Origin: an uncultured Clostridium sp.
Lineage (GTDB): Bacteria > Bacillota > Clostridia > Lachnospirales > Lachnospiraceae
Direction: 5' to 3'
Length of the DNA: 64,000 nt
NCBI GenBank assembly: GCA_945915475.1
Contig: CAMEFI010000015.1
Span: 3,277 to 67,276 of the forward strand
Below are positions 1-64,000 of the stretch, one piece after another (within the stretch, counting starts at the first letter, position 1; every line of letters starts with the position of its first letter). The notes below the pieces were generated by a model. It made no database searches. It worked only from the letters and a program-made list of their open reading frames with translations, and had not been told where the DNA came from. The position numbers and the translations under genes are program-made.

Positions 1-573
1 ATTACCTGTGAGGAGATGAAGGATCCTGATACAAGAAAGCTTATTTTTACAAATGAGGAATTGAAGCTTCGTTTCTTTCTGGCAAAAGCAGGTGATGTTC
101 CAACCTATGTAGAATATGGAGCAGCTGATATTGGTGTAGTAGGTAAGGATACCATTTTAGAGGAAGAGCGGGATAATATATACGAAGTATTGGATCTTGG
201 CTTTGGCAAATGCAGAATGTGTGTATGTGGACCAGCATCAGCGAGAGAGATTCTTAGCAAGAATGAGATTATAAGAGTAGCAAGTAAATATCCAAATATT
301 GCAAAGAATTATTTTCAGACAAAGAAAAACCAGACTATTGAGATTATTAAGTTAAATGGTTCTGTTGAACTTGCTCCCATTGTTGATTTATCAGATGTCA
401 TTGTGGATATCGTGGAGACCGGGACAACACTTCGGGAGAATGGTTTAGAGGTATTAGAAGAGGTGTGTCCATTATCCTGCCGTATGGTGGTGAATAAGGT
501 AAGCCTTAAGATGGAGCAACAGAGAATTCTTAAGATCGTAAATGATTTGAAGAAATTGATATACGAACAATAA
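1..573 (+). CDS. hisG: ATP phosphoribosyltransferase HisG (short form), 5' end cut by window edge
   Basis: Frame 1 is open from nt 1, so the Met at 16 is internal. HisG-like motifs are present (GAADIGVVGKD, DIVETGTTLRENGL). hisD starts 19 nt downstream. Confidence 0.9.
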   Translation: MTCEEMKDPDTRKLIFTNEELKLRFFLAKAGDVPTYVEYGAADIGVVGKDTILEEERDNIYEVLDLGFGKCRMCVCGPASAREILSKNEIIRVASKYPNIAKNYFQTKKNQTIEIIKLNGSVELAPIVDLSDVIVDIVETGTTLRENGLEVLEEVCPLSCRMVVNKVSLKMEQQRILKIVNDLKKLIYEQ

Positions 574-591
574 CGAAAGAAGGGCGAGACG

Positions 592-1881
592 ATGCGAATT
601 GTAAAACTAACCAATGAAACCAAAGCAAACCTGTTAAATGATTTGTTGAAAAGAAGTCCTAATAACTATACCGAGTATTCTGATACGGTACAGGCGATTG
701 TTGATGATGTGAGAGAGAATGGAGATAAGGCATTATTTTCTTACACGAAGAAGTTTGATCAGGCAGACATTTCTGCTGTTAATGTAAAAGTTACAAAGGA
801 AGAGATAGAAGAAGCTTACACGCAGGTTGATCCGCATCTGGTTGAGGTCATCCGAAAAGCATTAGTGAATATTCGTACATATCATGAGAAACAGAAACAG
901 TATAGCTGGTTTGATTCCACTGAGAATGGAACAATGCTTGGCCAGAAGATTACACCGCTTCACTCTGTTGGTGTATATGTTCCGGGGGGAAAGGCAGTTT
1001 ATCCATCTTCTGTTTTAATGAATATTGTGCCAGCGAAAGTGGCAGGGGTTTCCAATGTGATGATGACAACTCCGTGTAATGCGGAGGGTAAAGTATATCC
1101 TACCACACTGGTTGCAGCAAATGAGGCTGGTGTAGATGCTATTTACAAGGCAGGAGGAGCACAGGCTATTGCGTCTCTGGCTTTTGGTACAGAATCCATT
1201 CCGAAGGTGGATAAGATTGTGGGACCGGGTAATATTTTTGTAGCACTTGCCAAACGTGCCGTATATGGATATGTAAGTATTGATTCCATTGCAGGCCCTT
1301 CTGAGATCTTGGTATTAGCAGACGAAACCGCCAATGCAAGATATGTAGCGGCCGATCTGTTATCCCAGGCGGAGCATGATGAGTTGGCATCCGCTATTTT
1401 AGTAACAACTTCAGAGGAACTTGCAAAGAATGTAAGTGAAGAGGTAGATAAATTTGTTGCGACCTTAAGCAGAAAAGAAATCATTCAAAAGTCATTAGAT
1501 AATTATGGATATATTTTGGTGGCTGATTCTTTAGAAGAAGCCATTGATGCAACCAATGATATTGCAAGTGAACATTTAGAGATTGTCACGAAGAATCCCT
1601 TTGAAGTTATGATGAAGATTCGAAATGCTGGTGCAATTTTTATTGGTGAGTATAGTTCGGAACCTCTTGGTGATTATTTTGCGGGTCCGAACCATGTTCT
1701 TCCAACCAATGGAACGGCCAAATTCTTCTCTCCGCTGAGTGTGGATGATTTTGTAAAGAAATCAAGCATCATTTATTATTCGAAAGAAGCATTGGAACCG
1801 GTTCATCAGGATATTATTGATTTTGCAACAAGCGAGCAGCTTACTGCCCATGCAAATTCCATTAAAGTGCGGTTTGAATAG
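592..1881 (+). CDS. hisD: Histidinol dehydrogenase
   Basis: 429-aa ORF with typical HisD segments (SQAEHDE, GDYFAGPNHVLPT). It sits within the his gene cluster. Confidence 0.95.
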   Translation: MRIVKLTNETKANLLNDLLKRSPNNYTEYSDTVQAIVDDVRENGDKALFSYTKKFDQADISAVNVKVTKEEIEEAYTQVDPHLVEVIRKALVNIRTYHEKQKQYSWFDSTENGTMLGQKITPLHSVGVYVPGGKAVYPSSVLMNIVPAKVAGVSNVMMTTPCNAEGKVYPTTLVAANEAGVDAIYKAGGAQAIASLAFGTESIPKVDKIVGPGNIFVALAKRAVYGYVSIDSIAGPSEILVLADETANARYVAADLLSQAEHDELASAILVTTSEELAKNVSEEVDKFVATLSRKEIIQKSLDNYGYILVADSLEEAIDATNDIASEHLEIVTKNPFEVMMKIRNAGAIFIGEYSSEPLGDYFAGPNHVLPTNGTAKFFSPLSVDDFVKKSSIIYYSKEALEPVHQDIIDFATSEQLTAHANSIKVRFE

Positions 1882-1961
1882 AGTTTTTGAAAATGCGGGA
1901 TACAATATAGAATTTTTATATATTGTGTGTTACAATGAGCGTTAGCATAGGTTTCCTGGAA

Positions 1962-2167
1962 TAGGCAATTGCGAAACTCTTGAAAATGCATATTGAGTTG
2001 TGAAGATTTGACAAGTATCCTAAGCAGGTGCTTTGAGACCGCCGGTACTTAACGAGTGTGAAACACGAGTTTAGTACCGCTGCGAGGCGAGAGCAGCGCA
2101 AGCGTGCCTGTGAGGATATTGTCAAATTGCACAACGTTTGAAGAAACAGGCGTTTCGCAAACGCCTA
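1962..2167 (-). mobile_element. MITE-like inverted-repeat element, copy 1 of 4 (inverted relative to copies 2-4)
   Basis: 206 bp. Termini are TAGGCAATTGCGAAACTCTTG ... CAGGCGTTTCGCAAACGCCTA. The interior is near identical to copies 2 and 3. It is flanked by direct repeats TTTCCTGGAA (1952-1961) and TTTCCCGGAA (2168-2177). It lies between hisD and hisB. Confidence 0.85.
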
Positions 2168-2196
2168 TTTCCCGGAAACTGGAAAGGAGATACAGC

Positions 2197-2790
2197 ATGG
2201 CGGATAGAATTGCGTATATTGAGCGTAAGACAAATGAGACAGATATCAAGTTAGAGCTTCATATTGATGGTTCTGGTAAGACAAAGATTGATACAGGGAT
2301 TGGTTTTTTTGATCATATGTTGAACTCTTTTGCCAGACATGGTTTTTTTGATCTGAAAGTGCTTGCAAAAGGTGATTTGTATGTAGATTCTCATCACACC
2401 ATTGAGGACACGGGAATTGTATTAGGACAGGCAATCAAGAAAGCAATTGGTGACAAGAAAGGCATTCGCCGTTATGGACAGAGATTTCTTCCCATGGATG
2501 AGACGCTGATGCTTTGCGCATTAGATTTATCCGGAAGGCCATTTTTTTGTTATGATATGAATCTGACTGTGGATCAGGTTGGATATTTTGATACGGAGAT
2601 GGTAAAGGAATTCTTCTATGCAGTGTCTTATGGCGCAGGTATGAACCTGCATTTAAAACAATTAGATGGCAGTAACAACCATCATATTATTGAGGCAGCT
2701 TTTAAGGCATTTGGTAAAGCATTAGATGAGGCAACCCAGATTGATCCAAGAATGAAAGACACCGTACTTTCAACGAAGGGTTCCCTATAA
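2197..2790 (+). CDS. hisB: Imidazoleglycerol-phosphate dehydratase
   Basis: The tracked ORF starts at 2104, inside the repeat element. I take ATG 2197 as the start because it follows GGAAAGGAGA. IGPD motifs [11 protein letters not shown] and NNHHIIEA are present. Confidence 0.93.
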
Positions 2791-2800
2791 GGAGGATATT

Positions 2801-4054
2801 ATGAGTTATGTAAAATTAATTGCCGGTTTGCAGATGTCGAGTGCGATAGAAGCGGCAACAACATTTTCGAATGATGGTGCAGATGAGATTGCATTTATGG
2901 ATATGTGTGCAATTGAGGAAAACAGAGAACCGGATGTGGAGCTGATGAAGAAGATTGCAGATGCGGCAGAAGTACCATTGATCGTCGGCGGAGGTGTGAA
3001 ACGTCTTGAAGATGTGAAGAAGATGTTGTATGCCGGTGCAGCTATGGTATACATGAAGCATGCAGCAAGGTTAGATGTTCATTTTGTCAAAGAGATGTCT
3101 GAACGGTTTGGCAAGGAGAAGATAGGTGTTGCCATTGATATTAGTGATGTAGATGTTACATCCTTTGCTGTGAAATGTGAAGAGATGGGAGCTGGCGGAA
3201 TCTGGTTGTTAGGATTTGTACCGGGAATGGAACAGCGGGTTCGTGATATTAAAGAATCTTTGGAGATTCCGGTTATGATTGATGTGGCAGAGTCTGATGA
3301 AGAGAAATTGGCAAAGATTATCGCAGGCAGCGGTGTGAATGCTGTCCTTTATACAGGAGATGCCATAATTAACATGATGCAAATAAAACATTATCTTGCT
3401 GGCAAGAATATAAAGGTGAATACTTTTGAAAGTGCTTTGGATTTTGATACATTCAAATTGAACTCCGATGGTCTGATTCCATGTATTGTTCAGGATTACA
3501 AGACGGATGAAGTATTGATGATGGCTTACATGAATAAGGAGTCTTATACAAAGACTTTAGAGACCGGACGAATGACATATTATTCCAGAAGCCGGCAGAA
3601 ATTATGGATGAAGGGTGAGGAGAGTGGACACTTCCAGTTTGTGAAGGAATTGACGATAGATTGTGATAAAGACACAATTCTTGCAAAAGTGTCACAAATC
3701 GGAGCTGCCTGTCATACAGGCAATCGGACATGTTTCTTTACACCACTTGCAAAGAAGGAATATGATAATTCGAATCCGTTAACGGTATTCAATGAAGTAT
3801 ATAATACAATTGTAGATAGAAGACAGCATCCAAAGGAAGGTTCTTATACAAATTATCTGTTTGATAAAGGAATTGATAAGATTCTGAAAAAGGTTGGAGA
3901 AGAATGCACAGAGATTGTGATTGCGGCTAAGAATCCGGATCCGGAGGAGATTAAGTATGAAATCTCGGATTTCTTATATCACTGTATGGTTTTAATGGTA
4001 GAACGTGGTGTAACATGGGAAGATATCACAAAAGAATTAGATAACAGACACTAG
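2801..4054 (+). CDS. hisIE: Fusion protein: divergent HisF/HisA-like barrel domain (N-terminal) plus phosphoribosyl-AMP cyclohydrolase / phosphoribosyl-ATP pyrophosphatase (HisIE)
   Basis: 417 aa. Residues ~25-115 resemble HisF ([24 protein letters not shown]). The C-terminal half carries HisI ([21 protein letters not shown]) and HisE ([20 protein letters not shown]) signatures. Confidence 0.85.
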
Positions 4055-4091
4055 AACGCAGAGGTGTACTTGAATAAAAGGAGGTATGTAT

Positions 4092-4238
4092 ATGGAATTT
4101 TTAAGTGAATTGGCTACGTATGCATTTAAGTATGTGATATTAGGGGTGATTGCGGTTGCTGGCGTCTTATGTGGCGTGAAAGCAAAGAAGAAACAGCTTG
4201 CTGAGGCAAATGCAACAGAAGAGGCGGAGACAAAATAA
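4092..4238 (+). CDS. Candidate small membrane protein (48 aa, one TM helix, charged tail)
   Basis: Not in the ORF track because it is under 60 aa. A strong RBS (AAAGGAGGT) lies 6-12 nt upstream of ATG 4086/4092. Translation is MEFLSELATYAFKYVILGVIAVAGVLCGVKAKKKQLAEANATEEAETK. Confidence 0.45.
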   Translation: MEFLSELATYAFKYVILGVIAVAGVLCGVKAKKKQLAEANATEEAETK

Positions 4239-4295
4239 GAGAGCGCAGTAACGTTCTTGTATTTACAATATTTTATGGTAAGTGAGGAAACAATT

Positions 4296-6932
4296 GTGAA
4301 GAAATACGGTTTGAATGAACTAAGAAAAATGTATCTTGACTTTTTTGAGAGCAAGGGACATCTCAAAATGAACAGCTTTTCATTAGTCCCACATAATGAC
4401 AATTCATTGTTATTAATCAATGCAGGTATGGCACCACTTAAGCCATATTTTACCGGACAGGAGATTCCACCTAGAAAACGTGTGACAACCTGTCAGAAAT
4501 GTATCCGTACCGGGGATATTGAAAATGTAGGTAAAACAGCCCGTCATGGTACATTTTTTGAAATGCTTGGCAACTTTTCTTTTGGAGATTATTTCAAGAA
4601 AGAAGCTATTTCATGGTCATGGGAATTCTTAACGGAAGTGTTAGAAATGGATCCGGACCGTCTGTATCCATCTGTATATCTTGAGGATGATGAAGCTTTT
4701 GATATCTGGAATAAGGAGATTGGCATTCCTAAGGAACGTATTTATCGTTTTGGTAAAGAAGATAACTTTTGGGAGCATGGTTCCGGTCCCTGCGGTCCGT
4801 GTTCTGAGATATATTATGACCGTGGAGAGAAATATGGATGTGGCAAGCCGGATTGTACCGTAGGTTGTGATTGTGACCGTTATATGGAGATCTGGAATAA
4901 TGTATTTACCCAGTTTGATAATGATGGACATGGCAATTATACAGAATTAGAGCATAAGAATATTGATACCGGTATGGGATTAGAGCGTCTGGCTTCTGTT
5001 GTACAGGATGTGGATTCTATTTTTGATGTAGATACCATTGAAGCTCTTCGTAACAAAGTTTGTGAATTCGCACGTACGACATACCATACAGATGAGGACA
5101 AAGATGTATCTATTCGTTTGATCACAGATCATATCCGTTCTGCTACATTTATGATTTCAGATGGTATTATGCCAACCAACGAGGGTAGAGGATATGTACT
5201 TCGCCGCCTGATACGTCGCGCTGCGAGACATGGACGTTTATTAGGTATTGAGGGTACTTTCCTTGCAAAACTTTCTGAGACAGTGATTGAAGGTTCTAAG
5301 GATGGTTATCCGGAATTAGAGGAGAAAAAAGAGTTTATTTTCCGTGTATTGACACAGGAAGAGAACCAGTTTAATAAGACGATTGATCAGGGTCTTGCTA
5401 TTTTATCTGATATGGAGAAGAAGCTCGCAGCAGATGGAAAGAAAACATTAGATGGAGCAGATGTATTCAAACTTTATGATACATTTGGATTCCCGGTGGA
5501 TCTGACAAAAGAGATTCTGGAGGAAAAAGGATATTCTATTGATGAAGAAGGCTTCAAAGCTTGTATGGAAGAGCAACGTACAAAGGCTCGCTTAGCAAGA
5601 AAGACAACCAATTATATGGGCGCGGATGCTACGGTTTATGATGAGATTGATCCGGCAATTACAACAAAATTTGTTGGTTATGATAATGATAGCTGGACTT
5701 CTTCTATTACCGTTCTTACAACAGATGCGGTTGTGGAGGCAATTGCAGAAGGGGATGAAGCCACTTTATTTGTAGAAGAGACACCATTTTACGCTACCAT
5801 GGGTGGACAGCAGGGTGATACTGGTGTCATCACAGCGGATGGTGCAGAGTTTATTGTAAAGGATACAATTAAACTGAAAGGCGGAAAATACGGACATATA
5901 GGTACGGTAACAAAGGGAATGTTCAAGGTTGGTGATAAGGTAACACTTACCATTGATCATGCAAAGCGTGCTGATACCTGTAAAAATCATAGTGCAACAC
6001 ACTTATTACAGAAGGCGCTCAAAATGGTTCTTGGCGATCATGTAGAGCAGAAAGGTTCTTTGGTAACACCAGACCGTCTGCGTTTTGACTTTTCTCATTT
6101 TTCGCCAATGACGGCGGAAGAGATATCCAGAGTAGAGGCAATCGTTAATGAAGAGATTGCGAAGTCGTTGCCGGTTATCATTAAGGAAATGCCCATTGAA
6201 GAAGCAAAGAAGACAGGTGCAATGGCGTTGTTTGGCGAGAAATATGGCGAGACAGTACGTGTTGTCAATATGTCAGAGTTCTCTATTGAATTATGTGGCG
6301 GTACACATGTTGCCAATACCGGTATGATCACAACTTTTAAGATTATATCTGAATCCGGCATTGCAGCAGGTGTCAGACGTATTGAAGCACTGACGGGTTC
6401 CTCTGTATTTACGTACTACAAAGACATTGAGAATAAGATGGCAGAAGCGGCTGCTTTATTAAAGGCAACTCCGGACCAGTTATTAGATAAGATCACGCAT
6501 ACATTAGCTCAGGTAAAAGAACTTACTTCAGAAAATGAATCTTTGAAAGCAAAGCTTGCCAATGAATCATTAGGAGATGTCACTTCGGATATGGTTGCAG
6601 TTGGCGACTTCAATGTCATTTCAACTTCTGTTGAGGGTGTTGATATGAATGGACTTCGGGATCTTGGTGATCAGTTAAAGGCTAAGGTGGGAGAAGGAAT
6701 CGTTGTCATCGCTTCTGCAAGTGACGGCAAAGTGAATTTGATCGCAATGGCTACAGATGGTGCTGTTAAGAAAGGCGCCCATGCAGGTAACTTGATTAAA
6801 GCGGTTGCTCCACTTGTAGGAGGCGGTGGAGGCGGTCGTCCGAATATGGCTCAGGCAGGGGGAAAGAATCCTGCCGGTATTGCAGATGCAGTTGTGAAAG
6901 CAAAGGAAGTTGCAAGCAGTCAATTAGCATGA
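4296..6932 (+). CDS. alaS: Alanine--tRNA ligase
   Basis: Full-length AlaRS pattern: class II core, editing-domain HSATHLL and CGGTHV, and a glycine-rich C-terminal DHHA1 region. The start is probably GTG 4296 after GAGGAAA; ATG 4275 is an alternative. Confidence 0.95.
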   Translation: MKKYGLNELRKMYLDFFESKGHLKMNSFSLVPHNDNSLLLINAGMAPLKPYFTGQEIPPRKRVTTCQKCIRTGDIENVGKTARHGTFFEMLGNFSFGDYFKKEAISWSWEFLTEVLEMDPDRLYPSVYLEDDEAFDIWNKEIGIPKERIYRFGKEDNFWEHGSGPCGPCSEIYYDRGEKYGCGKPDCTVGCDCDRYMEIWNNVFTQFDNDGHGNYTELEHKNIDTGMGLERLASVVQDVDSIFDVDTIEALRNKVCEFARTTYHTDEDKDVSIRLITDHIRSATFMISDGIMPTNEGRGYVLRRLIRRAARHGRLLGIEGTFLAKLSETVIEGSKDGYPELEEKKEFIFRVLTQEENQFNKTIDQGLAILSDMEKKLAADGKKTLDGADVFKLYDTFGFPVDLTKEILEEKGYSIDEEGFKACMEEQRTKARLARKTTNYMGADATVYDEIDPAITTKFVGYDNDSWTSSITVLTTDAVVEAIAEGDEATLFVEETPFYATMGGQQGDTGVITADGAEFIVKDTIKLKGGKYGHIGTVTKGMFKVGDKVTLTIDHAKRADTCKNHSATHLLQKALKMVLGDHVEQKGSLVTPDRLRFDFSHFSPMTAEEISRVEAIVNEEIAKSLPVIIKEMPIEEAKKTGAMALFGEKYGETVRVVNMSEFSIELCGGTHVANTGMITTFKIISESGIAAGVRRIEALTGSSVFTYYKDIENKMAEAAALLKATPDQLLDKITHTLAQVKELTSENESLKAKLANESLGDVTSDMVAVGDFNVISTSVEGVDMNGLRDLGDQLKAKVGEGIVVIASASDGKVNLIAMATDGAVKKGAHAGNLIKAVAPLVGGGGGGRPNMAQAGGKNPAGIADAVVKAKEVASSQLA

Positions 6933-6951
6933 TATTTTTGCAACAAAATGC

Positions 6952-6979
6952 TTGACGTATGAATATTTTATGCTATAAT
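6952..6979 (+). promoter_or_regulatory. Sigma-A type promoter for rpsU
   Basis: TTGACG (6952-6957), a 16-nt spacer ending in TGc, then TATAAT (6974-6979), giving an extended -10. Confidence 0.55.
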
Positions 6980-7053
6980 TCTACTTGTGTTTTAAATAAC
7001 CCAAGGTTGTATGGCAGACACAATATGCAACTGAAGGGAGGTCGGGTGAGAGA

Positions 7054-7230
7054 ATGTCAAATGTTATTGTTAAAGAGAATGAGACTTTAGACAGCGCTCT
7101 TCGTCGTTTCAAGAGAAATTGTGCGAAGGCTGGTATTCAGCAGGAGATTCGTAAGAGAGAACATTACGAGAAACCAAGCGTTAGACGTAAGAAGAAGTCT
7201 GAGGCAGCTAGAAAAAGAAAATTCAAATAA
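7054..7230 (+). CDS. rpsU: 30S ribosomal protein S21
   Basis: 58-aa basic [61 protein letters not shown], preceded by GGGAGG. It is below the ORF-track size cutoff. Confidence 0.93.
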
Positions 7231-7242
7231 TAAGAATTTATC

Positions 7243-7277
7243 AGGGTTATTGCTTTTTGAGCAATAACCCTTTTTTC
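7243..7277 (+). terminator. Rho-independent terminator after rpsU
   Basis: Perfect 11-bp stem AGGGTTATTGC / GCAATAACCCT with a 7-nt loop, followed by a T6 run. Confidence 0.8.
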
Positions 7278-7336
7278 GTCATAGAATCTTATATTCATTC
7301 ATATAATGAAGAAAACAATGGAAAAGGTGCATTGGG

Positions 7337-7588
7337 ATGGACTTACCGGGTGATGTGTTATATGGAGATGTGATATTAAGATTATCGGGTAACCGGGAGG
7401 CAATTATAGAAAATTACAAAGGCATTTTGCTCTATACAGATGAAGAGATTGCAATTGCATGTAAAAAGGTGACGCTTCGTATGTGTGGGAGAAATCTGCA
7501 TATACAATATTTTTCCGGTAGCGATATGAAGGTAACTGGTAGTATTGAAGCTATAACATATGTATCGAATGGAGACTTATGCTGTTAA
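7337..7588 (+). CDS. yqfC: Sporulation protein YqfC
   Basis: 83-aa ORF in the conserved rpsU-yqfC-yqfD-phoH-ybeY order, with YqfC-like sequence (LRLSGNREAIIENYKGIL). Confidence 0.8.
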   Translation: MDLPGDVLYGDVILRLSGNREAIIENYKGILLYTDEEIAIACKKVTLRMCGRNLHIQYFSGSDMKVTGSIEAITYVSNGDLCC

Positions 7589-8796
7589 GAATATTACGTT
7601 TTGTGTTTGGATATATTCGGATGGAAGTATATGGTTTTGCACCGGAACGTTTTATGAATCTGATCATTTCTAATCAGATTGTTGTGTGGGATGTTGCAAG
7701 CACAGAAAATGGTTATCAGTTCTACACAGGAAGAAAGAATCTGCTTCGTATGAAACCTTATTTACAAAAAGCAAATATGAAAATGAAGATTCATAAACGC
7801 TATGGTCTTCCATTTCTGATTCGGAAATATCGAAAACGGACGATGTTTGTTGCAGGATTTATCATGTGTCTTGTAGTTCTTTATATCCTTTCTCTGTTCG
7901 TGTGGGAGGTAAAAGTGACCGGAGAAGATAAATTAGTGGCAGACAGTGTACGGAAACAGGTGGAAAAGAACTATGTTTCTTTAGGAACTCTGAAATCAAA
8001 AATAAGCTGTACACAATTAGAACAGACGCTTAGAAAGGACTTTGATGAGATTTCCTGGGTCAGTTGTGAATTAAAGGGAACCGGACTTACTATTTACTTA
8101 GAAGAGGGAATGGCACCGAAAAAAGTAGAGCAAAAAGAAGAAGGGGATATTGTCGCATCAAAGGATGCAGTGATCACTAAAATGATAACAAGACAGGGAA
8201 CTCCCGTTGTGCACGTAAAGGATTCGGTTAAGAAGGGAGATATTCTGATTTCGGGGACTGTTTACATATATGATGATAACAACGAAGTGATTGAAACGAA
8301 TCGGATCTGTGCAGACGGAGATATTTATGGAACAACAACATATTCTTATGAAGATTATGTTGATCTGAAATATTATAAGAAAAAGTATACGAATAAAAGT
8401 AAACGGTCCATCACATTTTTTGTTTTGAATTATTGTATTACCCCATACGCCCCAACATTATCTGCAGATAATGTTGATACCTATACGGAGATTCATAAAG
8501 CACGTCTGTTTCATGACTTTTATCTTCCTTTTGGATATAAACTTACAAAGCGTACACCCTATACTTTAGAGGCAGTAACGCATTCAGATTCTGAGGCAAC
8601 ACAGATATTACAGAAACGATTCCGGAAAAAAATTAAAAGTTTTAAAGAAAAAAAGGTAGAAATCATAGAAAATAATGTTACAATAGAAAAAGAAAATGGA
8701 AAGATGGTTGCGAAGGGTATATTGATTCTGAATGAGCCGATTGCAAAGCTTGCAGAATTGTCAAATGAGCATTCCGGCAGGCAGCCAGAGGAATAA
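7579..8796 (+). CDS. yqfD: Sporulation protein YqfD (stage IV-like)
   Basis: 405 aa. It overlaps yqfC by 10 nt, has a central TM segment, and matches by synteny and sequence pattern. Confidence 0.8.
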   Translation: MLLRILRFVFGYIRMEVYGFAPERFMNLIISNQIVVWDVASTENGYQFYTGRKNLLRMKPYLQKANMKMKIHKRYGLPFLIRKYRKRTMFVAGFIMCLVVLYILSLFVWEVKVTGEDKLVADSVRKQVEKNYVSLGTLKSKISCTQLEQTLRKDFDEISWVSCELKGTGLTIYLEEGMAPKKVEQKEEGDIVASKDAVITKMITRQGTPVVHVKDSVKKGDILISGTVYIYDDNNEVIETNRICADGDIYGTTTYSYEDYVDLKYYKKKYTNKSKRSITFFVLNYCITPYAPTLSADNVDTYTEIHKARLFHDFYLPFGYKLTKRTPYTLEAVTHSDSEATQILQKRFRKKIKSFKEKKVEIIENNVTIEKENGKMVAKGILILNEPIAKLAELSNEHSGRQPEE

Positions 8797-8807
8797 AGGA
8801 GCGTTGT

Positions 8808-9788
8808 ATGAGTACTTGTGAGAAAAGCATCACAATCCCTTCTGATTGTATTGCAAATGTATTTGGACAATTTGATTCGCATGTAAAACGGATTGAGAGG
8901 TCTTTGAATGTGACAATGGTATTACGGGATACCCAGTTGAAGATCATGGGAGAAGAATCTTTTGTTGATAAGTCGATTGAAGTTATGAATTCCCTTGTTA
9001 CACTGGCAAAGCGTGGGAATACCATTACAGAGCAGAATGTCAATTATGCTTTGTCATTATCTATAGAGCATCATTCTGATACCGTTGTGGAATTAGATAA
9101 AGACATTATTTGTCATACTGTTAATGGCAAGCCGGTGAAAGCAAAGACACTGGGTCAGAAACAGTATCTGAATGCCATTGATAAGAATATGGTTGTGTTT
9201 GGCGTTGGGCCGGCAGGTACCGGTAAGACATATCTTGCCATGGCTAAGGCAATCACAGCCTTTAAGAATAATGAGATTAATAGAATAATTTTAACTCGTC
9301 CGGCAATTGAAGCAGGGGAAAAATTAGGATTTCTTCCCGGCGATCTGCAAAGTAAAGTAGATCCTTATCTGCGTCCTCTTTATGACGCTCTTTATGAGAT
9401 CATGGGCGCGGACAGTTTCCTTAAAAATATGGAAAAAGGATTGATCGAAGTAGCTCCTCTTGCTTACATGCGGGGAAGGACGTTAGATAATGCCTTTATT
9501 GTTTTAGATGAGGCACAGAATACGACACCTGCACAGATGAAGATGTTTTTGACGAGAATTGGATTTGGATCCAAAGCAATTATAACAGGTGATTTATCCC
9601 AAAAGGACATTCCTAAGGATGCGGTAAGCGGATTGGATGTTGCATTGAAGGTTCTTCATAATGTAGAAGACATTGCTGTATGCCGGATGACGAGCCAGGA
9701 TGTTGTCAGACATCCATTGGTGCAACGGATCGTGAAGGCATATGATGACTATGAATCAAAGCATTCAAAGAAGGGAAAACGTTCATAG
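8808..9788 (+). CDS. phoH: PhoH-like ATPase
   Basis: Walker A GPAGTGKT, Walker B IVLDEAQN and PhoH-type conserved blocks. Confidence 0.92.
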   Translation: MSTCEKSITIPSDCIANVFGQFDSHVKRIERSLNVTMVLRDTQLKIMGEESFVDKSIEVMNSLVTLAKRGNTITEQNVNYALSLSIEHHSDTVVELDKDIICHTVNGKPVKAKTLGQKQYLNAIDKNMVVFGVGPAGTGKTYLAMAKAITAFKNNEINRIILTRPAIEAGEKLGFLPGDLQSKVDPYLRPLYDALYEIMGADSFLKNMEKGLIEVAPLAYMRGRTLDNAFIVLDEAQNTTPAQMKMFLTRIGFGSKAIITGDLSQKDIPKDAVSGLDVALKVLHNVEDIAVCRMTSQDVVRHPLVQRIVKAYDDYESKHSKKGKRS

Positions 9789-9792
9789 AAAC

Positions 9793-9821
9793 TTGATTTA
9801 TCACTATATATCGTATATAAT
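9793..9821 (+). promoter_or_regulatory. Candidate internal promoter upstream of ybeY
   Basis: TTGATT, a 17-nt spacer, then TATAAT. Confidence 0.35.
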
Positions 9822-9911
9822 AGACTTAGTTTTGTTGATTTTAACAAGATGTTGTTGGAATTTGCAGATAACCGTCTGATTTATGATTATTTTGAATGGG
9901 AAGTTGGAAGA

Positions 9912-10418
9912 ATGACAATATTTCTTGAAAATGAAACGGATATAGATCTTGGGATTGATTATGAGAACATTGCCGGTCGAGTAGTAGAGGCAGCTCTTGA
10001 ATATGTACATTGTCCATATGAATGTGAAGTGAATATATTATTGACGGATAATAATGGCATTCAGAAAGTGAATAAGCAGATGCGGGGAATCGATTCACCG
10101 ACAGATGTTTTATCTTTTCCAATGATTGATTATGAGTCAGAGGCAGATTTTTCCATTGCGGAGAGGGATCCTGCATCGTACTTTGATGCAGATAATGGGG
10201 AATTATTACTAGGTGATATTATGATTTCCCTTGATCGGGTAAGAGAGCAGGCCTTAGAGTATAATCATAGTACGGTAAGAGAATATGCATTCCTGATTGC
10301 CCATAGTATGTTGCATTTATCCGGGTATGATCATATGGTGGAAGATGAACGGATTCGGATGGAAGATATGCAGGAAGATATTCTTCAGAGTATCGGTTAT
10401 ACAAGAGAAATGGAATAG
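9912..10418 (+). CDS. ybeY: rRNA maturation endoribonuclease YbeY
   Basis: Zinc motif HSMLHLSGYDH. Start taken at ATG 9912 (MTIFLENE) rather than the tracked 9849. Confidence 0.9.
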   Translation: MTIFLENETDIDLGIDYENIAGRVVEAALEYVHCPYECEVNILLTDNNGIQKVNKQMRGIDSPTDVLSFPMIDYESEADFSIAERDPASYFDADNGELLLGDIMISLDRVREQALEYNHSTVREYAFLIAHSMLHLSGYDHMVEDERIRMEDMQEDILQSIGYTREME

Positions 10419-10432
10419 TAAGGAGAAGAAGA

Positions 10433-11497
10433 ATGAAAAAAAGATTATTAACAGCTACATTTCTTACAATTGCGGTTTTGGGATTGTTCGGATGTGGCAA
10501 GAAAGAAGAGACAACAGAAGCAACAACTACAGAGGTAACCACAGAGGAAGCATCATCAGAAGATACATCACATGAGGGAATGACTTATAATGAATTAACC
10601 GGTGAATGGTCAGCAGATTATGTCAGTCGCAGACCGGTTGCTGTAATGATCAATAATTTGAAAGAAGCGCTTCCGTCTTCCAGCACCAAACAGGCAGATG
10701 TAATCTATGAATGTATGGTGGAGGGTGGAATTACCCGTTTAATGGCGATCTATTCCAATTATGAGAACTTGGAGAAGGTTGGATCTGTCAGAAGTGCAAG
10801 ACATTATTATATCAACATTGCCAATGAGTATAATGCCATTTATGTACACTATGGACAATCTAAGCCGGCAAAGGAGATATTAGACCAGAAAGTAATTGAT
10901 AATATCAATGGACTTACCTATGATGCAGGTTTCTATCGGGATAGTGACAGAGTTGCACCTCATAATGCCTATACAACCGGTGAACGGATTGTGAAGGGAA
11001 TTGAAGACTTTAATTATTCAACAGAATATGATAGCACACATGAGAAAGTGTTAACTTTTAACGAAGAGGATACCGATCTTACAAATGGTCAGGATGCAGG
11101 AACAGTACGTGTAAGTTTTAGTAATTATTCTAAGCCATATTTTATTTATAATGCCGATACCAAGTTGTATGATCGATATGAATATGATGCACCTCAGATT
11201 GATAATTTAGCAGATGAGAATGATAATGTGCTTAATTTCAAGAATGTTATTATTCAGATATCATCATATGAGTGCATCAACCAGAAGAATGATTTACAGG
11301 AACTTACACAGATTGGTGAGGGTACAGGTTATTATTGTACCAATGGGAAAGAGATTCCAATTACATGGAAGAAAGAAACAAAGGGGACTCCAACCAAATA
11401 TTACACAGAAGATGGTCAGGAGTTGTTATTGAATCCGGGTAAGACATGGATTTCCATTATAGGTGATGGGGAGAATGCCGGTGTCACATTTGAATAG
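10433..11497 (+). CDS. DUF3048-family lipoprotein
   Basis: Lipobox LGLFGC, a Thr/Glu-rich linker, and a YerB/DUF3048-like core (RPVAVMINN, GGITRLMAIY). Confidence 0.8.
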   Translation: MKKRLLTATFLTIAVLGLFGCGKKEETTEATTTEVTTEEASSEDTSHEGMTYNELTGEWSADYVSRRPVAVMINNLKEALPSSSTKQADVIYECMVEGGITRLMAIYSNYENLEKVGSVRSARHYYINIANEYNAIYVHYGQSKPAKEILDQKVIDNINGLTYDAGFYRDSDRVAPHNAYTTGERIVKGIEDFNYSTEYDSTHEKVLTFNEEDTDLTNGQDAGTVRVSFSNYSKPYFIYNADTKLYDRYEYDAPQIDNLADENDNVLNFKNVIIQISSYECINQKNDLQELTQIGEGTGYYCTNGKEIPITWKKETKGTPTKYYTEDGQELLLNPGKTWISIIGDGENAGVTFE

Positions 11498-11521
11498 AGT
11501 ATAATGATACGTCAAAGATGA

Positions 11522-11558
11522 GGGGCTGTCACAATATGAGCAGCCCCTTATCCTTATC
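11522..11558 (+). terminator. Candidate terminator hairpin after the DUF3048 gene
   Basis: GGGGCTG, a 12-nt loop, CAGCCCC, then a T-rich tail (TTATCCTTATC). The U tract is weak. Confidence 0.35.
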
Positions 11559-11628
11559 TATGATATCCGATATATCCTTGATGGTATCTTTTGGAACGGA
11601 AATATTGATTGAGAAAGAAGATAGGTGT

Positions 11629-12006
11629 ATGACAAATGAAGAACTAATTGCATGTGCAAAAGAAGCGGCTCTCATAGCTTATGCTCCATATTCCCATTAT
11701 CAGGTAGGTGCAGCACTTCTTACAAAGGAAGGTCGTCTCTATACCGGTTGCAACATTGAAAATGCTTCTTATGGGGCGACGAATTGTGCAGAAAGAACAG
11801 CAATCTTTAAGGCTGTTTCAGAAGGAGAAAGAGATTTTGTTAAGATTGCAGTGGTTGCGGGAGATGGAACCACGGCATACCCATGTGGAATTTGTTTACA
11901 GGTAATGAACGAATTTATGCCGGAGGCAGATATTTTGTTAGAAGCAGATGGAGAAGTTGTTACTTATTCTTTGCGGGAGCTATTACCAAAAGGATTTGTT
12001 TTGTAA
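11629..12006 (+). CDS. cdd: Cytidine deaminase
   Basis: CAER and PCGICLQ zinc-binding motifs. Start at ATG 11629; the tracked N-terminal extension runs through the hairpin. Confidence 0.92.
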   Translation: MTNEELIACAKEAALIAYAPYSHYQVGAALLTKEGRLYTGCNIENASYGATNCAERTAIFKAVSEGERDFVKIAVVAGDGTTAYPCGICLQVMNEFMPEADILLEADGEVVTYSLRELLPKGFVL

Positions 12007-12024
12007 TTTACATGAGAGGGAAAT

Positions 12025-14658
12025 ATGTACGAGATACTTTTTTACATTCAATTATTAGGAGCAGTTATTGGCTTCGCTAATTTAGTTATTGTTGGTTTAC
12101 AGAAGAGTTCAGAGAATCAGAAGATTCTAATGCTGGCATCGACATGTGCGTTTATCAGCATTATTTCTTATCTGTTTGAAATACAGGCAACCAATGTATC
12201 AGAGATGTTACTTGCAGTACGTTTTGGATATATAGGGAAGAGTTATGTCATTTTGTTTATGATATTGTTTGAATGTAAGTATTGTAATGTGAAATTTCCA
12301 CCGGCCCTGATCAAAGGTCTGTTTGTCTTTAATACATTTATGCTTTTGCTTGTGATAACCTGTACACAGCATACATTTTACTACAAAAATTATTCATTAT
12401 CTACAAGTGGATTTTTCCCACATTTACAGTTTGAGCGTGGAATTGGATACTATCTGTTTATGGCATCTACGTTGTTGATGATTGGATATGCCGCCTTTAT
12501 TGCTTTGACACAGTCCATCAAAAGGAAAGGATATGAGAGAAAACGTGTCTTTTTATTGTTGTTAGCCGGTGTATTTCCTGCCATTATGTTGTCTTTGTAT
12601 CTGACAGGTATTCTTCGATCATTTGATCCGACACCCATCGGCATTATTATTTCCTGTTGCCTGATTACCATTAATGTGTTGAACTATGGTTTACTAGATA
12701 CGATGCAGGTAGCAAGTGAACGGGTTTTAGAGAATATCAGAGAAGGGCTGATCATCATTGATCCGAATTATCAGTTATTATATTCCAATGCTATTGCGAA
12801 AGAAGTTTTCCCGGATCTGTTAGACAAGAACAAAGAAGATGCTGTTGTCTCCATGCTGTTTGATGAGAATGGAGAGTCTGTATATAATTGTCAGGATAAG
12901 AATTACGAGGTGCGTATTTCACCTTTGCTTGAAGAAATGTCTGTGAAAGGATATATTGCATGGATTTTTGACATGTCATTTATTAATCGGTATACAGATG
13001 AAATGATTTCATTAAAGCAGGATGCTGAACGTGCGAACCAGGCAAAATCTGTTTTTCTTGCTAACATGAGTCATGAGATTCGTACACCGATGAATGCCAT
13101 TATGGGATTTTCTTCTCTCGCATTGCAAAATGATAACATAACAGAAATGAAAGAACAGATAAGATATATATATAATTCTGCAAAATCTTTACTAAATATT
13201 ATTAATGAAATTCTCGATATTTCCAAAATTGAGTCTGGGAAGATGGAATTGTATATTCATGATTTTAATTCCAGAACGCTGTTGGCAGATGTTGTATCAA
13301 TTGCAGGTTCCCAGGTGGATCAGGAGAGGATCCATTTTGTGTATGATATTCCCACAGAATTTCCGAGTGTGTTGTCCGGGGACGATACAAAGCTTCGGGA
13401 AGTCATAATCAATTTATTGAATAATGCCATCAAATATACCAAAGAGGGAATGATTACTTTTCGTATTCTGATTGATGCACAAAGTCATGATGCTATATCC
13501 TATACAATTGAGGTGAAGGATACTGGTATGGGAATTCGGGAAGAGGATCAGGAGCGTATTTTTGGAATGTTTGTGAGAACAAACATAAAGGAAACTACGG
13601 ATATTGAAGGATCAGGACTTGGTTTATCTATTGTAAAGGGATATGTTGACTTAATGGGAGGAACTTTAGAATGTGAGAGTGAATACGGAAAAGGAACCAC
13701 TTTCAGGGTACATCTGCAGCAAAATGTGGTAGATCCTGCGCCAATGGGTGAGTTAGAGCGGATTATAACGGAGGAGACTATACCAGTGCAGCTGGCATTT
13801 CCGAATCGCACCGCTTTAGTTGTAGATGATAATCAAGTGAATCTCTTAGTTACCAGTCAGATATTAGAAAAGTATAAGATAGAGGTTGATACAGTCTTAA
13901 ACGGCAAGCGTGCATTACGTGCAGTGGCAGCCAAGCATTATGATATTATTTTCTTAGATCATATGATGCCGGAGATGGATGGAATAGAGACACTTCATCA
14001 GATGAAGCGTACGCCGGGTCTGCTTGTTCATACAGTGACAGTGGCTCTTACGGCGAATGCTGTTGATGGGGTGAAAGAACAACTCATTTCTGAAGGCTTT
14101 GATGAATATCTAAGCAAACCATTGCTGAAAGAAGACTTAGAACAAATTTTACTCTCTGTATGGAAACCGGATGAGGCAGACACGGAAATTGTACCTTTGA
14201 AGGAATCTTGTACAGAACCGGATAAGAAAGTGACAGTCGAAGAGGAAACGTTAAGTGAAAGTCTTGATAAAATTGGAATTGATATGAGAGCGGGACTTGG
14301 TTATTGTAACGAGGATGAGGATATCTATTATGAAATACTGAATCTTGCAATCGAGACATATCCGGAAAAAAGCCAGAAATTACAGCAATGGTATGAAGAA
14401 AAGGATTACAAGAATTACATCATAGAAGTTCATGGATTAAAAAGCTCTCTTTGGATCGTAGGGGCAACAAAGCTTGGACAATTTGCAGAGAAACAGGAGA
14501 AGACATTAAAGGCAGATGACACAGATTTTTTGAATGAGACATATCATGTGTTACAAAAGGATTACTTTAGTCTTATCTGCGCTCTATATCAAACACTTAT
14601 AAAGCATTCTCTATTGCGTGAGGATTTGCGCGATGATGATAGGTATATTGTTGAATAA
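12025..14658 (+). CDS. Hybrid sensor histidine kinase / response regulator with C-terminal Hpt-like domain
   Basis: N-terminal multi-TM domain, H-box SHEIRTPMN, HATPase N/G boxes ([16 protein letters not shown]), a REC domain ([14 protein letters not shown]) and a helical Hpt-like tail. Confidence 0.9.
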
Positions 14659-14708
14659 GATTGTAAAATGATGGTCATACTTTTCCATATAAATATATGG
14701 AGGAAGTT

Positions 14709-15305
14709 ATGAAACGCAATCTGTTTTTTGCAATTTTTGCATTGGTTACCGGTCTGTTTGCTGCAATATCGGTCTATGCATATCAATATTTTTATCCGGA
14801 TAAATATGTCAAGACTCCGGATGGTACGTATCAAAATGTAGCTGTCGCTAAGGAAGCCACGCCATTTCCGATATCACAAGATACAGTATTTACGATAGAG
14901 TATTATTACAAGGATAAGGATCGCACCTTGACGGAAGAGATTAGCAGTATTCCTTCTTTACTTGGTTGTGATAAGGCAGGTGTAGAGCGGTATCTGCATG
15001 ATTATATGCGGCATTTATCAAAGGATGAGCAGGAAGAGGGATTGATCTCCTATGAGCTTATTTCTTATAAAGAAAATCATCTATATCTTCGAAAGACTTA
15101 TGAGAAACCCATATATACAGGTTATTATGCGAAGTCTTTTAACGGATATGTTGTTATATTAAATGGTGATGAGAAGACTGTCTATGAATATACACCGATT
15201 TCCCTGCATTTACTTCCAGATGACATCAGGGAAGAAGTTATGGATGGTTATTATTTAGAAAATGAAGAAGATTTATATAATTTCTTGGAAAATTACTCAA
15301 GTTAA
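14709..15305 (+). CDS. Membrane-anchored hypothetical protein (possibly BofC C-terminal-domain-like)
   Basis: GGAGGAAG RBS, N-terminal TM helix. The function is not recognised with confidence. Confidence 0.7.
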   Translation: MKRNLFFAIFALVTGLFAAISVYAYQYFYPDKYVKTPDGTYQNVAVAKEATPFPISQDTVFTIEYYYKDKDRTLTEEISSIPSLLGCDKAGVERYLHDYMRHLSKDEQEEGLISYELISYKENHLYLRKTYEKPIYTGYYAKSFNGYVVILNGDEKTVYEYTPISLHLLPDDIREEVMDGYYLENEEDLYNFLENYSS

Positions 15306-15323
15306 AGGAGACTATTATCCCAT

Positions 15324-16571
15324 ATGATATACGATATAATTATAGTGGGCGGTGGTGCTTCCGGATTAAGTGCTGCATTGGAAGCGGCTATTGCGAATCG
15401 GCAATTGCATATTTTAGTTGTAGAAAAAGGATCTGTTTGCGGCAGAAAATTAAGTGCTTCCGGAAATGGTAAATGTAACCTTACCAATGCTGCATTTACT
15501 CCTGAATGCTATTATTCCACAGATATTGAATGGATAAAGGAATGGGTAAAACAACATGATTATCATGAAATGATCAATTATTTTCTGCAGTTGGGAATTC
15601 CTGTTTATGAAAAAAATGGTTATTATTATCCGGTATCGAACCAGGCAAAACAGGTAACAAATCTGTTGTTTGAAAGATGCAAAGAGCTGGGTGTTACTTT
15701 TGAACTGGAGACGGAAGTAACCGATGTGTATGCCCTGGAAGATCATGGAGATAGTCTATATGAGATTGTGACAAACAAGATGTCTTATCGGACACGTTCC
15801 CTTATTTTGTGTACAGGTGGTGCAGTATCACCTAAGCTTGGTGGAACGGCTTCCGGTTACCGGCTTGCAAAGCAACTTCAACATCATATGGTTGCAGACT
15901 ATCCGGTATTAAGTCCGGTATATGTTGAGGATGCATCTTTAAAGCTTGCAAAAGGTGTTCGTTTAGAAGGCATAGTTACCATGCAGACGCAATCAGAGAA
16001 GATATGGCAGGAAAAAGGACAGATCCAGTTTAATGATAACAATCTGTCTGGAATTGTCATGATGAATTTGTCTTGTAAACTTCCCTTTTGTAAAAAAGAT
16101 CAATTAACGAATGCGTTACATATTGACTGCCTGCCGGAATATAGCTGGAATACCTGTAAAGAATATGTTATGAAGCAGAGTAGATTATTTCCGGATGAAC
16201 CCCTTAATAACCTTTTGTTTGGAGTTTTTCCGGCCGGTTTTGTGCGGTATTTGTTATCCAGACTTCATATGGATGGTAATACCATGGTTAGTCATGTATC
16301 GGAAAAACAGTGGAACCGCATTGTGTCAAATTGTAAGAAACTGGTATTTACACCTATACTGAAGAAGGACTATGAAAAGGCGCAGGTAACAGCAGGTGGG
16401 GTTGCTCTTAAGGATATCTGTATAGATTCCTTTGAATCAAAGATTCACAAGAATTTGTATATTGTTGGAGAATTATTAGATGTGAATGGTATTTGTGGTG
16501 GATATAATCTTACATTTGCCATATTGTCAGGAATAGAAGCAGCAAGACATATCGGAGGAAAGCATGATTGA
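15324..16571 (+). CDS. NAD(P)/FAD-dependent oxidoreductase, HI0933/BaiN-like family
   Basis: Dinucleotide fold IIIVGGGASGL and family motif GRKLSASGNGKCNLTN. Confidence 0.85.
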   Translation: MIYDIIIVGGGASGLSAALEAAIANRQLHILVVEKGSVCGRKLSASGNGKCNLTNAAFTPECYYSTDIEWIKEWVKQHDYHEMINYFLQLGIPVYEKNGYYYPVSNQAKQVTNLLFERCKELGVTFELETEVTDVYALEDHGDSLYEIVTNKMSYRTRSLILCTGGAVSPKLGGTASGYRLAKQLQHHMVADYPVLSPVYVEDASLKLAKGVRLEGIVTMQTQSEKIWQEKGQIQFNDNNLSGIVMMNLSCKLPFCKKDQLTNALHIDCLPEYSWNTCKEYVMKQSRLFPDEPLNNLLFGVFPAGFVRYLLSRLHMDGNTMVSHVSEKQWNRIVSNCKKLVFTPILKKDYEKAQVTAGGVALKDICIDSFESKIHKNLYIVGELLDVNGICGGYNLTFAILSGIEAARHIGGKHD

Positions 16572-18156
16572 GATTAGAGGAATCAAAGTATTAGTTGAGA
16601 AAGATAAACAGGAATTAGAACGTCAGATCTGTAAAAAATTGCGAGTGAAAGATGTCCCACCTTATACCATTTTGAAACGTTCCATTGATGCAAGAAAGAA
16701 AAATACAATTTGTTATGTCTATCAAGTTGGAATTGATTTACCCAATGAAACAAAAATTGTGAATAAACTTCACGATAATAATATTATGTTAAGTAGCAGA
16801 GTGGCATATGAGATTCCTGAAAATGGAGATGTTTTCATGGAGCATCATCCCCTGGTGATCGGGGCCGGTCCTGCAGGACTTTTTTGTGCTTTATTATTGG
16901 CGAAAAGAGGGTTTACTCCTATTGTTGTGGAACGCGGTCTCCAGGTAGAAGAGCGCATGCGTGCAGTGGAAAGCTTTTGGAATGGCGGACCTTTGCAACC
17001 GGAATGTAATGTACAATTTGGAGAAGGCGGTGCCGGAACTTTTAGTGATGGTAAGCTGAATACCCAGGTTAAGGATAAATACGGAAGAATCCGCTTTGTG
17101 CTTGAGGAATTTGTAAAGCATGGTGCACCGGAATCCATTCTTTATGACAATAAGCCCCATGTTGGAACGGATCGTCTCGTTCAGGTTGTAAAAGGAATTC
17201 GTGAGGAGATTGAAGAATTAGGTGGCTTATTTCTTTTTGATACAAGGGCGGTTGATCTTCGGATGGAACAGAATAGGGTTACTGGTGTGAAATTATTACA
17301 TAATGGAACGGAGACATGGGTAGCATCTAATCATGTTATTTTTGCTGTAGGACATTCTGCAAGGGATACTTTTTCTATGTTATATGAGCATAATCTTACA
17401 ATGCAGTCTAAGGACTTTGCAATTGGTGTCCGGGTGGAGCATCCGGTAGAATGGATTCAAAAAGCAATGTATGGAGAGGGAAAAGTGGCGGAAATGTTAC
17501 CTGCTGCACCTTATAAGCTTACTTATCAGACTTCAAAGGGACGGGGTGTCTATTCGTTTTGTATGTGCCCGGGAGGATATGTGGTGAATGCATCATCGGA
17601 ACCGGAACATACGGTAGTGAACGGAATGAGTTATAGTGGACGGGATAGCAGGAATTCTAATTCTGCTATTGTGGTGACGATAAGAAGAGAAGATTATGGG
17701 AGTAATTCTCCCCTTTCCGGAGTGGAATTTCAACGGCAATTGGAATCTGCCATTTATGAACAGGGACATGGAGATGTATTAGTCCAACGGTTTGCGGACT
17801 TTGAAACGATGACCCCTTCTACAGAAATTGGAAGTATTGCCCCACAGATTAAGGGGGGGTATACTTGTGGTAATGTAGCAGCTTGTCTGCCGGCATTTGT
17901 GACAGAGGCGATTATAGAGGGAATCCATTATTTTGATAGGGAAATTCCCGGTTTTGCACATGAAGATACCATAATCTCCGGCGTGGAAAGCAGGACATCT
18001 TCTCCAGTACGAATTGAGAGGTCAGGTGAATTGGAATCCAATGTTCACGGTATTTATCCCTGTGGTGAGGGGGCAGGTTATGCAGGCGGAATTATGTCAG
18101 CAGCAATGGATGGAATGAAAGTTGCAGAGAGAATCATACAAAAATATTATAGATAA
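16564..18156 (+). CDS. FAD-dependent protein (COG2509-like dehydrogenase)
   Basis: GAGPAGLF Rossmann motif. 530 aa, overlapping the preceding gene by 8 nt. Confidence 0.8.
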   Translation: MIEIRGIKVLVEKDKQELERQICKKLRVKDVPPYTILKRSIDARKKNTICYVYQVGIDLPNETKIVNKLHDNNIMLSSRVAYEIPENGDVFMEHHPLVIGAGPAGLFCALLLAKRGFTPIVVERGLQVEERMRAVESFWNGGPLQPECNVQFGEGGAGTFSDGKLNTQVKDKYGRIRFVLEEFVKHGAPESILYDNKPHVGTDRLVQVVKGIREEIEELGGLFLFDTRAVDLRMEQNRVTGVKLLHNGTETWVASNHVIFAVGHSARDTFSMLYEHNLTMQSKDFAIGVRVEHPVEWIQKAMYGEGKVAEMLPAAPYKLTYQTSKGRGVYSFCMCPGGYVVNASSEPEHTVVNGMSYSGRDSRNSNSAIVVTIRREDYGSNSPLSGVEFQRQLESAIYEQGHGDVLVQRFADFETMTPSTEIGSIAPQIKGGYTCGNVAACLPAFVTEAIIEGIHYFDREIPGFAHEDTIISGVESRTSSPVRIERSGELESNVHGIYPCGEGAGYAGGIMSAAMDGMKVAERIIQKYYR

Positions 18157-18166
18157 AGGAGTAACT

Positions 18167-18391
18167 ATGGACGATAAGAAAATTGCACGTATTAATGCTT
18201 TATATCACAAGTCAAAAGCGGAAGGACTTTCAGAGGAAGAGAAAGTGGAGCAACAGATACTTCGACAGGAATATATTGATTCTATTAAGAAGAATATCCG
18301 GGTACAACTTGATAATACAAGTATCAAGAATCCGGATGGAACCATCACACCACTTAAGATGGTTCGGGAGCGGAATGAGAATGGAAAATAA
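18167..18391 (+). CDS. DUF896 / UPF0291 (YnzC-like) small protein
   Basis: 74 aa, AAGGAG RBS. The sequence INALYHKSKAEGLSEEEKVEQQILRQEYI is typical of UPF0291. Confidence 0.8.
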   Translation: MDDKKIARINALYHKSKAEGLSEEEKVEQQILRQEYIDSIKKNIRVQLDNTSIKNPDGTITPLKMVRERNENGK

Positions 18392-18950
18392 TATCGATAA
18401 GAGAACACTTCGGAAGGAAATGAGTGTAAAGCGGAATGCGTTATCTTCGCAGGAATGTAAAATCCGATCGGAACAGATTGCAATGCGTCTGTTGCAATCC
18501 GATATGTTCGAGAAAAGTGAGAGAATATGTATTTATAAGGCTTTTCGGAACGAGGTATCTTGTGATACAATCTGTCAGAAAGCATGGGAGACCGGAAAAG
18601 AAGTTTATGTTCCGATTACAGATGAATCGAAAAAAAGAATGGATTTTTATTCGATTACAGAGCAGACTGTATGGAAAGAAGGTGCATATGGAATTATGGA
18701 GCCTGTATTAGCAGGAGTGGAGTCTGTATTAGATGCACCTGCACTGATTCTGATGCCGGGACTGGTATTTGACCGGAATAAACATCGGATTGGTTATGGT
18801 GGTGGTTATTATGATAAATATCTTGCAACACATCCAATACATATTACGGCTGCTTTATGCTATGATTTTCAAATTACCGTGCAGGAACTGCCCAGTGAAG
18901 AACATGATATTTTGCCGGATTATTTGATTACAGAACAGATTATTTTATAA
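18381..18950 (+). CDS. 5-formyltetrahydrofolate cyclo-ligase
   Basis: GYGGGYYDKYL motif. Start at ATG 18375 or 18381; the longer tracked ORF overlaps the DUF896 gene in another frame. Confidence 0.85.
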   Translation: MENNIDKRTLRKEMSVKRNALSSQECKIRSEQIAMRLLQSDMFEKSERICIYKAFRNEVSCDTICQKAWETGKEVYVPITDESKKRMDFYSITEQTVWKEGAYGIMEPVLAGVESVLDAPALILMPGLVFDRNKHRIGYGGGYYDKYLATHPIHITAALCYDFQITVQELPSEEHDILPDYLITEQIIL

Positions 18951-18965
18951 AGGGAGGATTTCAAC

Positions 18966-20210
18966 ATGGAATTAGAAATAATGGGAAGATTAGCCAAAGA
19001 GGCTTCCAGAAAACTTATTACATTGCCAAAGCCGGTCAAAAATGCCTGTCTGGTAACGATTGCTAAAAACCTGGTAGATCACACAGAGCGGATTATCGAG
19101 GCAAATGAGAAAGATATTGCAAATGGCAAAGCGAACAATATGCCGGATTCTTTGTTAGATCGTTTGAAATTAACACCGGAACGAATTGAGGGGATTGCAG
19201 AAGGCGTGCGTCAGGTGGCTGGGTTAGAAGATCCTGTTGGTGAAGTGCTATCCATGAAGGAACGTCCAAATGGTCTGATGATTGGTAAGAAAAGGGTTCC
19301 TCTTGGGGTCATTGGAATTATTTATGAATCACGGCCAAATGTTACTGTGGATGCATTTTCACTATGTTTTAAGACGAGTAATGCAGTGATATTACGGGGC
19401 GGTTCGGATGCCATATATTCAAATATGACACTGGTGTCCATTATTAAAGATTCATTAGAGGAGATGCATGTGACTCCGGATGCTATTTTTCTGTTAGAAG
19501 ATACAAGCCGTGAAACTGCAACGAAATTGATGAGGCTTAATGAATATCTTGATGTTTTGATTCCAAGAGGTGGTGCGGGACTGATTCGGAGTGTTGTGGA
19601 GAATGCTACGGTACCGGTAATTGAAACAGGTACCGGTAACTGCCATGTATATATTGATGCTACGGCAGATGTGGATATGGCTGTAGAGATTGTGAAAAAT
19701 GCGAAATTACAGCGCCTTGGGGTTTGTAATGCCTGCGAGTCCCTTGTAATTCATCGTGACATAGCGTCAACGGTTATGCCAAAGCTTCTTGCCATGCTTA
19801 AAGAAAACAACTGTGAGGTTCGTGGAGACGAAACGATACAGACCTTTGATGTTAGTGTGATTCCGGCAACCGAAGAAGATTATGCAACAGAATATTTGGA
19901 TAAGATTATATCAGCTAAAGTGGTGGATTCCATTGATGAAGCCATTGAGCATATTAACCGGAATTCTACAGGACATTCTGAGTCAATCGTGACAAAGGAT
20001 TATGAAAATGCACAACGTTTTCTGAACGAAATAGACTCGGCAGCAGTCTATGTCAATGCCTCCACCCGGTTTACGGATGGCTTTGAATTCGGTTTTGGTG
20101 CTGAGATTGGAATCAGTACCCAGAAGCTTCATGCAAGAGGACCCATGGGATTAGAAGCATTAACCACTACAAAATATGTTATTTACGGGAATGGACAGGT
20201 GCGACCATAA
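18966..20210 (+). CDS. proA: Gamma-glutamyl phosphate reductase
   Basis: 414 aa, aldehyde-dehydrogenase fold with ProA blocks ([22 protein letters not shown]). Confidence 0.93.
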
Positions 20211-20237
20211 TTGCCTTGTCTCTCCTATAGAGATGAT

Positions 20238-20446
20238 TAGGCAATTGCGAAACGCCTGTTTCTTCTATAAACGTTGTGCAATTTGACAATATCCTCACAG
20301 GCACGCTTGCGCTGCTCTCGCCTCGCAGCGGTACTAAACTCGTGTTTCACACTCGTTAAGTACCGGCGGTCTCAAAGCACCTGCTTAGGATACTTGTCAA
20401 ATCTGCACAACTCAATATACATTTTCAGGCGTTTCGCAAATGCCTA
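20238..20446 (+). mobile_element. MITE-like inverted-repeat element, copy 2 of 4
   Basis: 209 bp. Termini are TAGGCAATTGCGAAACGCCTG ... CAGGCGTTTCGCAAATGCCTA (20 of 21 complementary). A perfect 12-bp direct repeat TATAGAGATGAT flanks it at 20226-20237 and 20447-20458. Confidence 0.9.
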
Positions 20447-20476
20447 TATAGAGATGATTTACGAAAGGAGTCTATC

Positions 20477-21292
20477 ATGCAGACAAAATTTACAGGAAGT
20501 AAGAACTACGTAGCAAGCGAAGAATTAATGGCAGCAGTGGATATTGCCATTGCATTGGAGAAACCATTACTGATCAAGGGTGAGCCGGGAACCGGCAAGA
20601 CCATGTTAGCAGAAGCAATCAGTCAGTCTATGGGCAAGGATTTGTATATCTGGAATATTAAGTCCACTACGAAGGCACAGGATGGACTTTACGTATATGA
20701 TACCATTCAGCGTTTGTATGATTCGCAATTTGGTGAGGATGGTGTAGATGACATCGGACATTATATTAAGCTTGGAAAGCTTGGAGAGGCCTTTAAAGCA
20801 GATAGACAGGTTATCCTGTTGATCGATGAGATTGATAAAGCAGACTTAGAGTTTCCTAATGATTTGTTGTGGGAGCTTGATAAAATGGAATTCTACATCC
20901 ATGAGACAAAAGAAACGATTAAGGCAAAGGAACGGCCCATTGTGATCATTACTTCCAATGCAGAAAAGGAACTTCCGGATGCCTTTCTTAGAAGATGTAT
21001 TTTCCACTATATTACTTTCCCTGAAAGAGAGCAGATGACAGAAATTATCAATGCACATTTTGAGAATTTAGAAGAAAATGTGATTAAAAATGTCTTAGAT
21101 ACCTTTTATTGGATTCGTTCTGTAAAGGATGTCCGGAAAAAACCGAGTACATCAGAACTCATTGATTGGATCCGTGCATTGATGATCAGTGGCATTGATA
21201 CGGAGCATTTGCGAGAGGAACTTCCCTTCTTAGGTGTGTTATTGAAAAAAGATGAGGATTTAGAGGCTGTGAAGAAGGCCAAATTGTATTAG
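20477..21292 (+). CDS. MoxR-like AAA+ ATPase
   Basis: Walker A GEPGTGKT, Walker B LLIDEIDK, MoxR-type length and layout. Confidence 0.85.
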   Translation: MQTKFTGSKNYVASEELMAAVDIAIALEKPLLIKGEPGTGKTMLAEAISQSMGKDLYIWNIKSTTKAQDGLYVYDTIQRLYDSQFGEDGVDDIGHYIKLGKLGEAFKADRQVILLIDEIDKADLEFPNDLLWELDKMEFYIHETKETIKAKERPIVIITSNAEKELPDAFLRRCIFHYITFPEREQMTEIINAHFENLEENVIKNVLDTFYWIRSVKDVRKKPSTSELIDWIRALMISGIDTEHLREELPFLGVLLKKDEDLEAVKKAKLY

Positions 21293-21307
21293 ACAGGGAG
21301 ATTTTTT

Positions 21308-22507
21308 ATGTTTCTTGATTTTTTTGATACATTAAAGCGGAAGGGTCTGGATGTTTCCATGACAGAATGGCTGACATTGATGGATGCTTTGGATAAGGGA
21401 CTCGTTGAGTCAGATTTTACTAGGTTTTACTATGTAAGCCGTATGATTCTGGTGAAGTCCGAGTCGGACTATGATAAATTTGATATGGCATTTGCAGAAT
21501 ATTTTAAAGATATTAGGTCGGAGGATGCTGCCTTAAAACGTGTGCTGGAATGGCTGGATAAGGGTGAGGAGATGGAATTTGACCAGCAGAATCAGGAGAT
21601 GTATTCCTTTTCCCAGACCAGAAATTCGGATGATGTAAAGCGGTTATTCCGGGAGCGTCTTTCGGAACAGAATTCTGAGCATAACGGAGGAAATCATTGG
21701 ATCGGAACCTCCGGCGGTTCCGCGTTTGGACATCATGGAAGAAATGTCGGTGGTATCCGTGTTGGTCAGTTTGGCGGGATGCAGAGTGCCTTTCAGGTAA
21801 TGGGAGAACATAAGTACCAGGATTTCCGTAATGACAGGGTATTAAATTATCGTCAGTTCCAGGTGGCATTCCGGAGACTGCGTCAGTATTCTTCAAGGCT
21901 GGATGTTCCAAAAACAGAGTTGGATATTGATAAAACCATCGATAAAACCTGTGAAAATGGCGGTTATCTGCAATTAGAATTTGATCGGCCAAGAAAGAAT
22001 ACTGTGAAACTTCTGTTGTTATTTGACTGTGGTGGAACCATGATTCCCTTTATGGAGCTTTGCAACGAGTTGTTTCAGGCAGTTCATAAGGCAAATCATT
22101 TCAAGGATGTTCAGACGTATTATTTTCATAACTGTATCTATTCCAAGGTATATAAGACACCGGAATGTGAAACAGGGGATTGGGTGGATATGGACTATCT
22201 GTTCAAACACTATGATAAGGATTATAAGGTCATTATCGTGGGGGATGCCCAAATGGCGCCGGAGGAGCTGCTTGACCGGAATGGAAATTACCGGGGACCA
22301 AATGATGGCCTGTCCGGCTATGAATGGTGTCAGTTGTTGACGCAAAAGTACAAAAAATGTGTCTGGTTGAATCCAAGATATCACGGAGAGCTTACCCGTA
22401 TGCACTGGATGGAGTCAGAAGATAAGCTTGCCAAACTTTTTCATATGTATTTGCTGTCTGTAGACGGATTGAAGGAAGCAATCACTTATCTGATGAAGGC
22501 AAAATAA
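21308..22507 (+). CDS. VWA domain protein, CoxE-like (partner of the MoxR ATPase)
   Basis: N-terminal CoxE-like region, a Gly-rich linker and a C-terminal VWA-like segment (LLLFDCGGTM). Immediately downstream of the MoxR gene. Confidence 0.75.
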   Translation: MFLDFFDTLKRKGLDVSMTEWLTLMDALDKGLVESDFTRFYYVSRMILVKSESDYDKFDMAFAEYFKDIRSEDAALKRVLEWLDKGEEMEFDQQNQEMYSFSQTRNSDDVKRLFRERLSEQNSEHNGGNHWIGTSGGSAFGHHGRNVGGIRVGQFGGMQSAFQVMGEHKYQDFRNDRVLNYRQFQVAFRRLRQYSSRLDVPKTELDIDKTIDKTCENGGYLQLEFDRPRKNTVKLLLLFDCGGTMIPFMELCNELFQAVHKANHFKDVQTYYFHNCIYSKVYKTPECETGDWVDMDYLFKHYDKDYKVIIVGDAQMAPEELLDRNGNYRGPNDGLSGYEWCQLLTQKYKKCVWLNPRYHGELTRMHWMESEDKLAKLFHMYLLSVDGLKEAITYLMKAK

Positions 22508-22546
22508 GAATTTGATTATTTGTATTGTATTTTAGAAGGAGACATT

Positions 22547-23035
22547 ATGACAGAACATTTAATTGCAGAAATGGTTCATTATTATCAAGGTAATCCAAAG
22601 CGTATTCAGCATTTTATGAAGGTGCATGATTTTTCAAGAACCATCGGGTTGTTGGAAGGTTTGGATGACAATACACAGTTTATATTGGAAACAGCGGCAG
22701 TAGTACATGATATCGGAATTCACTTGTGCGAAGAGAAATATGGTTCTTGTGAGGGAAGATTGCAGGAACAGGAAGGCCCGGCAATTGCAAAAGCGATGCT
22801 GGAAAAGCTGGGGTATGACAGCATGGTTATTGAGAGAGTATGTTATCTTGTGGGACATCACCATACCTATACCAATATAGATGGCATAGATTATCAAATT
22901 CTTGTGGAGGCGGATTTTCTTGTGAATTTGTTTGAGGATGATGTTCCTATTGATGCAGTGAAAGTTGCATATAATAAGATATTTCATACAGAAAGTGGAA
23001 AAGGAATATGTAAGAATATGTTTGGAATTGTATAA
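22547..23035 (+). CDS. HD-domain phosphohydrolase
   Basis: HD motif (VVHDIG ... GHHH). Start at ATG 22547 after GAAGGAGA. Confidence 0.8.
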   Translation: MTEHLIAEMVHYYQGNPKRIQHFMKVHDFSRTIGLLEGLDDNTQFILETAAVVHDIGIHLCEEKYGSCEGRLQEQEGPAIAKAMLEKLGYDSMVIERVCYLVGHHHTYTNIDGIDYQILVEADFLVNLFEDDVPIDAVKVAYNKIFHTESGKGICKNMFGIV

Positions 23036-23064
23036 ATATATATAATCTCTGTTTAGGAATCTGA

Positions 23065-23093
23065 TTGACGAAAATAGATTCTTTATGTATAGT
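23065..23093 (+). promoter_or_regulatory. Candidate sigma-A promoter
   Basis: TTGACG, a 17-nt spacer, then TATAGT, about 40 nt upstream of the ATG cluster at 23131. Confidence 0.45.
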
Positions 23094-23143
23094 ATCTATG
23101 GTTATCAATTGATACACAGGATGGATGAGAATGATGATGTACT

Positions 23144-23383
23144 GTGCAAAATGTGGAAAAAGTAGATGAAAAAGCAGCTATCCGTTTTATGGAAGATGAG
23201 GGCTATGATATGGAATACTTAGAAGAAGAGGATATGGATATTTCCATACATAAGACAAGGACATTGAAAGGGCATTTTGTAATCAAGCGAAATGCAGAAG
23301 GAAAATGGCAGTTTTCTGATTACAAGTCTAACTATGAAGTACTGGATTCGGAAGTTTATACAGCCTACCCAATAAATTATTGA
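23144..23383 (+). CDS. Acidic hypothetical protein; the 5' end is probably disrupted or shifted at an A5 tract
   Basis: The tracked ORF starts at a GTG with no RBS. An ATGATGATG start with an upstream AGGA lies at 23131 in the adjacent frame and stops at 23169. Confidence 0.5.
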   Translation: MQNVEKVDEKAAIRFMEDEGYDMEYLEEEDMDISIHKTRTLKGHFVIKRNAEGKWQFSDYKSNYEVLDSEVYTAYPINY

Positions 23384-23400
23384 TGATTGAAGGAGTAATT

Positions 23401-25266
23401 ATGAGACAGTTAGCATTATCGGATGAGATTTTAATGCAGATTGAGAAACCCGCAAGATACATTGGCAACGAAGTAAATATGGTAAAAAAAGATCTTAAGA
23501 ATGTGGACATTCGATTTTGCATGTGTTTTCCGGATGTGTACGAGATTGGAATGAGTCATCTAGGCATTCAGATCCTGTATGATATGTTTAATCGGATGGA
23601 CGGAGTGTATTGTGAAAGGGTATATTCTCCATGGCCGGATTTAGATTCCGTAATGAGGGATAAGAATATTCCTCTGTTTGCGTTAGAAACACAGGAGCCT
23701 GTTAAGAAGTTTGATTTCCTTGGGATTACATTGCAGTATGAGATGTGTTATACCAATGTCTTACAGATTCTGGATTTAGCGGGTATACCGATCTGGTCAA
23801 AGGAGCGGACCATGGAAGATCCTATTGTGATCGGAGGGGGACCATGTAGTTATAATCCCGAACCCATTGCAGATTTTTTTGATGCATTTTATATCGGCGA
23901 AGGAGAAACCAGATACGAGGAATTATTTGCTGTGTATCGAAAAATGAGAGATAACGGCAATAGCAGAGAAGAAATATTGCATGCATTTTCCCGGATACCT
24001 GGCATCTATGTTCCATCTATGTATAAGCCTTCTTATCATGAAGACGGCACTCTTGCCAGCTTTGATCCGATCTATGATGATGTTCCGAAAAAGATTACAA
24101 AAGAAATTGTGTTGGATTTTGATTGCGCACCGTATCCGGAGAAACCCCTGGTGCCATATATTAAGGTTACCCAGGATCGTGTAACTCTTGAGATTATGAG
24201 AGGGTGTATCAGAGGATGCCGATTCTGTCAGGCAGGTATGATTTATCGTCCAACACGTCAGAAAAATGTGGAGACTTTAAAAAAATATGCTTATGAGATG
24301 CTTCATTCAACAGGACATGAAGAGATTACATTAAGCTCATTAAGCTCATCAGATTATCAGTGCTTAAAGGATCTGACGTATTTCCTGATAGATGAGATTG
24401 GGCATGATGATGTCAATATTTCTTTGCCATCACTGCGTATTGATTCCTTCGCACTTGATGTAATGAAAAAGGTGCAGGATGTAAAAAAGAGTTCCCTTAC
24501 ATTTGCTCCTGAGGCGGGGACACAGCGACTTCGTGATGTTATCAACAAAGGATTGACGGAAGAGGTAATCCTGAATGGTTCTATGGAAGCTTTCAAAGGT
24601 GGATGGAATAAAGTAAAATTTTATTTTATGTTAGGACTTCCTACCGAGACGATGGAGGATGCAGAAGGAATTCCAAAACTTTGTGAAAAAGTAGCAGAGG
24701 CATACTATTCCATTCCGAAAGAGGATCGGAATGGTAAGATTCAGATAACAGCATCATCGTCTTTCTTTGTACCGAAACCATTTACTCCTTTTCAGTGGGC
24801 GCCGATGTTAGATCCTGAAAGTTATATGGAAAGGGCGCATCATGTAAAAGATACATTCCGGGAGCAGCTGAATGCAAAATCCATGAAATACCAGTATCAT
24901 GATACGTATGTTTCTGTGCTAGAGGGTGTATTGGCAAGGGGGGACCGGAAACTATGTAAAGTCTTATATGATGTCTATCAGTCTGGTGGTATTTTTGATG
25001 CATGGACAGAATTTTTTGATAATGAAAGATGGCTTGCAGCCTTTGAAAAAAATGGAATTGAGAAAGAGTTCTACACCACAAGAGAACGAAGCGTAGAGGA
25101 AATGTTACCTTGGGATTTTATTGATATAGGCGTGACAAAACGTTTTCTTATTGAAGAATGGGAACGGGCAAAAAAAGGGATTGTAACTCCGAATTGTCGT
25201 GAAAAATGTTCCGGATGTGGCGCTGCCAAGTTTGGAGGAGGTGTCTGCTTTGAAAGTAAGAATTAA
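23401..25266 (+). CDS. Radical SAM protein with B12-binding-like N-domain (TIGR03960-like, function unknown)
   Basis: Radical SAM cysteine motif in MRGCIRGCRFCQAG. Start at ATG 23401 after GAAGGAG. Confidence 0.85.
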   Translation: MRQLALSDEILMQIEKPARYIGNEVNMVKKDLKNVDIRFCMCFPDVYEIGMSHLGIQILYDMFNRMDGVYCERVYSPWPDLDSVMRDKNIPLFALETQEPVKKFDFLGITLQYEMCYTNVLQILDLAGIPIWSKERTMEDPIVIGGGPCSYNPEPIADFFDAFYIGEGETRYEELFAVYRKMRDNGNSREEILHAFSRIPGIYVPSMYKPSYHEDGTLASFDPIYDDVPKKITKEIVLDFDCAPYPEKPLVPYIKVTQDRVTLEIMRGCIRGCRFCQAGMIYRPTRQKNVETLKKYAYEMLHSTGHEEITLSSLSSSDYQCLKDLTYFLIDEIGHDDVNISLPSLRIDSFALDVMKKVQDVKKSSLTFAPEAGTQRLRDVINKGLTEEVILNGSMEAFKGGWNKVKFYFMLGLPTETMEDAEGIPKLCEKVAEAYYSIPKEDRNGKIQITASSSFFVPKPFTPFQWAPMLDPESYMERAHHVKDTFREQLNAKSMKYQYHDTYVSVLEGVLARGDRKLCKVLYDVYQSGGIFDAWTEFFDNERWLAAFEKNGIEKEFYTTRERSVEEMLPWDFIDIGVTKRFLIEEWERAKKGIVTPNCREKCSGCGAAKFGGGVCFESKN

Positions 25267-26032
25267 ATATACAAAGTCAGAGCTTCTTAAGTTTATCGGT
25301 CATCTGGACGTTATGCGTTATTTTCAAAAGGCAGTAAAGCGTGCCGGATTTGATATTGCATATTCAAATGGATATAATCCTCATCAATTGATGTCCTTTG
25401 CGGCACCACTTGCTCTTGGGGTAACCAGTGAAGGAGAATATTTTGATGCAGAATTTCATTCTGTTGTATCATCTGAAGAGTTTATCAGACGTTTTAACCA
25501 ACAGATGTCCGCTGGAATGGAAGTGAAAGCTGTGTTGTTATTGCCGGACAATGCCAAAAATTCCATGTCCATTGTGGCAGGATCCGATTATCTGATTACG
25601 ATAGAGGATAATGTGCCTGAGAATATAAAGGGACTAATTCTTTCTTATGTACCGCATTTACTGGAAAAAAATACAATTGAAGTTTTGAAAAAGACAAAGA
25701 AGAATGAGAAGATGGAAGATATTAAGCCGGGAATTTATAAGCTTTCTGTGGAAAGTTATGTAACAGCAAAAGCGTTAGCTGGTGATTCCGTAGACCATAC
25801 ACAGCAAAATCAATATGTGGAGGATATGAATGCGAGGGATAAGATCTATATGTTTTTAGCAACAGGAAGTGAGTACAATTTGAAACCGGAACTTATCATG
25901 CAGGCTATTTGTAAAGAAATCGGTTATGAATATAACCGGTTTGATTACCGGATACATCGATTAGAAACCTACATGCGAAATGATAAGGAACAGTTCGTTT
26001 CTTTGCTTGAAACAGGAACGGTAATTTCATAA
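25250..26032 (+). CDS. Radical SAM-linked protein (TIGR03936 / DUF2344-like)
   Basis: Sequence KFIGHLDVMRYFQKAVKRAG is typical of this family. Likely TTG start at 25250 after GGAGGAGGTG. It overlaps the end of the radical SAM gene. Confidence 0.75.
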   Translation: MKVRIKYTKSELLKFIGHLDVMRYFQKAVKRAGFDIAYSNGYNPHQLMSFAAPLALGVTSEGEYFDAEFHSVVSSEEFIRRFNQQMSAGMEVKAVLLLPDNAKNSMSIVAGSDYLITIEDNVPENIKGLILSYVPHLLEKNTIEVLKKTKKNEKMEDIKPGIYKLSVESYVTAKALAGDSVDHTQQNQYVEDMNARDKIYMFLATGSEYNLKPELIMQAICKEIGYEYNRFDYRIHRLETYMRNDKEQFVSLLETGTVIS

Positions 26033-26047
26033 ATCTTTTAAAATTAA

Positions 26048-26076
26048 ATTGACTTTGTTTTTTATGCTGAATATAA
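26048..26076 (+). promoter_or_regulatory. Candidate sigma-A promoter
   Basis: TTGACT, a 17-nt spacer, then TATAAT. Confidence 0.5.
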
Positions 26077-26121
26077 TAAATGTTGTTGAAAATGTTACGA
26101 AAGACAAGGAGAATTTCAAAT

Positions 26122-27009
26122 ATGACGAAGACCACAAGAATAAATTTTAACATATTGGGAATTATATTGATTTTTTTAATTGTTTGTATGTTTCAACTTC
26201 CTGTAGTAGCAAAATCATCCGTATATCAGGTACTTCCAGATGAAAGTGGAGCCATACAGGTGACAGAGAATGATGTTGTGCTAAGGAATATTTATATAAC
26301 ATTGCAAAAGAGTAATGGCAGTTACCATGTGGTGAAACCATTAACAGGTGGTTCTTATCTTTACTACATTGATGCAGCCGGAAATGCCGCTCTTTCAGCA
26401 AATGATGGATATGTGAAAATTTCCTATAAAGGTAAAAAGAATTCTTATTATTCTAAAAATGGAAAATTGCTTACGAATCAGATTGTTGGTAATAAAAAAG
26501 CAGGATACCGGTATGTGGATTCTACCGGTATTGTGATAAAAGATGCTGTTGTCCAGGATGCGGTCAACTTTGTTGTAAAACATTCCGATGCATCGGCTAG
26601 TAACGACAAAAGATTGCGCAGTTGTTATCAGTATTTGTGGAAGCATTACAAATATCAAAGATTTTATGGAGGGTTATCCCCGAAAGCAAAAGATATGCGT
26701 AGTTATGCAAAATACATGTTTAAGTACAAAAAAGGTAATTGTCACCGATATGCGGCTTGTTTTGCGTATATCGCACGTGTATTAGGGTATGACAGTAAAG
26801 TGGTTGTTGGTTCTATTTCAAGTAATCGTGGGGGCATGACACCACATGGCTGGTCGTTGGTTAAGAAAGGGAAAAGCTGGCTTGTCTGTGATCCGGATAT
26901 GGAATTAAATGGTGTGCACGACTATATGGTTGCGCGTAGTAGTTGCCGCACATCGATTACTAGAAAATGTACACTTACTATCAAAAATGGAGTTGTTAAG
27001 TGGAAATAA
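26122..27009 (+). CDS. Secreted protein with cell-wall-binding-type repeats and a transglutaminase-like cysteine peptidase domain
   Basis: Signal/TM segment, YY-rich repeats (YYIDAAGNA, YYSKNGKL, YRYVDSTG), then a Cys-His-Asp arrangement (GNCHRYAACFAY ... PHGWS ... CDPD). Confidence 0.7.
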   Translation: MTKTTRINFNILGIILIFLIVCMFQLPVVAKSSVYQVLPDESGAIQVTENDVVLRNIYITLQKSNGSYHVVKPLTGGSYLYYIDAAGNAALSANDGYVKISYKGKKNSYYSKNGKLLTNQIVGNKKAGYRYVDSTGIVIKDAVVQDAVNFVVKHSDASASNDKRLRSCYQYLWKHYKYQRFYGGLSPKAKDMRSYAKYMFKYKKGNCHRYAACFAYIARVLGYDSKVVVGSISSNRGGMTPHGWSLVKKGKSWLVCDPDMELNGVHDYMVARSSCRTSITRKCTLTIKNGVVKWK

Positions 27010-27030
27010 GTCTTCTGAAGGAGAACTGAT

Positions 27031-28197
27031 ATGACTCGTGCCGTAATTACAGAGTATGATAATATTCGTTATCTTTTAATTTATGAAAAGAATAGTCTTG
27101 CGGAATGTCATCCACTGGTTTGTGACGATACATTTCAGATTGGCAGTATTTATATTGGACGTGTAGAAAAGGTTGTAAAAAATATTCAGTCTGCATTTAT
27201 TCGATTAGATAATGATCATGTGGGTTATCTGCCACTAAATGATTTGCCTGCGAAGGTTCTGAATCGTACATTACCGAAGGGTCTTATTTCCATTGCAGAA
27301 AGTGACAAGATCTTAGTACAGGTAGAACAGGAGCCTCAGAAGATGAAACAGGCCCGGGTAACCGGAAATGTTAGTCTGTCAGGTCTGTATGTTGCAATGG
27401 ACATGCTAAAAGATATGGTTGGTGTATCCAATAAGATTAAGGATCAGAAACGGGCAGAGCAGTTAAAAAGGCTTGTTGAAAATATGGATATACCCTATGG
27501 TATTGTTTTTCGTACATCCTGCGAGGATGCAGAAGATGAAGCAATTCTAAGGGAAGTACAGGATTTGAAAGAGAAAATGGACAATATCCTGCATAAAGCC
27601 CAATACCAACGAAATACAGGACTGTTATCAAGTGGAAAGCCTTCTTATCTTGCCATTTTAGAAGAGTATGGATGGATGCGGATTGATGAGGTACAAACAG
27701 ACATTCCAAAAGTGTATGATACACTAGTCAAGATAGGAGATGCATATAGTCATAATCTTATATTTTATCATGATGATTATCCATTATTTAAGTTATTGGG
27801 ATTAGAGAAAGAACTGTCAGGACTGCTGAATAAGAGAGTTTGGCTGAAATCGGGTGGCTTTCTGGTGATAGAACCTACTGAGGCGATGGTAGTTATTGAT
27901 GTGAATACAGGGAAATCCATTGGTAGAAAAAAACAGGAGGATCATATCTTAAAAGTAAATGAAGAAGCTGCTATTGAGATTGCAAAACAATTACGCTTAC
28001 GGAATCTGTCTGGAATGATTCTGGTAGATTTTATCAATATGCAACAACAATCTAATTGTCTGAGTTTAATTCGTACCTTGCGGCAGGAATTAAAAAAAGA
28101 TAAGGTCCCCACAAAGTTTATTGATGTAACCGAACTACAGTTGTATGAGATTACAAGAAAAAAGATTCGTAAACCATTACATGAGATTCTTCAATAG
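27031..28197 (+). CDS. rng: Ribonuclease G/E family protein
   Basis: S1-like N-domain (IYIGRVEKVVKNIQSAFIRL) and catalytic block (VIDVNTGK, GMILVDFI). Positioned upstream of rplU, as is typical in Firmicutes. Confidence 0.85.
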   Translation: MTRAVITEYDNIRYLLIYEKNSLAECHPLVCDDTFQIGSIYIGRVEKVVKNIQSAFIRLDNDHVGYLPLNDLPAKVLNRTLPKGLISIAESDKILVQVEQEPQKMKQARVTGNVSLSGLYVAMDMLKDMVGVSNKIKDQKRAEQLKRLVENMDIPYGIVFRTSCEDAEDEAILREVQDLKEKMDNILHKAQYQRNTGLLSSGKPSYLAILEEYGWMRIDEVQTDIPKVYDTLVKIGDAYSHNLIFYHDDYPLFKLLGLEKELSGLLNKRVWLKSGGFLVIEPTEAMVVIDVNTGKSIGRKKQEDHILKVNEEAAIEIAKQLRLRNLSGMILVDFINMQQQSNCLSLIRTLRQELKKDKVPTKFIDVTELQLYEITRKKIRKPLHEILQ

Positions 28198-28261
28198 AGA
28201 TTTCATGATAAAAGCTTTCTAATTATTTAGAAAATTATTTAGAAAATTTTTCAAATTTTAA

Positions 28262-28290
28262 TTGACAGATTCAATTTGTTTTGTTATTAT
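28262..28290 (+). promoter_or_regulatory. Sigma-A promoter of the rplU-prp-rpmA operon
   Basis: Consensus TTGACA (28262-28267), a 17-nt spacer, then TATTAT (28285-28290). Confidence 0.65.
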
Positions 28291-28384
28291 AGTCTAGTGT
28301 GCCGCACAGAGAGGTCGAAGTGTGTCTATATATTGTATGGGACACCACCATATCTGGCGAGTAATGATAATAGGAGGTAACCGT
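28291..28384 (+). promoter_or_regulatory. Probable ribosomal protein L21 leader (autoregulatory 5' UTR)
   Basis: A ~90-nt untranslated leader lies between a strong promoter and rplU. A conserved L21 leader RNA is known in Firmicutes at this position. No covariance model was run. Confidence 0.45.
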
Positions 28385-28690
28385 ATGTACGCAATTATTG
28401 CAACAGGTGGTAAGCAGTACAAGGTAGCTGAAGGTGATATCATTAAAGTAGAAAAGCTTAATGCAGAAGCTGGTTCTGAAGTAAAATTTGATGTTATTGC
28501 TATTAACAACGACAAGGATATGTTATGTGGCGAGACAGTTGCTAACTCAAGTGTAACAGCAAGTGTGATCGGCGATGGCAAGGCTAAGAAGGTTGTTGTT
28601 TATAAGTATAAGAGAAAAACCGGCTATCACAAGAAGAATGGTCATAGACAGCCATTTACAAAGGTTGAGATCAAAGCAATCAATGCTTAA
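28385..28690 (+). CDS. rplU: 50S ribosomal protein L21
   Basis: MYAIIATGGKQYKVAEGD N-terminus and AGGAGG RBS. The longer tracked ORF is an upstream extension. Confidence 0.95.
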   Translation: MYAIIATGGKQYKVAEGDIIKVEKLNAEAGSEVKFDVIAINNDKDMLCGETVANSSVTASVIGDGKAKKVVVYKYKRKTGYHKKNGHRQPFTKVEIKAINA

Positions 28691-28698
28691 TCGGGACT

Positions 28699-29025
28699 AT
28701 GATTACTGTAACTGTTTTTAACAAGAACAATAAGATAGTTGGTGTCCAGTTAGAAGGACATGCTGAATTTGGCAGAAAAGGAAGAGATATTGTTTGTAGT
28801 GCAGTATCTATATTGTACATCAATTTGGTGAATTCCTTAGAAAGCTTTACAAAAGACGAAAAGGAACTTAATGGTGATAAGAAGATTAATTTCCAGAACG
28901 TCATTTTGAAGAGTATGCCAAGCCCGGAGGCTGAATTATTATTTCAGTCATTTATGCTTGGAATCACTACAATTGAACAGAAATATGGTAGAAAGTACAT
29001 TTTAATTTTGAATCAGGAGGTGTGA
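28699..29025 (+). CDS. prp: Ribosomal-processing cysteine protease Prp
   Basis: 108 aa between rplU and rpmA, with His/Cys motifs (GHAEFG ... DIVCSAVS). Confidence 0.88.
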   Translation: MITVTVFNKNNKIVGVQLEGHAEFGRKGRDIVCSAVSILYINLVNSLESFTKDEKELNGDKKINFQNVILKSMPSPEAELLFQSFMLGITTIEQKYGRKYILILNQEV

Positions 29026-29319
29026 ATGATGTTAAAGCTTAACCTTCAGTTATTCGCTCATAAAAAAGGTATGGGTTCTACTAAGAATGGTAGAGACTCA
29101 GAATCCAAGAGACTTGGTGCGAAGAGAGCAGATGGTCAGTTCGTAAAAGCTGGTAATATTTTATATAAGCAGCGCGGAACAAAGATTCATCCGGGTATTA
29201 ATGTAGGCAGAGGCAAAGATGATACTTTGTTTGCTTTAGTAGATGGTGTTGTCCGCTATGAGAGAAAGGGAAGAGATAAGAAACAGGTTTCTATCTACCC
29301 AGTATCCGTTAACGAATAA
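29026..29319 (+). CDS. rpmA: 50S ribosomal protein L27 with N-terminal propeptide
   Basis: [10 protein letters not shown] / [14 protein letters not shown]. The Prp cleavage motif precedes the mature L27 N-terminus. Confidence 0.95.
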
Positions 29320-29332
29320 GGTACATGCAGAT

Positions 29333-29362
29333 AAGGCTGGAGTCAATGCTCCAGCCTTTTTT
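29333..29362 (+). terminator. Rho-independent terminator after rpmA
   Basis: AAGGCTGGAG, a 6-nt loop, CTCCAGCCTT, then a T run. Confidence 0.8.
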
Positions 29363-29372
29363 AGAATAATAG

Positions 29373-30674
<1,302 letters not shown>

Positions 30675-30702
30675 TATGCTATAGGAAAGGCAGGTTTAAG
30701 AT

Positions 30703-30996
30703 ATGACCAGTAAGCAACGTGCTTATTTAAAAGGTCTGGCAATGACAATGGAACCAATTGTCAATGTTGGAAAATCCAGTGTAACGCCAGAATTGATTAT
30801 TTCAATCGATGAAGCGATTGAAAAGAGAGAATTGATTAAAATCAGTGTTTTGAAGAATTGTTTAGATGATCCCAAAATCATTGCACAGACAATTGCAGAA
30901 AGGACCAAATCACAGGTTGTTCAGGTAATTGGTAAGAAAATAGTTTTATATCGCAGAAATAATAAGAAACCGAAAATTGAATTACCAAATTCATAA
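30703..30996 (+). CDS. yhbY: RNA-binding CRM-domain protein YhbY
   Basis: 97 aa, MTSKQRAYLKGLA ... GKKIVLYR pattern. The yhbY-nadD-yqeK-rsfS order is conserved. Confidence 0.88.
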   Translation: MTSKQRAYLKGLAMTMEPIVNVGKSSVTPELIISIDEAIEKRELIKISVLKNCLDDPKIIAQTIAERTKSQVVQVIGKKIVLYRRNNKKPKIELPNS

Positions 30997-31011
30997 TGGA
31001 GGCACGATTTC

Positions 31012-31644
31012 TTGAGACGTATTGGTATTATGGGTGGAACCTTTAACCCGATTCATGAAGGCCACGTTCAGATTGCAAAAAGTGCATATTCGCAATATGG
31101 TTTGGATGAAGTGTGGTTTATGCCAAACCATATACCTGCTTATAAGGATAAAACGGGTATTGCTTCCGGTGCCGACCGGCTTCATATGGTGGAATTAGCA
31201 ATTGAGCATATTCCTTATTTTAAACCAACGGATTTTGAGCTTCGTCGTAAAGGAATCACTTATACATGGGAAACACTCGCTTTATTAAAAGAGGATTACC
31301 CGGAGGATTCCTTTTTCTTCATCATAGGTGCGGATTCCCTGTTTGATTTTGTACACTGGAAACATCCGGATCGGATTGTACGTATGGCAGATATTCTGGT
31401 TGCTATGCGGAATCAATCCACCCAGGAACAATTGGAAGAGACAATTCAGAAGTTAGAAATGCAATATGACTGTTCGTGTTTTCATATTATTCAATGTCCC
31501 ATGATGGATTGTTCTTCTAGTGGAATTCGGAAGGCTATTAAGGCGCAATATAGGGAATCAGGATTAGAACAGGCCTATATGTTATCAAATTATTTGAATA
31601 AGAATGTTCTGGAATATATTAATGTTAAACAATTATATATTTAG
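31012..31644 (+). CDS. nadD: Nicotinate-nucleotide adenylyltransferase
   Basis: GGTFNPIHEGH motif. TTG start after GGAGG. Confidence 0.92.
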   Translation: MRRIGIMGGTFNPIHEGHVQIAKSAYSQYGLDEVWFMPNHIPAYKDKTGIASGADRLHMVELAIEHIPYFKPTDFELRRKGITYTWETLALLKEDYPEDSFFFIIGADSLFDFVHWKHPDRIVRMADILVAMRNQSTQEQLEETIQKLEMQYDCSCFHIIQCPMMDCSSSGIRKAIKAQYRESGLEQAYMLSNYLNKNVLEYINVKQLYI

Positions 31645-31648
31645 TGCG

Positions 31649-31688
31649 AAAAAATGTAGTGGTTTCATTGAAATCTACTACATTTTTT
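31649..31688 (+). terminator. Candidate A/T-flanked hairpin terminator after nadD
   Basis: AAAAAATGTAGT, a 16-nt loop, then ACTACATTTTTT. The stem is AT-rich and overlaps the predicted yqeK promoter. Confidence 0.35.
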
Positions 31689-31696
31689 GTTATAAT
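31668..31696 (+). promoter_or_regulatory. Candidate sigma-A promoter for yqeK-rsfS
   Basis: TTGAAA, a 17-nt spacer, then TATAAT. Confidence 0.45.
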
Positions 31697-31733
31697 ACTG
31701 TATGCTTGATTGAATGGAATAGGAGCTTACAGA

Positions 31734-32303
31734 ATGGACAGATTAGAGATGAGAGAGAAGCTGAAAGACAAGCTTCCTGCCAAGAGGTTTGAACATTCTC
31801 TTGGTGTTGAATATACAGCAGGAACAATGGCATTTATATTTGGAGTTGATTGTGAAAAAGCTTTGATTGCAGGTTTACTTCATGATTGTGCCAAATACGT
31901 ACCAAATGATAAGAAGATTTCCAAATGTGAGAAACGGAAGATTCCTGTTTCAGAATGTGAATATAAGAATCCCGAACTCTTACATGCGAAGTTATCAGCT
32001 GTGTATGCAAAGGAGAAATATGGTATAGAGGATGAAGATATATTATCCGCTATCACCTATCACACAACCGGAAGACCGGCAATGACAACTTTAGAGAAGA
32101 TCATATATATTGCTGATTATATCGAACCGAATCGTACAATGCTTCCGGAGATGGATATGATTCGTAAAGAGGCATATACAGATCTGGATCTATGTTTGTT
32201 GCATATTTTACATAATAGTATTCATTATTTATGCAAGAAAGGTGCAGCTGTAGATCCTATAACAAAAGAAACCTATGAATACTATAGTCAATTGAGAAAA
32301 TAA
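31734..32303 (+). CDS. yqeK: HD-domain bis(5'-nucleosyl)-tetraphosphatase YqeK
   Basis: RFEHSLGV ... LLHDCAK ... HTTG pattern. Start at ATG 31734 after AGGAG. Confidence 0.88.
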   Translation: MDRLEMREKLKDKLPAKRFEHSLGVEYTAGTMAFIFGVDCEKALIAGLLHDCAKYVPNDKKISKCEKRKIPVSECEYKNPELLHAKLSAVYAKEKYGIEDEDILSAITYHTTGRPAMTTLEKIIYIADYIEPNRTMLPEMDMIRKEAYTDLDLCLLHILHNSIHYLCKKGAAVDPITKETYEYYSQLRK

Positions 32304-32354
32304 TATATAACAATCTATTTATGTTACTATTGAGTGGCGAATAAGGAGAACAGA

Positions 32355-32705
32355 ATGACAAGTAATGAGATGGCGAGAATTGCGATTGATGCATTAGAAG
32401 ACAAAAAAGGAAAAGATATCAAAGTGATTGATATTTCCAATGTTTCTGTTATGGCAGATTATTTTATCATCGCAAGTGGAACGAACCGTAATCAGGTTCA
32501 GGCAATGTCCAATAATGTAGAAGAGAAACTACATGAGTATCAGATTCATCCAAGACAGATTGAAGGTTATCAGACTGCCAATTGGATCTTAATGGATTTT
32601 AATGACGTGATTGTTCATATATTTAATGAAGAAGAGCGTTTATTTTATAATCTTGAGAAGATATGGTTAGATGGTACAGTGATAGATGCAAAAGATTTAT
32701 ACTAG
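32355..32705 (+). CDS. rsfS: Ribosome silencing factor RsfS
   Basis: Iojap-like sequence (DYFIIASGTNRNQVQA ... WILMDFNDVIVHIF). Start at ATG 32355 after AAGGAGAA. Confidence 0.9.
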   Translation: MTSNEMARIAIDALEDKKGKDIKVIDISNVSVMADYFIIASGTNRNQVQAMSNNVEEKLHEYQIHPRQIEGYQTANWILMDFNDVIVHIFNEEERLFYNLEKIWLDGTVIDAKDLY

Positions 32706-32774
32706 TGAGAAAGAATTCCATTTTTCATAGGGATATCATGTGGAGAAGAGAATAATTATATTGTTGGGGGATAT

Positions 32775-33962
32775 ATGGATAGAGAATTATTAATTCGAAA
32801 GAATAATCTGGAAGTGAATAAGGTTGCGGCAAAATGTTTGCGTATCACAATATTGTTCCTGATATCATTAGGTATGTTTACAATAACCGACTATTATGAT
32901 TATGATACATTATCTGTTGTCATTATTTTTATGGGAAGTATTATTTTATTATTGATTCCCTCCGTGTTAGTAAATATCATGCATTTAGAGAAGCAGTGGA
33001 TTAAGTATTATGTGATTATGTGTATTATTTCTGTTGTGTTTTTACTGGCAACATTTATTTCCTATGATTTTATTGTGCTTGTTATCCTGCCATTGCTGAT
33101 TGCAACCCTTTATTGTGACCGTAAATTAATTGTTGCGACTACAGTTATTGATTGTTTGTGTGTATTTTTAACAATGATATTACGTTATTTTGTGTTTGGA
33201 GATTATATGGGAGGGGATTATTCTTCTTTCTCTGAAGCATTGATTTATGGAGTTTTTTTAAGAATTGTTCTGGTTTTAGTTACAACTTTGTTTGCTTATT
33301 ATATTGTGGATCGTAACATGGTTATGTTGAACAAGACAATTGAGGCAAACCACGATTTAATACATAGTCAGGAAGAATTAATATATGCTTTTGCTGAGAT
33401 TTCTGAAAGCAAATCTAAAGTTACCGGTGAACATATCCGGCGTGTTGCTGAATATATGAGAGTATTAGGTGAAGCATCCGGATTTACAACAGATTACGTG
33501 GACAAGTTGTCTGTTGCAGCCATGATGCATGATATTGGTAAATTAATGATTCCGGAAGAAATTCTTGATAAACCGGATAAACTGACGGATGAAGAATATG
33601 CGATTATGAAAAACCATGTATTATATGGGGAAGCACTTCTTGCAAAATGTCCCGGAGATATTATGAAGATAGCAAAGACTATTGCATTGCAGCATCATGA
33701 AAGATGGGATGGATCGGGTTATCTGGGTATGAAAGGTGAAGAAATATCTTATATTAGCCGTTTGATGGCTGTATGTGATGTGTTTGATGCATTGACATCT
33801 CAGCGTTATTATAAAGAGGGCTGGTCATTAGAAGACACCTATAATGAAATTGTACGTCAAAGTGGAACACAGTTTGATCCGGACGTAGTGAAACTTTTTG
33901 TGGACAACTTTGATAAATTCAAGCAGATTCTGAAAGCAATGCCAGATCACGAAATATATTAA
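32775..33962 (+). CDS. Membrane-anchored HD-GYP domain protein (putative cyclic-di-GMP phosphodiesterase)
   Basis: About 6 N-terminal TM helices, then HD-GYP motifs (MMHDIGK ... HHERWDGSGYLG). Confidence 0.85.
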   Translation: MDRELLIRKNNLEVNKVAAKCLRITILFLISLGMFTITDYYDYDTLSVVIIFMGSIILLLIPSVLVNIMHLEKQWIKYYVIMCIISVVFLLATFISYDFIVLVILPLLIATLYCDRKLIVATTVIDCLCVFLTMILRYFVFGDYMGGDYSSFSEALIYGVFLRIVLVLVTTLFAYYIVDRNMVMLNKTIEANHDLIHSQEELIYAFAEISESKSKVTGEHIRRVAEYMRVLGEASGFTTDYVDKLSVAAMMHDIGKLMIPEEILDKPDKLTDEEYAIMKNHVLYGEALLAKCPGDIMKIAKTIALQHHERWDGSGYLGMKGEEISYISRLMAVCDVFDALTSQRYYKEGWSLEDTYNEIVRQSGTQFDPDVVKLFVDNFDKFKQILKAMPDHEIY

Positions 33963-33989
33963 TTGTTCAACGGCATGGGAGGAACAAAA

Positions 33990-34319
33990 ATGGTTTCAGT
34001 TATGAATGATTATGTTTCAAAAATACATTTGACAGCAGGAGATGTAACAAAAGGAATTTTGAAAGCGGCTCTTCAGGATATGGACGAGGTTGCCAGGGAT
34101 AGTATTTTAGTGAAGTCGAATCGTTATATTGTGGATGTGAAGCTTAAACAATATTCTATTGAAAAGGCGGTGACCGTTATGAATACATTTATGGAACGGA
34201 CAAGATTTCATTATTCTGCATATTATATCCGGTACAATGAGGGAAATATGGTGAGATATCGTTATGCCACCTGTAAAGAAGACAGAGAGGGTTTCTATTG
34301 TGATGTGATTATTGCGTAG
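33990..34319 (+). CDS. Hypothetical protein
   Basis: 109-aa ORF after GGGAGGAA. No family recognised. Confidence 0.6.
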   Translation: MVSVMNDYVSKIHLTAGDVTKGILKAALQDMDEVARDSILVKSNRYIVDVKLKQYSIEKAVTVMNTFMERTRFHYSAYYIRYNEGNMVRYRYATCKEDREGFYCDVIIA

Positions 34320-34356
34320 ACCGAATTCATAGAGATATTCTATTTTTAATAAAACA

Positions 34357-34406
34357 AAAAGAACAACCAAATGATATATTATATATTATCAATTGGTTGT
34401 TCTTTT
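34357..34406. terminator. Bidirectional terminator hairpin between convergent genes
   Basis: AAAAGAACAACCAA, an AT-rich partly self-complementary loop, then TTGGTTGTTCTTTT. A and T tracts lie on either side. Confidence 0.7.
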
Positions 34407-34476
34407 GTTATACGCACCTTCTTGCAAGCAGGTAAAATTGTCTTCATAATATGATATAATTACGAATGTGTATATA

Positions 34477-35088
34477 TTAGAATGTACGGAATAGACCGAT
34501 TACTTTGCCCAAAATAGACACATCATCTACGATAATAGGATCCATGAAATCATTCTCAGGTTGTAGCTTATAATGTCCATCTTCTTTGAAAAATCGCTTA
34601 ACTGTAGCACTGTCGTCGACTAATGCAACAACAATTTCATTATTATGGGCAGTAGGCTGTTCTTCAACAAGAATTAAATCACCATCATAGATACCTACAT
34701 TGATCATACTTTCGCCTTTTACCTTGAGCATGAAAGTGGTTTTGTTGTGCAGATATTCAGGTGGAACAGGAAAATAACCATCAATATTCTCAACAGCCAA
34801 AATCGGTTCGCCTGCAGTGACCTGTCCAATAATTGGAACATTCACTAATTCTCTACGGGATAATCCAAATGTATCATCTAAAATTTCAATTGTTCTTGGC
34901 TTCGTGGGATCACGACGAATATAACCATTCTTCTCCAAAGTCTCAAGATGAGAGTGGACAGAAGAAGTGGACTTTAACTTAACGGCTTCACAAATCTCAC
35001 GAACAGACGGTGGATAGCCTTTCTGCAATATGTTTTCTTTGATATAATCTAATATCTCTTGTTGTTTGGAACTAATCTTACCAGGCAT
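34477..35088 (-). CDS. lexA: LexA repressor
   Basis: Winged-helix N-domain, AG cleavage site (QVTAGEP), and S24 peptidase Ser/Lys motifs (GESM ... VKR). Confidence 0.95.
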   Translation of the reverse strand: MPGKISSKQQEILDYIKENILQKGYPPSVREICEAVKLKSTSSVHSHLETLEKNGYIRRDPTKPRTIEILDDTFGLSRRELVNVPIIGQVTAGEPILAVENIDGYFPVPPEYLHNKTTFMLKVKGESMINVGIYDGDLILVEEQPTAHNNEIVVALVDDSATVKRFFKEDGHYKLQPENDFMDPIIVDDVSILGKVIGLFRTF

Positions 35089-35197
35089 AAAATCCTCCTT
35101 ATAAATAGATATTCAAATAATTAAAAAATCAATATAAATGTTTATGCAATCTGGTTACATCATAACATATTTCAAGACAAAAAGCAAACAAATATTC

Positions 35198-35237
35198 CGA
35201 ACAAATATTCCGAACAAATATTCCGAACATAATTTCG
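35198..35237. promoter_or_regulatory. Three head-to-tail SOS (Cheo-type) boxes upstream of lexA
   Basis: CGAACAAATATTCC (35198-35211), CGAACAAATATTCC (35211-35224) and CGAACATAATTTCG (35224-35237). Each shares 1 nt with the next. They arise from a 13-bp tandem repeat CAAATATTCCGAA present in three copies (35189-35227). Confidence 0.7.
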
Positions 35238-35246
35238 AAAAAAATA

Positions 35247-35275
35247 TTGACAAACATTTGTTCGTCTGTTAGAAT
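35247..35275 (+). promoter_or_regulatory. Promoter of the yneA-like gene with an embedded SOS box
   Basis: TTGACA (35247-35252), a 17-nt spacer, then TAGAAT (35270-35275). The spacer contains CAAACATTTGTTCG (35251-35264). Confidence 0.6.
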
Positions 35276-35283
35276 ACAGAAAA

Positions 35284-35297
35284 CGAACAAATATTCG
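35284..35297. promoter_or_regulatory. SOS box just downstream of the yneA-like promoter
   Basis: CGAACAAATATTCG matches the CGAAC-N4-GTTCG type consensus at 9 of 10 specified positions. Confidence 0.65.
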
Positions 35298-35321
35298 AAT
35301 GATATAAAGGAGAGGATAAGT

Positions 35322-35666
35322 ATGATGACTAGAGATAAGAATAATATTTTATATAACAACAGAAAGATTAACAATAATAGTATTATGTTTACTATTATAA
35401 TTATTATAGCATTATGTTTTTCTATTTTAGGTGGTATGCGCTTAGTTCAAGCTGATGAGAGCGTAGAATATGAGAAGAATTTTTATGCAATAGAAGTGCA
35501 GACAGGAGACACTTTAACTTCTATTGCACAGGAATATGCTCAGTCAAAAGCAGATTATCAAGATTATATGGAAGAGGTAATTGAGATCAATCAGTTGAAG
35601 GATGATAAGATTCATGCAGGATGTTATTTGATGATTCCTGTTTACACGGAAGTATCTTCAAAGTAG
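35322..35666 (+). CDS. YneA-like SOS cell-division inhibitor candidate (TM helix plus LysM domain)
   Basis: Divergent from lexA and behind SOS boxes. Has a TM segment (IMFTIIIIIALCFSILGG) and a LysM-like segment (YAIEVQTGDTLTSIAQEY). AAGGAGAGG RBS before ATG 35322. Confidence 0.7.
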   Translation: MMTRDKNNILYNNRKINNNSIMFTIIIIIALCFSILGGMRLVQADESVEYEKNFYAIEVQTGDTLTSIAQEYAQSKADYQDYMEEVIEINQLKDDKIHAGCYLMIPVYTEVSSK

Positions 35667-36364
35667 TGTAATAGAGCACTGTTTAGATTTTTTTGTATAT
35701 CCGGGAATTCATTTTTTGATTTCTGCAAGAATTCCTTAATTTCCTGACGTTTTGTATTCCCATCTGCCGGACATGGATTGGTCATAACAGGAATTTTGTT
35801 CTTGTATGTATATCCTTTAATTTCTTTTTCTTCAATATATAACATTGGTCTTATTAATGTTAATTCTGTACGATCCAGATGTGTTACCGGAGGAAAGCAA
35901 TAATATTGTCCTTCAAAAAATAGTGACATAATACTTGTTTCTATAAAATCATTTTTGTTATGCGCATATGCGATTTTATTACATCCTAAAGATAGAGCCA
36001 TATCATTTAAAGCACCCTTACGCATTTTAGCACATAAGGAACATGGATTCTTTTCTTTGCGTTTTTCAAAGATAATTGGATAGATTTGTGTACGAATAGC
36101 ATGAAATGGCACATCTAGGGAATTACAATATTGTTCCATGATGGGTATTACCTTATCAGCATTTGAACCAATCCCCAGATCCACATAGATTGCCATAAGA
36201 TTATATTGTTCAGGATAAAATGTCTGTAATTTTTTTAAACCATATAGAAGTGTCATGCTGTCTTTTCCACCTGATAAACCAACAGCAATTGTGTCACCGG
36301 ACTGAATCATTTGATATTTTTGTATACATTGTCTTAGATAGCTTAGTAATTTCTGAGTATCCAT
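35642..36364 (-). CDS. ttcA: PP-loop ATPase, TtcA-like tRNA 2-thiocytidine synthetase family
   Basis: SGGKDS PP-loop and Cys motifs (CSLC, NPCP). Start taken at Met35 of the tracked ORF (ATG at 36364, AAAGGA upstream). Confidence 0.75.
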   Translation of the reverse strand: MDTQKLLSYLRQCIQKYQMIQSGDTIAVGLSGGKDSMTLLYGLKKLQTFYPEQYNLMAIYVDLGIGSNADKVIPIMEQYCNSLDVPFHAIRTQIYPIIFEKRKEKNPCSLCAKMRKGALNDMALSLGCNKIAYAHNKNDFIETSIMSLFFEGQYYCFPPVTHLDRTELTLIRPMLYIEEKEIKGYTYKNKIPVMTNPCPADGNTKRQEIKEFLQKSKNEFPDIQKNLNSALLHYFEDTSV

Positions 36365-36629
36365 ATCATAGAATCCTTTCTTATTCTGATTGGTACAATA
36401 TAAAAGCCGTTTTTTAGCCTTTTTAGTATATTTCCCTGTTATTATTTTATTGGTAAAGTATATCACATAATATGATTATAGGATAGCCTGTAAAAAAAGA
36501 TTGCAATATGCAAAGAAGAGTGTTAATATATATCTAAGCCGCTATAACTATTCGCAAAACCCAGGTTTAACGAAAAGTTGAACTCACTTTTGCCTAAGTT
36601 GCTTTTCACACATATTATATGATCTGATT

Positions 36630-37709
36630 TTGAAAGGATGTGTTTTTTTGGCAGACAAGACTTACCACCAGGAGGAAGCAATTCATAATGTATTGTTGAT
36701 GCGAGACGTATTAAGTGGGCTTCCTAAATATGTATCGAACTATTTTCGTGCAATTGAATATTCTAAGGCTCCAAGAACTCGTCTTGGTTATGCTCGTGAT
36801 CTTAAGACATTTTTTGAGTTTCTAATTGCCTCAAATCCAGCTTTGAAGGACTTATCCCCTAGGGAAATTCCTATTTCTGTTATCGAACAGATTCAGGCTG
36901 AAGATATTGAGGAATATATGGATTACCTTAAAGTATATAAAAAGGATGGTCATCAATATACAAACAATGAACGGGCTTTAAAACGCAAATTGACAGCTTT
37001 GAGGATGTTTTTTGCATATTTATATAAGAATGGACAAATTCAGTCTAATCCGGCTCTTTTGGTTGATATGCCTAAAATACATGATAAGGCTATTGTTCGT
37101 ATGGATGCAAATGAGGTAGCACAGTTTTTAGATAACGTGGAATATGGTAATAAATTATCAGATCATCAACATGCTTATCATGAAAAAAATAAGAAACGAG
37201 ATTTGGCATTACTAACTTTGATGCTTGGAACCGGTATTCGTGTTTCGGAATGTGTTGGACTTGATATCAATGATGTAGATTTCGATTATGATCGAATCAA
37301 AGTGGTTCGTAAAGGCGGTTATGAATCATATGTGTATTTTGGTCAGGAAGCACGTGATGCATTATTGGATTATTTAGAAGAAAGAAAGGACATTGTAACT
37401 TGTGAAGGTCATGAAAATGCTCTGTTTTTGAGTTCTCAGAGAAAGCGTATTTCTGTTCGAAGTGTTGAAAATATGGTTAAGAAATATGCATCCATTACAA
37501 CACCTCTTAAGAAAATTACACCACATAAGTTACGTAGTACATATGGTACATCTTTATATCAACAGACATCCGATATATATCTTGTCGCAGATGTACTTGG
37601 ACACAAAGATGTCAATACAACTAAGAAACATTACGCAGATATTGATGATTGGCAAAGAATGAAAGCTAAAGATGCTGTTACTTTACGGGAGAAGCCAGAT
37701 CAATCATAA
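36630..37709 (+). CDS. Tyrosine recombinase, XerC/XerD family
   Basis: SAM-like N-domain and catalytic residues (TGIRVSE ... HKLRST ... LGHKDVNTTKKHY). The start is uncertain (TTG 36630 or TTG 36648). Confidence 0.85.
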   Translation: MKGCVFLADKTYHQEEAIHNVLLMRDVLSGLPKYVSNYFRAIEYSKAPRTRLGYARDLKTFFEFLIASNPALKDLSPREIPISVIEQIQAEDIEEYMDYLKVYKKDGHQYTNNERALKRKLTALRMFFAYLYKNGQIQSNPALLVDMPKIHDKAIVRMDANEVAQFLDNVEYGNKLSDHQHAYHEKNKKRDLALLTLMLGTGIRVSECVGLDINDVDFDYDRIKVVRKGGYESYVYFGQEARDALLDYLEERKDIVTCEGHENALFLSSQRKRISVRSVENMVKKYASITTPLKKITPHKLRSTYGTSLYQQTSDIYLVADVLGHKDVNTTKKHYADIDDWQRMKAKDAVTLREKPDQS

Positions 37710-37718
37710 ATACATTAA

Positions 37719-38639
37719 TTATGTGGTTGTATTTCGTAGTTTATTTAATAGATTTACGAAATATTCCGGTAACTCTGAATCAAATTCTATATATTGATTG
37801 GTATCCGGATGTATGAAGCCTAATGTCTTAGCATGTAAAGTTTGTCCTTCTAACCCTTTTATTTTCGTATTCTTAGGTCCATAGATGTCATCTCCAAGTA
37901 AAGGATGTCCGATAGAAGCCATATGAACGCGAATTTGGTGAGTCCGACCCGTTTCTAATGTACATTCAATATAAGAATAATGTTTGAATTGTTCAATTAT
38001 GCGATAATGTGTAATGGCTTCTCTTCCATTTTTATGATTAATAGCCATCTTTTTACGGTCAACCGGATGTCTTCCAATGGGAGCATTGATGGTTCCTGTT
38101 AATTTTTTAAATGTTCCATGACAGATAGCATGATATTTTCGTGTGATAGAATGTTCTTTTAGTTGTTCCGCTAAGAGTTTATGGGCATGATCATTTTTGC
38201 AGATGACTAGAATTCCGGTTGTATTCTGATCAATTCTGTGTACAATTCCCGGACGGATTACACCATTGATTGAAGATAAAGAATTTTTACAATGATATAG
38301 CAAAGCATTCACTAATGTTCCTGATTGATGTCCGGCAGCCGGATGGACTACCATGTGTTTTGGCTTGTTAACAATGATGATAGAATCATCTTCATATAGT
38401 ATATCCAAGGGAATATTCTCAGCAACAACATCTAATTCTTTTGCTTCTTCTACGAATACATATATTGTATCATTGTATTTGCATTTATAGTTTGACTTGC
38501 AGGATTTGCCATTAACAGTAACACATTCTCCCTGAATGAGCTGTTGAATATAAGAACGGGATAAGTCAGGAATCATATGGTTGATATATTTATCTATACG
38601 TTCTGGTGGATAATTGGGATATTTGAATGTGTAATCCAT
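37719..38639 (-). CDS. rluD: 23S rRNA pseudouridine synthase, RluD/RluA family
   Basis: S4 domain, and the HRIDQNTTG catalytic motif. Start at ATG 38639 after AAGGAGAG; the tracked ORF begins 21 nt earlier. Confidence 0.9.
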   Translation of the reverse strand: MDYTFKYPNYPPERIDKYINHMIPDLSRSYIQQLIQGECVTVNGKSCKSNYKCKYNDTIYVFVEEAKELDVVAENIPLDILYEDDSIIIVNKPKHMVVHPAAGHQSGTLVNALLYHCKNSLSSINGVIRPGIVHRIDQNTTGILVICKNDHAHKLLAEQLKEHSITRKYHAICHGTFKKLTGTINAPIGRHPVDRKKMAINHKNGREAITHYRIIEQFKHYSYIECTLETGRTHQIRVHMASIGHPLLGDDIYGPKNTKIKGLEGQTLHAKTLGFIHPDTNQYIEFDSELPEYFVNLLNKLRNTTT

Positions 38640-38699
38640 AAATGAACTCTCCTTATACAAGTACGAATTTGTTAACTTTCAAAAATCTAGGTATGCTTA

Positions 38700-38908
38700 T
38701 AGGCGTTTGCAAAATGCCTGTTTATTCTATAAACGTTGTGCAATTTGACAATATCCTCACAGGCACGCTTGCGCTGCTCTCGCCTCGCAGCGGTACTAAA
38801 CTCGTGTTTTACACTCGTTAAGTACCGGCGGTCTCAAAGCACCTGCTTAGGATACTTGTCAAATCTGCACAACTCAATATGCATTTTCAAGAGTTTCGCA
38901 ATTGCCTA
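38700..38908 (+). mobile_element. MITE-like inverted-repeat element, copy 3 of 4
   Basis: 209 bp. Termini are TAGGCGTTTGCAAAATGCCTG ... CAAGAGTTTCGCAATTGCCTA. A perfect direct repeat GGTATGCTTA flanks it at 38690-38699 and 38909-38918. If the shared CTA and T are counted, it extends to CTAGGTATGCTTAT. Confidence 0.9.
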
Positions 38909-39451
38909 GGTATGCTTATTGTGAAAGGAGAAAATGATTTCAAAATCTTCTTCCTTATATTTAAAAATAATCAAGAAAAGCAAAGCAAAAAATCCAAATG
39001 TCACATAGCAGTCAGCAATGTTGAAAACAGGAAAATCAATTAGTTTGAAGTATAAAAAATCAATTACATATTGAAAACGAATCCGGTCAATGAAGTTACC
39101 AATAGCACCAGATAAGATTAATATTAAAATAATTCTTAAATCACGGTAACAATTCATGTATAGGCAGCGCATGTAGATAGCAAAACCCAATGCAAGAACA
39201 ATAATCGTACAAATAGAAAATAATATCTGTTGATTCTGGAACATTCCCCATGCTGCACCTGCATTGCGAATATAATGGATTTCAAAAACATCCGGAATCA
39301 CTGGAATAGAATCGTATAAAGTCATATTGTGATCAATCAGATATTTTGCAACCTGATCCAATGCTATAAGTAAAAGAAATGAAAGGATTGCAGACAAAAT
39401 CTTGCCTGCAATCTTTGAGTTATCAGTTGAATTGTTTGTATGAGTATTCAA
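38906..39451 (-). CDS. lspA: Lipoprotein signal peptidase II
   Basis: LspA pattern (NAGAAWGM ... IGNFIDR ... VIDF ... FNIAD). TTG start after AGGAGA. The stop codon (CTA at 38906-38908) lies in the element terminus. Confidence 0.9.
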   Translation of the reverse strand: MNTHTNNSTDNSKIAGKILSAILSFLLLIALDQVAKYLIDHNMTLYDSIPVIPDVFEIHYIRNAGAAWGMFQNQQILFSICTIIVLALGFAIYMRCLYMNCYRDLRIILILILSGAIGNFIDRIRFQYVIDFLYFKLIDFPVFNIADCYVTFGFFALLFLIIFKYKEEDFEIIFSFHNKHT

Positions 39452-39462
39452 ATCTATGTCTC

Positions 39463-41151
39463 CTATAGGAAATTAAATCCTTCACTATCATCATCTTCAT
39501 TACCAATTAAATTGGATTCATTTATTTTGTCTTCGACGTCACCACTAAGAACATCTTCATTCTCCACAGATGCTGTCTGGCCAAATGGATCAATATTTAA
39601 ACTGGTATCTTGAAAGGAACCTGTTGTATTATTCAGTGATGAATCACCAAGTATAGTTGGAATCTCTTCATCCTCTTCATTGCCAACAAGAAAATCAAAT
39701 CCATCATTATAATTGTCTTCAGAATCTAACATAGTGGATTCATTGATCTTATCCTCTACTTCACCAGAATATGTTTCTTCATTTAAAGAATCATCATCCT
39801 CTTCCATAAAATCAAATCCATCACTGTAATTATCTTCGGAATCTAGCATGGTTGACTCATTCACTTTATTTTCAACTTCTCCGCTTACTGGTTCATCAGA
39901 GAAGAAATCTTCTGATGCAGATGTTGCATATTCTGTAGAGGAAGAATCTTCTTCCACAAAATCAAATCCATCACTGTAATTATCTTCAGAATCTAACATA
40001 GTGGATTCATTGATCTTGTCCTCTACTTCACCGCTAACAGTTGGTTCGGTATCAGGAGTACTATGCATGGAATCATTAGAAACTGTACCGATGGTATCGA
40101 CATTATTCGCTGTTTCTGTGGCATCGGCTACAGTATCATGAAATGCATCGGAACTCTGTGTGGATACTTTCTCTTTATTATAGATGGCTTCTGCTTGTGT
40201 CGGTGCAACCTGACGGAATGTTGGCCTCTTCTTTGTTTCAGTTTCTTTTGCCTTATTTTCAGAATTAGCAGACACATTCTGCTCAGTTGATACTTTTGGT
40301 GTATCTTGCTTTTTATCAGGAGCTTGTTTTACTGTAGCATCTGTTTGCACCGGAGTTCGTTTCATCCGTTTTGCATTCGGTTTCTCCTGTTTCATATTCA
40401 AAGAAGATTTATTGGAATCATTTTTGTTGGTACTATTCTTCTTAGAAGAATTACCGTTATATGCACCACCAGTCTGACGACTGAAACGTCCACCACCGTT
40501 CATAGCATCTGCAAACGGATCCATATTCAGTGTACCTCTGTCAAATGAAGGATCTTGATTGGTACGTTCAAAATTGCTACCATTATTACCCACATATCCA
40601 CCACCAAGGCCGCTTCCAAGACCGCCTTCCGATCCAAGACCTGCCCCGGAAAAATTACCAAATCCCGGATCATAAGAAGAGGCTGGTTCGAAGTCAGGAC
40701 CTAAATCAATGTCAATTATTTCACCATCCATCATCTTCAATTGTGATTGTAATACATGCGTAAATTGTTCTTTGAATTTCTTTTGTTGTTGCTGCAGGCG
40801 GAAAATCTCATTTTTGGTATCAGTTAATTCCTGTTTTGCATCAGCTAAAATACTTTCAGCTTTTTTTTCAGCCTCAGTTGTAATCTGCCGCGCCTTATCG
40901 TTTGCTGCATTTACTGTTTCCTCAGCGGTTTTCTCTGAAAGTGTTAAGGCCTTCTGCATGGAATCTTCTACGGATTTATAGTGTTGAAGACTTTCATTCA
41001 ATGTGGCAACTTTGTCATTTAATTCTACATTGGAGCGGTATAACTGCTCATAATCAGAGGATAACTCATGCATAAAGGCTTCGACATCCTTCTTATCAAA
41101 ACCAATACCGCCTTTAAATACTTTGTTTTGTAAATCAACTGGTGTTAACAT
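39463..41151 (-). CDS. divIVA: DivIVA-domain protein with a long low-complexity, repeat-bearing C-terminal extension
   Basis: N-terminal MLTPVDLQNKVFKGGIGFDKKDVEAFM DivIVA domain and coiled coil, followed by Gly- and Asn-rich low-complexity segments, then four acidic ~26-aa repeats. Confidence 0.9.
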   Translation of the reverse strand: MLTPVDLQNKVFKGGIGFDKKDVEAFMHELSSDYEQLYRSNVELNDKVATLNESLQHYKSVEDSMQKALTLSEKTAEETVNAANDKARQITTEAEKKAESILADAKQELTDTKNEIFRLQQQQKKFKEQFTHVLQSQLKMMDGEIIDIDLGPDFEPASSYDPGFGNFSGAGLGSEGGLGSGLGGGYVGNNGSNFERTNQDPSFDRGTLNMDPFADAMNGGGRFSRQTGGAYNGNSSKKNSTNKNDSNKSSLNMKQEKPNAKRMKRTPVQTDATVKQAPDKKQDTPKVSTEQNVSANSENKAKETETKKRPTFRQVAPTQAEAIYNKEKVSTQSSDAFHDTVADATETANNVDTIGTVSNDSMHSTPDTEPTVSGEVEDKINESTMLDSEDNYSDGFDFVEEDSSSTEYATSASEDFFSDEPVSGEVENKVNESTMLDSEDNYSDGFDFMEEDDDSLNEETYSGEVEDKINESTMLDSEDNYNDGFDFLVGNEEDEEIPTILGDSSLNNTTGSFQDTSLNIDPFGQTASVENEDVLSGDVEDKINESNLIGNEDDDSEGFNFL

Positions 41152-41192
41152 CCTAATCTCCTCCTGCCCAATACATTATTCCCATACTATAA

Positions 41193-41744
41193 TTAAAACG
41201 CTGTTAATTCCGGAGAAAGGGTTGATTCATTGAGAATCTCATCTCTTAAATCACCGCTAACATCAACATTCATTGGTGCTGCAATAAATATATTAGAAGA
41301 AATTGCCTGCAAAGAGCCGTCCAACGCATAACAAGCACCACCAATAAAGTCAATGATACGTTGTGCCGCATGAACCTCGATTCCTTCCATGTTGATGACA
41401 ATCATTCTGCCTTCTTTTAAATAATCTGTTACTTTTTGCGCTTCATTAAATTCCTGTGGTTTTATTACAAACACTTGACTACTACTCCTATTATTATTAC
41501 GACTGTTAATAGATACTAATTTACTTGGACCAGACACCTTTGTTTTTGGTTTTTTCTTCGGTGCATAGTCATCTTCAAACTCGTCTTCGTAGTATGACTT
41601 AGATGGCTTCTCTTTCGCTCTTTTCTTCGGAGGTTCGTAATAATCATCATCCTCTTCTTCATCAAATAAATCATCATCGAAATCTTCTTCATCATCTGAG
41701 AGTTTAAGAAAATCCATAAATTTACTCATTCCGCTTTTTGCCAT
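41193..41744 (-). CDS. sepF: Cell division protein SepF
   Basis: Acidic/basic linker and a C-terminal SepF core (VFVIKPQEFNEAQKVTDYLKEGRMIVINM). Confidence 0.9.
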   Translation of the reverse strand: MAKSGMSKFMDFLKLSDDEEDFDDDLFDEEEDDDYYEPPKKRAKEKPSKSYYEDEFEDDYAPKKKPKTKVSGPSKLVSINSRNNNRSSSQVFVIKPQEFNEAQKVTDYLKEGRMIVINMEGIEVHAAQRIIDFIGGACYALDGSLQAISSNIFIAAPMNVDVSGDLRDEILNESTLSPELTAF

Positions 41745-41756
41745 GATTAATCTCCT

Positions 41757-42458
41757 TTAAATATTATAGTTACGGGCTCCAAATATTGCTGTTCCAACCC
41801 GTACCATGGTTGCACCTTCTTCAATTGCAACTTTGTAGTCATTTGTCATGCCCATCGATAAGACATTCATATCAATATTATCAATGTTTTTTGAAGTTAT
41901 GTCAAGTGATAATTGCTTCAATGTTCGGAAATACTTGCGGTTTTCTTCTGGATTTTCGACAAAAGGAGCAATTGTCATTAAACCATTGACATGAATGTTA
42001 GGATATGTAGATAATTCTTTCACAAATGGAACTACTTCATCTGTACACAACCCAAATTTGCTGTCTTCCTGTGCGACGTTCACTTCAATTAAAATCTGTG
42101 CTACAATTTGTTTTTTTGCTGCTTCTTTTTGTATCATTTGTGCTAATTTGATGGAATCCACTGAGTGAATCAAACATGCCTTGTCGACAATATATTTCAC
42201 TTTGTTAGTCTGTAAATGACCAATTAAATGAAAATGAACAGGCTTGGAAACATGTTCATATTTGTCACATAATTCCTGCACCTTATTCTCTCCAAATTCA
42301 TTGACACCAATTTCAATTAATTCTTCGATATCAGATAATGGCTTTGTCTTGCTGACCGCTATTAATGTGATATCATCTGGGTTGCGTCCACATGCTTTTG
42401 CAGTTTCTTCAACTTGTTGTTTAATGTAAGTGTAATTTTCTTTAACCAAGTGAAACAC
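41757..42458 (-). CDS. yggS: YggS/YlmE-family PLP homeostasis protein
   Basis: LIAVSKTKP (PLP lysine) and HLIGHLQTNKVK motifs. The start may be TTG at 42449 rather than GTG at 42458. Confidence 0.9.
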   Translation of the reverse strand: MFHLVKENYTYIKQQVEETAKACGRNPDDITLIAVSKTKPLSDIEELIEIGVNEFGENKVQELCDKYEHVSKPVHFHLIGHLQTNKVKYIVDKACLIHSVDSIKLAQMIQKEAAKKQIVAQILIEVNVAQEDSKFGLCTDEVVPFVKELSTYPNIHVNGLMTIAPFVENPEENRKYFRTLKQLSLDITSKNIDNIDMNVLSMGMTNDYKVAIEEGATMVRVGTAIFGARNYNI

Positions 42459-42465
42459 CTCTTTA

Positions 42466-43875
42466 TCATTTAATAATTTGATTCTCTTTTACTAAGGATT
42501 GATCCAATATAATACGATCAAACCATGCAATGCTATAAGATACATCAGGCTTTACGATTGTATATTCATCATCCTGATACAAGATATCAATATATCGGAA
42601 AGTTGCAATTCCCTGATTGACACAAAATACACCTTGTAATTCTGCTTTTTCAGCTGTATTTAAGGCAAATGTATCATTATTATCTATATTGACTAATACA
42701 TCATTTAATTCAAAATCATTCGGATCTACATAACAGTAATCATCATCTGTTTTATAAATATCAGGAGAAACCTGCTTGATTGTTACCTCACCTTTGTCAT
42801 CAAGTGTTTTAATATTTAATAACGATTCACTTGTGGAATCTGATCCTTTTGAAAGATAATCGATTGGTATCTTATAGACAGACTTCTTTGTAATGGATGT
42901 ATTCGGAATCTTCAATCCATTGTTCTGATCCTGAATAATGACCACATCAATATATCGATCATTAATATAATTAACCATTTGCTGATTTAAATAGATAATA
43001 ATGAAATTTTTACTATCTTTTTTAGTTAGTTCAAAGGAACATGTAATATTCTTTGAACTATTATGAATGTTGATTGTTACAGTATCCTGATTCTTTAATT
43101 CCTTAACCTGTTTGTCCGATAATTCAGCAATAAGATACCAATTCTCAGATGTAACTAACTTATATACCGGATCACCGGAATTGATAATTTCTCCTGTCTT
43201 TAAAGTTGTTTTTTTGTATTGTGATTTGTCAATATCAGACGCCTTAAAATTGTTTATATCAAAATCTTCATACCCATCTTTGTAATATGTGATGATACCG
43301 GATTCTGTAGTGTTGACTTTTTTATAAGTAGATATATCTGTTGAAGAATCACCAAGGGAAGTCAGCTGCTCAATCATTGCTTCATTCGTCAGCTCCAACA
43401 CTGCATTTTCGATATCATATCGAAAATTATATACATCGGAGAAAGAAGAATATTTGAAATAATTCTCAAAATTAGATATTCTTGTTCTCACTTCATTTAA
43501 TCCATCGTCTGTTAAAGTCAATGCATTGGAATCAGCATCCTTAATCTTTTCATAGATGCTTCCTGTTTCATCAATGGTATATACAGTCTTATCTTTTCCA
43601 ATCTTCTCACCGTCACGTACATAATAACTGACATAACCGGAACTTGTCGCATTAACCAGTTTCTCTTCTCTGGCAATTAAGGCAGTAACATTAATATTCG
43701 TATCAATATAACTGTTTTGCACTTCATAGATAGAGAGGGATTCTTTCTGTAAAGAAATGATAATACGAACTACAATATATAAAAAAATAATGGCAAAAAT
43801 AATCGTTCCGATATTAATGCGAAATTGATTGGACTCTTTATGGGAATGATAGCCACTCAAAACGAACACCTCCAT
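42466..43875 (-). CDS. Membrane-anchored protein, possibly HlyD/barrel-sandwich-like; function unknown
   Basis: 469 aa with a single N-terminal TM helix. The start may be TTG at 43860 after GGAGGTG. The family assignment is tentative. Confidence 0.6.
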   Translation of the reverse strand: MEVFVLSGYHSHKESNQFRINIGTIIFAIIFLYIVVRIIISLQKESLSIYEVQNSYIDTNINVTALIAREEKLVNATSSGYVSYYVRDGEKIGKDKTVYTIDETGSIYEKIKDADSNALTLTDDGLNEVRTRISNFENYFKYSSFSDVYNFRYDIENAVLELTNEAMIEQLTSLGDSSTDISTYKKVNTTESGIITYYKDGYEDFDINNFKASDIDKSQYKKTTLKTGEIINSGDPVYKLVTSENWYLIAELSDKQVKELKNQDTVTINIHNSSKNITCSFELTKKDSKNFIIIYLNQQMVNYINDRYIDVVIIQDQNNGLKIPNTSITKKSVYKIPIDYLSKGSDSTSESLLNIKTLDDKGEVTIKQVSPDIYKTDDDYCYVDPNDFELNDVLVNIDNNDTFALNTAEKAELQGVFCVNQGIATFRYIDILYQDDEYTIVKPDVSYSIAWFDRIILDQSLVKENQIIK

Positions 43876-43995
43876 AGATTACATCTGTTTATTGTACCAT
43901 TTTTTGAAAATATCTACAATATCTATGTATAATTTTTATAAATAAATCGAAAAATAATAGTATTCAGGAAGTGTTTAGCTTCATAGAAAGGAGAA

Positions 43996-44202
43996 ATGGA
44001 AATGAAGGCATTAGATTATACAGTATTGACAATTGTTTTGATTGGAGCAATTAACTGGGGCTTAATTGGTTTTTTCGATTTTGACTTAGTAAGTACATTG
44101 TTTGGACAGATGTCAATTCTTACACGTATTATATATGCAGTAGTTGGAATTGGTGGTTTATATGCCATTTCTTATTATGGACGTATGAACAGTGAGATTT
44201 AA
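43996..44202 (+). CDS. DUF378 small membrane protein
   Basis: 68 aa. IGAINWGLIGFF is the hallmark of DUF378. Confidence 0.8.
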   Translation: MEMKALDYTVLTIVLIGAINWGLIGFFDFDLVSTLFGQMSILTRIIYAVVGIGGLYAISYYGRMNSEI

Positions 44203-44343
44203 CTTTTCCATAACCGCTACCATTCAATATGATAAAAGGCTGTTACATTATATGCATAAAATTGAGCAAAGCAAATCAAAAACAGTATAATGTAGCAGCC
44301 ATATATAATATTTGTGTTGTAATAGAATATTAGAATCGGTTAC

Positions 44344-44766
44344 TTACAGGGCAATGGTTACAAGATCCTGTAAATCCTTAGTTAAGTCAGATTTGTGTTT
44401 GGAAATTCCAAGCATAAAATCAATTTCAAATTTGTCAGAGATAACAGAAAGTTCTTTGATTAACTTGTCTGCTTCCTCAACAGTGTCAATACATGCAATT
44501 GACATGAAATTATCTAAAAACATCATATCCAAATCGCGATCTTGAGAAGCTACTCCATATATAAAACCTAAAAACATATCAGCAGAATGAATATTATAAT
44601 CTGTAACGTTCAATAAACGAACACGGTTACTTAATTCATACATATGCTTATTGTTAATATCAAGATATACAATATTTCCACCTGTGACTTTGATATCATT
44701 ATTGGCCTTGGCCATAAGCATTTTTGTTTTTCCTTTTCCTTTTTCACCTGCAACAATTTCTATCAT
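44344..44766 (-). CDS. Small stand-alone P-loop protein (140 aa), unknown function
   Basis: Strong RBS AGGAGGAA. N-terminal Walker A GEKGKGKT and a Walker-B-like MMFLD. No family recognised. Confidence 0.7.
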   Translation of the reverse strand: MIEIVAGEKGKGKTKMLMAKANNDIKVTGGNIVYLDINNKHMYELSNRVRLLNVTDYNIHSADMFLGFIYGVASQDRDLDMMFLDNFMSIACIDTVEEADKLIKELSVISDKFEIDFMLGISKHKSDLTKDLQDLVTIAL

Positions 44767-44784
44767 ATTAGTTCCTCCTAAGTA

Positions 44785-45771
44785 TTAGTATATTTGTTTC
44801 AGCATGTCATTGACATTCTGGTATAGCGTTTCGTGATCCTTAGCATTGGAAACAAGACAGATATATTCTTCATTCGTCTCATCATTGACAAATTCTAATA
44901 TAATGCAACTTCCGGCTTTTTCTGTTGTTCCTGTCTTCCAGCCGGTAATATGATAACCGGTTGGCATCTCAAAGGAATTTGATAAAAATGCATTGGTCGA
45001 TGTCAGTTCTGTCTCAATCTTTTCAGAATCTCTATACATTGTCAGTACATAAGTACTGTTGCTATCAATCTGAACTAAAGTATTATTCTTGAGGAATTCT
45101 TTGAATATCAGATACAGATCATATGGTGTTGTATAATGATTGTTATCATGTAATCCATGAGGATTCACAAAATGGGAATTGGTTGCTCCTAATTGTGCTG
45201 CTTTCTGGTTCATTCTTTCCACAAACTCACTCACAGATCCGGATACATAACGTGCCAATGCAATTGCACAGTCGTTATAGGAAGAAATAAGCAAACCATG
45301 TAACAATTCATCCACAGTAATGTAATCACCTGGTTCCAACCCCAATGCAGTTACATTATCTTCATTAAATTCAATTTTTTTCTGAATGACAACGGTATCA
45401 TTTAATGATATCTGCCCGCTGTTGACCGCATCCATAACAACAACTGCTGTGAGAATCTTAGTCATACTGGCAGGGTATATCTTTTTGTGAGGGTTTACAG
45501 CACATACAACCTTATTCTGTGTCTGATTAATCAATAAACCGGCTTCATATTCAAAAGAATCATCATCATAAACGTAAGCATCATAGGGAATGACAACATT
45601 ATCATTTGCAAGGCCGGAGGGTCTTACGATTGGAAGATTGGTTGTTGAACTTATATGCAAAGGCTGATTGGCCTGGTAAGCATTATAATCACATCCGCAA
45701 AGTAAAGAACAACCCATTATAAAGACAAGACACAATCCACATTTTTTTCTAATCTTACTTAAACATTTCAC
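44785..45771 (-). CDS. D-alanyl-D-alanine carboxypeptidase (S11, PBP5-like) lipoprotein
   Basis: Lipobox LLCGC, SMTK (SxxK), SYND (SxN) and KTGTT motifs. Confidence 0.88.
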   Translation of the reverse strand: MKCLSKIRKKCGLCLVFIMGCSLLCGCDYNAYQANQPLHISSTTNLPIVRPSGLANDNVVIPYDAYVYDDDSFEYEAGLLINQTQNKVVCAVNPHKKIYPASMTKILTAVVVMDAVNSGQISLNDTVVIQKKIEFNEDNVTALGLEPGDYITVDELLHGLLISSYNDCAIALARYVSGSVSEFVERMNQKAAQLGATNSHFVNPHGLHDNNHYTTPYDLYLIFKEFLKNNTLVQIDSNSTYVLTMYRDSEKIETELTSTNAFLSNSFEMPTGYHITGWKTGTTEKAGSCIILEFVNDETNEEYICLVSNAKDHETLYQNVNDMLKQIY

Positions 45772-46150
45772 GCCAATCTAAATCTCCTCGGTCTAAAGCT
45801 TTGACAAGTAATTCAGCAGTCGCTAAATTCGTTGCCAGTGGAATATTATGTATATCACATAATGTAAATATATTATTGATATCCGGTTCATGTGATTTTG
45901 GAGATTGTGGATCTCTTAAAAAAATAACCATATCAATATCATTGTGCTCGATCTCCGATCCAAGCTGCTGCTCTCCGCCTAAATGTCCAGCTAAATATTT
46001 GTGTACCGTTAAATTGGTAACTTCTTCTACCAGACGTCCGGTTGTACCGGTTGCGTATAGTTCATGCTTACTTAAGATACCTCTGTACGCAATACAAAAA
46101 TTCTGCATTAGTTTTTTCTTTGCATCATGTGCTATTAACCCAATATTCAT
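45755..46150 (-). CDS. mgsA: Methylglyoxal synthase
   Basis: IGLIAHDAKK ... ATGTTG ... GGEQQ pattern, 131 aa. Confidence 0.92.
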   Translation of the reverse strand: MNIGLIAHDAKKKLMQNFCIAYRGILSKHELYATGTTGRLVEEVTNLTVHKYLAGHLGGEQQLGSEIEHNDIDMVIFLRDPQSPKSHEPDINNIFTLCDIHNIPLATNLATAELLVKALDRGDLDWREMFK

Positions 46151-46168
46151 TCAGAAACCCCTCCATAT

Positions 46169-47278
46169 CTAGTATTTTCTACGTTGCAACGATACATTCA
46201 TCACCAATCCCATTCCCGCACATGAACTTACTAAAGATGAGAGCCCATAACTAATGAAAGGAAGAGGAATTCCTGTATTTGGCAACAGGGAAGTTGCAAC
46301 CCCTATATTCAGAAATGTTTGAAAACCAATAAGAGTTGCAACCCCGGTCGCAATAAACATTCCATTGCTGTCACTTGCTTTTCTGGCAGTCCTTATACAT
46401 TGTACCACAATTAACCCCAAAATTACAATAATAAGTGTACTGCCGACAAAACCTAATTCTTCGCCTACCACAGAAAAAATGAAATCGGTTTGCTGTTCTG
46501 AAATTAAATTGGCATCCTTTACTGTTGCAAGGGTAGAACTATTCAGTCCCTTGCCAAACAACTGACCGGAACCAATGGCCATAACCGAATTATCCTGTTG
46601 GTACTGTGTTGTAGACGCATAATCATCCGGATATAAAAATGTAAGAATACGATCTACCTGATAGTCTTTTAGAAACATTGGATCCGGCTGCTTTACGTAC
46701 CATATAAAACTACCTGCTAATGGTATCAGACAGAGTAATGCGATTCCTATAATCTTATAACTGAGTCCGGCAACATATAACATTACAAACAAAATCATAA
46801 AAACGTCAATTGTTGTGGATAAATCCGGCTCTAAAGCAATCAAAAATAATGGCACTGCACAGAATATAGCATATTTTACTAATGTTTTCAGTGTATTAAT
46901 ACTGTCTTTATGATCTGCCAGAAATTGAGCCGCACATATGATTAAGATGATTTTGGCAAATTCCGAAGGCTGTAACTGTATAATATCCTTAGAACCTAAC
47001 CATCTCGTAGCCCCGTTCACACTGATACCAAATAACAATACGGCAGTCAGAAGTAAAAGATTAATTCCATATAACAAAACATAAAATCTGCTTATAAATT
47101 TGTAATCAATCAGGGATAAAATGACCAACCCAATCATACAAATAATAAGACCCAGTACTTGTTTCTTAAAATAAGAGCTGTCGGCACTGTTAATCATAAG
47201 TGTACCAATGATACTTATAACAAGAACAAGAGCTAACAATTTGAAATTATAATTGCGTAATCGGTAGTTCTCTAACAT
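46169..47278 (-). CDS. rodA: SEDS-family peptidoglycan polymerase RodA/FtsW
   Basis: About 10 TM helices and SEDS blocks (QPSEFAK, TDFIFS, PLPFISYG). Located in the min/mre context. Confidence 0.88.
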   Translation of the reverse strand: MLENYRLRNYNFKLLALVLVISIIGTLMINSADSSYFKKQVLGLIICMIGLVILSLIDYKFISRFYVLLYGINLLLLTAVLLFGISVNGATRWLGSKDIIQLQPSEFAKIILIICAAQFLADHKDSINTLKTLVKYAIFCAVPLFLIALEPDLSTTIDVFMILFVMLYVAGLSYKIIGIALLCLIPLAGSFIWYVKQPDPMFLKDYQVDRILTFLYPDDYASTTQYQQDNSVMAIGSGQLFGKGLNSSTLATVKDANLISEQQTDFIFSVVGEELGFVGSTLIIVILGLIVVQCIRTARKASDSNGMFIATGVATLIGFQTFLNIGVATSLLPNTGIPLPFISYGLSSLVSSCAGMGLVMNVSLQRRKY

Positions 47279-47298
47279 AGTAATCTCCTGCGGTGTGC

Positions 47299-47580
47299 TT
47301 ATTTGACAGATTTTGATTTTATATCCTTAATTGGAATATTGGCATACAAAGCAGGAACCGTGCCATGTCCACCTTCTGACTCTGTCTGTGTAATCTGTAT
47401 ATCTAAACCGGTTGCATCAATCTCCATATATCGGGAAATCACTTCGATAATATCATTTTTAATCTGTTCCATAATATCAGGAGAGCAATTAGCACGGTCT
47501 GATACAAGTAATAATTTTAAACGGTCTTTTGCGTAATCGCTTGATGATTTCTTTTTTGTAAATAAATCAAATAATCCCAT
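47299..47580 (-). CDS. minE: Cell division topological specificity factor MinE
   Basis: 93 aa, AKDRLKLLLVSDR motif, downstream of minD. Confidence 0.9.
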   Translation of the reverse strand: MGLFDLFTKKKSSSDYAKDRLKLLLVSDRANCSPDIMEQIKNDIIEVISRYMEIDATGLDIQITQTESEGGHGTVPALYANIPIKDIKSKSVK

Positions 47581-47597
47581 AAACTACACTCCTATCT

Positions 47598-48389
47598 TTA
47601 GTTATTTTTCTTGAAGAATTTGGATAATTTCTTGAGAAATCCGGATTCATTCAAGTCTAAAAAATCAACTTCTTCCCCTAAAATACGCTTGCAGATATTG
47701 AAATACGCTCTACCCGCAAGAGAATTATCGCCAACCAGTGGTTGTCCCTGATTAGTAGAGATTACAATATTTTCATCATCTGGAACTGCACCAATTAAAT
47801 CAATTGCCAGGATCTCAACCACATCTTCAATTGACATCATCTCTCCACGTTTCACCATATCCATGCGAATTCGGTTAACAATGAGATCTGTTTTCTTTAT
47901 TTCATTGGCTTCTAATAATCCTATGATACGATCTGCATCACGAATTGCAGATACTTCCGGTGTTGTGACAATTAATGCACGGTCTGCAGCTGCAATGGCA
48001 TTTTTGAATCCCTGCTCAATCCCTGCCGGACAATCTAAGATAACATAATCAAATTCTTTCTTTAATTCTTCCACTAACTTTTTCATCTGTTCCGGTGTGA
48101 CAGACGTCTTGTCCTTTGTCTGCGCAGATGGAAGTAAAAACAAATTCGGATATGTTTTATCTTTGATCAATGCCTGTTTGTAACGACAGTTACCCTCAAC
48201 AACATCTACTAAATTGTAGACGATACGATTTTCAAGCCCCATAACGACGTCGAGATTACGCAACCCGATATCCGTATCGATCAATACGACCTTTTTGTCT
48301 AATTTTGCTAATCCAGTTCCTACATTAGCGGTTGTTGTTGTTTTACCAACACCACCTTTTCCAGATGTTATTACAATTACTTCACTCAT
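47598..48389 (-). CDS. minD: Septum site-determining ATPase MinD
   Basis: Deviant Walker A SGKGGVGKTT and a C-terminal amphipathic helix (KKLSKFFKK). Confidence 0.95.
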   Translation of the reverse strand: MSEVIVITSGKGGVGKTTTTANVGTGLAKLDKKVVLIDTDIGLRNLDVVMGLENRIVYNLVDVVEGNCRYKQALIKDKTYPNLFLLPSAQTKDKTSVTPEQMKKLVEELKKEFDYVILDCPAGIEQGFKNAIAAADRALIVTTPEVSAIRDADRIIGLLEANEIKKTDLIVNRIRMDMVKRGEMMSIEDVVEILAIDLIGAVPDDENIVISTNQGQPLVGDNSLAGRAYFNICKRILGEEVDFLDLNESGFLKKLSKFFKKNN

Positions 48390-48489
48390 ACGTTATCCTC
48401 CATTAACATATTTTTCTTAATTATAGTTAAATAGTAAATAGCATTTATTGTATTACGAATATAAGTTATTCGTTATGCTCATAAACATA

Positions 48490-49287
48490 TCATTTGATAT
48501 CATAAATCGTAGATTTGGAAACTGGTTCAATACAGATCTGACCATTCTGCAAAGTAGCAAGCATGGCTTCCTGCTTTTTCTTAAAATGAGTTTTGGAATC
48601 CGAACTTCTTGCAATCACATTAGAAATCTGTATCTGTATCGGATCCATTACCAGTGCCATTACAAATGCATCCGGGTTGTTATCTGCACCTGCAAAAGCA
48701 GTTCCTTTTAGGGTACCAATAACAATAATATTGCCGGCGGCAATCACATTAGCACCGGGATTCACATCTCCGATAATGATAATAGATTCCTTGGATTCCA
48801 ATGTTTGTCCGGAACGCAAAGTTCCTTTATAGAACATACCGGTGTTGTTGTCCCCGGGATTCTTGGGAACGGTATTATCAGACTCAGGAATAGGATTGTC
48901 CTTATCTTGTATGGATGAAAAAATACCGGAAACTTCAACCGGTTCCGTATCCTCCGGTACTAACGATTCCTCCGGTTGTGAACTGTCTTCCTTTGCCGTC
49001 TGAATAATATCAAAAAAAGTTGTCTCTAAGTCGCTGTTTTCTTCCATCACATATTGAATATTCAAGCGGGAGCAGCCCTTTATGACAGATAAGACCTGGT
49101 CTAATTCTTCATTTGAAAGTTGTCTTCCCTCGAATGCGACCGCAAGCTGTTTGTCACTATCAAAGAATTCTTCCGCACCCTCTAACCGGTCTTCCAAATC
49201 CGTTAACAGCTGGGAAAAGGCGATATCTTTGTCTAGTACAATGGAGATTCCATATCGGTTTCCTTTGATTATGACTGTATTCTTCAT
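48490..49287 (-). CDS. minC: Septum site-determining protein MinC
   Basis: C-terminal beta-helix motif (IIIGDVNPGANVIAAGNIIVIG) and the minCDE order. Confidence 0.88.
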   Translation of the reverse strand: MKNTVIIKGNRYGISIVLDKDIAFSQLLTDLEDRLEGAEEFFDSDKQLAVAFEGRQLSNEELDQVLSVIKGCSRLNIQYVMEENSDLETTFFDIIQTAKEDSSQPEESLVPEDTEPVEVSGIFSSIQDKDNPIPESDNTVPKNPGDNNTGMFYKGTLRSGQTLESKESIIIIGDVNPGANVIAAGNIIVIGTLKGTAFAGADNNPDAFVMALVMDPIQIQISNVIARSSDSKTHFKKKQEAMLATLQNGQICIEPVSKSTIYDIK

Positions 49288-49368
49288 AAAATAACCACCT
49301 CATTATGTGCATTCATTCAATTACAAATCTACAAGTGCCCGGCTCTGCAATTCATGCGGAGCATTTTA

Positions 49369-52218
49369 TTAATCAGACATATTAACATTACCGGTAATAG
49401 ACGCATTTTCCAATTTCTCCGGATCAAAATAATATGCATAGATAAATCCTGCCAACTCTTCTGCATTACCGGAAGAGTATCCATACGGAATAACAGAGGT
49501 CACTGAGATCTCTGGTTTATTAAATGGTGCATAGGATACAAACAATGCGTGGGCAGGGCGGGCAAGATTCTCTTCTGCTGTTCCTGTCTTACCTGCAACC
49601 TCAACATCAATCTGGTTAATTAACATATTCTCATCTGTATGCTCTTTTACAACACGCCGCATGCCATTATGGACAGTATTCCATAAATTTGAAGAAATAT
49701 CTACTTTCCCATGAATATTGTGCGGATTCTCATATGTTGTATTACCATCTTTATCTGTAATTTCTTTGATAATACTTAAATCATAACAAGTCCCACTTGT
49801 TGCGATTGTTGTGACATAACGAGAAAGCTGCGTTGGTGTATAAGCATTGGTTCCCTGTCCGATTGCACTACGTACTGCCGATTCATCAGAGACTTTAGGA
49901 GAAATTTCATCTAATTCAATGCCGGATGTTGTATCTAATCCAAATAAAGAAGCGTATTTGGATAATTTGGATAAACCAACTGAATCAGAGTATTTCTGTT
50001 CGCCGCCTGCTAATCGATAACCAACTTCATAAAAGAAGTAGTTACAGGACACTTCCAGTGCTTCTTCAATATCGATAAGACCATGTTTGCTAGGATAATA
50101 CCAACATTTTGCAGGCGGATCAATCTTGGTAAAGATTCCTTCCGCATCAATCTTGGTATCTAAATCAATCGCACCCTCTTCCACACCAGCAATGGTTGTA
50201 AGCATTTTATAAGTAGATCCCGGTGCTGTTCTTTGCTGGGTTGCACGGTTATATAACGGATTGGTCTTATCGGAAATTAATTTTGCATAATAGGCAGATT
50301 CTACGGAATTAGTTAACCTGTTATTATCATAACTTGGATAACTAACCATAGCCAGAATCTCGCCAGAGTTCGTATCTGTTACGATAACGGAACCCTCGCA
50401 AGGATCTAATGCTAATTGAGCTGGTGTGATTTCTAATTTATTGATCTTACGTCGAATAAACTTGTAATCTGACAATTCACCTGCAAGGAAATCCTTATAG
50501 TCTTCGTCTTTGTTTTTGTCTAATACACCCTGTTCAAATAAGATATGAATAATCTGATCCCCGCTGACGCGATTGGATTTTATCATATATTTCATGATTA
50601 ATTTGTCGAATTCTGTATCATTTGATAAAAATTTCTCTAAATAATCTACCATTGCATTATATACTTCTTCAGAGTCATAATAATCACTGGACAATTCAAA
50701 GCTGGATATATCGATGGCACCCTGATTAATTGCATATTTTAAAAAGGTACCCAATGAAATATTACCTGCAACATATTCTTTGTATGTCTCATCTGTATTC
50801 TCAATCTTCTTTGAATTATAGATTCCATTGTCGGATAATGTTGAATATATATATTCCATATAAGAAGTATATTCATTATCTAAGTCATTCATGGCCGTTG
50901 TCTCTACTGTTAAAATACTTCGGATACGGGATAATACATATTCCCGGGTAGAATCCAATGTACTGTTAACAGCTTGTTCGTAAACACCTGCACCATCGGA
51001 AGCTAAATGTGATATATTCAAAGCATTATTGTCAAACAATGCATAAAACACATCTGAAATCGGAATTCGTTTATCACTGGTATTATCTTCCTCTACTTCT
51101 TCATCAGTGATATTGGTAAGAAGAACACTGGCGATTTCTTTTTCTAATGTATCATAACAATATTTCTGGAGATCAGAATCAATTGTCAGATGAATATCCT
51201 CGCCGGCAACGGAATCCTGTTGGTTAGTCCGTTCAATGATCTTACCAAGATTATCAACATATATCTCCTGTATACCATTTACACCACGAAGTGTACTTTC
51301 GTATTTTTTCTCCAATCCGGTCTTACCGATCATATCGTTATTGCTATATTTATTCTTTTCACTTAAATTCTCGTTATATTCTTCCATTTCATCTGTGGAA
51401 ATGGCACCAATGTAACCAATAATATGTGCAAAATATTTGGCGTCATTATACACACGAATAGAATCAACAACAACATTAATTCCTAGTAAATCTGAACTGC
51501 ATTCGTTTAATTCCGCAACACTTTCGTCACTTACATCCATTGCTATCGTTACAGCCATATACTGTTGGAAACGATTCAGCCATAATGCATAGCGTACGCT
51601 CATGATTTTCAGGGTTTCTTCCGGAGTATATTCAGAAGAAATGTTAAATTGTTTTTTGGATGCAAGATACGTATATACATCCTGTGCGGTTGCCTTCTTT
51701 TCCCCATCTGTCAGGTTGTCAGCCGATGATTCACCATATACTTCTGCCAAAAAACGTAATTTTTCTGCTTCGGTAGAGGTTGTAAATTGGGGCTTGTCAT
51801 TTTTAAGACTGATTGGAAAATCAATACTTAAACTGTCCCCGTTCTTTTCGAGTATCTCAATGGTTTTGGCAACGACAGAATTCTTCAATTCATTCTCGGA
51901 TACACCGTTATCCGATGCAACTTCTGATAATTGATTGCTATTTTCAAATGTTACCGAATATGCTAATTGGTTATATGCAAGAAGCTTGCCATTGCAGTCA
52001 AATATATTACCACGGGAAGCCTCTACTGTCAGTGTTTTTCTAGACTTATACGTAAAGTTATCCAAATGCTCAGAACCTTCAATAATCTGCAATCGGAATA
52101 AACGTCCGATCAACATGGCAAATAATACGAAAATCACAACTGAAACAATAAATAACCGATGTGAAACATATTCAATTATATATTCTTTCATTGCATGCAA
52201 TAATTCCCGTAGCATCAT
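49369..52218 (-). CDS. mrdA: Penicillin-binding protein 2 (elongation transpeptidase), expanded 949-aa form
   Basis: N-terminal TM and dimerisation domain, and transpeptidase motifs STYK, SCN and KTGT. Follows mreD. Confidence 0.9.
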   Translation of the reverse strand: MMLRELLHAMKEYIIEYVSHRLFIVSVVIFVLFAMLIGRLFRLQIIEGSEHLDNFTYKSRKTLTVEASRGNIFDCNGKLLAYNQLAYSVTFENSNQLSEVASDNGVSENELKNSVVAKTIEILEKNGDSLSIDFPISLKNDKPQFTTSTEAEKLRFLAEVYGESSADNLTDGEKKATAQDVYTYLASKKQFNISSEYTPEETLKIMSVRYALWLNRFQQYMAVTIAMDVSDESVAELNECSSDLLGINVVVDSIRVYNDAKYFAHIIGYIGAISTDEMEEYNENLSEKNKYSNNDMIGKTGLEKKYESTLRGVNGIQEIYVDNLGKIIERTNQQDSVAGEDIHLTIDSDLQKYCYDTLEKEIASVLLTNITDEEVEEDNTSDKRIPISDVFYALFDNNALNISHLASDGAGVYEQAVNSTLDSTREYVLSRIRSILTVETTAMNDLDNEYTSYMEYIYSTLSDNGIYNSKKIENTDETYKEYVAGNISLGTFLKYAINQGAIDISSFELSSDYYDSEEVYNAMVDYLEKFLSNDTEFDKLIMKYMIKSNRVSGDQIIHILFEQGVLDKNKDEDYKDFLAGELSDYKFIRRKINKLEITPAQLALDPCEGSVIVTDTNSGEILAMVSYPSYDNNRLTNSVESAYYAKLISDKTNPLYNRATQQRTAPGSTYKMLTTIAGVEEGAIDLDTKIDAEGIFTKIDPPAKCWYYPSKHGLIDIEEALEVSCNYFFYEVGYRLAGGEQKYSDSVGLSKLSKYASLFGLDTTSGIELDEISPKVSDESAVRSAIGQGTNAYTPTQLSRYVTTIATSGTCYDLSIIKEITDKDGNTTYENPHNIHGKVDISSNLWNTVHNGMRRVVKEHTDENMLINQIDVEVAGKTGTAEENLARPAHALFVSYAPFNKPEISVTSVIPYGYSSGNAEELAGFIYAYYFDPEKLENASITGNVNMSD

Positions 52219-52724
52219 AATTGTTCAGCCTCTTTCACTCGTTTTAACCGTAAATTGATACGTACTAATATCTTATAGAAAAATAAAGTGATCAATATTG
52301 TATAAATCATCTCCGGCAAAATCACATTTACCAAATATGTCATAAAATCCAATCGATTACGTAACAAGAAAAATATAATATATACAATCACATTATAAAA
52401 AAAATCATTTAATGAAATCATGATCATTGGAAGTAATACATCCTCCACATAATATATACGATGGAAGAAACCATTCACATAGCCTAACGTCATGTAGATA
52501 AACGCATAGGCACCAAGAACACTTCCAAAAAAAATGTCCACCAAAAGACCGGAAAAGAATCCAACTAAAAGTCCCTCTCTTCGCCCTCTCATTAATCCAA
52601 ATGACATTGTAACAATTAATAATAAATTAGGAACCACACCGGATAATTCAAGGAAATGAAACACCGTTGACTGCAACAGAAAACATATCACAATCAAAAT
52701 TCCAATGGTAATGCATCTTTTCAT
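52215..52724 (-). CDS. mreD: Rod shape-determining protein MreD
   Basis: 169-aa polytopic membrane protein immediately after mreC, overlapping mrdA by 4 nt. Confidence 0.85.
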   Translation of the reverse strand: MKRCITIGILIVICFLLQSTVFHFLELSGVVPNLLLIVTMSFGLMRGRREGLLVGFFSGLLVDIFFGSVLGAYAFIYMTLGYVNGFFHRIYYVEDVLLPMIMISLNDFFYNVIVYIIFFLLRNRLDFMTYLVNVILPEMIYTILITLFFYKILVRINLRLKRVKEAEQL

Positions 52725-52726
52725 AG

Positions 52727-53773
52727 TTATTCCTCTTCGCCAGAATGAGATTCGGTTGTCTGTTCACTATCATCCTCGGTAGAAGGTTCGGTTTCCGTAG
52801 AGGAACCGGCTTCAGCGGAAGTATTTGTCTCCGTACTTTCATCTGTAGAATCGTCGTTAACAGCCTCAGAAGAACCAACCTTACTATTCTGGATACTATC
52901 ATATATATTCTTATTTTCAGAATTTGTCTTATAATTCGCTTTCAGGTCTAGTATGACAAGAACTTCCTGTAAATTCTTGAAATCAACAACCGGAAGACAT
53001 TTTGCGGATTGTGTCAGATTATTAGAATCCATCTTAACGTCAGAAATATATCCAATCAGCAATCCAGGAAGGAATTTATTGCTTACATGAGAGGTAACTA
53101 ATTCTGCACCTTCTTCTATGGTAATTTCTTTGTTAATATATCCAACATTAATATACCCATCTTTGATTGAGGATAAATCACCGGAAACGGTACATAAAGA
53201 TTCTGTACCGGAAATAGTAGCACTTACGCTACAGTTGTCATCAATGATTGCGCGTACTTTGGCATAATTCTTTCCGACCTCAGTCACGATACCTGCAAGT
53301 CCGCTACCTGCCAGGATATTACATCCAACCTGTACGCCATCCTCTTGCCCTTTGTCGATTACAAATGTATGAAACCAATTTGTGGAGTCTGTCGCAATGA
53401 CCCGGGCACCGATTGTATTATATTCAACATACTGTTCCTGCAGATTCAAGAGCTCCTGCAAACGTTTTAATTCATAATTCTCCTGCTCATTTTTCTTGAT
53501 TTCAGCAGAATATTCATTCAGTTTAGCAGTTAATTCTTCGTTTTCCTGCAATAATGTGTTCTTGTCCTTGTGTTCCACCATACGGTTATAAAGGGAGCTT
53601 CCAACTTCATTGATACCAGATTGCATTGGAATGATAACCGCACTTGTGACAGTCTGTAATGCTGCAAACTTATTCTTAAAAACAACTGAAAAGAGAAGTA
53701 AAATAAAACAGATTACAGTCATAAATAAATATATATATTTTGGTGGTATCTCCTTTTTATCATGGAAATTCAA
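52727..53773 (-). CDS. mreC: Rod shape-determining protein MreC with a Ser/Thr/Glu-rich tail
   Basis: TM helix, coiled coil (ENEELTAKLNEY ... NYELKRLQELL) and MreC beta domains. TTG start after AAAGGAGG. Confidence 0.88.
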   Translation of the reverse strand: MNFHDKKEIPPKYIYLFMTVICFILLLFSVVFKNKFAALQTVTSAVIIPMQSGINEVGSSLYNRMVEHKDKNTLLQENEELTAKLNEYSAEIKKNEQENYELKRLQELLNLQEQYVEYNTIGARVIATDSTNWFHTFVIDKGQEDGVQVGCNILAGSGLAGIVTEVGKNYAKVRAIIDDNCSVSATISGTESLCTVSGDLSSIKDGYINVGYINKEITIEEGAELVTSHVSNKFLPGLLIGYISDVKMDSNNLTQSAKCLPVVDFKNLQEVLVILDLKANYKTNSENKNIYDSIQNSKVGSSEAVNDDSTDESTETNTSAEAGSSTETEPSTEDDSEQTTESHSGEEE

Positions 53774-53787
53774 GAGTAAATCCTCCT

Positions 53788-54054
53788 TTAAATCAAGCGA
53801 TATACGATGATTCCGATAATTAAACCGATAATACTTGCAATATTAATTGTAATGGTTAACCCAAATGTAAGTACTAAAATACCTAGATCTAAAACAACGG
53901 GTGAGGTCAAACCAAATGTCTTTCCATATGCGAGCCAGCTTAGGAAGCTTACATTCGATGCCAATGTTCCCAGATAACCACCCAACACGATACCACATAA
54001 TAATATGACAAGTAAAATCCAATTGTTCTTTCTTGTATTGCTAACTGCCGTCAT
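53788..54054 (-). CDS. DUF4321 small membrane protein
   Basis: 88 aa with two or three TM segments. This family is commonly found beside mre genes in Firmicutes. Confidence 0.7.
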   Translation of the reverse strand: MTAVSNTRKNNWILLVILLCGIVLGGYLGTLASNVSFLSWLAYGKTFGLTSPVVLDLGILVLTFGLTITINIASIIGLIIGIIVYRLI

Positions 54055-54167
54055 ACGATAACTCCTTTATTCATCAACTGTTACTATTATTCTCATAATG
54101 TGAAAATGCCACATTAGGTTATAATAGCATAAATTCAGAAAATTCACAAGATGGGAGCAAAATCCAT

Positions 54168-55463
54168 TTATGATTCTTTGATATGAATTAACCCTTTTTC
54201 CTCTAATCGTGCCAGGGATTTCATGATGCCAAATTTAGCATGATCGTAGGACAGTCCGCCTTGAAAATATACCGTATACGGATCATGCATTGGAGCATCT
54301 GCGGATAGTTCGATGGAGGCTCCTGAAATAAATGCCCCTGCTGCCATAATAACGTCACAATCATAACCGGGCATTGCCCATGGAGTTGGGGTTACGTGGG
54401 AATCCACTGGTGCTGCATATTGGATTCCTTCACAAAATGCAACAACCTTATCGGGATCGTGGAATGTAACTGCCTGAATAATATCATGTCTGGATTCGGT
54501 CGCATTTGGTGTACATTCAAAGCCTAACTGTTCATACAGATTTGCCGCAAAGATTGCACCCTTTAGGGCACCGTTTACCACTTGTGGTGCCATGAATAAT
54601 CCCTGAAAGAAATCCTTGTTCACACCTAATGTTGCTCCTACTTCTCCACCTAAACCCGGAGCAGTAAGACGATAATAGGCATTCTCCACACATTCTTTGG
54701 TTCCGCATATATAACCACCGATTGGGGCAAGGCCACCTCCCGGATTCTTGATGAGGGAACCGACAACCATGTCTGCTCCCACATTGGAAGGCTCCTCTAA
54801 CTCTACAAACTCACCATAACAATTATCTACCATGCATATGATATTCGGATTGATCTCTTTGATAAATGCGATCAGTTCTCCAATTTGTGCAACACTGAAA
54901 GTTGGTCGTGTCAGATATCCTTTAGAACGCTGTATTGTTACCATTTTTGTTTTGGAAGAGACAGTCTCTTTGATTTTGTCATAATCAAATGATCCATCTT
55001 CTTTTAATTCGACCTGTTTATAGGTTACACCGTATTCTGCCAAAGATCCACGGGACGGACGTATGCCTATAATCTCCTCCATAGTATCATATGGTTTCCC
55101 CACAGGAGAAATCAGCTCATCACCGGGACGCAGATTAGCAGATAATGCAAGGGCAAGGGCATGGGTTCCACATGTAATCTGCGGTCGTACCAAAGCTGCT
55201 TCTGTCCCAAAAATCTCAGCATATACATTCTCCAGTGTCTCCCGCCCAATATCATTATATCCATACCCGGTTGTCGGGGCAAAATGTGCTTCGGAAAGGC
55301 GGTATTTCTGCATGGCGTGTAATACCTTTAACTGATTACATTCTGTAATTTTATCAAGCTCTGCAAACCGGTCTTTCAAAGATTCTTCTATCTGTTGACA
55401 AAGAAAAAAAACTTTCTTCGATATTCCCATTGATTCATATGCTTCTTCTAACCCGTTAAACAT
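54168..55463 (-). CDS. PLP-dependent methionine gamma-lyase-family protein (YnbB / aluminium-resistance-like)
   Basis: 431 aa. The N-terminal pattern (KVLHAMQKYRLSEAHFAPTTGYGYND) and a position next to miaA are typical of this family. Confidence 0.8.
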   Translation of the reverse strand: MFNGLEEAYESMGISKKVFFLCQQIEESLKDRFAELDKITECNQLKVLHAMQKYRLSEAHFAPTTGYGYNDIGRETLENVYAEIFGTEAALVRPQITCGTHALALALSANLRPGDELISPVGKPYDTMEEIIGIRPSRGSLAEYGVTYKQVELKEDGSFDYDKIKETVSSKTKMVTIQRSKGYLTRPTFSVAQIGELIAFIKEINPNIICMVDNCYGEFVELEEPSNVGADMVVGSLIKNPGGGLAPIGGYICGTKECVENAYYRLTAPGLGGEVGATLGVNKDFFQGLFMAPQVVNGALKGAIFAANLYEQLGFECTPNATESRHDIIQAVTFHDPDKVVAFCEGIQYAAPVDSHVTPTPWAMPGYDCDVIMAAGAFISGASIELSADAPMHDPYTVYFQGGLSYDHAKFGIMKSLARLEEKGLIHIKES

Positions 55464-56424
55464 GGTATATGTCCTCCTTTTGTATAACCTGTCTGTTTTG
55501 TAATTGTTGTATCATAAAATCTAATTGCTGTCTTGTGGTTGGTAATGACTGCTTATCTACCCAGATAACATCCCGTTCTCTGCGAAACCATGTAAGCTGT
55601 CGTTTTGCAAAATGACGTGTATCCCGTTTTAAAATGTAAACAGCATCTTCTAAAGAGCATTCTCCCTGCAGATAAGGAATCATTTCTTTGTATCCTAGTC
55701 CCTGCATCGATACCATCTCTTTTGTACATCCATATTCTAATACTGCTTTTACTTCTTCTATGAGACCATTGTCTAACATCTGGTCAATCCTTAAGTCAAT
55801 ACGGTTGTAAAGTTTTTCCCTGTCATCATTTAGTACAAAATAGGCAAATTGATACGGGGATTCTTTCTGACGTTCTTCGGCATTATGTTTCGATATTGGA
55901 TATCCGGTATCATGGTAAAATTCCAAAGCACGTATAACCCGTTTTACATTATTCTCATGTATGTCCTGATAAGAAACCGGATCAATATCTCTTAATTTTT
56001 CGTGCAGTGCATGCGCCCCATAAAGTGCAGCGTACTGCTCTAACTCTGTTCGATAGACGGATTCCTCTGTCTCTTCAAAGGAAATGTCATACAAAAGAGC
56101 CTGTATATAAAATCCTGTTCCCCCAACAACAATAGGAATCTTCCCTTTTGCATAGATATTCTCTAACGCCTGCTTGGCCATCTGTTGAAAACGGAATACA
56201 TTGAATTCTTCTTTCGGATCTAAGACATCAATGAGATAATGGGGGATTCCCTCCATCTCTTCCGGTTTAATCTTAGCCGTTCCGATATCTAACAGGCGGT
56301 ACACCTGCATGGAATCTGCTGAAATCATTTCTCCGTTTACTGCCTTAGCAAGCTCAATGGAAAGGGCCGTTTTACCAACAGCTGTCGGACCTGTTAATAT
56401 GATTAATGGTTTTTTATCAGTCAT
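55456..56424 (-). CDS. miaA: tRNA dimethylallyltransferase
   Basis: P-loop GPTAVGKT, and the DSMQVY and IPHYLID blocks. Confidence 0.93.
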   Translation of the reverse strand: MTDKKPLIILTGPTAVGKTALSIELAKAVNGEMISADSMQVYRLLDIGTAKIKPEEMEGIPHYLIDVLDPKEEFNVFRFQQMAKQALENIYAKGKIPIVVGGTGFYIQALLYDISFEETEESVYRTELEQYAALYGAHALHEKLRDIDPVSYQDIHENNVKRVIRALEFYHDTGYPISKHNAEERQKESPYQFAYFVLNDDREKLYNRIDLRIDQMLDNGLIEEVKAVLEYGCTKEMVSMQGLGYKEMIPYLQGECSLEDAVYILKRDTRHFAKRQLTWFRRERDVIWVDKQSLPTTRQQLDFMIQQLQNRQVIQKEDIYHV

Positions 56425-56487
56425 TATACTTCCACCTTGCTTTGCTATTTTAATATATTATAAAAAATATATTATGAAAATGTGTTT

Positions 56488-58467
56488 TTAATTTTGAATC
56501 CGCTTGAATTTTCTCTCCAATTCTGACTTGGTAAGACTAATCATAGTGGGTCTGCCATGGGGACAGTTATATGGGTTATCAAGAGATAACATTTCCTCAA
56601 TGAGAGCATCTGCTTCTTTACTTGAAATCTCGGTATTTCCTTTAATTGCAGCCTTACATGCCATTCCGGATAGCTTTTCCACAAAGAAATCTAAACTGAT
56701 ATTCCCTCTTTCTTCCATCAATGCATTTACCAATGCATCAAACAAAAGCTGTGGATCTACTCCCATGATGTCGTCCGGCATTGCACGGACAACAATGGAA
56801 TCATCACCAAACTCTTCCAGGTCAAACCCCGTCTGTTGAAACATTTCCATATGCCTTATCACAGTATCATACTCCACACTGTCTAGATGTAACACCTTTG
56901 GTGGTAATAATTGTTGTGAAATCACAGCTTTTTCAGATAATTGTTTCATCAATCGTTCAAACATGACTTTTTCGTGGGCGGCATGTTGGTCCACAATATA
57001 TAATTTTTCATCATATTCTATCATCCAGTAGGTTTTAAATACCTGTCCGATTAAACGGTGTTTCTTTCTGGCATTCTCTGATATAAACTGCTCCATAGGT
57101 ATGGAAAGCTGTTCTCCCTCAATATCCGTTATTTCCTGTGGAAACGTTTCATTGACCTCTTTTTCTTTTGATGTAGCAGAATCTATAACAGAAATGTGTC
57201 TGTTTTCCGGATTCATAATCTTGGAAGTATTGTGTTTCTTCTGACTGGATGCAGCTGCTCGGGAAATTTCTTTTTCCTGTTGTATAGTATAATTTGGGGA
57301 TTGAGTTACTGATTGAACTTTCTTTTCTGCTTCTGTCTTATGTTCGGTTATATCCTTCTGATATCGCATTGCTCTTGCTTTTTTTTCAAAGGGTTCCGGA
57401 ACATTCTGTGTAGTTTTCCTTTGTTGTTCCACCGTAATGGAACGCTCTTCTTTTGTACTCCGAAGAGAAACATCCTGAATCATTTCCTCACTTAATAAAG
57501 CCTTCCGGACACTGTCTTTTACAAAGTGAAACAACTGCTCTCCGTCTGCGTATTTGAATTCCATCTTGGTAGGATGGACATTAACATCTAATTTGTTGCT
57601 GTCAAGGGTAAAATGCAGTGCTGTAAATGGGAATTTATGAATCATGACAAAAGATTTATAAGCTTCTTCAATCGCCTTTGTCACGATATTACTGCGGATA
57701 TAACGACCATTGACAAAGTAATGTTCAAAACTGCGGTTTCCCTTGGATACATAAGCTTTTCCAATGTAGCCTTCCACAGAAAAATCCCCTGCCTCCCGCT
57801 TTACCGGAAGCAGATTTGCGGAAATATCCCTGCCATAAATGTGATAGATCACATCCTGCAGCTTGCCGTTTCCGGAGGTGGCAATTTTGTTGCTGCCGTT
57901 GATGATATATTTGAAAGAAACCTCCGGGTGAGACAGGGAAAGCCTTGTAATCAGCTCTGTTACATAACTTCCCTCCGTCATAGCGGTTTTCAAAAACTTC
58001 TTTCTTGCCGGCACATTGTAAAACAGGTTTCTCACAATGATTGTTGTTCCGGTTGGAGTACCGATTTCCTCACTGGCAATCTCTTTGCTTCCATGAATCT
58101 CATACCGGATTCCGGTTAATGCATGGGCGGTTTTGGTGATACATTCCACCTGTGCCACTGCAGCAATACTGGCTAGTGCCTCACCGCGGAATCCTAACGA
58201 ACTTACACTTAATAAATCCTCAATGGTCATAATCTTGCTGGTGGCATGGCGGATAAAGGCTGTTGGAACCTCTTCTTTTTCAATACCGGCTCCGTTATCC
58301 GTAATTCGGATAAAAGACATTCCACCATCCTTGATTTCCACGGTAATGGCGGTGGCACCTGCATCTATGGCATTTTCCACCAGTTCCTTTACCACAGAGG
58401 ATGGACGTTCTACTACCTCTCCGGCGGCTATTTTGTTAATGGTTGCCTGATCTAAAACCTTAATCAT
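56488..58467 (-). CDS. mutL: DNA mismatch repair protein MutL
   Basis: GHKL ATPase N-domain (IAAGEVVERPSSVVKELVENAIDAG) and C-terminal endonuclease motifs (DQHAAHEKV, ACK, CPHGRP). Confidence 0.95.
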   Translation of the reverse strand: MIKVLDQATINKIAAGEVVERPSSVVKELVENAIDAGATAITVEIKDGGMSFIRITDNGAGIEKEEVPTAFIRHATSKIMTIEDLLSVSSLGFRGEALASIAAVAQVECITKTAHALTGIRYEIHGSKEIASEEIGTPTGTTIIVRNLFYNVPARKKFLKTAMTEGSYVTELITRLSLSHPEVSFKYIINGSNKIATSGNGKLQDVIYHIYGRDISANLLPVKREAGDFSVEGYIGKAYVSKGNRSFEHYFVNGRYIRSNIVTKAIEEAYKSFVMIHKFPFTALHFTLDSNKLDVNVHPTKMEFKYADGEQLFHFVKDSVRKALLSEEMIQDVSLRSTKEERSITVEQQRKTTQNVPEPFEKKARAMRYQKDITEHKTEAEKKVQSVTQSPNYTIQQEKEISRAAASSQKKHNTSKIMNPENRHISVIDSATSKEKEVNETFPQEITDIEGEQLSIPMEQFISENARKKHRLIGQVFKTYWMIEYDEKLYIVDQHAAHEKVMFERLMKQLSEKAVISQQLLPPKVLHLDSVEYDTVIRHMEMFQQTGFDLEEFGDDSIVVRAMPDDIMGVDPQLLFDALVNALMEERGNISLDFFVEKLSGMACKAAIKGNTEISSKEADALIEEMLSLDNPYNCPHGRPTMISLTKSELERKFKRIQN

Positions 58468-58497
58468 TTATATGCTCCTTTTATCATTTAAATCGAT

Positions 58498-58707
58498 TAA
58501 GTAATTGCGAAACTCCTGTGTAATCTATAAACGTTGTGCAGTTTTAACATTATCCACGCAGGCACGCTTTCGCTACTCTCGCCTCGCAGCGGTACTAAAC
58601 TCGTGTTTCACACTCGTTAAGTGCCGGCGGTCTCAAAGTACCTGCTTAGGATACATGTCAAATCTGCATAAACTAATATACTTTTTCACGAGTTTCGCAA
58701 TCACCTA
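58498..58707 (+). mobile_element. MITE-like inverted-repeat element, copy 4 of 4 (most diverged)
   Basis: 210 bp. Termini are TAAGTAATTGCGAAACTCCTG ... CACGAGTTTCGCAATCACCTA. The flanking repeats are degraded: TTTAAATCGAT (58487-58497) and TTTCAATCTAT (58708-58718), 9 of 11 identical. It lies between mutS and mutL. Confidence 0.85.
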
Positions 58708-61353
58708 TTTCAATCTATCCTGTAGATCATTCAGATATAACAGTGCTTTCATGGGCGTCATATTAGATAAGTCAAGCGCCTTGATATCCGCCACCACGCT
58801 GGATTCCTCTGCATTGCCAAAGAAGGAAAGCTGTCCGGCAGTATCTTTGCTCTTTCTGCCCTTTCCCTTAGAACCGGTATCTTCTAACACCTTTGGTATA
58901 ATATCCGTTGCAGCAGTTACCGTAATATCGTGCTCGGATAATTCAGCTGCAATCTCCTTTGCACGGGCAAGTACAACCTCCGGAACTCCAGCTAATTTTG
59001 CAACCTGAATACCGTAGCTTTTATCCGCACCGCCTTTGATAATCTTACGAAGAAATACAATATCATCCCCGGATTCCTTTACCGAGATGCAGTAATTGTT
59101 CACGCTGTCTAATTTTCCCTCTAATTCCGTCAGTTCATGGTAATGGGTGGCAAATAATGTCTTTGCCCCTAATAAATCCTTGGAACTTATATATTCCACC
59201 ACCGCCCAGGCAATGGAAAGTCCATCATAGGTGGAGGTTCCCCGTCCGATTTCATCTAATATCAGCAGACTGTTAGATGTGGCATTTCTTAAAATATTTG
59301 CCACTTCGCTCATCTCCACCATAAAGGTACTCTGTCCGGAGGCAAGATCATCGGAAGCTCCCACACGGGTAAAGATTCGATCCACAATACCTATATCTGC
59401 CGAAGCTGCCGGTACAAAAGAGCCAATCTGTGCCATCAGTACGATCAATGCCACCTGGCGCATATAGGTGGATTTGCCCGCCATATTCGGTCCGGTAATG
59501 ATGGATACCCGATTCAAATCATTATCCAACAAGGTGTCGTTGGTGATAAAGGAATCATTATCCAGTACCTTTTCCACCACAGGGTGCCGTCCCTCTTTAA
59601 TCTCAATCCGTCCCTCCGTGTTAATGGATGGTCTGACAAAATGATTCTTCTCTGCCACATAGGCAAGGGATGCCAAAGCGTCCAGATCTGCGATGATTTT
59701 TGCAGCTTTCTGGACACGTTTTACCTCTTTTGCAAGATTATCTCTGACTTCCACAAATAAATCGTATTCTAAGCCAAATAAACGATCCTCCGCACCAAGA
59801 ATCTTGCCTGCAATATCCTCTAATTCATCGGAGGAATAGCGCTCTGAATTGGCGAGGGTCTGTTTTCGGATAAAATGCTCCGGTACAAGCTCCTTATAGG
59901 AGTTGGTCACATCAAAATAATACCCAAAAACCTTGTTGAATTTGATTTTCAGATTCTTGATTCCCGTTGCCTCCCGTTCCTTAGTTTCCAAATCAATGAG
60001 CCAGCTTTTTCCATCGGACTTGGCATTTTTTAAAATATCTACCGTTTCGTTGTAGCCGTCTTTGATGATACCACCCTCTTTTACAAGAATTGGCGGTTCC
60101 TCCACGATGGCTGTTTCAATGGTATCATAAAGGTCTGTAAGCTCGTCCAGCTCCCTTTCGTATTCTGCAAGCAATCCTTTGTCAAATTCCTGTAAAATAG
60201 CTTTTACATGGGGCAGAATGGCAATGGAATTCTTAAAGGCAATCAAATCTCTTGGATTTGCCGTTTTCAGTGTAATTCTCGTCATGAGACGCTCTAAATC
60301 ATAAACAGCATTCAGATATTCCCTTAATTCATCTCTGGTAATCATGGAATTGTTAAGGGCTTCTATGGCATCTAAACGGTTCTCTATCACTTCCCTGCGG
60401 ATGCATGGCTGTTCCACCATGGAACGCAGTGTTCTTGCTCCCATGGCGGTTTTCGTTTTATCAAGCACCCATAGCAGAGAGCCGCGTTTATTCTTATCCC
60501 GCATGGTCTCGCAAAGCTCCAGATTCCGTCTGGAAGCGCTGTCTAACACTACAAAATCCTCCACATGATAGGTGCTGATGTGGTTGATATGCTCCACAGC
60601 ACCCTTTTGTGTATCCTTCAGATAATACAAAAGACAACCTACAGAGCGGACTGCCTGTGGGTAATCCTTTAACCCTAATCCCTCAATATTCATCATATGG
60701 AACTGTTCTTTGATCAAACGCTCATCCATATCGTAGTCGTAATACCAGTCTTCCATAACGGTAATCATGGTATGCTCCTTTTCCCGAAGAGCCGACAGGC
60801 TTACCCCGATGCTTCCCTGTTCCTCTAAGGAAACGGCTCCGTTTACCAAAATCTCCACCGGCGAAAACTTTGATATCTCATCCATTACCTTTGCAAAGGT
60901 TTCCACCTCCGTGGTATAAAAATCTCCTGTGGTAATGTCTACAAAAGAAATGCCAAAGCATTTATCATAGAAAATGCTCATTAGGTAATTGTTCTTTGCT
61001 TCATTGAGACTTCCGGTACTCATATTGGTTCCCGGAGTCACAACTTTTATTACTTCACGTTTCACAAGGCCTTTTGCCTGTTTTGGATCTTCTACCTGTT
61101 CACAGATAGCAACCTTATACCCCTTTTCCACCAGACGGTTCAAATAATTTTCATACGCATGATACGGAATACCACACATAGGAGCACGTTCCTCCATACC
61201 GCAGTCTTTGCCGGTCAAGGTGATTTCCAACTCTTTCGATGCCGTTATGGCATCATCAAAAAACATTTCATAAAAATCGCCTAACCGGTAAAACAGGATA
61301 CAGTCCTTGTACTCTTCTTTAGTTTTACAGTACATTTCCATCATTGGTGTCAT
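58705..61353 (-). CDS. mutS: DNA mismatch repair protein MutS
   Basis: Mismatch-binding N-domain (FYRLGDFYEMFF), Walker A GPNMAGKST and the ILDEIGRGTST block. The stop codon (CTA at 58705-58707) is the element terminus. Confidence 0.95.
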   Translation of the reverse strand: MTPMMEMYCKTKEEYKDCILFYRLGDFYEMFFDDAITASKELEITLTGKDCGMEERAPMCGIPYHAYENYLNRLVEKGYKVAICEQVEDPKQAKGLVKREVIKVVTPGTNMSTGSLNEAKNNYLMSIFYDKCFGISFVDITTGDFYTTEVETFAKVMDEISKFSPVEILVNGAVSLEEQGSIGVSLSALREKEHTMITVMEDWYYDYDMDERLIKEQFHMMNIEGLGLKDYPQAVRSVGCLLYYLKDTQKGAVEHINHISTYHVEDFVVLDSASRRNLELCETMRDKNKRGSLLWVLDKTKTAMGARTLRSMVEQPCIRREVIENRLDAIEALNNSMITRDELREYLNAVYDLERLMTRITLKTANPRDLIAFKNSIAILPHVKAILQEFDKGLLAEYERELDELTDLYDTIETAIVEEPPILVKEGGIIKDGYNETVDILKNAKSDGKSWLIDLETKEREATGIKNLKIKFNKVFGYYFDVTNSYKELVPEHFIRKQTLANSERYSSDELEDIAGKILGAEDRLFGLEYDLFVEVRDNLAKEVKRVQKAAKIIADLDALASLAYVAEKNHFVRPSINTEGRIEIKEGRHPVVEKVLDNDSFITNDTLLDNDLNRVSIITGPNMAGKSTYMRQVALIVLMAQIGSFVPAASADIGIVDRIFTRVGASDDLASGQSTFMVEMSEVANILRNATSNSLLILDEIGRGTSTYDGLSIAWAVVEYISSKDLLGAKTLFATHYHELTELEGKLDSVNNYCISVKESGDDIVFLRKIIKGGADKSYGIQVAKLAGVPEVVLARAKEIAAELSEHDITVTAATDIIPKVLEDTGSKGKGRKSKDTAGQLSFFGNAEESSVVADIKALDLSNMTPMKALLYLNDLQDRLK

Positions 61354-61390
61354 TGTGTCTGCCTCTTTCTTTTATCTCACGAATTACTTT

Positions 61391-62815
61391 TTATTCTACC
61401 ATCAGTTCTCCAATATAGTAAAATCCCTTTGCTTCCGTCAGCTTTACATTCTGGAAAGTTCCAATCAAAGATGTGTCTCCCGGAAAATGTACCAGCAAAT
61501 TGTTGGAAAGTCTTCCGGTTAAGAGATTCTCATCCTGTTCGTCTAATCCTTCTACCAAAACCTCCATGGTTTTACCCTGGTCTTTGCTGCAGGTTTCTTT
61601 TGCAATATCCTGCACTTCCTTTAACAGACGGTCAAAGCGTTCTTTAATCTCTTCTTCTGTTGCCGCAAACTCCATAGATGCTGCCGGGGTTCCGGTACGC
61701 TTAGAGTATATAAATGTAAATGCAGAATCAAACCGCACTTTCCTTACCACATCCAGAGTTTCCTCAAAATCTTCTTCTGTTTCCGTCGGGAATCCAACAA
61801 TAATATCCGTTGTAAGGGAAATATCCGGAATTGCGGTTTTGATCTTATCCACCAATGCCAGATAATCTTCCTTTGTATAACGGCGGTTCATGTCCTTAAG
61901 CACCTTTGTACTTCCCGACTGCATTGGCAGGTGTAAATGTTTGCAAATTTTTTTGGATTTTGCCATGACGGTAATCAATTCATCGGATAAATCCTTTGGA
62001 TGGGAAGTCATAAAACGGATTCTTTTTAATCCATCAATCTGTTCCACTTTCTCTAACAACTCTGCAAAGGTAATCGGATTTTCTAAATTCTTTCCGTATG
62101 AATTCACATTCTGACCTAAAAGCATCACTTCCACAACACCGTCTGCAACCAGATTTTCAATTTCATGAATAATATCTTCCGGTTTTCTGGAACGCTCTCG
62201 GCCTCTTACATAAGGTACAATGCAATAACTGCAGAAATTGTTACAGCCAAACATAATATTGACTCCACATTTAAAATCGTACTTGCGGTCAGCAGGAAGA
62301 TCTTCTACAATCTCATCGGTGCCTTCCCAAATATCAATTACCATACCCTTTGTGTTTAATTTCTTTTCAATCAACTCTGCCAGTTTAAAAACATTATGGG
62401 TTCCGAAAATAATATCTACATGGCGGTAGCTTTGTTTGATCTTCTCTACCACCTGGCTTTCCTGCATCATACACCCGCAAAGTGCGATCAGCATATGGGG
62501 ATTTTTTTTCTTGTACTTTTTAAGCTGTCCAAGTCTTCCATAAACACGAAGATTTGCATTTTCACGGACTGTACATGTGTTCATAATCAGGAAATCAGCA
62601 TCTTCCTTTTCCGTACGAATATAACCGATGGTTTCTAAGATTCCTTCTAATTTCTCGCTGTCCTTTGCATTCATCTGACAACCAAAGCAAATGCTGCAAT
62701 AAGTAAGGGGACGCCCTAATTTCTTGGAAAGTTCCGCCAATCGTATTTTCAGACGTGCCATAATTTCTTTCTGTTTTGCAGCTTCTAAGGCATTTATATT
62801 CTGTTCCGTTCTCAT
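61391..62815 (-). CDS. miaB: tRNA-i6A37 methylthiotransferase MiaB
   Basis: UPF0004 N-domain cysteines, radical SAM motif CNNFCSYC and a TRAM domain. Confidence 0.93.
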   Translation of the reverse strand: MRTEQNINALEAAKQKEIMARLKIRLAELSKKLGRPLTYCSICFGCQMNAKDSEKLEGILETIGYIRTEKEDADFLIMNTCTVRENANLRVYGRLGQLKKYKKKNPHMLIALCGCMMQESQVVEKIKQSYRHVDIIFGTHNVFKLAELIEKKLNTKGMVIDIWEGTDEIVEDLPADRKYDFKCGVNIMFGCNNFCSYCIVPYVRGRERSRKPEDIIHEIENLVADGVVEVMLLGQNVNSYGKNLENPITFAELLEKVEQIDGLKRIRFMTSHPKDLSDELITVMAKSKKICKHLHLPMQSGSTKVLKDMNRRYTKEDYLALVDKIKTAIPDISLTTDIIVGFPTETEEDFEETLDVVRKVRFDSAFTFIYSKRTGTPAASMEFAATEEEIKERFDRLLKEVQDIAKETCSKDQGKTMEVLVEGLDEQDENLLTGRLSNNLLVHFPGDTSLIGTFQNVKLTEAKGFYYIGELMVE

Positions 62816-63044
62816 AGGTATCTCCTAAATCATTATTCTTGTTATGGATCCATATCCTAAAAAGCAGTCCTCACCAATATTGGTAATCTAATAAGAATAT
62901 TGCCATATAACAAGATTACGTATAGTATATGGAAATGTATATACAATATCTTGTTGTGGATACAGACACGCACACATATTTACTATACATAAAAATGATT
63001 GAAAATGCAAATATAATCATGAATAAATCACAAAAATACAGTAG

Positions 63045-63080
63045 AAAAGGATTTTCAGAAATATATCTGAAAATCCTTTT
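63045..63080 (-). terminator. Rho-independent terminator downstream of the 63088-63489 gene
   Basis: Perfect 14-bp arms AAAAGGATTTTCAG / CTGAAAATCCTTTT with an 8-nt loop and A/T tracts on both sides. Confidence 0.7.
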
Positions 63081-63087
63081 GAAAAAA

Positions 63088-63489
63088 TCATTCTGTAATT
63101 TCCATTTTGTCAACGGCATCTTTTAATATATCGTATCCTTTTTTGCAATAAGTTATCGTTTCTTTTACTACCGGTTCTTCTTCCTCTAGCTTTTGAATGG
63201 TGAGTTGACATTCCTTCCATGCAAGATCTGCACCATTCCTTATATCCTGCCCACCATATATGTAAAGAGAAAATAACATAATACTCACTAGCAATATGAG
63301 TACTTTCAGCTTAAAGGCCAATCGAAATCCAACCGGTGTCTCCAGGGCCTGCCGTTCTTCTATTGTTGTATATGGGTTCCCATTAAGCTTTCCCTTTCCA
63401 TACACTTCATTCCGGTTCATAGCATGTTGTCTGCGCAATTGTTCTATGAGCTCCCGATATTCCTCGTTCACACCAAACACTCCACACAC
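63088..63489 (-). CDS. Hypothetical single-pass membrane protein
   Basis: 133-aa ORF with a central TM helix (VLILLVSIMLFSLYIYGG). The start codon is uncertain: several GTG candidates and a weak RBS. Confidence 0.55.
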   Translation of the reverse strand: MCGVFGVNEEYRELIEQLRRQHAMNRNEVYGKGKLNGNPYTTIEERQALETPVGFRLAFKLKVLILLVSIMLFSLYIYGGQDIRNGADLAWKECQLTIQKLEEEEPVVKETITYCKKGYDILKDAVDKMEITE

Positions 63490-63535
63490 TTCTATATTCC
63501 ATTCTATGAATAGGAGAATAAATTATTCATAACAA

Positions 63536-64000
63536 TTAATTCTTGAAACTATGAATTGGTGCCGGAATCCGTCCACCGCGATTGATGAAGGCATCACAAC
63601 TGTATTCGTTTACCTTCATAATCGGGGCATATCCTAAAAGTCCGCCAAATTGTAATGTATCCCCAGCCTTCTTGCCAACTGCCGGAATCACCCGGACAGC
63701 AGTTGTCTTCTGATTGACCATTCCAATTGCCATTTCATCTGCAATCAGACCGGATATAGTTGTCGCCTTTGTATCTCCCGGAATGGCAATCATGTCCAGA
63801 CCAACGGAACATACACAGGTCATAGCCTCTAATTTCTCAATTGTAAGAGCACCACAGCTTGCAGCATCAATCATTCTCTGATCCTCTGAAACCGGAATAA
63901 ATGCTCCGGAAAGACCACCAACATAGGAAGATGCCATAACGCCACCTTTCTTTACCTGATCATTTAATAGAGCAAGTGCTGCTGTTGTTCCAGGTGCACC
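63536..64000 (-). CDS. UPF0210 (DUF711) family protein, N-terminal part beyond window edge
   Basis: The frame is open to nt 64000. The C-terminus [13 protein letters not shown] and the preceding blocks are typical of UPF0210. Confidence 0.85.

Follow-up and report, generated by a model that had tools for sequence, protein, structure and literature searches.

MITEs derived from insertion sequences (ISs), such as MIC231, which derives from IS231, or MITEAba12, are short, noncoding, multicopy elements that have the terminal repeats of an IS, make duplications of the same length, and are moved in trans. Inverted-repeat elements of 100 to 200 bp are also found between cotranscribed genes in Neisseria (Correia elements) and in enterobacteria (ERIC elements), where they give long hairpins in the mRNA. 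Correia elements duplicate TA and can carry outward promoters, and we know of no autonomous partner for them. Among ISs, the IS1182 family comprises elements of ~1.3 to 1.95 kb with a single ORF and terminal repeats; characteristic of it are variable or long duplications and an interaction with stem-loops. Members such as IS1272 show unusual, structure-related target use (PMC5678879), and IS1272 of staphylococci replaces target stem-loops without any duplication (PMC5678879). Finally, REP/BIME and REPIN hairpins are imperfect palindromes that are intergenic, multicopy, often located past gene ends, and grouped in tandem or inverted clusters, traits that the core-bearing hairpins described below have too. 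REPs are ~20 to 40 nt long, do not duplicate their target, require a RAYT gene, and have a 5' GTAG-type motif; we found none of these features for the repeat described here.

This repeat is present four times in a 64-kb stretch of DNA, hereafter called the window. We estimate at roughly 80% the probability that its copies are those of a MITE that is moved in trans, inserts immediately before ribosome-binding sites, and contains a captured hairpin module. It has in common with IS-derived MITEs all the features listed above but differs from them in that its interior is a foreign structured module rather than the remnant of an IS deletion and in that its insertions keep a constant distance to a Shine-Dalgarno-like motif. 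Were it only a MITE, it would be ordinary; what is unusual is its target position together with an independently conserved structured module.

The copies, named c1 to c4, were found at the places that a sequence-only reading of the window had given them; they could be aligned over their whole length, and a repeat search recovered the three direct ones. The flanking genes also turned out as that reading had named them. Copy c1 (206 bp, positions 1962 to 2167, minus strand) occupies the hisD/hisB spacer, 29 nt from its end to the hisB ATG (2197), and c2 (209 bp, 20238 to 20446, plus strand) separates proA from an AAA ATPase gene, whose ATG (20477) lies 30 nt beyond the end of the copy. The ATPase has a match to the MadB family that stays below the threshold. 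Copy c3 (209 bp, 38700 to 38908, plus strand) lies between lspA and a rluD-like gene, both on the minus strand, 60 nt from the rluD-like ATG (38639), and c4 (210 bp, 58498 to 58707, plus strand) lies between mutS and mutL, again both on the minus strand, 30 nt from the mutL ATG (58467). As had been noticed, c1 to c3 are nearly identical, with a global pairwise identity of 95.2 to 96.2%, whereas c4 has diverged and shares 85.8 to 87.7% with them. The sequence of c1 lacks 3 nt (TAT) that are present in c2 and c3. Since c4 is 91.9% identical to copies from another Lachnospiraceae MAG, two subfamilies coexist in the source genome.

The interior is GC rich, again in line with the sequence-only reading: the GC fraction is 0.43 to 0.47 in the copies and 0.51 to 0.53 in their central core, compared to 0.378 in the window. 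No ORF of at least 100 aa has its start inside any copy, and two frames that start in the flanks enter copies, namely, 58505 to 59008 and 2104 to 2790, the latter being an upstream extension of hisB, which has its ATG at 2197. At two places the end of the element is also the end of a gene. The terminal TAG of c3 (38906 to 38908) is the stop codon of lspA, and the terminal TAG of c4 (58705 to 58707) is that of mutS, the c4 duplication being located inside the last four mutS codons. The TAG of the element stands in place of the original TGA, by which the length of MutS has been kept (...DRLK* versus an inferred ...DRFK*).

Terminal inverted repeats of ~21 bp, with the core TTGCGAAAC/GTTTCGCAA, were found in every copy. 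In c2, where 20 of the 21 positions are complementary, the left repeat TAGGCAATTGCGAAACGCCTG spans 20238 to 20258 (plus strand) and the right repeat, which reads CAGGCGTTTCGCAAATGCCTA on the plus strand, spans 20426 to 20446 (minus strand). The latter is a small palindrome by itself (GGCGTTT-CGC-AAATGCC). The sequence-only reading was therefore right on the repeats. It had overlooked the duplications around them, the insertion close to Shine-Dalgarno-like motifs, and the nature of the interior as a separately conserved structured module.

Every copy in the window is bracketed by its own target-site duplication of 10 to 12 bp. For c2, TATAGAGATGAT is present at 20226 to 20237 and again at 20447 to 20458 (12/12 matches), and for c3, GGTATGCTTA is present at 38690 to 38699 and 38909 to 38918 (10/10 matches, or 12 bp if the preceding TA is counted). 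The duplication of c1 (TTTCCTGGAA at 1952 to 1961, TTTCCCGGAA at 2168 to 2177) matches at 9/10 positions, and that of c4 (TTTAAATCGAT at 58487 to 58497, TTTCAATCTAT at 58708 to 58718) matches at 9/11. The duplications are thus perfect in c2 and c3, as they are at several other loci, and decayed in c1 and c4. Terminal repeats with copy-specific duplications of 10 to 12 bp were also present at ~20 further sites, some of them in the genomes of relatives (such as GTTTTTCTATC, TCATACTGAT, TATGTTTTGGAA, TAAAACTTATC, and AATACCATCTTA).

Scanning contigs of a gut viral collection (IMG/VR) for the terminal repeats yielded six elements of 1,745 to 1,796 bp with the same ends. One of them, at 440 to 2207 of contig L159, is a full-length IS of 1,768 bp, whose duplication (GGTATTAACTA) measures 11 bp and whose single ORF encodes 490 aa; full-length copies of the IS have duplications of 10 to 14 bp. 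In the 490-aa protein, DUF772 scores above the Pfam threshold (E 4.6e-13), and DDE_Tnp_1 and DDE_Tnp_1_6 give weak matches, that to DDE_Tnp_1_6 being subthreshold. The best NCBIfam family is IS1182 (NF033551), with 72.5 bits against a cutoff of 270, and we therefore name the partner IS1182-like and do not count it as a proven member. It resembles that family in its DUF772, its C terminus of the DDE_Tnp_1_6 type, its length of ~1.8 kb, and its one ORF, and it fits the general description of the family in size, ORF number, repeats, and duplications. Unlike IS1272, the element in the window makes regular duplications of 10 to 12 bp, beside ribosome-binding sites. More than 4,400 homologues of the transposase were found in gut metagenomes, in Blautia and other Lachnospiraceae, where they are named only "transposase." An IS that is 82% identical and has the same ends is carried by pCY360 of Butyrivibrio proteoclasticus B316 (L177, 256 to 2021), where two copies stand in tandem with a common CATTTATTTATAAA flank. 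The IS and the MITE have only ~20 bp per end in common. No transposase is encoded in the window, the sequence-only reading having seen none in or near any copy; tblastn with the partner transposase gave a best E value of 1.1.

The MITE interpretation put forward in the sequence-only reading is supported by the size of the element, its lack of coding capacity, its inverted repeats, the varying duplications, the dispersed copies, an empty orthologous site in a related species, and an IS with the same ends, and we regard this mechanism as well supported. The 490-aa DDE transposase of the 1.77-kb Lachnospiraceae IS, which is known from other contigs, would move the element in trans, and a staggered cleavage of the target would give the duplication of 10 to 12 bp. 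The comparison with Correia and ERIC elements that had been drawn holds as an analogy only: the host range and the duplication of TA argue against membership, the element appears to bear no sequence relation to either, and neither has a core common to unrelated hairpin families.

An empty site was found in a related species (L176) whose proA is 86% identical and in which the order of proA and the ATPase gene is the same. There, the spacer measures 22 nt compared to 266 nt in the window, and this junction is the empty orthologous site, in a different species. The comparison is thus one between species, the contigs of the window's own species on record numbering two to four. Two contigs with the proA of this window stop ~57 nt past the gene, within the element.

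We then looked at where else the element occurs. Among 185,579 species-representative genomes, the exact central 20-mer turned up in no more than 23 stretches. Each of these belongs to a MAG of Lachnospiraceae or other Clostridia, and many of the matches lie at contig ends, as expected of a repeat that breaks assemblies. One related MAG holds at least eight copies, and gut metagenomes and related MAGs of Lachnospiraceae contain further copies, at different sites. BLAST of the element against plasmids returned nothing, and against phages it returned one unverified "Bacteriophage sp." contig with a sibling MITE. In locus L006 (5545 to 5889), a core-bearing MITE of 209 bp and a core-less one of 126 bp with the same terminal repeats are adjacent at a common target, GTTTTTCTATC. 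These side-by-side MITEs and the tandem ISs of pCY360 suggest that one target is used repeatedly. The copy at L005 (1 to 200) has an extra insertion of ~70 nt (CTCTCGTATGGGTAGGGACAAGTGC...) in the P2 region of its core. Several contigs (L033, L061, L101, L111, and L125 in cluster 1, L069 in cluster 2, and L036, L118, and L142) join the left flank of one copy to the right flank of another, which reflects either recombination between copies or a metagenome misassembly over the repeat. Because the element breaks metagenome assemblies at core genes, it is a practical matter for the reconstruction of Lachnospiraceae MAGs.

To describe the target, 23 independent insertion sites (19 MITE copies and 4 full-length ISs) were oriented by the nearest start codon. 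The order of the flank was the same at 22 of the 23: an AT-rich duplication at positions 1 to 11 from the element end, usually starting with TA, was followed by ~4 nt, by AAAGGAG at 16 to 22 nt, and by the start codon at 26 to 33 nt. In the window, c3 with its gap of 60 nt is the exception, the gaps of c1, c2, and c4 being 29, 30, and 30 nt as given above. Wherever the two ends could be distinguished (c1, c3, L006, L020, L166, and the four ISs), the end proximal to the gene was of the palindromic GGCGTTTCGCAAACGCCTA type, with one site (present in L132 and L142) as an exception to this rule.

Such a tight spacing cannot be explained only by harmless insertions having survived, and ISs in long intergenic regions show it too; we therefore infer an oriented target choice. 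The transposition machinery would direct insertion ~16 nt upstream of the Shine-Dalgarno-like AAAGGAG and ~30 nt before the start codon, usually with the palindromic GGCGTTTCGCAAACGCCTA-type end facing the gene. This preference would account for the presence of all four copies in short spacers between codirectional genes. The choice could be that of the transposase, a cause read from the pattern of sites, and the survival of harmless insertions may partly account for the pattern. In the literature that we searched, we found no report of IS1182-type targeting next to ribosome-binding sites. A DDE transposon with a fixed distance and polarity to ribosome-binding sites would, if true, represent a new kind of target selection and a ready means of introducing sequences between operon genes.

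The position could also be the outcome of selection, if the MITE were kept because it regulates the downstream gene, through either an outward promoter or a 5' hairpin by the ribosome-binding site. In favor of this, the copies all lie directly upstream of a ribosome-binding site, and outward promoter-like hexamers are present at both ends (TTGTCA-16-TAGAAT in c3, 10/12 matches; TTGTCA-18-TACATT in c2, 9/12 matches). However, the -10-like hexamers vary among copies (TAGAAG, TAGATT, and TGCATT), and selection alone would not produce an AAAGGAG spacing that is fixed within ~2 nt at 22 of 23 sites, including those of full-length ISs in long intergenic regions. We thus consider it unlikely that regulation explains the position, and we favor an oriented choice of the target during transposition.

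The central part of each copy is a hairpin, hereafter called the core. A covariance model of the core, applied to the 64 kb, returned exactly four places, each on the expected strand: 2011 to 2124 (minus strand) in c1 with 80.3 bits, 20284 to 20397 (plus strand) in c2 with 80.3 bits, 38746 to 38859 (plus strand) in c3 with 80.6 bits, and 58545 to 58658 (plus strand) in c4 with 87.8 bits. These scores of 80 to 88 bits (E 1e-18 to 1e-20) are far beyond chance, and the opposite strand gave only partial matches of ~17 bits. On the loci that we fetched, the same model gave 173 matches, including copies missed by the exact pattern, and the degenerate pattern CAGCGGTACTAA-N14-44-TAAGTRCCGGC was found in at least 120 stretches of metagenome contigs. 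Among the matches listed, 131 distinct instances had 170 nt or more of flank on both sides; these formed 50 clusters with no similarity beyond the core. At least 50 unrelated hairpin families of gut Clostridia have this conserved hairpin module, the central ~114 nt of the MITE, in common.

The core model found no core in the full-length copies of the IS. Conversely, the terminal repeats also surround interiors that have no core: an element of 188 bp (L163/L164) with the duplication TAACCAATAA and an unrelated interior, the element of 126 bp in L006 (5764 to 5889), also with an unrelated interior, which shares its target with an adjacent 209-bp copy, and a truncated element of 94 bp (L153). The existence of elements with the same terminal repeats and no core indicates that the core is captured cargo and that the IS was not the source of the interior. 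Another MITE-like family, with the terminal repeats CAATGTCATTAAGTTAAG (L030, L037, L096, and L109), bears the same core, so that mobile elements of more than one kind have captured, or use, the module.

Cores were also seen in other arrangements. Head-to-tail tandem arrays without terminal repeats lie in intergenic regions of L007 (5820 to 6260, 164-nt period), L121 (3528 to 3951, ~300 nt), and L002, and convergent pairs, plus then minus, with 200 to 330 nt between the two cores, are present in L091, L087, L008, L052, L044, L035, L043, and L032. No conserved sequence was found across loci between the cores of such pairs. Clustering of the 883 ORFs within 2.5 kb of cores revealed no dedicated partner gene; the families obtained (ABC ATPase, MATE, map, EF-Tu, and others) were all housekeeping ones. 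A 5' GGACGC motif ~58 nt upstream of the core was rejected as a general feature, being present in ~7 of 50 families.

From 5' to 3', the core starts with a variable helix P1, followed by an internal loop with (C)ACGCTnnCGCT on its 5' side opposite ~3 to 5 nt (often AAnG) and by P2, a helix of ~10 bp that is variable except for its last CGC/GCG. An AG bulge separates P2 from P3a (CGGTACT/AGTRCCG), after which come an A.A mismatch, an A-T pair, and a variable apical stem of 10 to 60 nt. Types of apical stem recur, with RAAAKAC-type loops, a TC/TC internal loop, or CTTCGC...GCTCG. The invariant unpaired nucleotides are those of the CGCTnnCGCT loop, the AG bulge, and the A.A mismatch, and the invariance of P3a was partly imposed by the search patterns used.

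We assessed pairing on a MAFFT alignment of 32 diverse cores, which was built without structure and from which the covariance model was also made. In P2 and P3, 84% of the cells were paired and 13 pairs changed on both sides. The covariation score was 0.351 compared to 0.127 for shuffles (0/500 reached the observed value), and it was at most 0.128 in slid controls. When 80 matches were aligned by the covariance model, 30 of 35 pairs changed on both sides, in an alignment that leans towards the model. In this model-fitted alignment, even the near-invariant C-G that closes P2 is replaced by U-A in six sequences.

None of the 4227 models of Rfam 15 matched, which is the outcome of a scan that the sequence-only reading had proposed; no family was found with the window at gathering scores, with c2 at E values up to 10, or over the cores of 15 diverse loci. 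Our literature searches on Lachnospiraceae MITEs, the core sequence, REPs in Clostridia, and IS1182 targeting retrieved no description of the element, and the hairpin module is apparently undescribed. Several other resemblances that we considered (the MOBQ oriT nick site, ssoA CS-6, integron attC, group II intron domain V, the Cas12a repeat, the ops element, the sigma-54 promoter, and the Bacillus subtilis Chi site AGCGG) were dismissed as short chance matches. A covarying, sequence-conserved hairpin that is widespread in abundant bacteria of the human gut and absent from Rfam is a candidate for a new RNA class or for a recognition element in single-stranded DNA.

To see which strand would fold, G.T and A.C combinations were counted. 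The ratio was 76:32 in P2 and 49:4 in P3, the excess in P3 coming mostly from one position that the search pattern allowed as R, and for P1, the outer helix, it was 38:53. By their G.U excess, the inner helices indicate that the inner part folds as the CGCTnnCGCT...CAGCGGTACTAA strand. Among 70 non-MITE cores, those between codirectional genes were sense in 32 cases and antisense in 15, and 18 cores lay in convergent and 5 in divergent regions, counts that orthologous loci inflate somewhat. The median distance of a non-MITE core from the upstream stop codon was 88 nt. Downstream of map, in two species, the core was 78% conserved, like the map coding sequence (65 to 80%), compared to 37 to 53% for the outer parts of the hairpin and the downstream DNA. 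Together, the inner G.U excess, the sense bias, and the conservation at the map locus favor a host RNA function at transcript 3' ends.

Inside the MITE, the core is antisense to the flanking genes in 3 of the 4 window copies and in 12 of 20 MITE copies, as would be expected if the transposase, and not the cargo, sets the orientation. A search for a terminator, or for a promoter inside the element that would drive the folding strand, gave nothing convincing, and a terminator-like call in c3 proved to be merely the palindromic terminal repeat. Our best guess, based on sequence comparison, is that outside MITEs the core would act as a structured RNA at the 3' ends of transcripts, which is the weakest step of the proposed mechanism, and that inside the MITE it would ride along as a passenger, its orientation being determined by the transposase rather than by what the core does.

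The structure pattern recalls twister-sister, hatchet, and pistol, structured RNAs of Rfam known from gut metagenomes, which also combine invariant loop and bulge nucleotides, covarying stems, and variable apical stems with many copies per genome and an association with mobile DNA. The core differs from these small self-cleaving ribozymes in having no Rfam match, and the likeness is one of structure pattern alone. We tentatively suggest, as a possibility to which we give less than even odds, that the core belongs to an undescribed class of functional RNA of gut Lachnospiraceae and related Clostridia, either catalytic or the specific ligand of a protein, which normally lies at gene 3' ends and was captured and spread by a MITE of an IS1182-like element whose transposase reads the Shine-Dalgarno-like motif at a set distance and orientation.

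The pairing might instead have been kept by processes acting on DNA, such as the hairpin or cruciform needs of transposition or gene conversion from arm to arm; the interior would then be a functionless palindromic filler and the shared core a mark of common MITE descent. This would suit the whole element, which is a near-perfect foldback with a z of -13 on either strand (the minus strand being the more stable), as well as the outer helix P1 with its lack of G.U excess, and some elements of the IS1182 family (IS1272) have been reported to act on stem-loops (PMC5678879). It is hard to reconcile, however, with conserved blocks that alternate with freely covarying stems in at least 50 families, with unpaired nucleotides that are invariant and apical loops of recurrent types, or with a core whose conservation downstream of map, unlike that of its flanks, matches that of coding sequence. 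Furthermore, core-less elements that have these terminal repeats do transpose. We therefore hold a functionless interior to be quite improbable and retain the view of a captured module that probably has a function of its own. That the core is REP- or REPIN-like, i.e., the recognition site of a single-copy HUH (RAYT/IS200-like) enzyme that copies the hairpin via single-stranded DNA, the IS terminal repeats having been acquired secondarily, appears to us highly doubtful: its multicopy, intergenic occurrence with depletion from divergent promoter regions (5/70 non-MITE copies), the tandem arrays (such as that with a 164-nt period in L007), the convergent pairs 200 to 330 nt apart, and a sequence-conserved stem whose fixed mismatch and bulge suggest protein recognition of a folded single strand all speak for such a site, but no gene recurrently accompanies the cores, a limited test detected no HUH/Y1 transposase in the 883 ORFs within 2.5 kb of them, the window copies with their terminal repeats and duplications of 10 to 12 bp are not products of HUH transposition, and the orientation bias past stop codons and the G.U excess fit an RNA equally well or better.

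Apart from the MITE copies, other features of the window were recorded. Within 34000 to 39000, the GC skew changes from ~+0.2 to ~-0.12 and the gene orientation changes from plus to minus, both at ~36 to 38 kb, and this joint switch is the signature of a replication terminus. At the switch lies a gene for a tyrosine recombinase (36630 to 37709, plus strand, Phage_integrase domain), which may be Xer-like, and nearby, in an intergenic region, 35174 to 35238 holds about five tandem copies of a 13-nt unit, AACAAATATTCCG. Finally, a gene for a 562-aa DivIVA-domain protein (39463 to 41151, minus strand) contains internal direct repeats of 118 nt (39654 to 40038), which translate into a repeated segment of the protein.

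Follow-up and report, generated by a model that had tools for sequence, protein, structure and literature searches.

A MITE family of Lachnospiraceae flanked by 9-14-bp target-site duplications and its probable transposase partner

The element between proA and an ATPase gene and its copies in the window

The window, by which we mean the whole 64-kb stretch of DNA that was analyzed, has a G+C content of 37.8%, and the closest public relatives of its proteins are found in Lachnospiraceae metagenome-assembled genomes. Between proA (18966-20210) and a gene for an AAA+ (MoxR-like) ATPase (20477-21292) lies a 209-bp element without a credible ORF (20238-20446, plus strand), which is referred to here as c2. 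The termini of c2 are TAGGCAATTGCGAAACGCCTG (20238-20258, plus strand) and CAGGCGTTTCGCAAATGCCTA (20426-20446, minus strand; reverse complement TAGGCATTTGCGAAACGCCTG), which form a 21-nt inverted repeat with complementarity at 20 of 21 positions. The center of the element is occupied by a conserved folded core (20282-20405, plus strand), which was matched by the covariance model R1 with a score of 119 bits.

The 12-bp sequence TATAGAGATGAT abuts the left terminus of c2 (20226-20237) and is repeated without mismatch against the right terminus (20447-20458). An earlier note on this DNA had claimed such a perfect duplication, and the claim was borne out. The sequence occurs exactly twice in the 64-kb window, both times next to c2, and the chance probability of a 12/12 match anchored at both termini is ~4^-12. 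The boundary of c2 is ambiguous by 1 nt because the first T of the element is also the base that follows the right copy of the repeat, which could thus equally be given as 13 nt long. The 12-mers beside c2 are the two copies of a target-site duplication. Five nucleotides beyond the right copy (TTACG, 20459-20463) is the sequence AAAGGAG (20464-20470, plus strand), where the ATPase gene (ATG at 20477) has its Shine-Dalgarno sequence.

A BLAST search of the element against the 64-kb window detected four copies with lengths of 206-210 bp. Copy c1 (1962-2167, minus strand, 206 bp) is located between hisD and hisB. It is flanked by TTTCCTGGAA on the left (1952-1961) and by TTTCCCGGAA on the right (2168-2177), with one mismatch between the two, and 5 nt (ACTGG) past the duplication is the AAAGGAG that serves as the Shine-Dalgarno sequence of hisB (2183-2189, plus strand; ATG at 2197). 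Copy c3 (38700-38908, plus strand, 209 bp) is located between lspA and rluD, and its flanking repeats are a perfect match, with GGTATGCTTA found at both 38690-38699 and 38909-38918. The right repeat spans the last codons of lspA, and the stop codon of this gene is supplied by the terminal TAG of c3 (38906-38908, minus strand). Once again AAAGGAG is present 5 nt (TTGTG) past the duplication (38924-38930, plus strand), at a position antisense in the 3' end of lspA where it is not a working ribosome-binding site. Copy c4 (58498-58707, plus strand, 210 bp) belongs to an older subfamily and is located between mutS and mutL, with TTTAAATCGAT to its left (58487-58497) and TTTCAATCTAT to its right (58708-58718). 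The right repeat spans the last codons of mutS, whose stop codon is the terminal TAG of c4 (58705-58707, minus strand). On the other side of the element, 5 nt (TGATA) past the duplication, is the Shine-Dalgarno sequence AAAGGAG of mutL (58475-58481, minus strand; ATG at 58467-58465). The flanking repeats of copies c1, c3, and c4, which differ from locus to locus, are thus as the earlier note had described them, with repeat lengths of 10-11 bp and a perfect repeat at c3.

The ORFs that touch the four copies are mechanical read-throughs only. All four copies are positioned within co-directional gene pairs (hisD-hisB, proA-ATPase, lspA-rluD, and mutS-mutL), and three of them end 29-30 nt ahead of the next start codon.

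Duplications across the family and element-free loci

A scan for the terminal repeat in one genome per species, in a sample made up mostly of draft metagenome-assembled genomes, identified 99 loci, nearly all of them from Lachnospiraceae and other Clostridia. Many of the matches sit at contig ends, as expected of a repeat that breaks short-read assemblies. Inward-facing pairs of termini were found 35 times, mostly 197-224 bp apart. Each pair was scored by the best direct repeat anchored on both termini, and as a control the left flank of one element was combined with the right flank of a different element, giving 1,225 mismatched pairs. The anchored-repeat score was 8-12 in 22 of the 35 real pairs, whereas the control reached a maximum of 7.

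The covariance model of the core detected 46 copies in the window and the 99 genome-contig loci. Flanking repeats of 9-14 bp were found at 27 of the 37 copies that have recognizable inverted-repeat termini, and 16 of these 27 repeats are perfect. The terminal inverted repeats themselves are conserved in 25 aligned copies. A BLAST search of the MITE against plasmids gave no match, the corresponding search against phages gave one weak partial match only, and a scan of IMG/VR for the terminal repeat gave 0 matches.

The earlier note had proposed staggered-cut transposition of a non-autonomous element and had called for duplication lengths to be collected genome-wide. This tally, run across family copies in many genomes, supports the proposal, since most of the ~40 family members are flanked by duplications, which differ between loci and measure 9-14 bp. 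Further support comes from insertion sequences that have the same termini and 11-14-bp duplications (below), and from element-free loci in sister species. We conclude that c2 is a 209-bp non-coding transposon (MITE) with 21-bp terminal inverted repeats and a member of a Lachnospiraceae-wide family.

Two other descriptions of the duplications were rejected. A constant length of 12 bp masked by ambiguity of the boundaries is contradicted by several perfect 9-10-bp cases that are not extendable. Palindromic targets of the kind used by IS1272 do not fit duplications that are AT-rich and not consistently palindromic.

The c4 site is more informative than the c2 site as regards the state before insertion because the c4 duplication overlaps the end of mutS. 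Removal of the element and one repeat predicts an empty site reading ...CAGGATAGATTGAAA-TGATAAAAGGAGCATATAA-ATGATTAAGGTT. The mutS-mutL junction of a sister species reads ...CAGGAACGTTTGAAG-TGATAAAAGGAGCAAATAC-ATGATTAAGGTT; it is free of the element and has a single copy of the duplicated stretch. Downstream of that single copy the junction continues as TGATAAAAGGAGC...ATGATTAAGGTT, as predicted. The two c4 repeat copies differ from each other at two positions, and at each position one of the copies is identical to the sister-species ortholog, which is the pattern of duplicates diverging after insertion.

Contigs encoding an identical ProA either contain the element or are broken inside it, with no element-free strain among them. 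The nearest ProA beyond the identical ones is 89% identical and comes from the sister species JBJEJE (GCA_051877755.1). In JBJEJE and one other sister species the proA-ATPase spacers, of 96 and 87 bp, have no element and no 12-mer, and are too diverged to align. The contig encoding an identical HisD is broken inside the MITE and so provides no empty site, and an exact-protein look-up of RluD, taken from its mechanical TTG start, returned no record. Neither the predicted c2 empty site (CTCTCC-TATAGAGATGAT-TTACGAAAGGAG) nor the core of the c2 subfamily had a match in a metagenome scan. No synteny was found between the fetched loci and the window, and a search of the flanks against the loci yielded only one diverged pair, L086/L018.

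Target motif and full-length insertion sequences

The flanks of the elements follow a common order of element end, duplication, 5 nt, and AAAGGAG. With up to one mismatch allowed, AAAGGAG was present at an offset of 14-20 in 34 of 41 elements, full-length insertion sequences included, as compared with 3.6% in a random-position control. The base before the motif is G in 21 and A in 11 of these 34 cases. Duplication lengths had been called earlier, blind to the motif; among the 32 elements that have both the motif and a scored duplication, the gap between the two is exactly 5 nt in 26. In a survey of 129 element ends conditioned on the terminal repeat alone, 52 ends had the motif at an offset of 14-21, most often 16, 17, or 18, whereas the frequency in random flanks was 1.2%. 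Because only one end per element should face the motif, these 40% of ends correspond to ~80% of elements; some 20% of elements are without a recognizable motif or duplication.

The motif offset minus 6 gives an independent set of duplication lengths. By this measure the duplication is 10 bp at 15 element ends, 11 bp and 12 bp at 12 ends each, and 13 bp at seven, with the extremes represented by 8 bp at one end, 9 bp at three ends, and 14 bp at two. As the 5-nt gap to the motif is fixed, it is the position of the far cut that makes the duplication longer or shorter. The MITE end facing the motif is the left one in 15 cases and the right one in 10.

AAAGGAG is the usual ribosome-binding site in Bacillota. 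As a consequence, copies land intergenically, about 30 nt before a start codon, leaving both the coding sequence and the ribosome-binding site intact. Indeed, one end is located 26-34 nt upstream of a start codon with a ribosome-binding site in 24 of 31 elements. Insertions elsewhere would often be harmful, and this position might accordingly be the product of selection acting on randomly inserted MITEs, with no choice of target by the transposase. The conserved gene pairs that hold all four window copies are undamaged, and copies are commoner between divergent than between convergent genes (10 versus 2), both of which would be in keeping with selection. Nevertheless, a 5-nt spacing between duplication and motif as regular as that recorded above is not something that selection could fix; the offset peak is just 3 nt wide, and long intergenic spacers hold many other harmless sites. 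The antisense motif next to c3, which is not a ribosome-binding site, has the same spacing, arguing for recognition of a DNA sequence and not for selection for function. We therefore consider selection after random insertion to be an unlikely explanation, and return to insertion directed by the motif.

No transposase gene was found in the 64-kb window, so the means by which the MITE is mobilized is something that we infer from elements at other loci. An IS-type ORF adjoins the terminal repeat at five loci. Full-length insertion sequences with the MITE termini are 1.75-1.8 kb in length (1,757-1,815 bp) and consist of terminal inverted repeats and one ORF, which encodes a transposase of 482-487 amino acids. 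The element at locus L015 is intact (1,815 bp, with a 487-amino-acid ORF), has the termini TAGTTAATTGTTAAAC... and TAGGTAATTGCGAAACTCTTG, and is flanked by a perfect 12-bp duplication, as is a frameshifted copy at L093. The element at L109, which encodes the protein P0177, is 1,757 bp long and has a perfect 11-bp duplication in a genome contig of 297 kb. Over its first 19 nt it agrees fully with the c1 end (19/19), and over the final 15 nt at its other end it agrees with c4 (15/15). The same termini are also present at L015, L093, L117, L118, and L126, and the terminal pattern of the family is TAGGC(A/G)(A/T)TTGCGAAAC.

Homologues with the same termini occur on complete plasmids of Roseburia sp. 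831b and Butyrivibrio proteoclasticus B316. Plasmid pCY360 of the latter has two adjacent copies with 11-bp and 14-bp duplications; one copy on the Roseburia plasmid has no duplication. Junctions of the form IRR-12/14 bp-IRL were seen twice. The full-length insertion sequences are associated with the same motif at the same spacing as the MITEs, and the end that faces the motif is the one upstream of the transposase gene at eight sites and the other end at one.

A protein search with the L015 transposase returned 3,639 relatives, one of which is named 'ISNCY family transposase' by NCBI; no relatives of solved structure were found. The transposase has an N-terminal Pfam DUF772 domain followed by a DDE_Tnp_1 domain, the latter matched weakly in some members and with an above-threshold score in one. 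Invariant residues in 12 homologues are D147, D288/D292, and E424, together with the YREK motif Y417-x2-R420-x3-E424-x6-K431. The NCBIfam matches are to IS1182 and IS5 models only, with none to an IS4 model. The mobilizing family is probably the IS1182-like (ISNCY) group rather than IS4, the assignment being a loose one in that the best match, to IS1182 (NF033551), scores 52.7 bits and does not reach the curated cut-off of 270. The suggestion in the earlier note of a DDE family with long duplications was right in kind.

In IS4-type families, the IS231 mobile insertion cassettes among them, there are non-autonomous derivatives bounded by the inverted repeats of the family. The 10-13-bp duplications had at first suggested that an IS4-family transposase, IS231-like or IS4-like, mobilizes the MITE, and both the long duplications given for that family in a review (4-13 bp; PMC7335449) and a DDE domain of IS4/IS5 type with YREK are features that the elements described here have in common with IS231 and IS4. 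However, every full-length element with these termini encodes a DUF772-containing protein, no IS4-type element with these termini was seen, and the N-terminal DUF772 domain and the NCBIfam matches set out above point to IS1182/IS5, making mobilization by an IS4-family transposase very improbable.

The MITE and the insertion sequences of the IS1182-like group share their termini, their range of duplication lengths, and their target motif, which suggests that the DDE transposase encoded by the 1.75-1.8-kb elements mobilizes the MITE in trans. Sequence similarity between the two is confined to the terminal ~19-21 nt, so the MITE is not a simple deletion derivative of any insertion sequence found. 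The core model had no match inside the full-length insertion sequences.

The insertion pattern leads us to infer that it is the transposase that recognizes the target. In the mechanism that we propose, the transposition complex would bind the DNA motif (G/A)AAAGGAG and one transposon end would be joined 5 bp upstream of it. The other end would be joined on the opposite strand, 9-14 bp further upstream, and repair of the gaps would then generate a duplication of variable length. Within the transposase, the motif might be read by the DUF772 domain or by the cysteine-rich segment that separates the second D from the E. As an overall reading of the locus, we regard it as highly probable that c2 is a MITE with a target-site duplication, that a DDE transposase acts on it in trans, and that its insertion is directed by (G/A)AAAGGAG.

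The folded core and relationship to known systems

The whole of c2 folds as a single strand into a long hairpin, with energies of -92 and -104 kcal/mol for the two strands and a z-score of approximately -13. The arms outside the termini vary freely in sequence between subfamilies with retention of pairing. When the 46 copies were aligned to the model, 93% of cells were paired and 25 of 31 pairs had changed on both sides, counts that lean to the structure of the model because the alignment was fitted to it. The same compensatory changes are seen in independent MAFFT alignments. The covariation score is 0.43 as against 0.16 in shuffles, none of 500 of which reaches the observed value, and is at most 0.08 with slid partners. 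The center of the element is asymmetric and as conserved as the termini, with the arrangement ...GCAGCGGTAC-TAA-(variable stem-loop)-TAAG-TACCGGCGG...CAAAG....

The evidence as to which strand might carry the structure is mixed. In the inner helices the counts of G-U versus A-C pairs (27 versus 11) favor the aligned strand, whereas those in the outer helices (13 versus 22) favor its opposite, and for 24 of 25 copies the reverse strand gives the more stable fold. Relative to neighboring genes eight copies are in sense and nine in antisense orientation, and there is thus no bias. Rfam gave no match for the whole window at gathering scores and none for the element at E values of up to 10. A scan for tRNA and tmRNA found none. 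A promoter and terminator scan found one weak outward promoter-like site only (20394-20423), the -10 part of which is not conserved in the family alignment. The mixed strand evidence and the random orientation suggest that the fold may benefit the element itself, for instance by forming a foldback or cruciform that unites the two ends where the intervening DNA is not long enough for looping; alternatively, it may act as RNA.

Although a hairpin of this stability and a core kept by compensatory changes are what would be expected if the 209-bp unit were primarily a structured RNA or regulatory palindrome of the host, with the repeats incidental or part of a conserved site, we consider this interpretation scarcely credible given that each locus has flanking repeats of its own sequence, placed exactly against the termini, that orthologous loci occur without the unit, that its termini are those of a transposase-bearing insertion sequence, and that it has neither an orientation bias nor an Rfam match. 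It fails only as a replacement for mobility, because a structural role and mobility are compatible.

With the MITE interpretation in hand, the family can be compared with known mobile elements. IS1182-family elements usually have a length of ~1.3-2 kb, and the insertion sequences found here fall within that range. As in the IS1182 (e.g. IS1272) and ISNCY groups, their transposase combines a DUF772 domain at the N terminus with a DDE domain after it, and they have a single ORF and terminal inverted repeats. The duplication length is variable here, as it is in IS1182, for which a passage of PMC7335449 cites a range of 2-60 bp from ISfinder. IS1272, however, replaces palindromic targets and leaves no duplication (PMC5678879), whereas the elements described here make 9-14-bp duplications beside a sequence motif.

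Targeting of ribosome-binding sites by a DDE element with inverted repeats and duplications was not found in the literature searched; the only precedent found there is the mechanistically unrelated IS110 family. IS900 and IS901 of that family encode a DEDD transposase, lack terminal inverted repeats, do not duplicate their target, and integrate downstream of the Shine-Dalgarno sequence, ahead of the start codon. The elements described here differ in having a DDE transposase, inverted repeats, and 9-14-bp duplications, and in inserting upstream of the motif by 5 bp plus the duplication, which leaves the ribosome-binding site and start codon intact. What the two systems have in common is a link between the site of insertion and the Shine-Dalgarno region of host genes; for IS900/IS901, insertion at translation initiation signals is reported in a passage of PMC2942039, which cites Doran 1997 and Inglis 2003.

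The MITE resembles the classical MITEs Correia/NEMIS, ERIC, RUP, and MITEAba12 in being short and non-coding, with inverted repeats, duplications, and many intergenic copies. Those classical elements form long hairpins that are co-transcribed with neighboring genes. The family described here is distinguished from them by a duplication that is long, variable, and anchored at one boundary; by a specific target motif of 7-8 bp that is a ribosome-binding site; and by a conserved, asymmetric, covarying core that the parent insertion sequences lack. The literature searched contained no description of a Lachnospiraceae MITE of this kind, and MITEs of Lachnospiraceae, Clostridia, IS1182, or ISNCY are not mentioned in a 2024 review or in a 2024 large survey of prokaryotic MITEs.

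The footprint at c2 is in itself ordinary, MITEs with target-site duplications being well known. What is added to it is a probable partner transposase family, a ribosome-binding-site rule that explains the variable duplication length, and a conserved fold. We see an even chance that a more far-reaching proposal is correct in full. According to this proposal, a DUF772 plus DDE (IS1182-like/ISNCY) lineage and its MITE would home on the Shine-Dalgarno sequence (G/A)AAAGGAG, with one strand-transfer site fixed 5 bp away and the second floating over 9-14 bp, and would so land safely upstream of ribosome-binding sites. The fold of the MITE, of ~125 nt and without a counterpart in the parent insertion sequences, may function in transposition or as RNA. 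Should the targeting be confirmed, it would provide one of the few examples of a DDE transposase that selects its target strictly, anchoring one cut while leaving the other loose, and it might offer a basis for site-directed insertion tools.

For the bacteria concerned, a widespread mobile family of gut and rumen Lachnospiraceae, the repeats of which break short-read assemblies of these genomes, gains a probable transposase partner. With each insertion, a hairpin of 200 nt comes to lie immediately ahead of a ribosome-binding site, in many cases within an operon (his, mutS-mutL, and lspA-rluD), and the element could thereby alter the expression of many genes in abundant gut bacteria.

Conserved core and size derivatives of the MITE

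The centre of the MITE is an asymmetric, conserved fold of ~125 nt (alignments A1-A3), located at 2003-2126 (minus strand), 20282-20405, 38744-38867 and 58543-58666 in window copies c1, c2, c3 and c4, respectively. Covariation in this core is strong, with 25 of 31 pairs compensatory and 93% of cells paired, and the core also has unpaired bases that are invariant. Folding indicated that the reverse strand of the core is more stable by ~12 kcal/mol in 24 of 25 copies. The core had no match in Rfam, and the parent insertion sequences, 1.75-1.8-kb elements that have MITE termini and encode a transposase with DUF772 and DDE domains, lack it.

Both termini and flanking repeats of 11-13 bp are retained in size derivatives of the MITE, which comprise short forms of 51-123 bp (L046 1527-1577, L029 5191-5313, L016 2475-2552 and L056 1815-1878, numbered within each locus) and a long form of 393 bp (L035 2557-2949). 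The folded core has been lost entirely from the 51-bp derivative.

Parent insertion sequences and their transposase

The transposase alignment (A4) revealed an invariant cysteine-rich segment, CCP...C...C...C...C, lying after the second catalytic D and before the E (residues ~330-390 of the transposase P0177). The segment resembles an inserted metal-binding domain and is a candidate for recognising the target or the ends.

Two full-length insertion sequences are arranged head-to-tail on plasmid pCY360 of B. proteoclasticus B316 (NC_014389.1, ~63.7-67.2 kb; L124 / L118), separated solely by the 14-bp target-site duplication CATTTATTTATAAA; at the first copy the same site is duplicated as 11 bp. 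An IRR-12 bp-IRL junction, joining right and left terminal inverted repeats, is present in a Logan metagenome contig (L127), the two ends of which overlap. The pCY360 pair and the L127 junction could each represent tandem hot-spot insertion or a circular intermediate. At a full-length copy on the Roseburia sp. 831b plasmid NZ_CP135163.1 (L117), the target motif AAAGGAG is found on one side at the usual distance and the flanking duplication is absent, which may be due to recombination between copies. A second match is also present in this plasmid record.

Genomic setting and possible spread

The c3 and c4 duplications take in the final codons of lspA and mutS, respectively, and the in-frame terminal TAG of each MITE (38906-38908 and 58705-58707, both minus strand) provides the stop codon, so that the C-termini of LspA (NKHT) and MutS (DRLK) are unchanged.

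In the first ~34 kb of the window (~1-34000) nearly every long open reading frame is on the plus strand, and from ~37.7 kb (37700-64000) nearly every one is on the minus strand. This change of coding strand might correspond to a replication terminus or to an inversion with respect to the sister genome, one contig of which carries proA and mutL on the same strand.

Comparison of the window copies with L031 (JBJEJE) and L066/L081 (JBJENX) gave a MITE identity of 95-96% between the window genome and the sister species, against just 82% for proA DNA; c4 clusters with copies from a third genome at 90-92% identity. This similarity across genomes suggests horizontal spread of the MITE or recent bursts from common master copies.

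Follow-up and report, generated by a model that had tools for sequence, protein, structure and literature searches.

In the window (the whole 64-kb stretch of DNA that was analysed, from a MAG of an uncultured gut Lachnospiraceae bacterium), mutS and mutL are separated by a non-autonomous DNA transposon (MITE) with no coding capacity, and one end of this element now forms the mutS stop codon. The insertion as a whole is best explained by a MITE with an ISNCY/IS1182-like partner insertion sequence (IS) and a target rule based on the Shine-Dalgarno sequence; we put the probability of this reading at about 0.85. On this reading, the element lies at the mutS-mutL junction because members of its transposon family insert at a set distance 5' of ribosome-binding sites. 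The mismatch-repair operon has long carried the mobile element, with both proteins undamaged.

The inserted element and the empty site

Both genes are on the minus strand and are intact. The mutS gene (58705-61353) encodes 882 aa with all five Pfam domains (MutS_I-V), and mutL (56488-58467) encodes 659 aa with the Pfam domains HATPase_c_3, DNA_mis_repair and MutL_C. The spacer between them is now 237 nt long and contains the 210-nt non-coding element, copy c58 (58498-58707, no strand assigned to it or its repeats). The terminal inverted repeats, placed by alignment to the other copies and to the full-length IS ends, lie at 58498-58519 on the mutL side (TAAGTAATTGCGAAACTCCTGT) and at 58686-58707 on the mutS side (reverse complement TAGGTGATTGCGAAACTCGTGA, whose first three bases are the mutS stop). 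The repeated part is about 20 nt (TAAGTAATTGCGAAACTCCTG and, as reverse complement, TAGGTGATTGCGAAACTCGTG). It is conserved in 11 of 11 aligned copies, and every copy of the family begins with YAGG in the alignment.

The element is flanked by a target-site duplication. The coding copy ATAGATTGAAA (58708-58718, minus strand) comprises the last 11 nt of the mutS sense codons, that is, the last two bases of an Asp codon and the terminal Arg, Leu and Lys codons. The non-coding copy ATCGATTTAAA (58487-58497, minus strand) is identical to it at 9 of 11 positions; we estimate the chance probability of such a match, at a fixed offset in AT-rich sequence, at about 2e-4. The original prediction held that the non-coding copy had drifted at two of 11 positions. 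The two mismatches are there, but only one of them, TTG>TTT, can be assigned to the non-coding copy. The other is CGA versus AGA, both Arg codons, and could just as well reflect a synonymous substitution on the coding side; the corresponding codon near the mutS end is CGT, CGG or AGA in relatives.

The whole length of c58 forms an imperfect hairpin with a predicted RNA folding energy of -82.8 kcal/mol; the hairpin z-scores are -8.0, on the transcribed strand, and -7.5. No ORF lies wholly inside the element, and the only overlapping ORFs of at least 40 aa are mutS itself and one antisense ORF running into mutS. Small size, lack of coding capacity, terminal repeats, flanking duplication, dispersed copies, a clean empty site and repeats in common with an autonomous, transposase-encoding IS all identify c58 as a MITE. 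A host palindrome of the REP/BIME or ERIC type would have no duplication and no IS-type terminal repeats, but both are present here. BLAST of the element against a plasmid collection gave no match. The junction is identical in a second, independently made assembly from this species (L001, ENA ERZ17896339) and is therefore not an assembly artefact.

The present mutS stop codon TAG (58705-58707, minus strand) reads CTA on the forward strand and corresponds to the last three bases of the element. A relic of the original stop codon, TGA (58484-58486, minus strand), follows the non-coding duplicate and is followed in turn by 16 nt (TAAAAGGAGCATATAA) and the mutL ATG; relative to this 16-nt spacer it matches the functional TGA of the relative L002. 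The mutL Shine-Dalgarno sequence AAAGGAG (58475-58481, minus strand) lies within these 16 nt, and its GGAG starts 8 nt past the duplication, at a distance of 20 nt from the end of the element. The ribosome-binding site and start codon of mutL are untouched by the insertion, and the N-terminus of MutL is the same as in relatives by sequence comparison. MutS is unchanged as well. Its C-terminus, ...LQDRLK*, has the same length as ...LQERLK* in relatives, in agreement with the expectation that the coding duplication preserves the mutS frame.

The mutS-mutL site is empty, with no element, in the nearest relative that has been sequenced (L002/L003, GCA_051877755.1; MutL 80% identical). The junction there reads ...CGT TTG AAG TGA TAAAAGGAGCAAATAC ATG, with a 16-nt spacer identical to that of the window at 14 of 16 positions. 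The insertion is thus later than the split from this relative. The original prediction, in which the element splits a 16-nt mutS-mutL junction and replaces the mutS TGA with its own TAG, is borne out directly by this empty site: comparison of the junction across genomes finds the TGA stop and the 16-nt spacer as reconstructed, and every predicted coordinate is correct to the base. Other relatives carry extra genes of 0.5-1.4 kb at the mutS-mutL junction. A search of metagenome contigs, made without a positive control, gave no match to the predicted empty-site sequence as an allele within the species. In another lineage, L099, there is a possible second, independent relic at the same spot.

The original junction read ...TTG AAA TGA TAAAAGGAGCATATAA ATG, with the mutS TGA exactly 8 nt before the mutL GGAG. 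Given this placement of the TGA, the last 11 nt of the mutS sense codons lay within the staggered cut. The element entered between the final Lys codon and TGA, its terminal TAG took over as the in-frame mutS stop, and the spacer lengthened from 16 to 237 nt.

Related copies and the partner insertion sequence

The window contains four copies of the element. The younger copies c2 (1962-2167, minus strand), c20 (20238-20446, plus strand) and c38 (38700-38908, plus strand) are 95-98% identical to one another and 86-88% identical to c58. The duplication of c20 is a perfect 12 bp (TATAGAGATGAT), with GGAG at outward position 21 and ATG at position 31. For c2 the duplication matches at 9 of 10 positions, and GGAG and ATG lie at outward positions 19 and 30 from the element end. 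Copy c38 has a perfect 10-12-bp duplication and abuts the stop codon of an lspA-like gene (38906-39451, minus strand). Duplications in the family are 10-12 bp and perfect or nearly so (12/12 in c20, 10/10 in c38, 11/11 in L012 and 12/12 in L028). Outside the window, there are at least eight copies in the MAG LOHA42_bin.057 and one in PUUB56_bin.030, which is also the MAG with the empty mutS-mutL site. The window itself has no long nucleotide match in the MAGs that contain the element.

The insertion at mutS-mutL is old relative to the other copies. Copy c58 has 10 private substitutions among the 11 aligned copies, compared with 0-5 in the others, and is the most decayed. The substitutions and the decayed duplication uphold the earlier view of c58 as an older, more divergent copy, but not all of its divergence reflects age. 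It is 89-92% identical to the copies of LOHA42_bin.057 and has diagnostic bases in common with them; part of its 12-14% distance from the window copies is therefore a subfamily difference.

Two variants of the inverted repeat (TAGGTAATTGCGAAACTC and TAGGCGTTTGCGAAACGC) bound a full-length IS of 1745-1796 bp (about 1.77 kb) with a single ORF. Both repeat variants, together with 10-11-bp duplications, are found in L079, L052, L059, L075, L042 and L091; the duplications of the IS itself are 10-11 bp in L079, L075 and L059. At seven further loci the repeat adjoins genes for transposases that are 64-72% identical. The full-length copies analysed come from IMG/VR contigs with no host assigned, and none lies within the window. 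The likeness between MITE and IS is confined to the repeats of about 20 bp. The IS interior was considered as the origin of the MITE interior and ruled out, since the similarity ends after about 20 bp.

The transposase has 485 aa. DUF772 (48 bits) is the only Pfam model that passes; DDE_Tnp_1_6 (20.7 against a cut-off of 25.1) and DDE_Tnp_1 give weak matches. The best NCBIfam model is IS1182 (NF033551), at 68.4 bits against a cut-off of 270. Homologues 82-83% identical occur in Enterocloster and Lachnoclostridium under the NCBI name 'ISNCY family transposase'. As the scores fall below the curated cut-offs, we term the partner 'IS1182-like / ISNCY' and not a member of IS1182. The common repeats suggest that the MITE is moved in trans by the DDE transposase of this IS. 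By analogy with the DDE mechanism, the transposase would cut the target with a stagger of 10-12 bp, and repair of the gaps would produce the flanking duplication. IS4/IS231, ISAs1 and casposons, suspected at first from the duplication of 10-13 bp, were dropped when the partner IS was found.

Target position and the hairpin core

The IS and the MITEs have a fixed-offset target preference, as a pattern in their flanks; the cause of the pattern is a matter of interpretation. The element end lies 19-21 nt upstream of a Shine-Dalgarno GGAG, a distance made up of the duplication and about 8 nt. In the discovery set, for which the element ends were taken from a hand-curated table, 21 of the 22 bona fide flanks have a GGAG or GAGG whose first base is at outward position 16-22. 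An independent test set gave 27 of 34 new flanks at 17-22 nt, with a start codon (usually ATG) about 5-12 nt further on. The other end of the IS shows the pattern in just 2 of about 19 flanks, and the same IS end faces the gene in all seven full-length copies (7/7). The MITEs differ from the IS in this respect, since either of their ends can face the Shine-Dalgarno sequence. No description of a target preference of IS1182 or ISNCY near Shine-Dalgarno sequences was found or is known to us, and literature searches on IS1182 target sites and on IS targeting of Shine-Dalgarno or ribosome-binding sites returned nothing relevant.

The regularity could owe something to purifying selection, with only harmless insertions surviving. 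Taken as the full explanation, selection would mean that insertion into AT-rich DNA is random and that the survivors are those just upstream of intact ribosome-binding sites; the mutS stop-codon position would then be a lucky survivor among insertions persisting in tight operons. The genomes and phage contigs concerned have densely packed genes and short spacers, any insertion into coding or Shine-Dalgarno sequence would be purged, and the duplication at mutS had to keep the frame for the insertion to survive. However, in both the discovery and the test set the positions vary by only about 2 nt to each side, although, in longer spacers, insertions displaced upstream by a few nucleotides should do no more harm. 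The strict orientation of the IS and the contrast between its two ends also speak against selection. So does the GGAG beside c38, which is antisense, lies inside the lspA-like gene and is no real ribosome-binding site; an insertion next to it favours recognition of sequence over selection. We therefore regard selection in place of target choice as unlikely.

A simple 'junk MITE' model does not account for the apex of the hairpin. The conserved apex core (58558-58645, plus strand) has the form GCAGG..ACGCTnnCGCT..CGCAGCGGTACTAAACTCGTG-loop-CACTCGTTAAGTRCCGGCG..CCTGC, and it recurs with near-base-level conservation in at least six element families, including hairpin elements with unrelated arms and unrelated terminal repeats. 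The core is lacking in some MITEs whose repeats match those of core-bearing ones, for instance a 125-nt element of L012 (5765-5890). Compensatory double changes are seen in 9 of the 19 consensus pairs (for example CGCAGCGG..CCGGCG, CGTAGCGG..CCGACG and CATAGCGG..CCGATG), and a T.G wobble in 9 of 14 core sequences makes one strand fold better than the other. Almost every copy is found in a short spacer separating genes that run in the same direction. These features favour a structured module that the host has domesticated, comparable to REP/BIME or ERIC elements, and kept because it is useful and not merely tolerated. The hairpin, above all its core, would then function within the transcript or as single-stranded DNA, possibly in differential mRNA stability or as a processing or protein-binding site between mutS and mutL. 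Against this, orientation with respect to the neighbouring genes is random (among 18 insertions between co-directional genes, 8 are in the same direction and 10 in the opposite one), which makes a function of the sense-strand RNA unlikely. The closest relative lacks the element at the orthologous site, the element's duplications and IS-type repeats show arrival by transposition, and c58 is the most decayed copy. Rfam 15 gave no match over the whole window at gathering thresholds, and only noise at E values up to 10 over 58400-58800. No protein gene recurs beside the core: all-against-all BLASTP of ORFs within 3.5 kb returned only orthologous neighbours within species. We consider domestication quite improbable for the mutS-mutL element. 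Literature searches for the core sequence and for MITEs in Lachnospiraceae found nothing relevant.

The strong predicted structure directly upstream of mutL would also fit a native regulatory leader (an attenuator or a small RNA gene) with no insertion at all. Such a leader agrees poorly with the Rfam result and with a scan of the insert that predicted no terminator on the mutS/mutL strand and no minus-strand promoter, the single promoter-like site being on the opposite strand. The window has three near-identical copies at unrelated loci and other genomes have further ones, each flanked by a duplication; these dispersed copies and the empty site in the relative effectively refute the native leader. 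A transposed MITE with an IS partner and a Shine-Dalgarno target remains the preferred reading. A wider proposal is possible, and we make it tentatively, with the odds somewhat against it. The ISNCY/IS1182-like IS and its MITEs would use the Shine-Dalgarno sequence as an oriented landmark, about 8 nt plus the duplication upstream of GGAG. Independently, MITE families with different transposases would each have gained the same compensatory-paired apex hairpin of about 60-90 nt, implying a functional DNA or RNA module, not described before, from which the non-autonomous elements or their hosts would benefit.

Possible effects on the operon and known systems

As no terminator is predicted in the insert, mutS and mutL are probably still co-transcribed. 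The transcript would now carry a long hairpin (about -83 kcal/mol as modelled), and RNase III could plausibly cleave its duplex. In the predicted centroid fold, the Shine-Dalgarno sequence of mutL remains free of pairing. For ribosomes finishing mutS, the distance from the stop to the mutL start would now be 237 nt, against 16 nt before, and with this gap any translational coupling between the two genes would be lost. The net change in MutL level is probably modest, since relatives tolerate much larger inserts at this junction. An outward-facing promoter candidate picked by eye, TTCGCA-17-AATGAT, matches at 8 of 12 positions and was rejected as too close to the ribosome-binding site.

Inactivation of mutS or mutL yields mutators. 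In gut Lachnospiraceae, mutator or expression variants could therefore arise from an element that repeatedly targets the region of the mutL ribosome-binding site. If an IS/MITE family does home in on sites immediately 5' of Shine-Dalgarno motifs, this would represent a mode of target selection new for DDE transposases and a natural route to uncoupling or re-wiring genes within operons, and such an IS could be turned into a tool for placing DNA between genes. Should the apex core common to these elements prove functional, gut Firmicutes would contain a structured module that has so far gone unrecognised.

Bacterial MITEs that are co-transcribed with their neighbours include the Correia elements (CREE/NEMIS) of Neisseria, RUP of Streptococcus pneumoniae and ERIC/IRU of enterobacteria. 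These are non-coding, 100-200 bp long and bounded by terminal inverted repeats, with many dispersed copies in operon spacers and long hairpins in mRNA. Correia elements are substrates of RNase III and can alter the expression of adjacent genes. Correia and RUP duplicate TA, in contrast to the 10-12 bp of the mutS-mutL family; the sequences of all three groups are unrelated to it. For ERIC we know of no identified transposase or duplication, and to our knowledge none of the three is reported to keep a constant distance to Shine-Dalgarno sequences.

The partner IS, with DUF772 and a weak DDE_Tnp_1_6 match, resembles the IS1182/'ISNCY' transposases of Enterocloster clostridioformis and Lachnoclostridium sp. 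YL32. A Firmicute IS and MITE with only terminal repeats in common and a 10-12-bp duplication are also known from the Bacillus cereus group, namely IS231 (IS4 family) and MIC231. The likeness to our pair lies in the repeats-only relationship and the long duplication. IS231 differs in belonging to IS4, in having DDE_Tnp_1 without DUF772 and in its repeats; its ends begin CATGCCC... and its target preference is unrelated to ribosome-binding sites. Site- or region-specific insertion is known for IS1397 and ISKpn1, which insert into REP sequences, and for IS30-type hot spots. These share with the present family a DDE transposase, a short abundant motif as landmark and a fixed offset. The landmark here, however, is the Shine-Dalgarno motif AAAGGAG, so that insertions fall between the genes of operons and occasionally onto stop codons.

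The mutS-mutL junction and its empty counterpart

The mutS gene (58705-61353; 882 aa, MutS domains I-V) is located between a MiaB-like radical-SAM gene (61391-62815) and mutL (56488-58467; 659 aa), with miaA (55456-56424) and a methionine-gamma-lyase-like gene (54168-55463) further along, all on the minus strand. A 210-nt MITE copy, c58 (58498-58707), sits at the mutS-mutL junction and is flanked by 11-nt duplicates (58708-58718 and 58487-58497) identical at 9 of 11 positions. Its terminal CTA provides the mutS stop codon TAG on the minus strand (58705-58707), and a relic TGA (58484-58486) precedes a 16-nt spacer containing the mutL Shine-Dalgarno sequence. The 237-nt minus-strand spacer reads ...GAT AGA TTG AAA TAG/GTGATTGCGAAACTCGTG ... 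CACAGGAGTTTCGCAATTACTTA/ATCGATTTAAA TGA TAAAAGGAGCATATAA ATG. Every position stated in the original prediction proves correct. An assembly artefact is excluded, since the junction is identical in L001, which was assembled independently from the same species (ERZ17896339).

The window comes from an uncultured Lachnospiraceae bacterium, and the closest relative of its MutL is 80% identical, with none higher. In the nearest relative, GCA_051877755.1 (loci L002 and, in a second assembly, L003), the gene order is the same as in the window and the junction is empty: ...CAG GAA CGT TTG AAG TGA TAAAAGGAGCAAATAC ATG. The stop codon of mutS is TGA and the 16-nt spacer agrees at 14 of 16 positions with that still present in the window. 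This is exactly the TGA and 16-nt spacer reconstructed earlier by taking out the element together with one duplicate, so the proposed comparison of mutS-mutL junctions confirms the main interpretation, an insertion inside the mutS-mutL operon. The C-terminus of MutS, ...LQDRLK* in the window, is ...LQERLK* in relatives; the protein is thus unchanged by the insertion.

Among the relatives compared in the clade, only L002/L003 keep the 16-nt spacer. Other relatives at ~80% identity have additional genes between mutS and mutL: a 275-aa ORF with no Pfam domain (L004-L006, 3135-3962), or a 2'-5' RNA-ligase-like gene with a 2_5_RNA_ligase2 domain (L097-L099; inserts at L097 66-1461, L098 965-1504 and L099 1018-1452), accompanied in L097 by a further 276-aa ORF with no Pfam domain. 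The junction has therefore been plastic in evolution, and mutL does not depend on the 16-nt spacing. In L099 (MutL 79% identical), GAGTTTCGCAATAGCGTA at 1450-1500, upstream of mutL, matches the MITE repeat at 16 of 18 positions and overlaps the stop codon of the 2'-5' RNA-ligase-like ORF. Counted outward, GGAG is at position 22 and ATG at 33, in keeping with the target rule described below. This sequence is possibly what is left, as a solo repeat, of an independent insertion into the same mutL target.

The MITE family, its IS partner and the age of c58

The element belongs to a previously undescribed MITE family. The window carries three further copies, c2 (1962-2167), c20 (20238-20446) and c38 (38700-38908), a high density of four copies per 64 kb. 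Each of the four occupies a short intergenic spacer, and all except c38 are ~30 nt upstream of the next start codon. When one genome per species was scanned with a 20-nt core, two other Lachnospiraceae MAGs proved to contain full-length relatives: at least eight copies in LOHA42_bin.057 and one in PUUB56_bin.030, the MAG that bears the empty mutS-mutL site. Flanking duplications are 10-12 bp, perfect or near-perfect. The MITE matches no Rfam family and nothing in the plasmid collection. Over its whole length c58 is an imperfect palindrome, with an RNA minimum free energy of -82.8 kcal/mol (z = -8.0) on the transcribed strand. One repeat holds AGGAG (complement of AACTCCT) 15-19 nt from the tip.

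Scanning viral contigs with the repeat AGGYRATTGCGAAACKC gave 66 loci, many at contig ends. L079 (369-2162) carries a complete IS with one 485-aa ORF and a 10-bp duplication, CATGAAAGAA; its ends are TAGGTAATTGCGAAACTCC... and ...GCGTTTCGCAATCGCCTA. Proteins 64-72% identical adjoin the repeat at seven further loci. Five of these have complete elements, 1745-1768 bp long and bounded by TAGGTAATTGCGAAACTC on one side and TAGGCGTTTGCGAAACGC on the other, and both variants are found in MITE copies too. The IS duplications in L075 and L059 are 10-11 bp. The transposase matches DUF772 in Pfam, with DDE_Tnp_1_6 and DDE_Tnp_1 below threshold. Its best NCBIfam model, IS1182, scores far below the cut-off, and in Enterocloster clostridioformis and Lachnoclostridium sp. 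YL32 its homologues, 82-83% identical, carry the name 'ISNCY family transposase'; we therefore label this IS, the probable autonomous partner of the MITE family, IS1182-like/ISNCY rather than a member of IS1182. Similarity between MITE and IS is confined to the ~20-bp repeats. Short elements with the same repeats and other interiors also occur, of 125 nt (L012 5765-5890) and 188 nt (L071/L074). In L012 (5545-5890) the 125-nt element, unrelated in its interior, begins directly after the duplication of a 209-nt core-bearing copy. Another 209-nt copy (L011 1-220) has ~80 nt, containing a small hairpin, in the 5' half of its apex core, which looks like a nested insertion.

The original prediction took c58 for an old insertion, and this is borne out: c58 is the most decayed copy, with 10 private substitutions against 0-5 in the others (11 aligned copies), and its duplication has decayed. 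Its greater divergence is a sign of age only in part. Among themselves, copies c2, c20 and c38 share 95-98% identity, and with the PUUB56 copy 96-97%, while c58 is 86-88% identical to them; it is 89-92% identical to the LOHA42 copies and has diagnostic bases in common with them, so part of its distance is a subfamily difference. Both duplication mismatches had been assigned to drift of the non-coding copy. With relatives as outgroups, TTG>TTT is indeed placed there, but the direction of the CGA/AGA mismatch (both Arg) is not assignable, and it may be a synonymous change within mutS. The insertion is younger than the split from the L002 lineage. A search of metagenome contigs, run without a positive control, found no empty allele of the window's species.

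Targeting near Shine-Dalgarno sequences

Read outward, one flank of almost every copy shows the 10-12-nt duplication, ~8 nt, GGAG and then a start codon, usually ATG, ~5-12 nt past GGAG; in IS and MITE alike the element end lies 19-21 nt upstream of the Shine-Dalgarno GGAG. The discovery set comprised 22 flanks checked by hand, from 13 MITE copies, 7 complete ISs and 2 single ends; in 21 of them GGAG or GAGG begins at positions 16-22. The position matrix gives AAAGGAG at 16-22 and puts the T of ATG at 32. A fresh scan with TAGGCGTTTGCGAAACGC provided 34 new unique flanks unused in finding the rule. The first GGAG/GAGG begins at 17-22, with ATG after it, in 27 of these (one at 17, three at 18, seven each at 19 and 20, six at 21, three at 22); GGAG occurs 22 times at positions 19-22 versus 5 elsewhere between positions 1 and 40. 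Rule sites are found in the window (58475-58497, 20447-20470, 2168-2190 and 38909-38930) and at loci L007-L029, L042-L091 and L121-L163. At the opposite IS end the pattern is present in only 2 of ~19 flanks. The IS is thus oriented, with the GCGTTT end, which adjoins the start codon of the transposase, turned towards the targeted gene and the transposase gene directed away from it.

Such a pattern could also arise from mere survival of harmless insertions, and selection surely contributes too. The GGAG next to copy c38, however, lies antisense in an lspA-like gene, at its 3' end, and is no true ribosome-binding site, which argues for recognition of sequence. The end of c38 also coincides with a stop codon (38906-38908), the second such case in the window. 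The lspA-like gene (38906-39451, minus strand) ends ...CAT ACC TAG, and this TAG could come from the element or the 12-bp duplication because the original stop was likewise TAG.

The insertion rule of the family accounts for the position of c58, on the mutS stop codon. The original mutS TGA started exactly 8 nt before the mutL GGAG (TGATAAAA GGAG), so by the rule the staggered cut, 11 nt wide, falls on the 11 nt of sense codons that end mutS. The TAGG terminus of the MITE would then come in frame, directly after the last Lys codon.

The apex core and likely consequences for the operon

The central 60-90 nt (window 58558-58645) follow the pattern ...ACGCTnnCGCT..CGCAGCGGTACTAAACTCGTG-[5-45-nt loop or extra hairpin]-CACTCGTTAAGTRCCGGCG... 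and are found again, nearly unaltered, in at least 6-8 further families of hairpin elements from Lachnospiraceae/Clostridia MAGs and metagenomes (L008-L010, L013, L014, L016, L018-L025, L101, L104, L105, L110, L115, L116, L118, L119), with arms and termini unrelated to those of the window MITE. In the RNAalifold consensus of 14 diverse cores the stem CGGTACT.AAC/GTT.AGTRCCG is invariant, and the helices that extend it have compensatory double changes in 9 of 19 pairs; the metagenome set adds the compensatory variants CGTAGCGG..CCGACG and CATAGCGG..CCGATG. A T.G wobble in 9 of the 14 sequences favours one strand, and the random orientation of elements relative to host genes counts against a sense-RNA role. 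No protein gene consistently adjoining core-bearing elements was found, and the core has no match in Rfam or in the literature searched. Selection evidently keeps the core hairpin, as single-stranded DNA or as RNA. In a Lachnospira MAG (L013 5800-6230), ~2.6 tandem copies of a different core-bearing hairpin element, with a 164-nt period, are placed between two co-directional genes.

No intrinsic terminator or minus-strand promoter was predicted in 58300-58900, and co-transcription of mutS and mutL most likely continues. Folding 300 nt leaves the hairpin in place, with the mutL Shine-Dalgarno sequence unpaired in the centroid structure. Termination-reinitiation coupling, if any, is most likely lost as the spacing grows from 16 nt to 237 nt. 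Because relatives tolerate 0.5-1.4 kb of additional genes at this junction, we expect the effect on the operon to be modest. There is nothing out of the ordinary about a MITE inside an operon spacer; unusual are the oriented, Shine-Dalgarno-referenced targeting and the apex core shared between families, and these merit follow-up. The long duplex is possibly cleaved by RNase III, by analogy with such duplexes in Correia elements.
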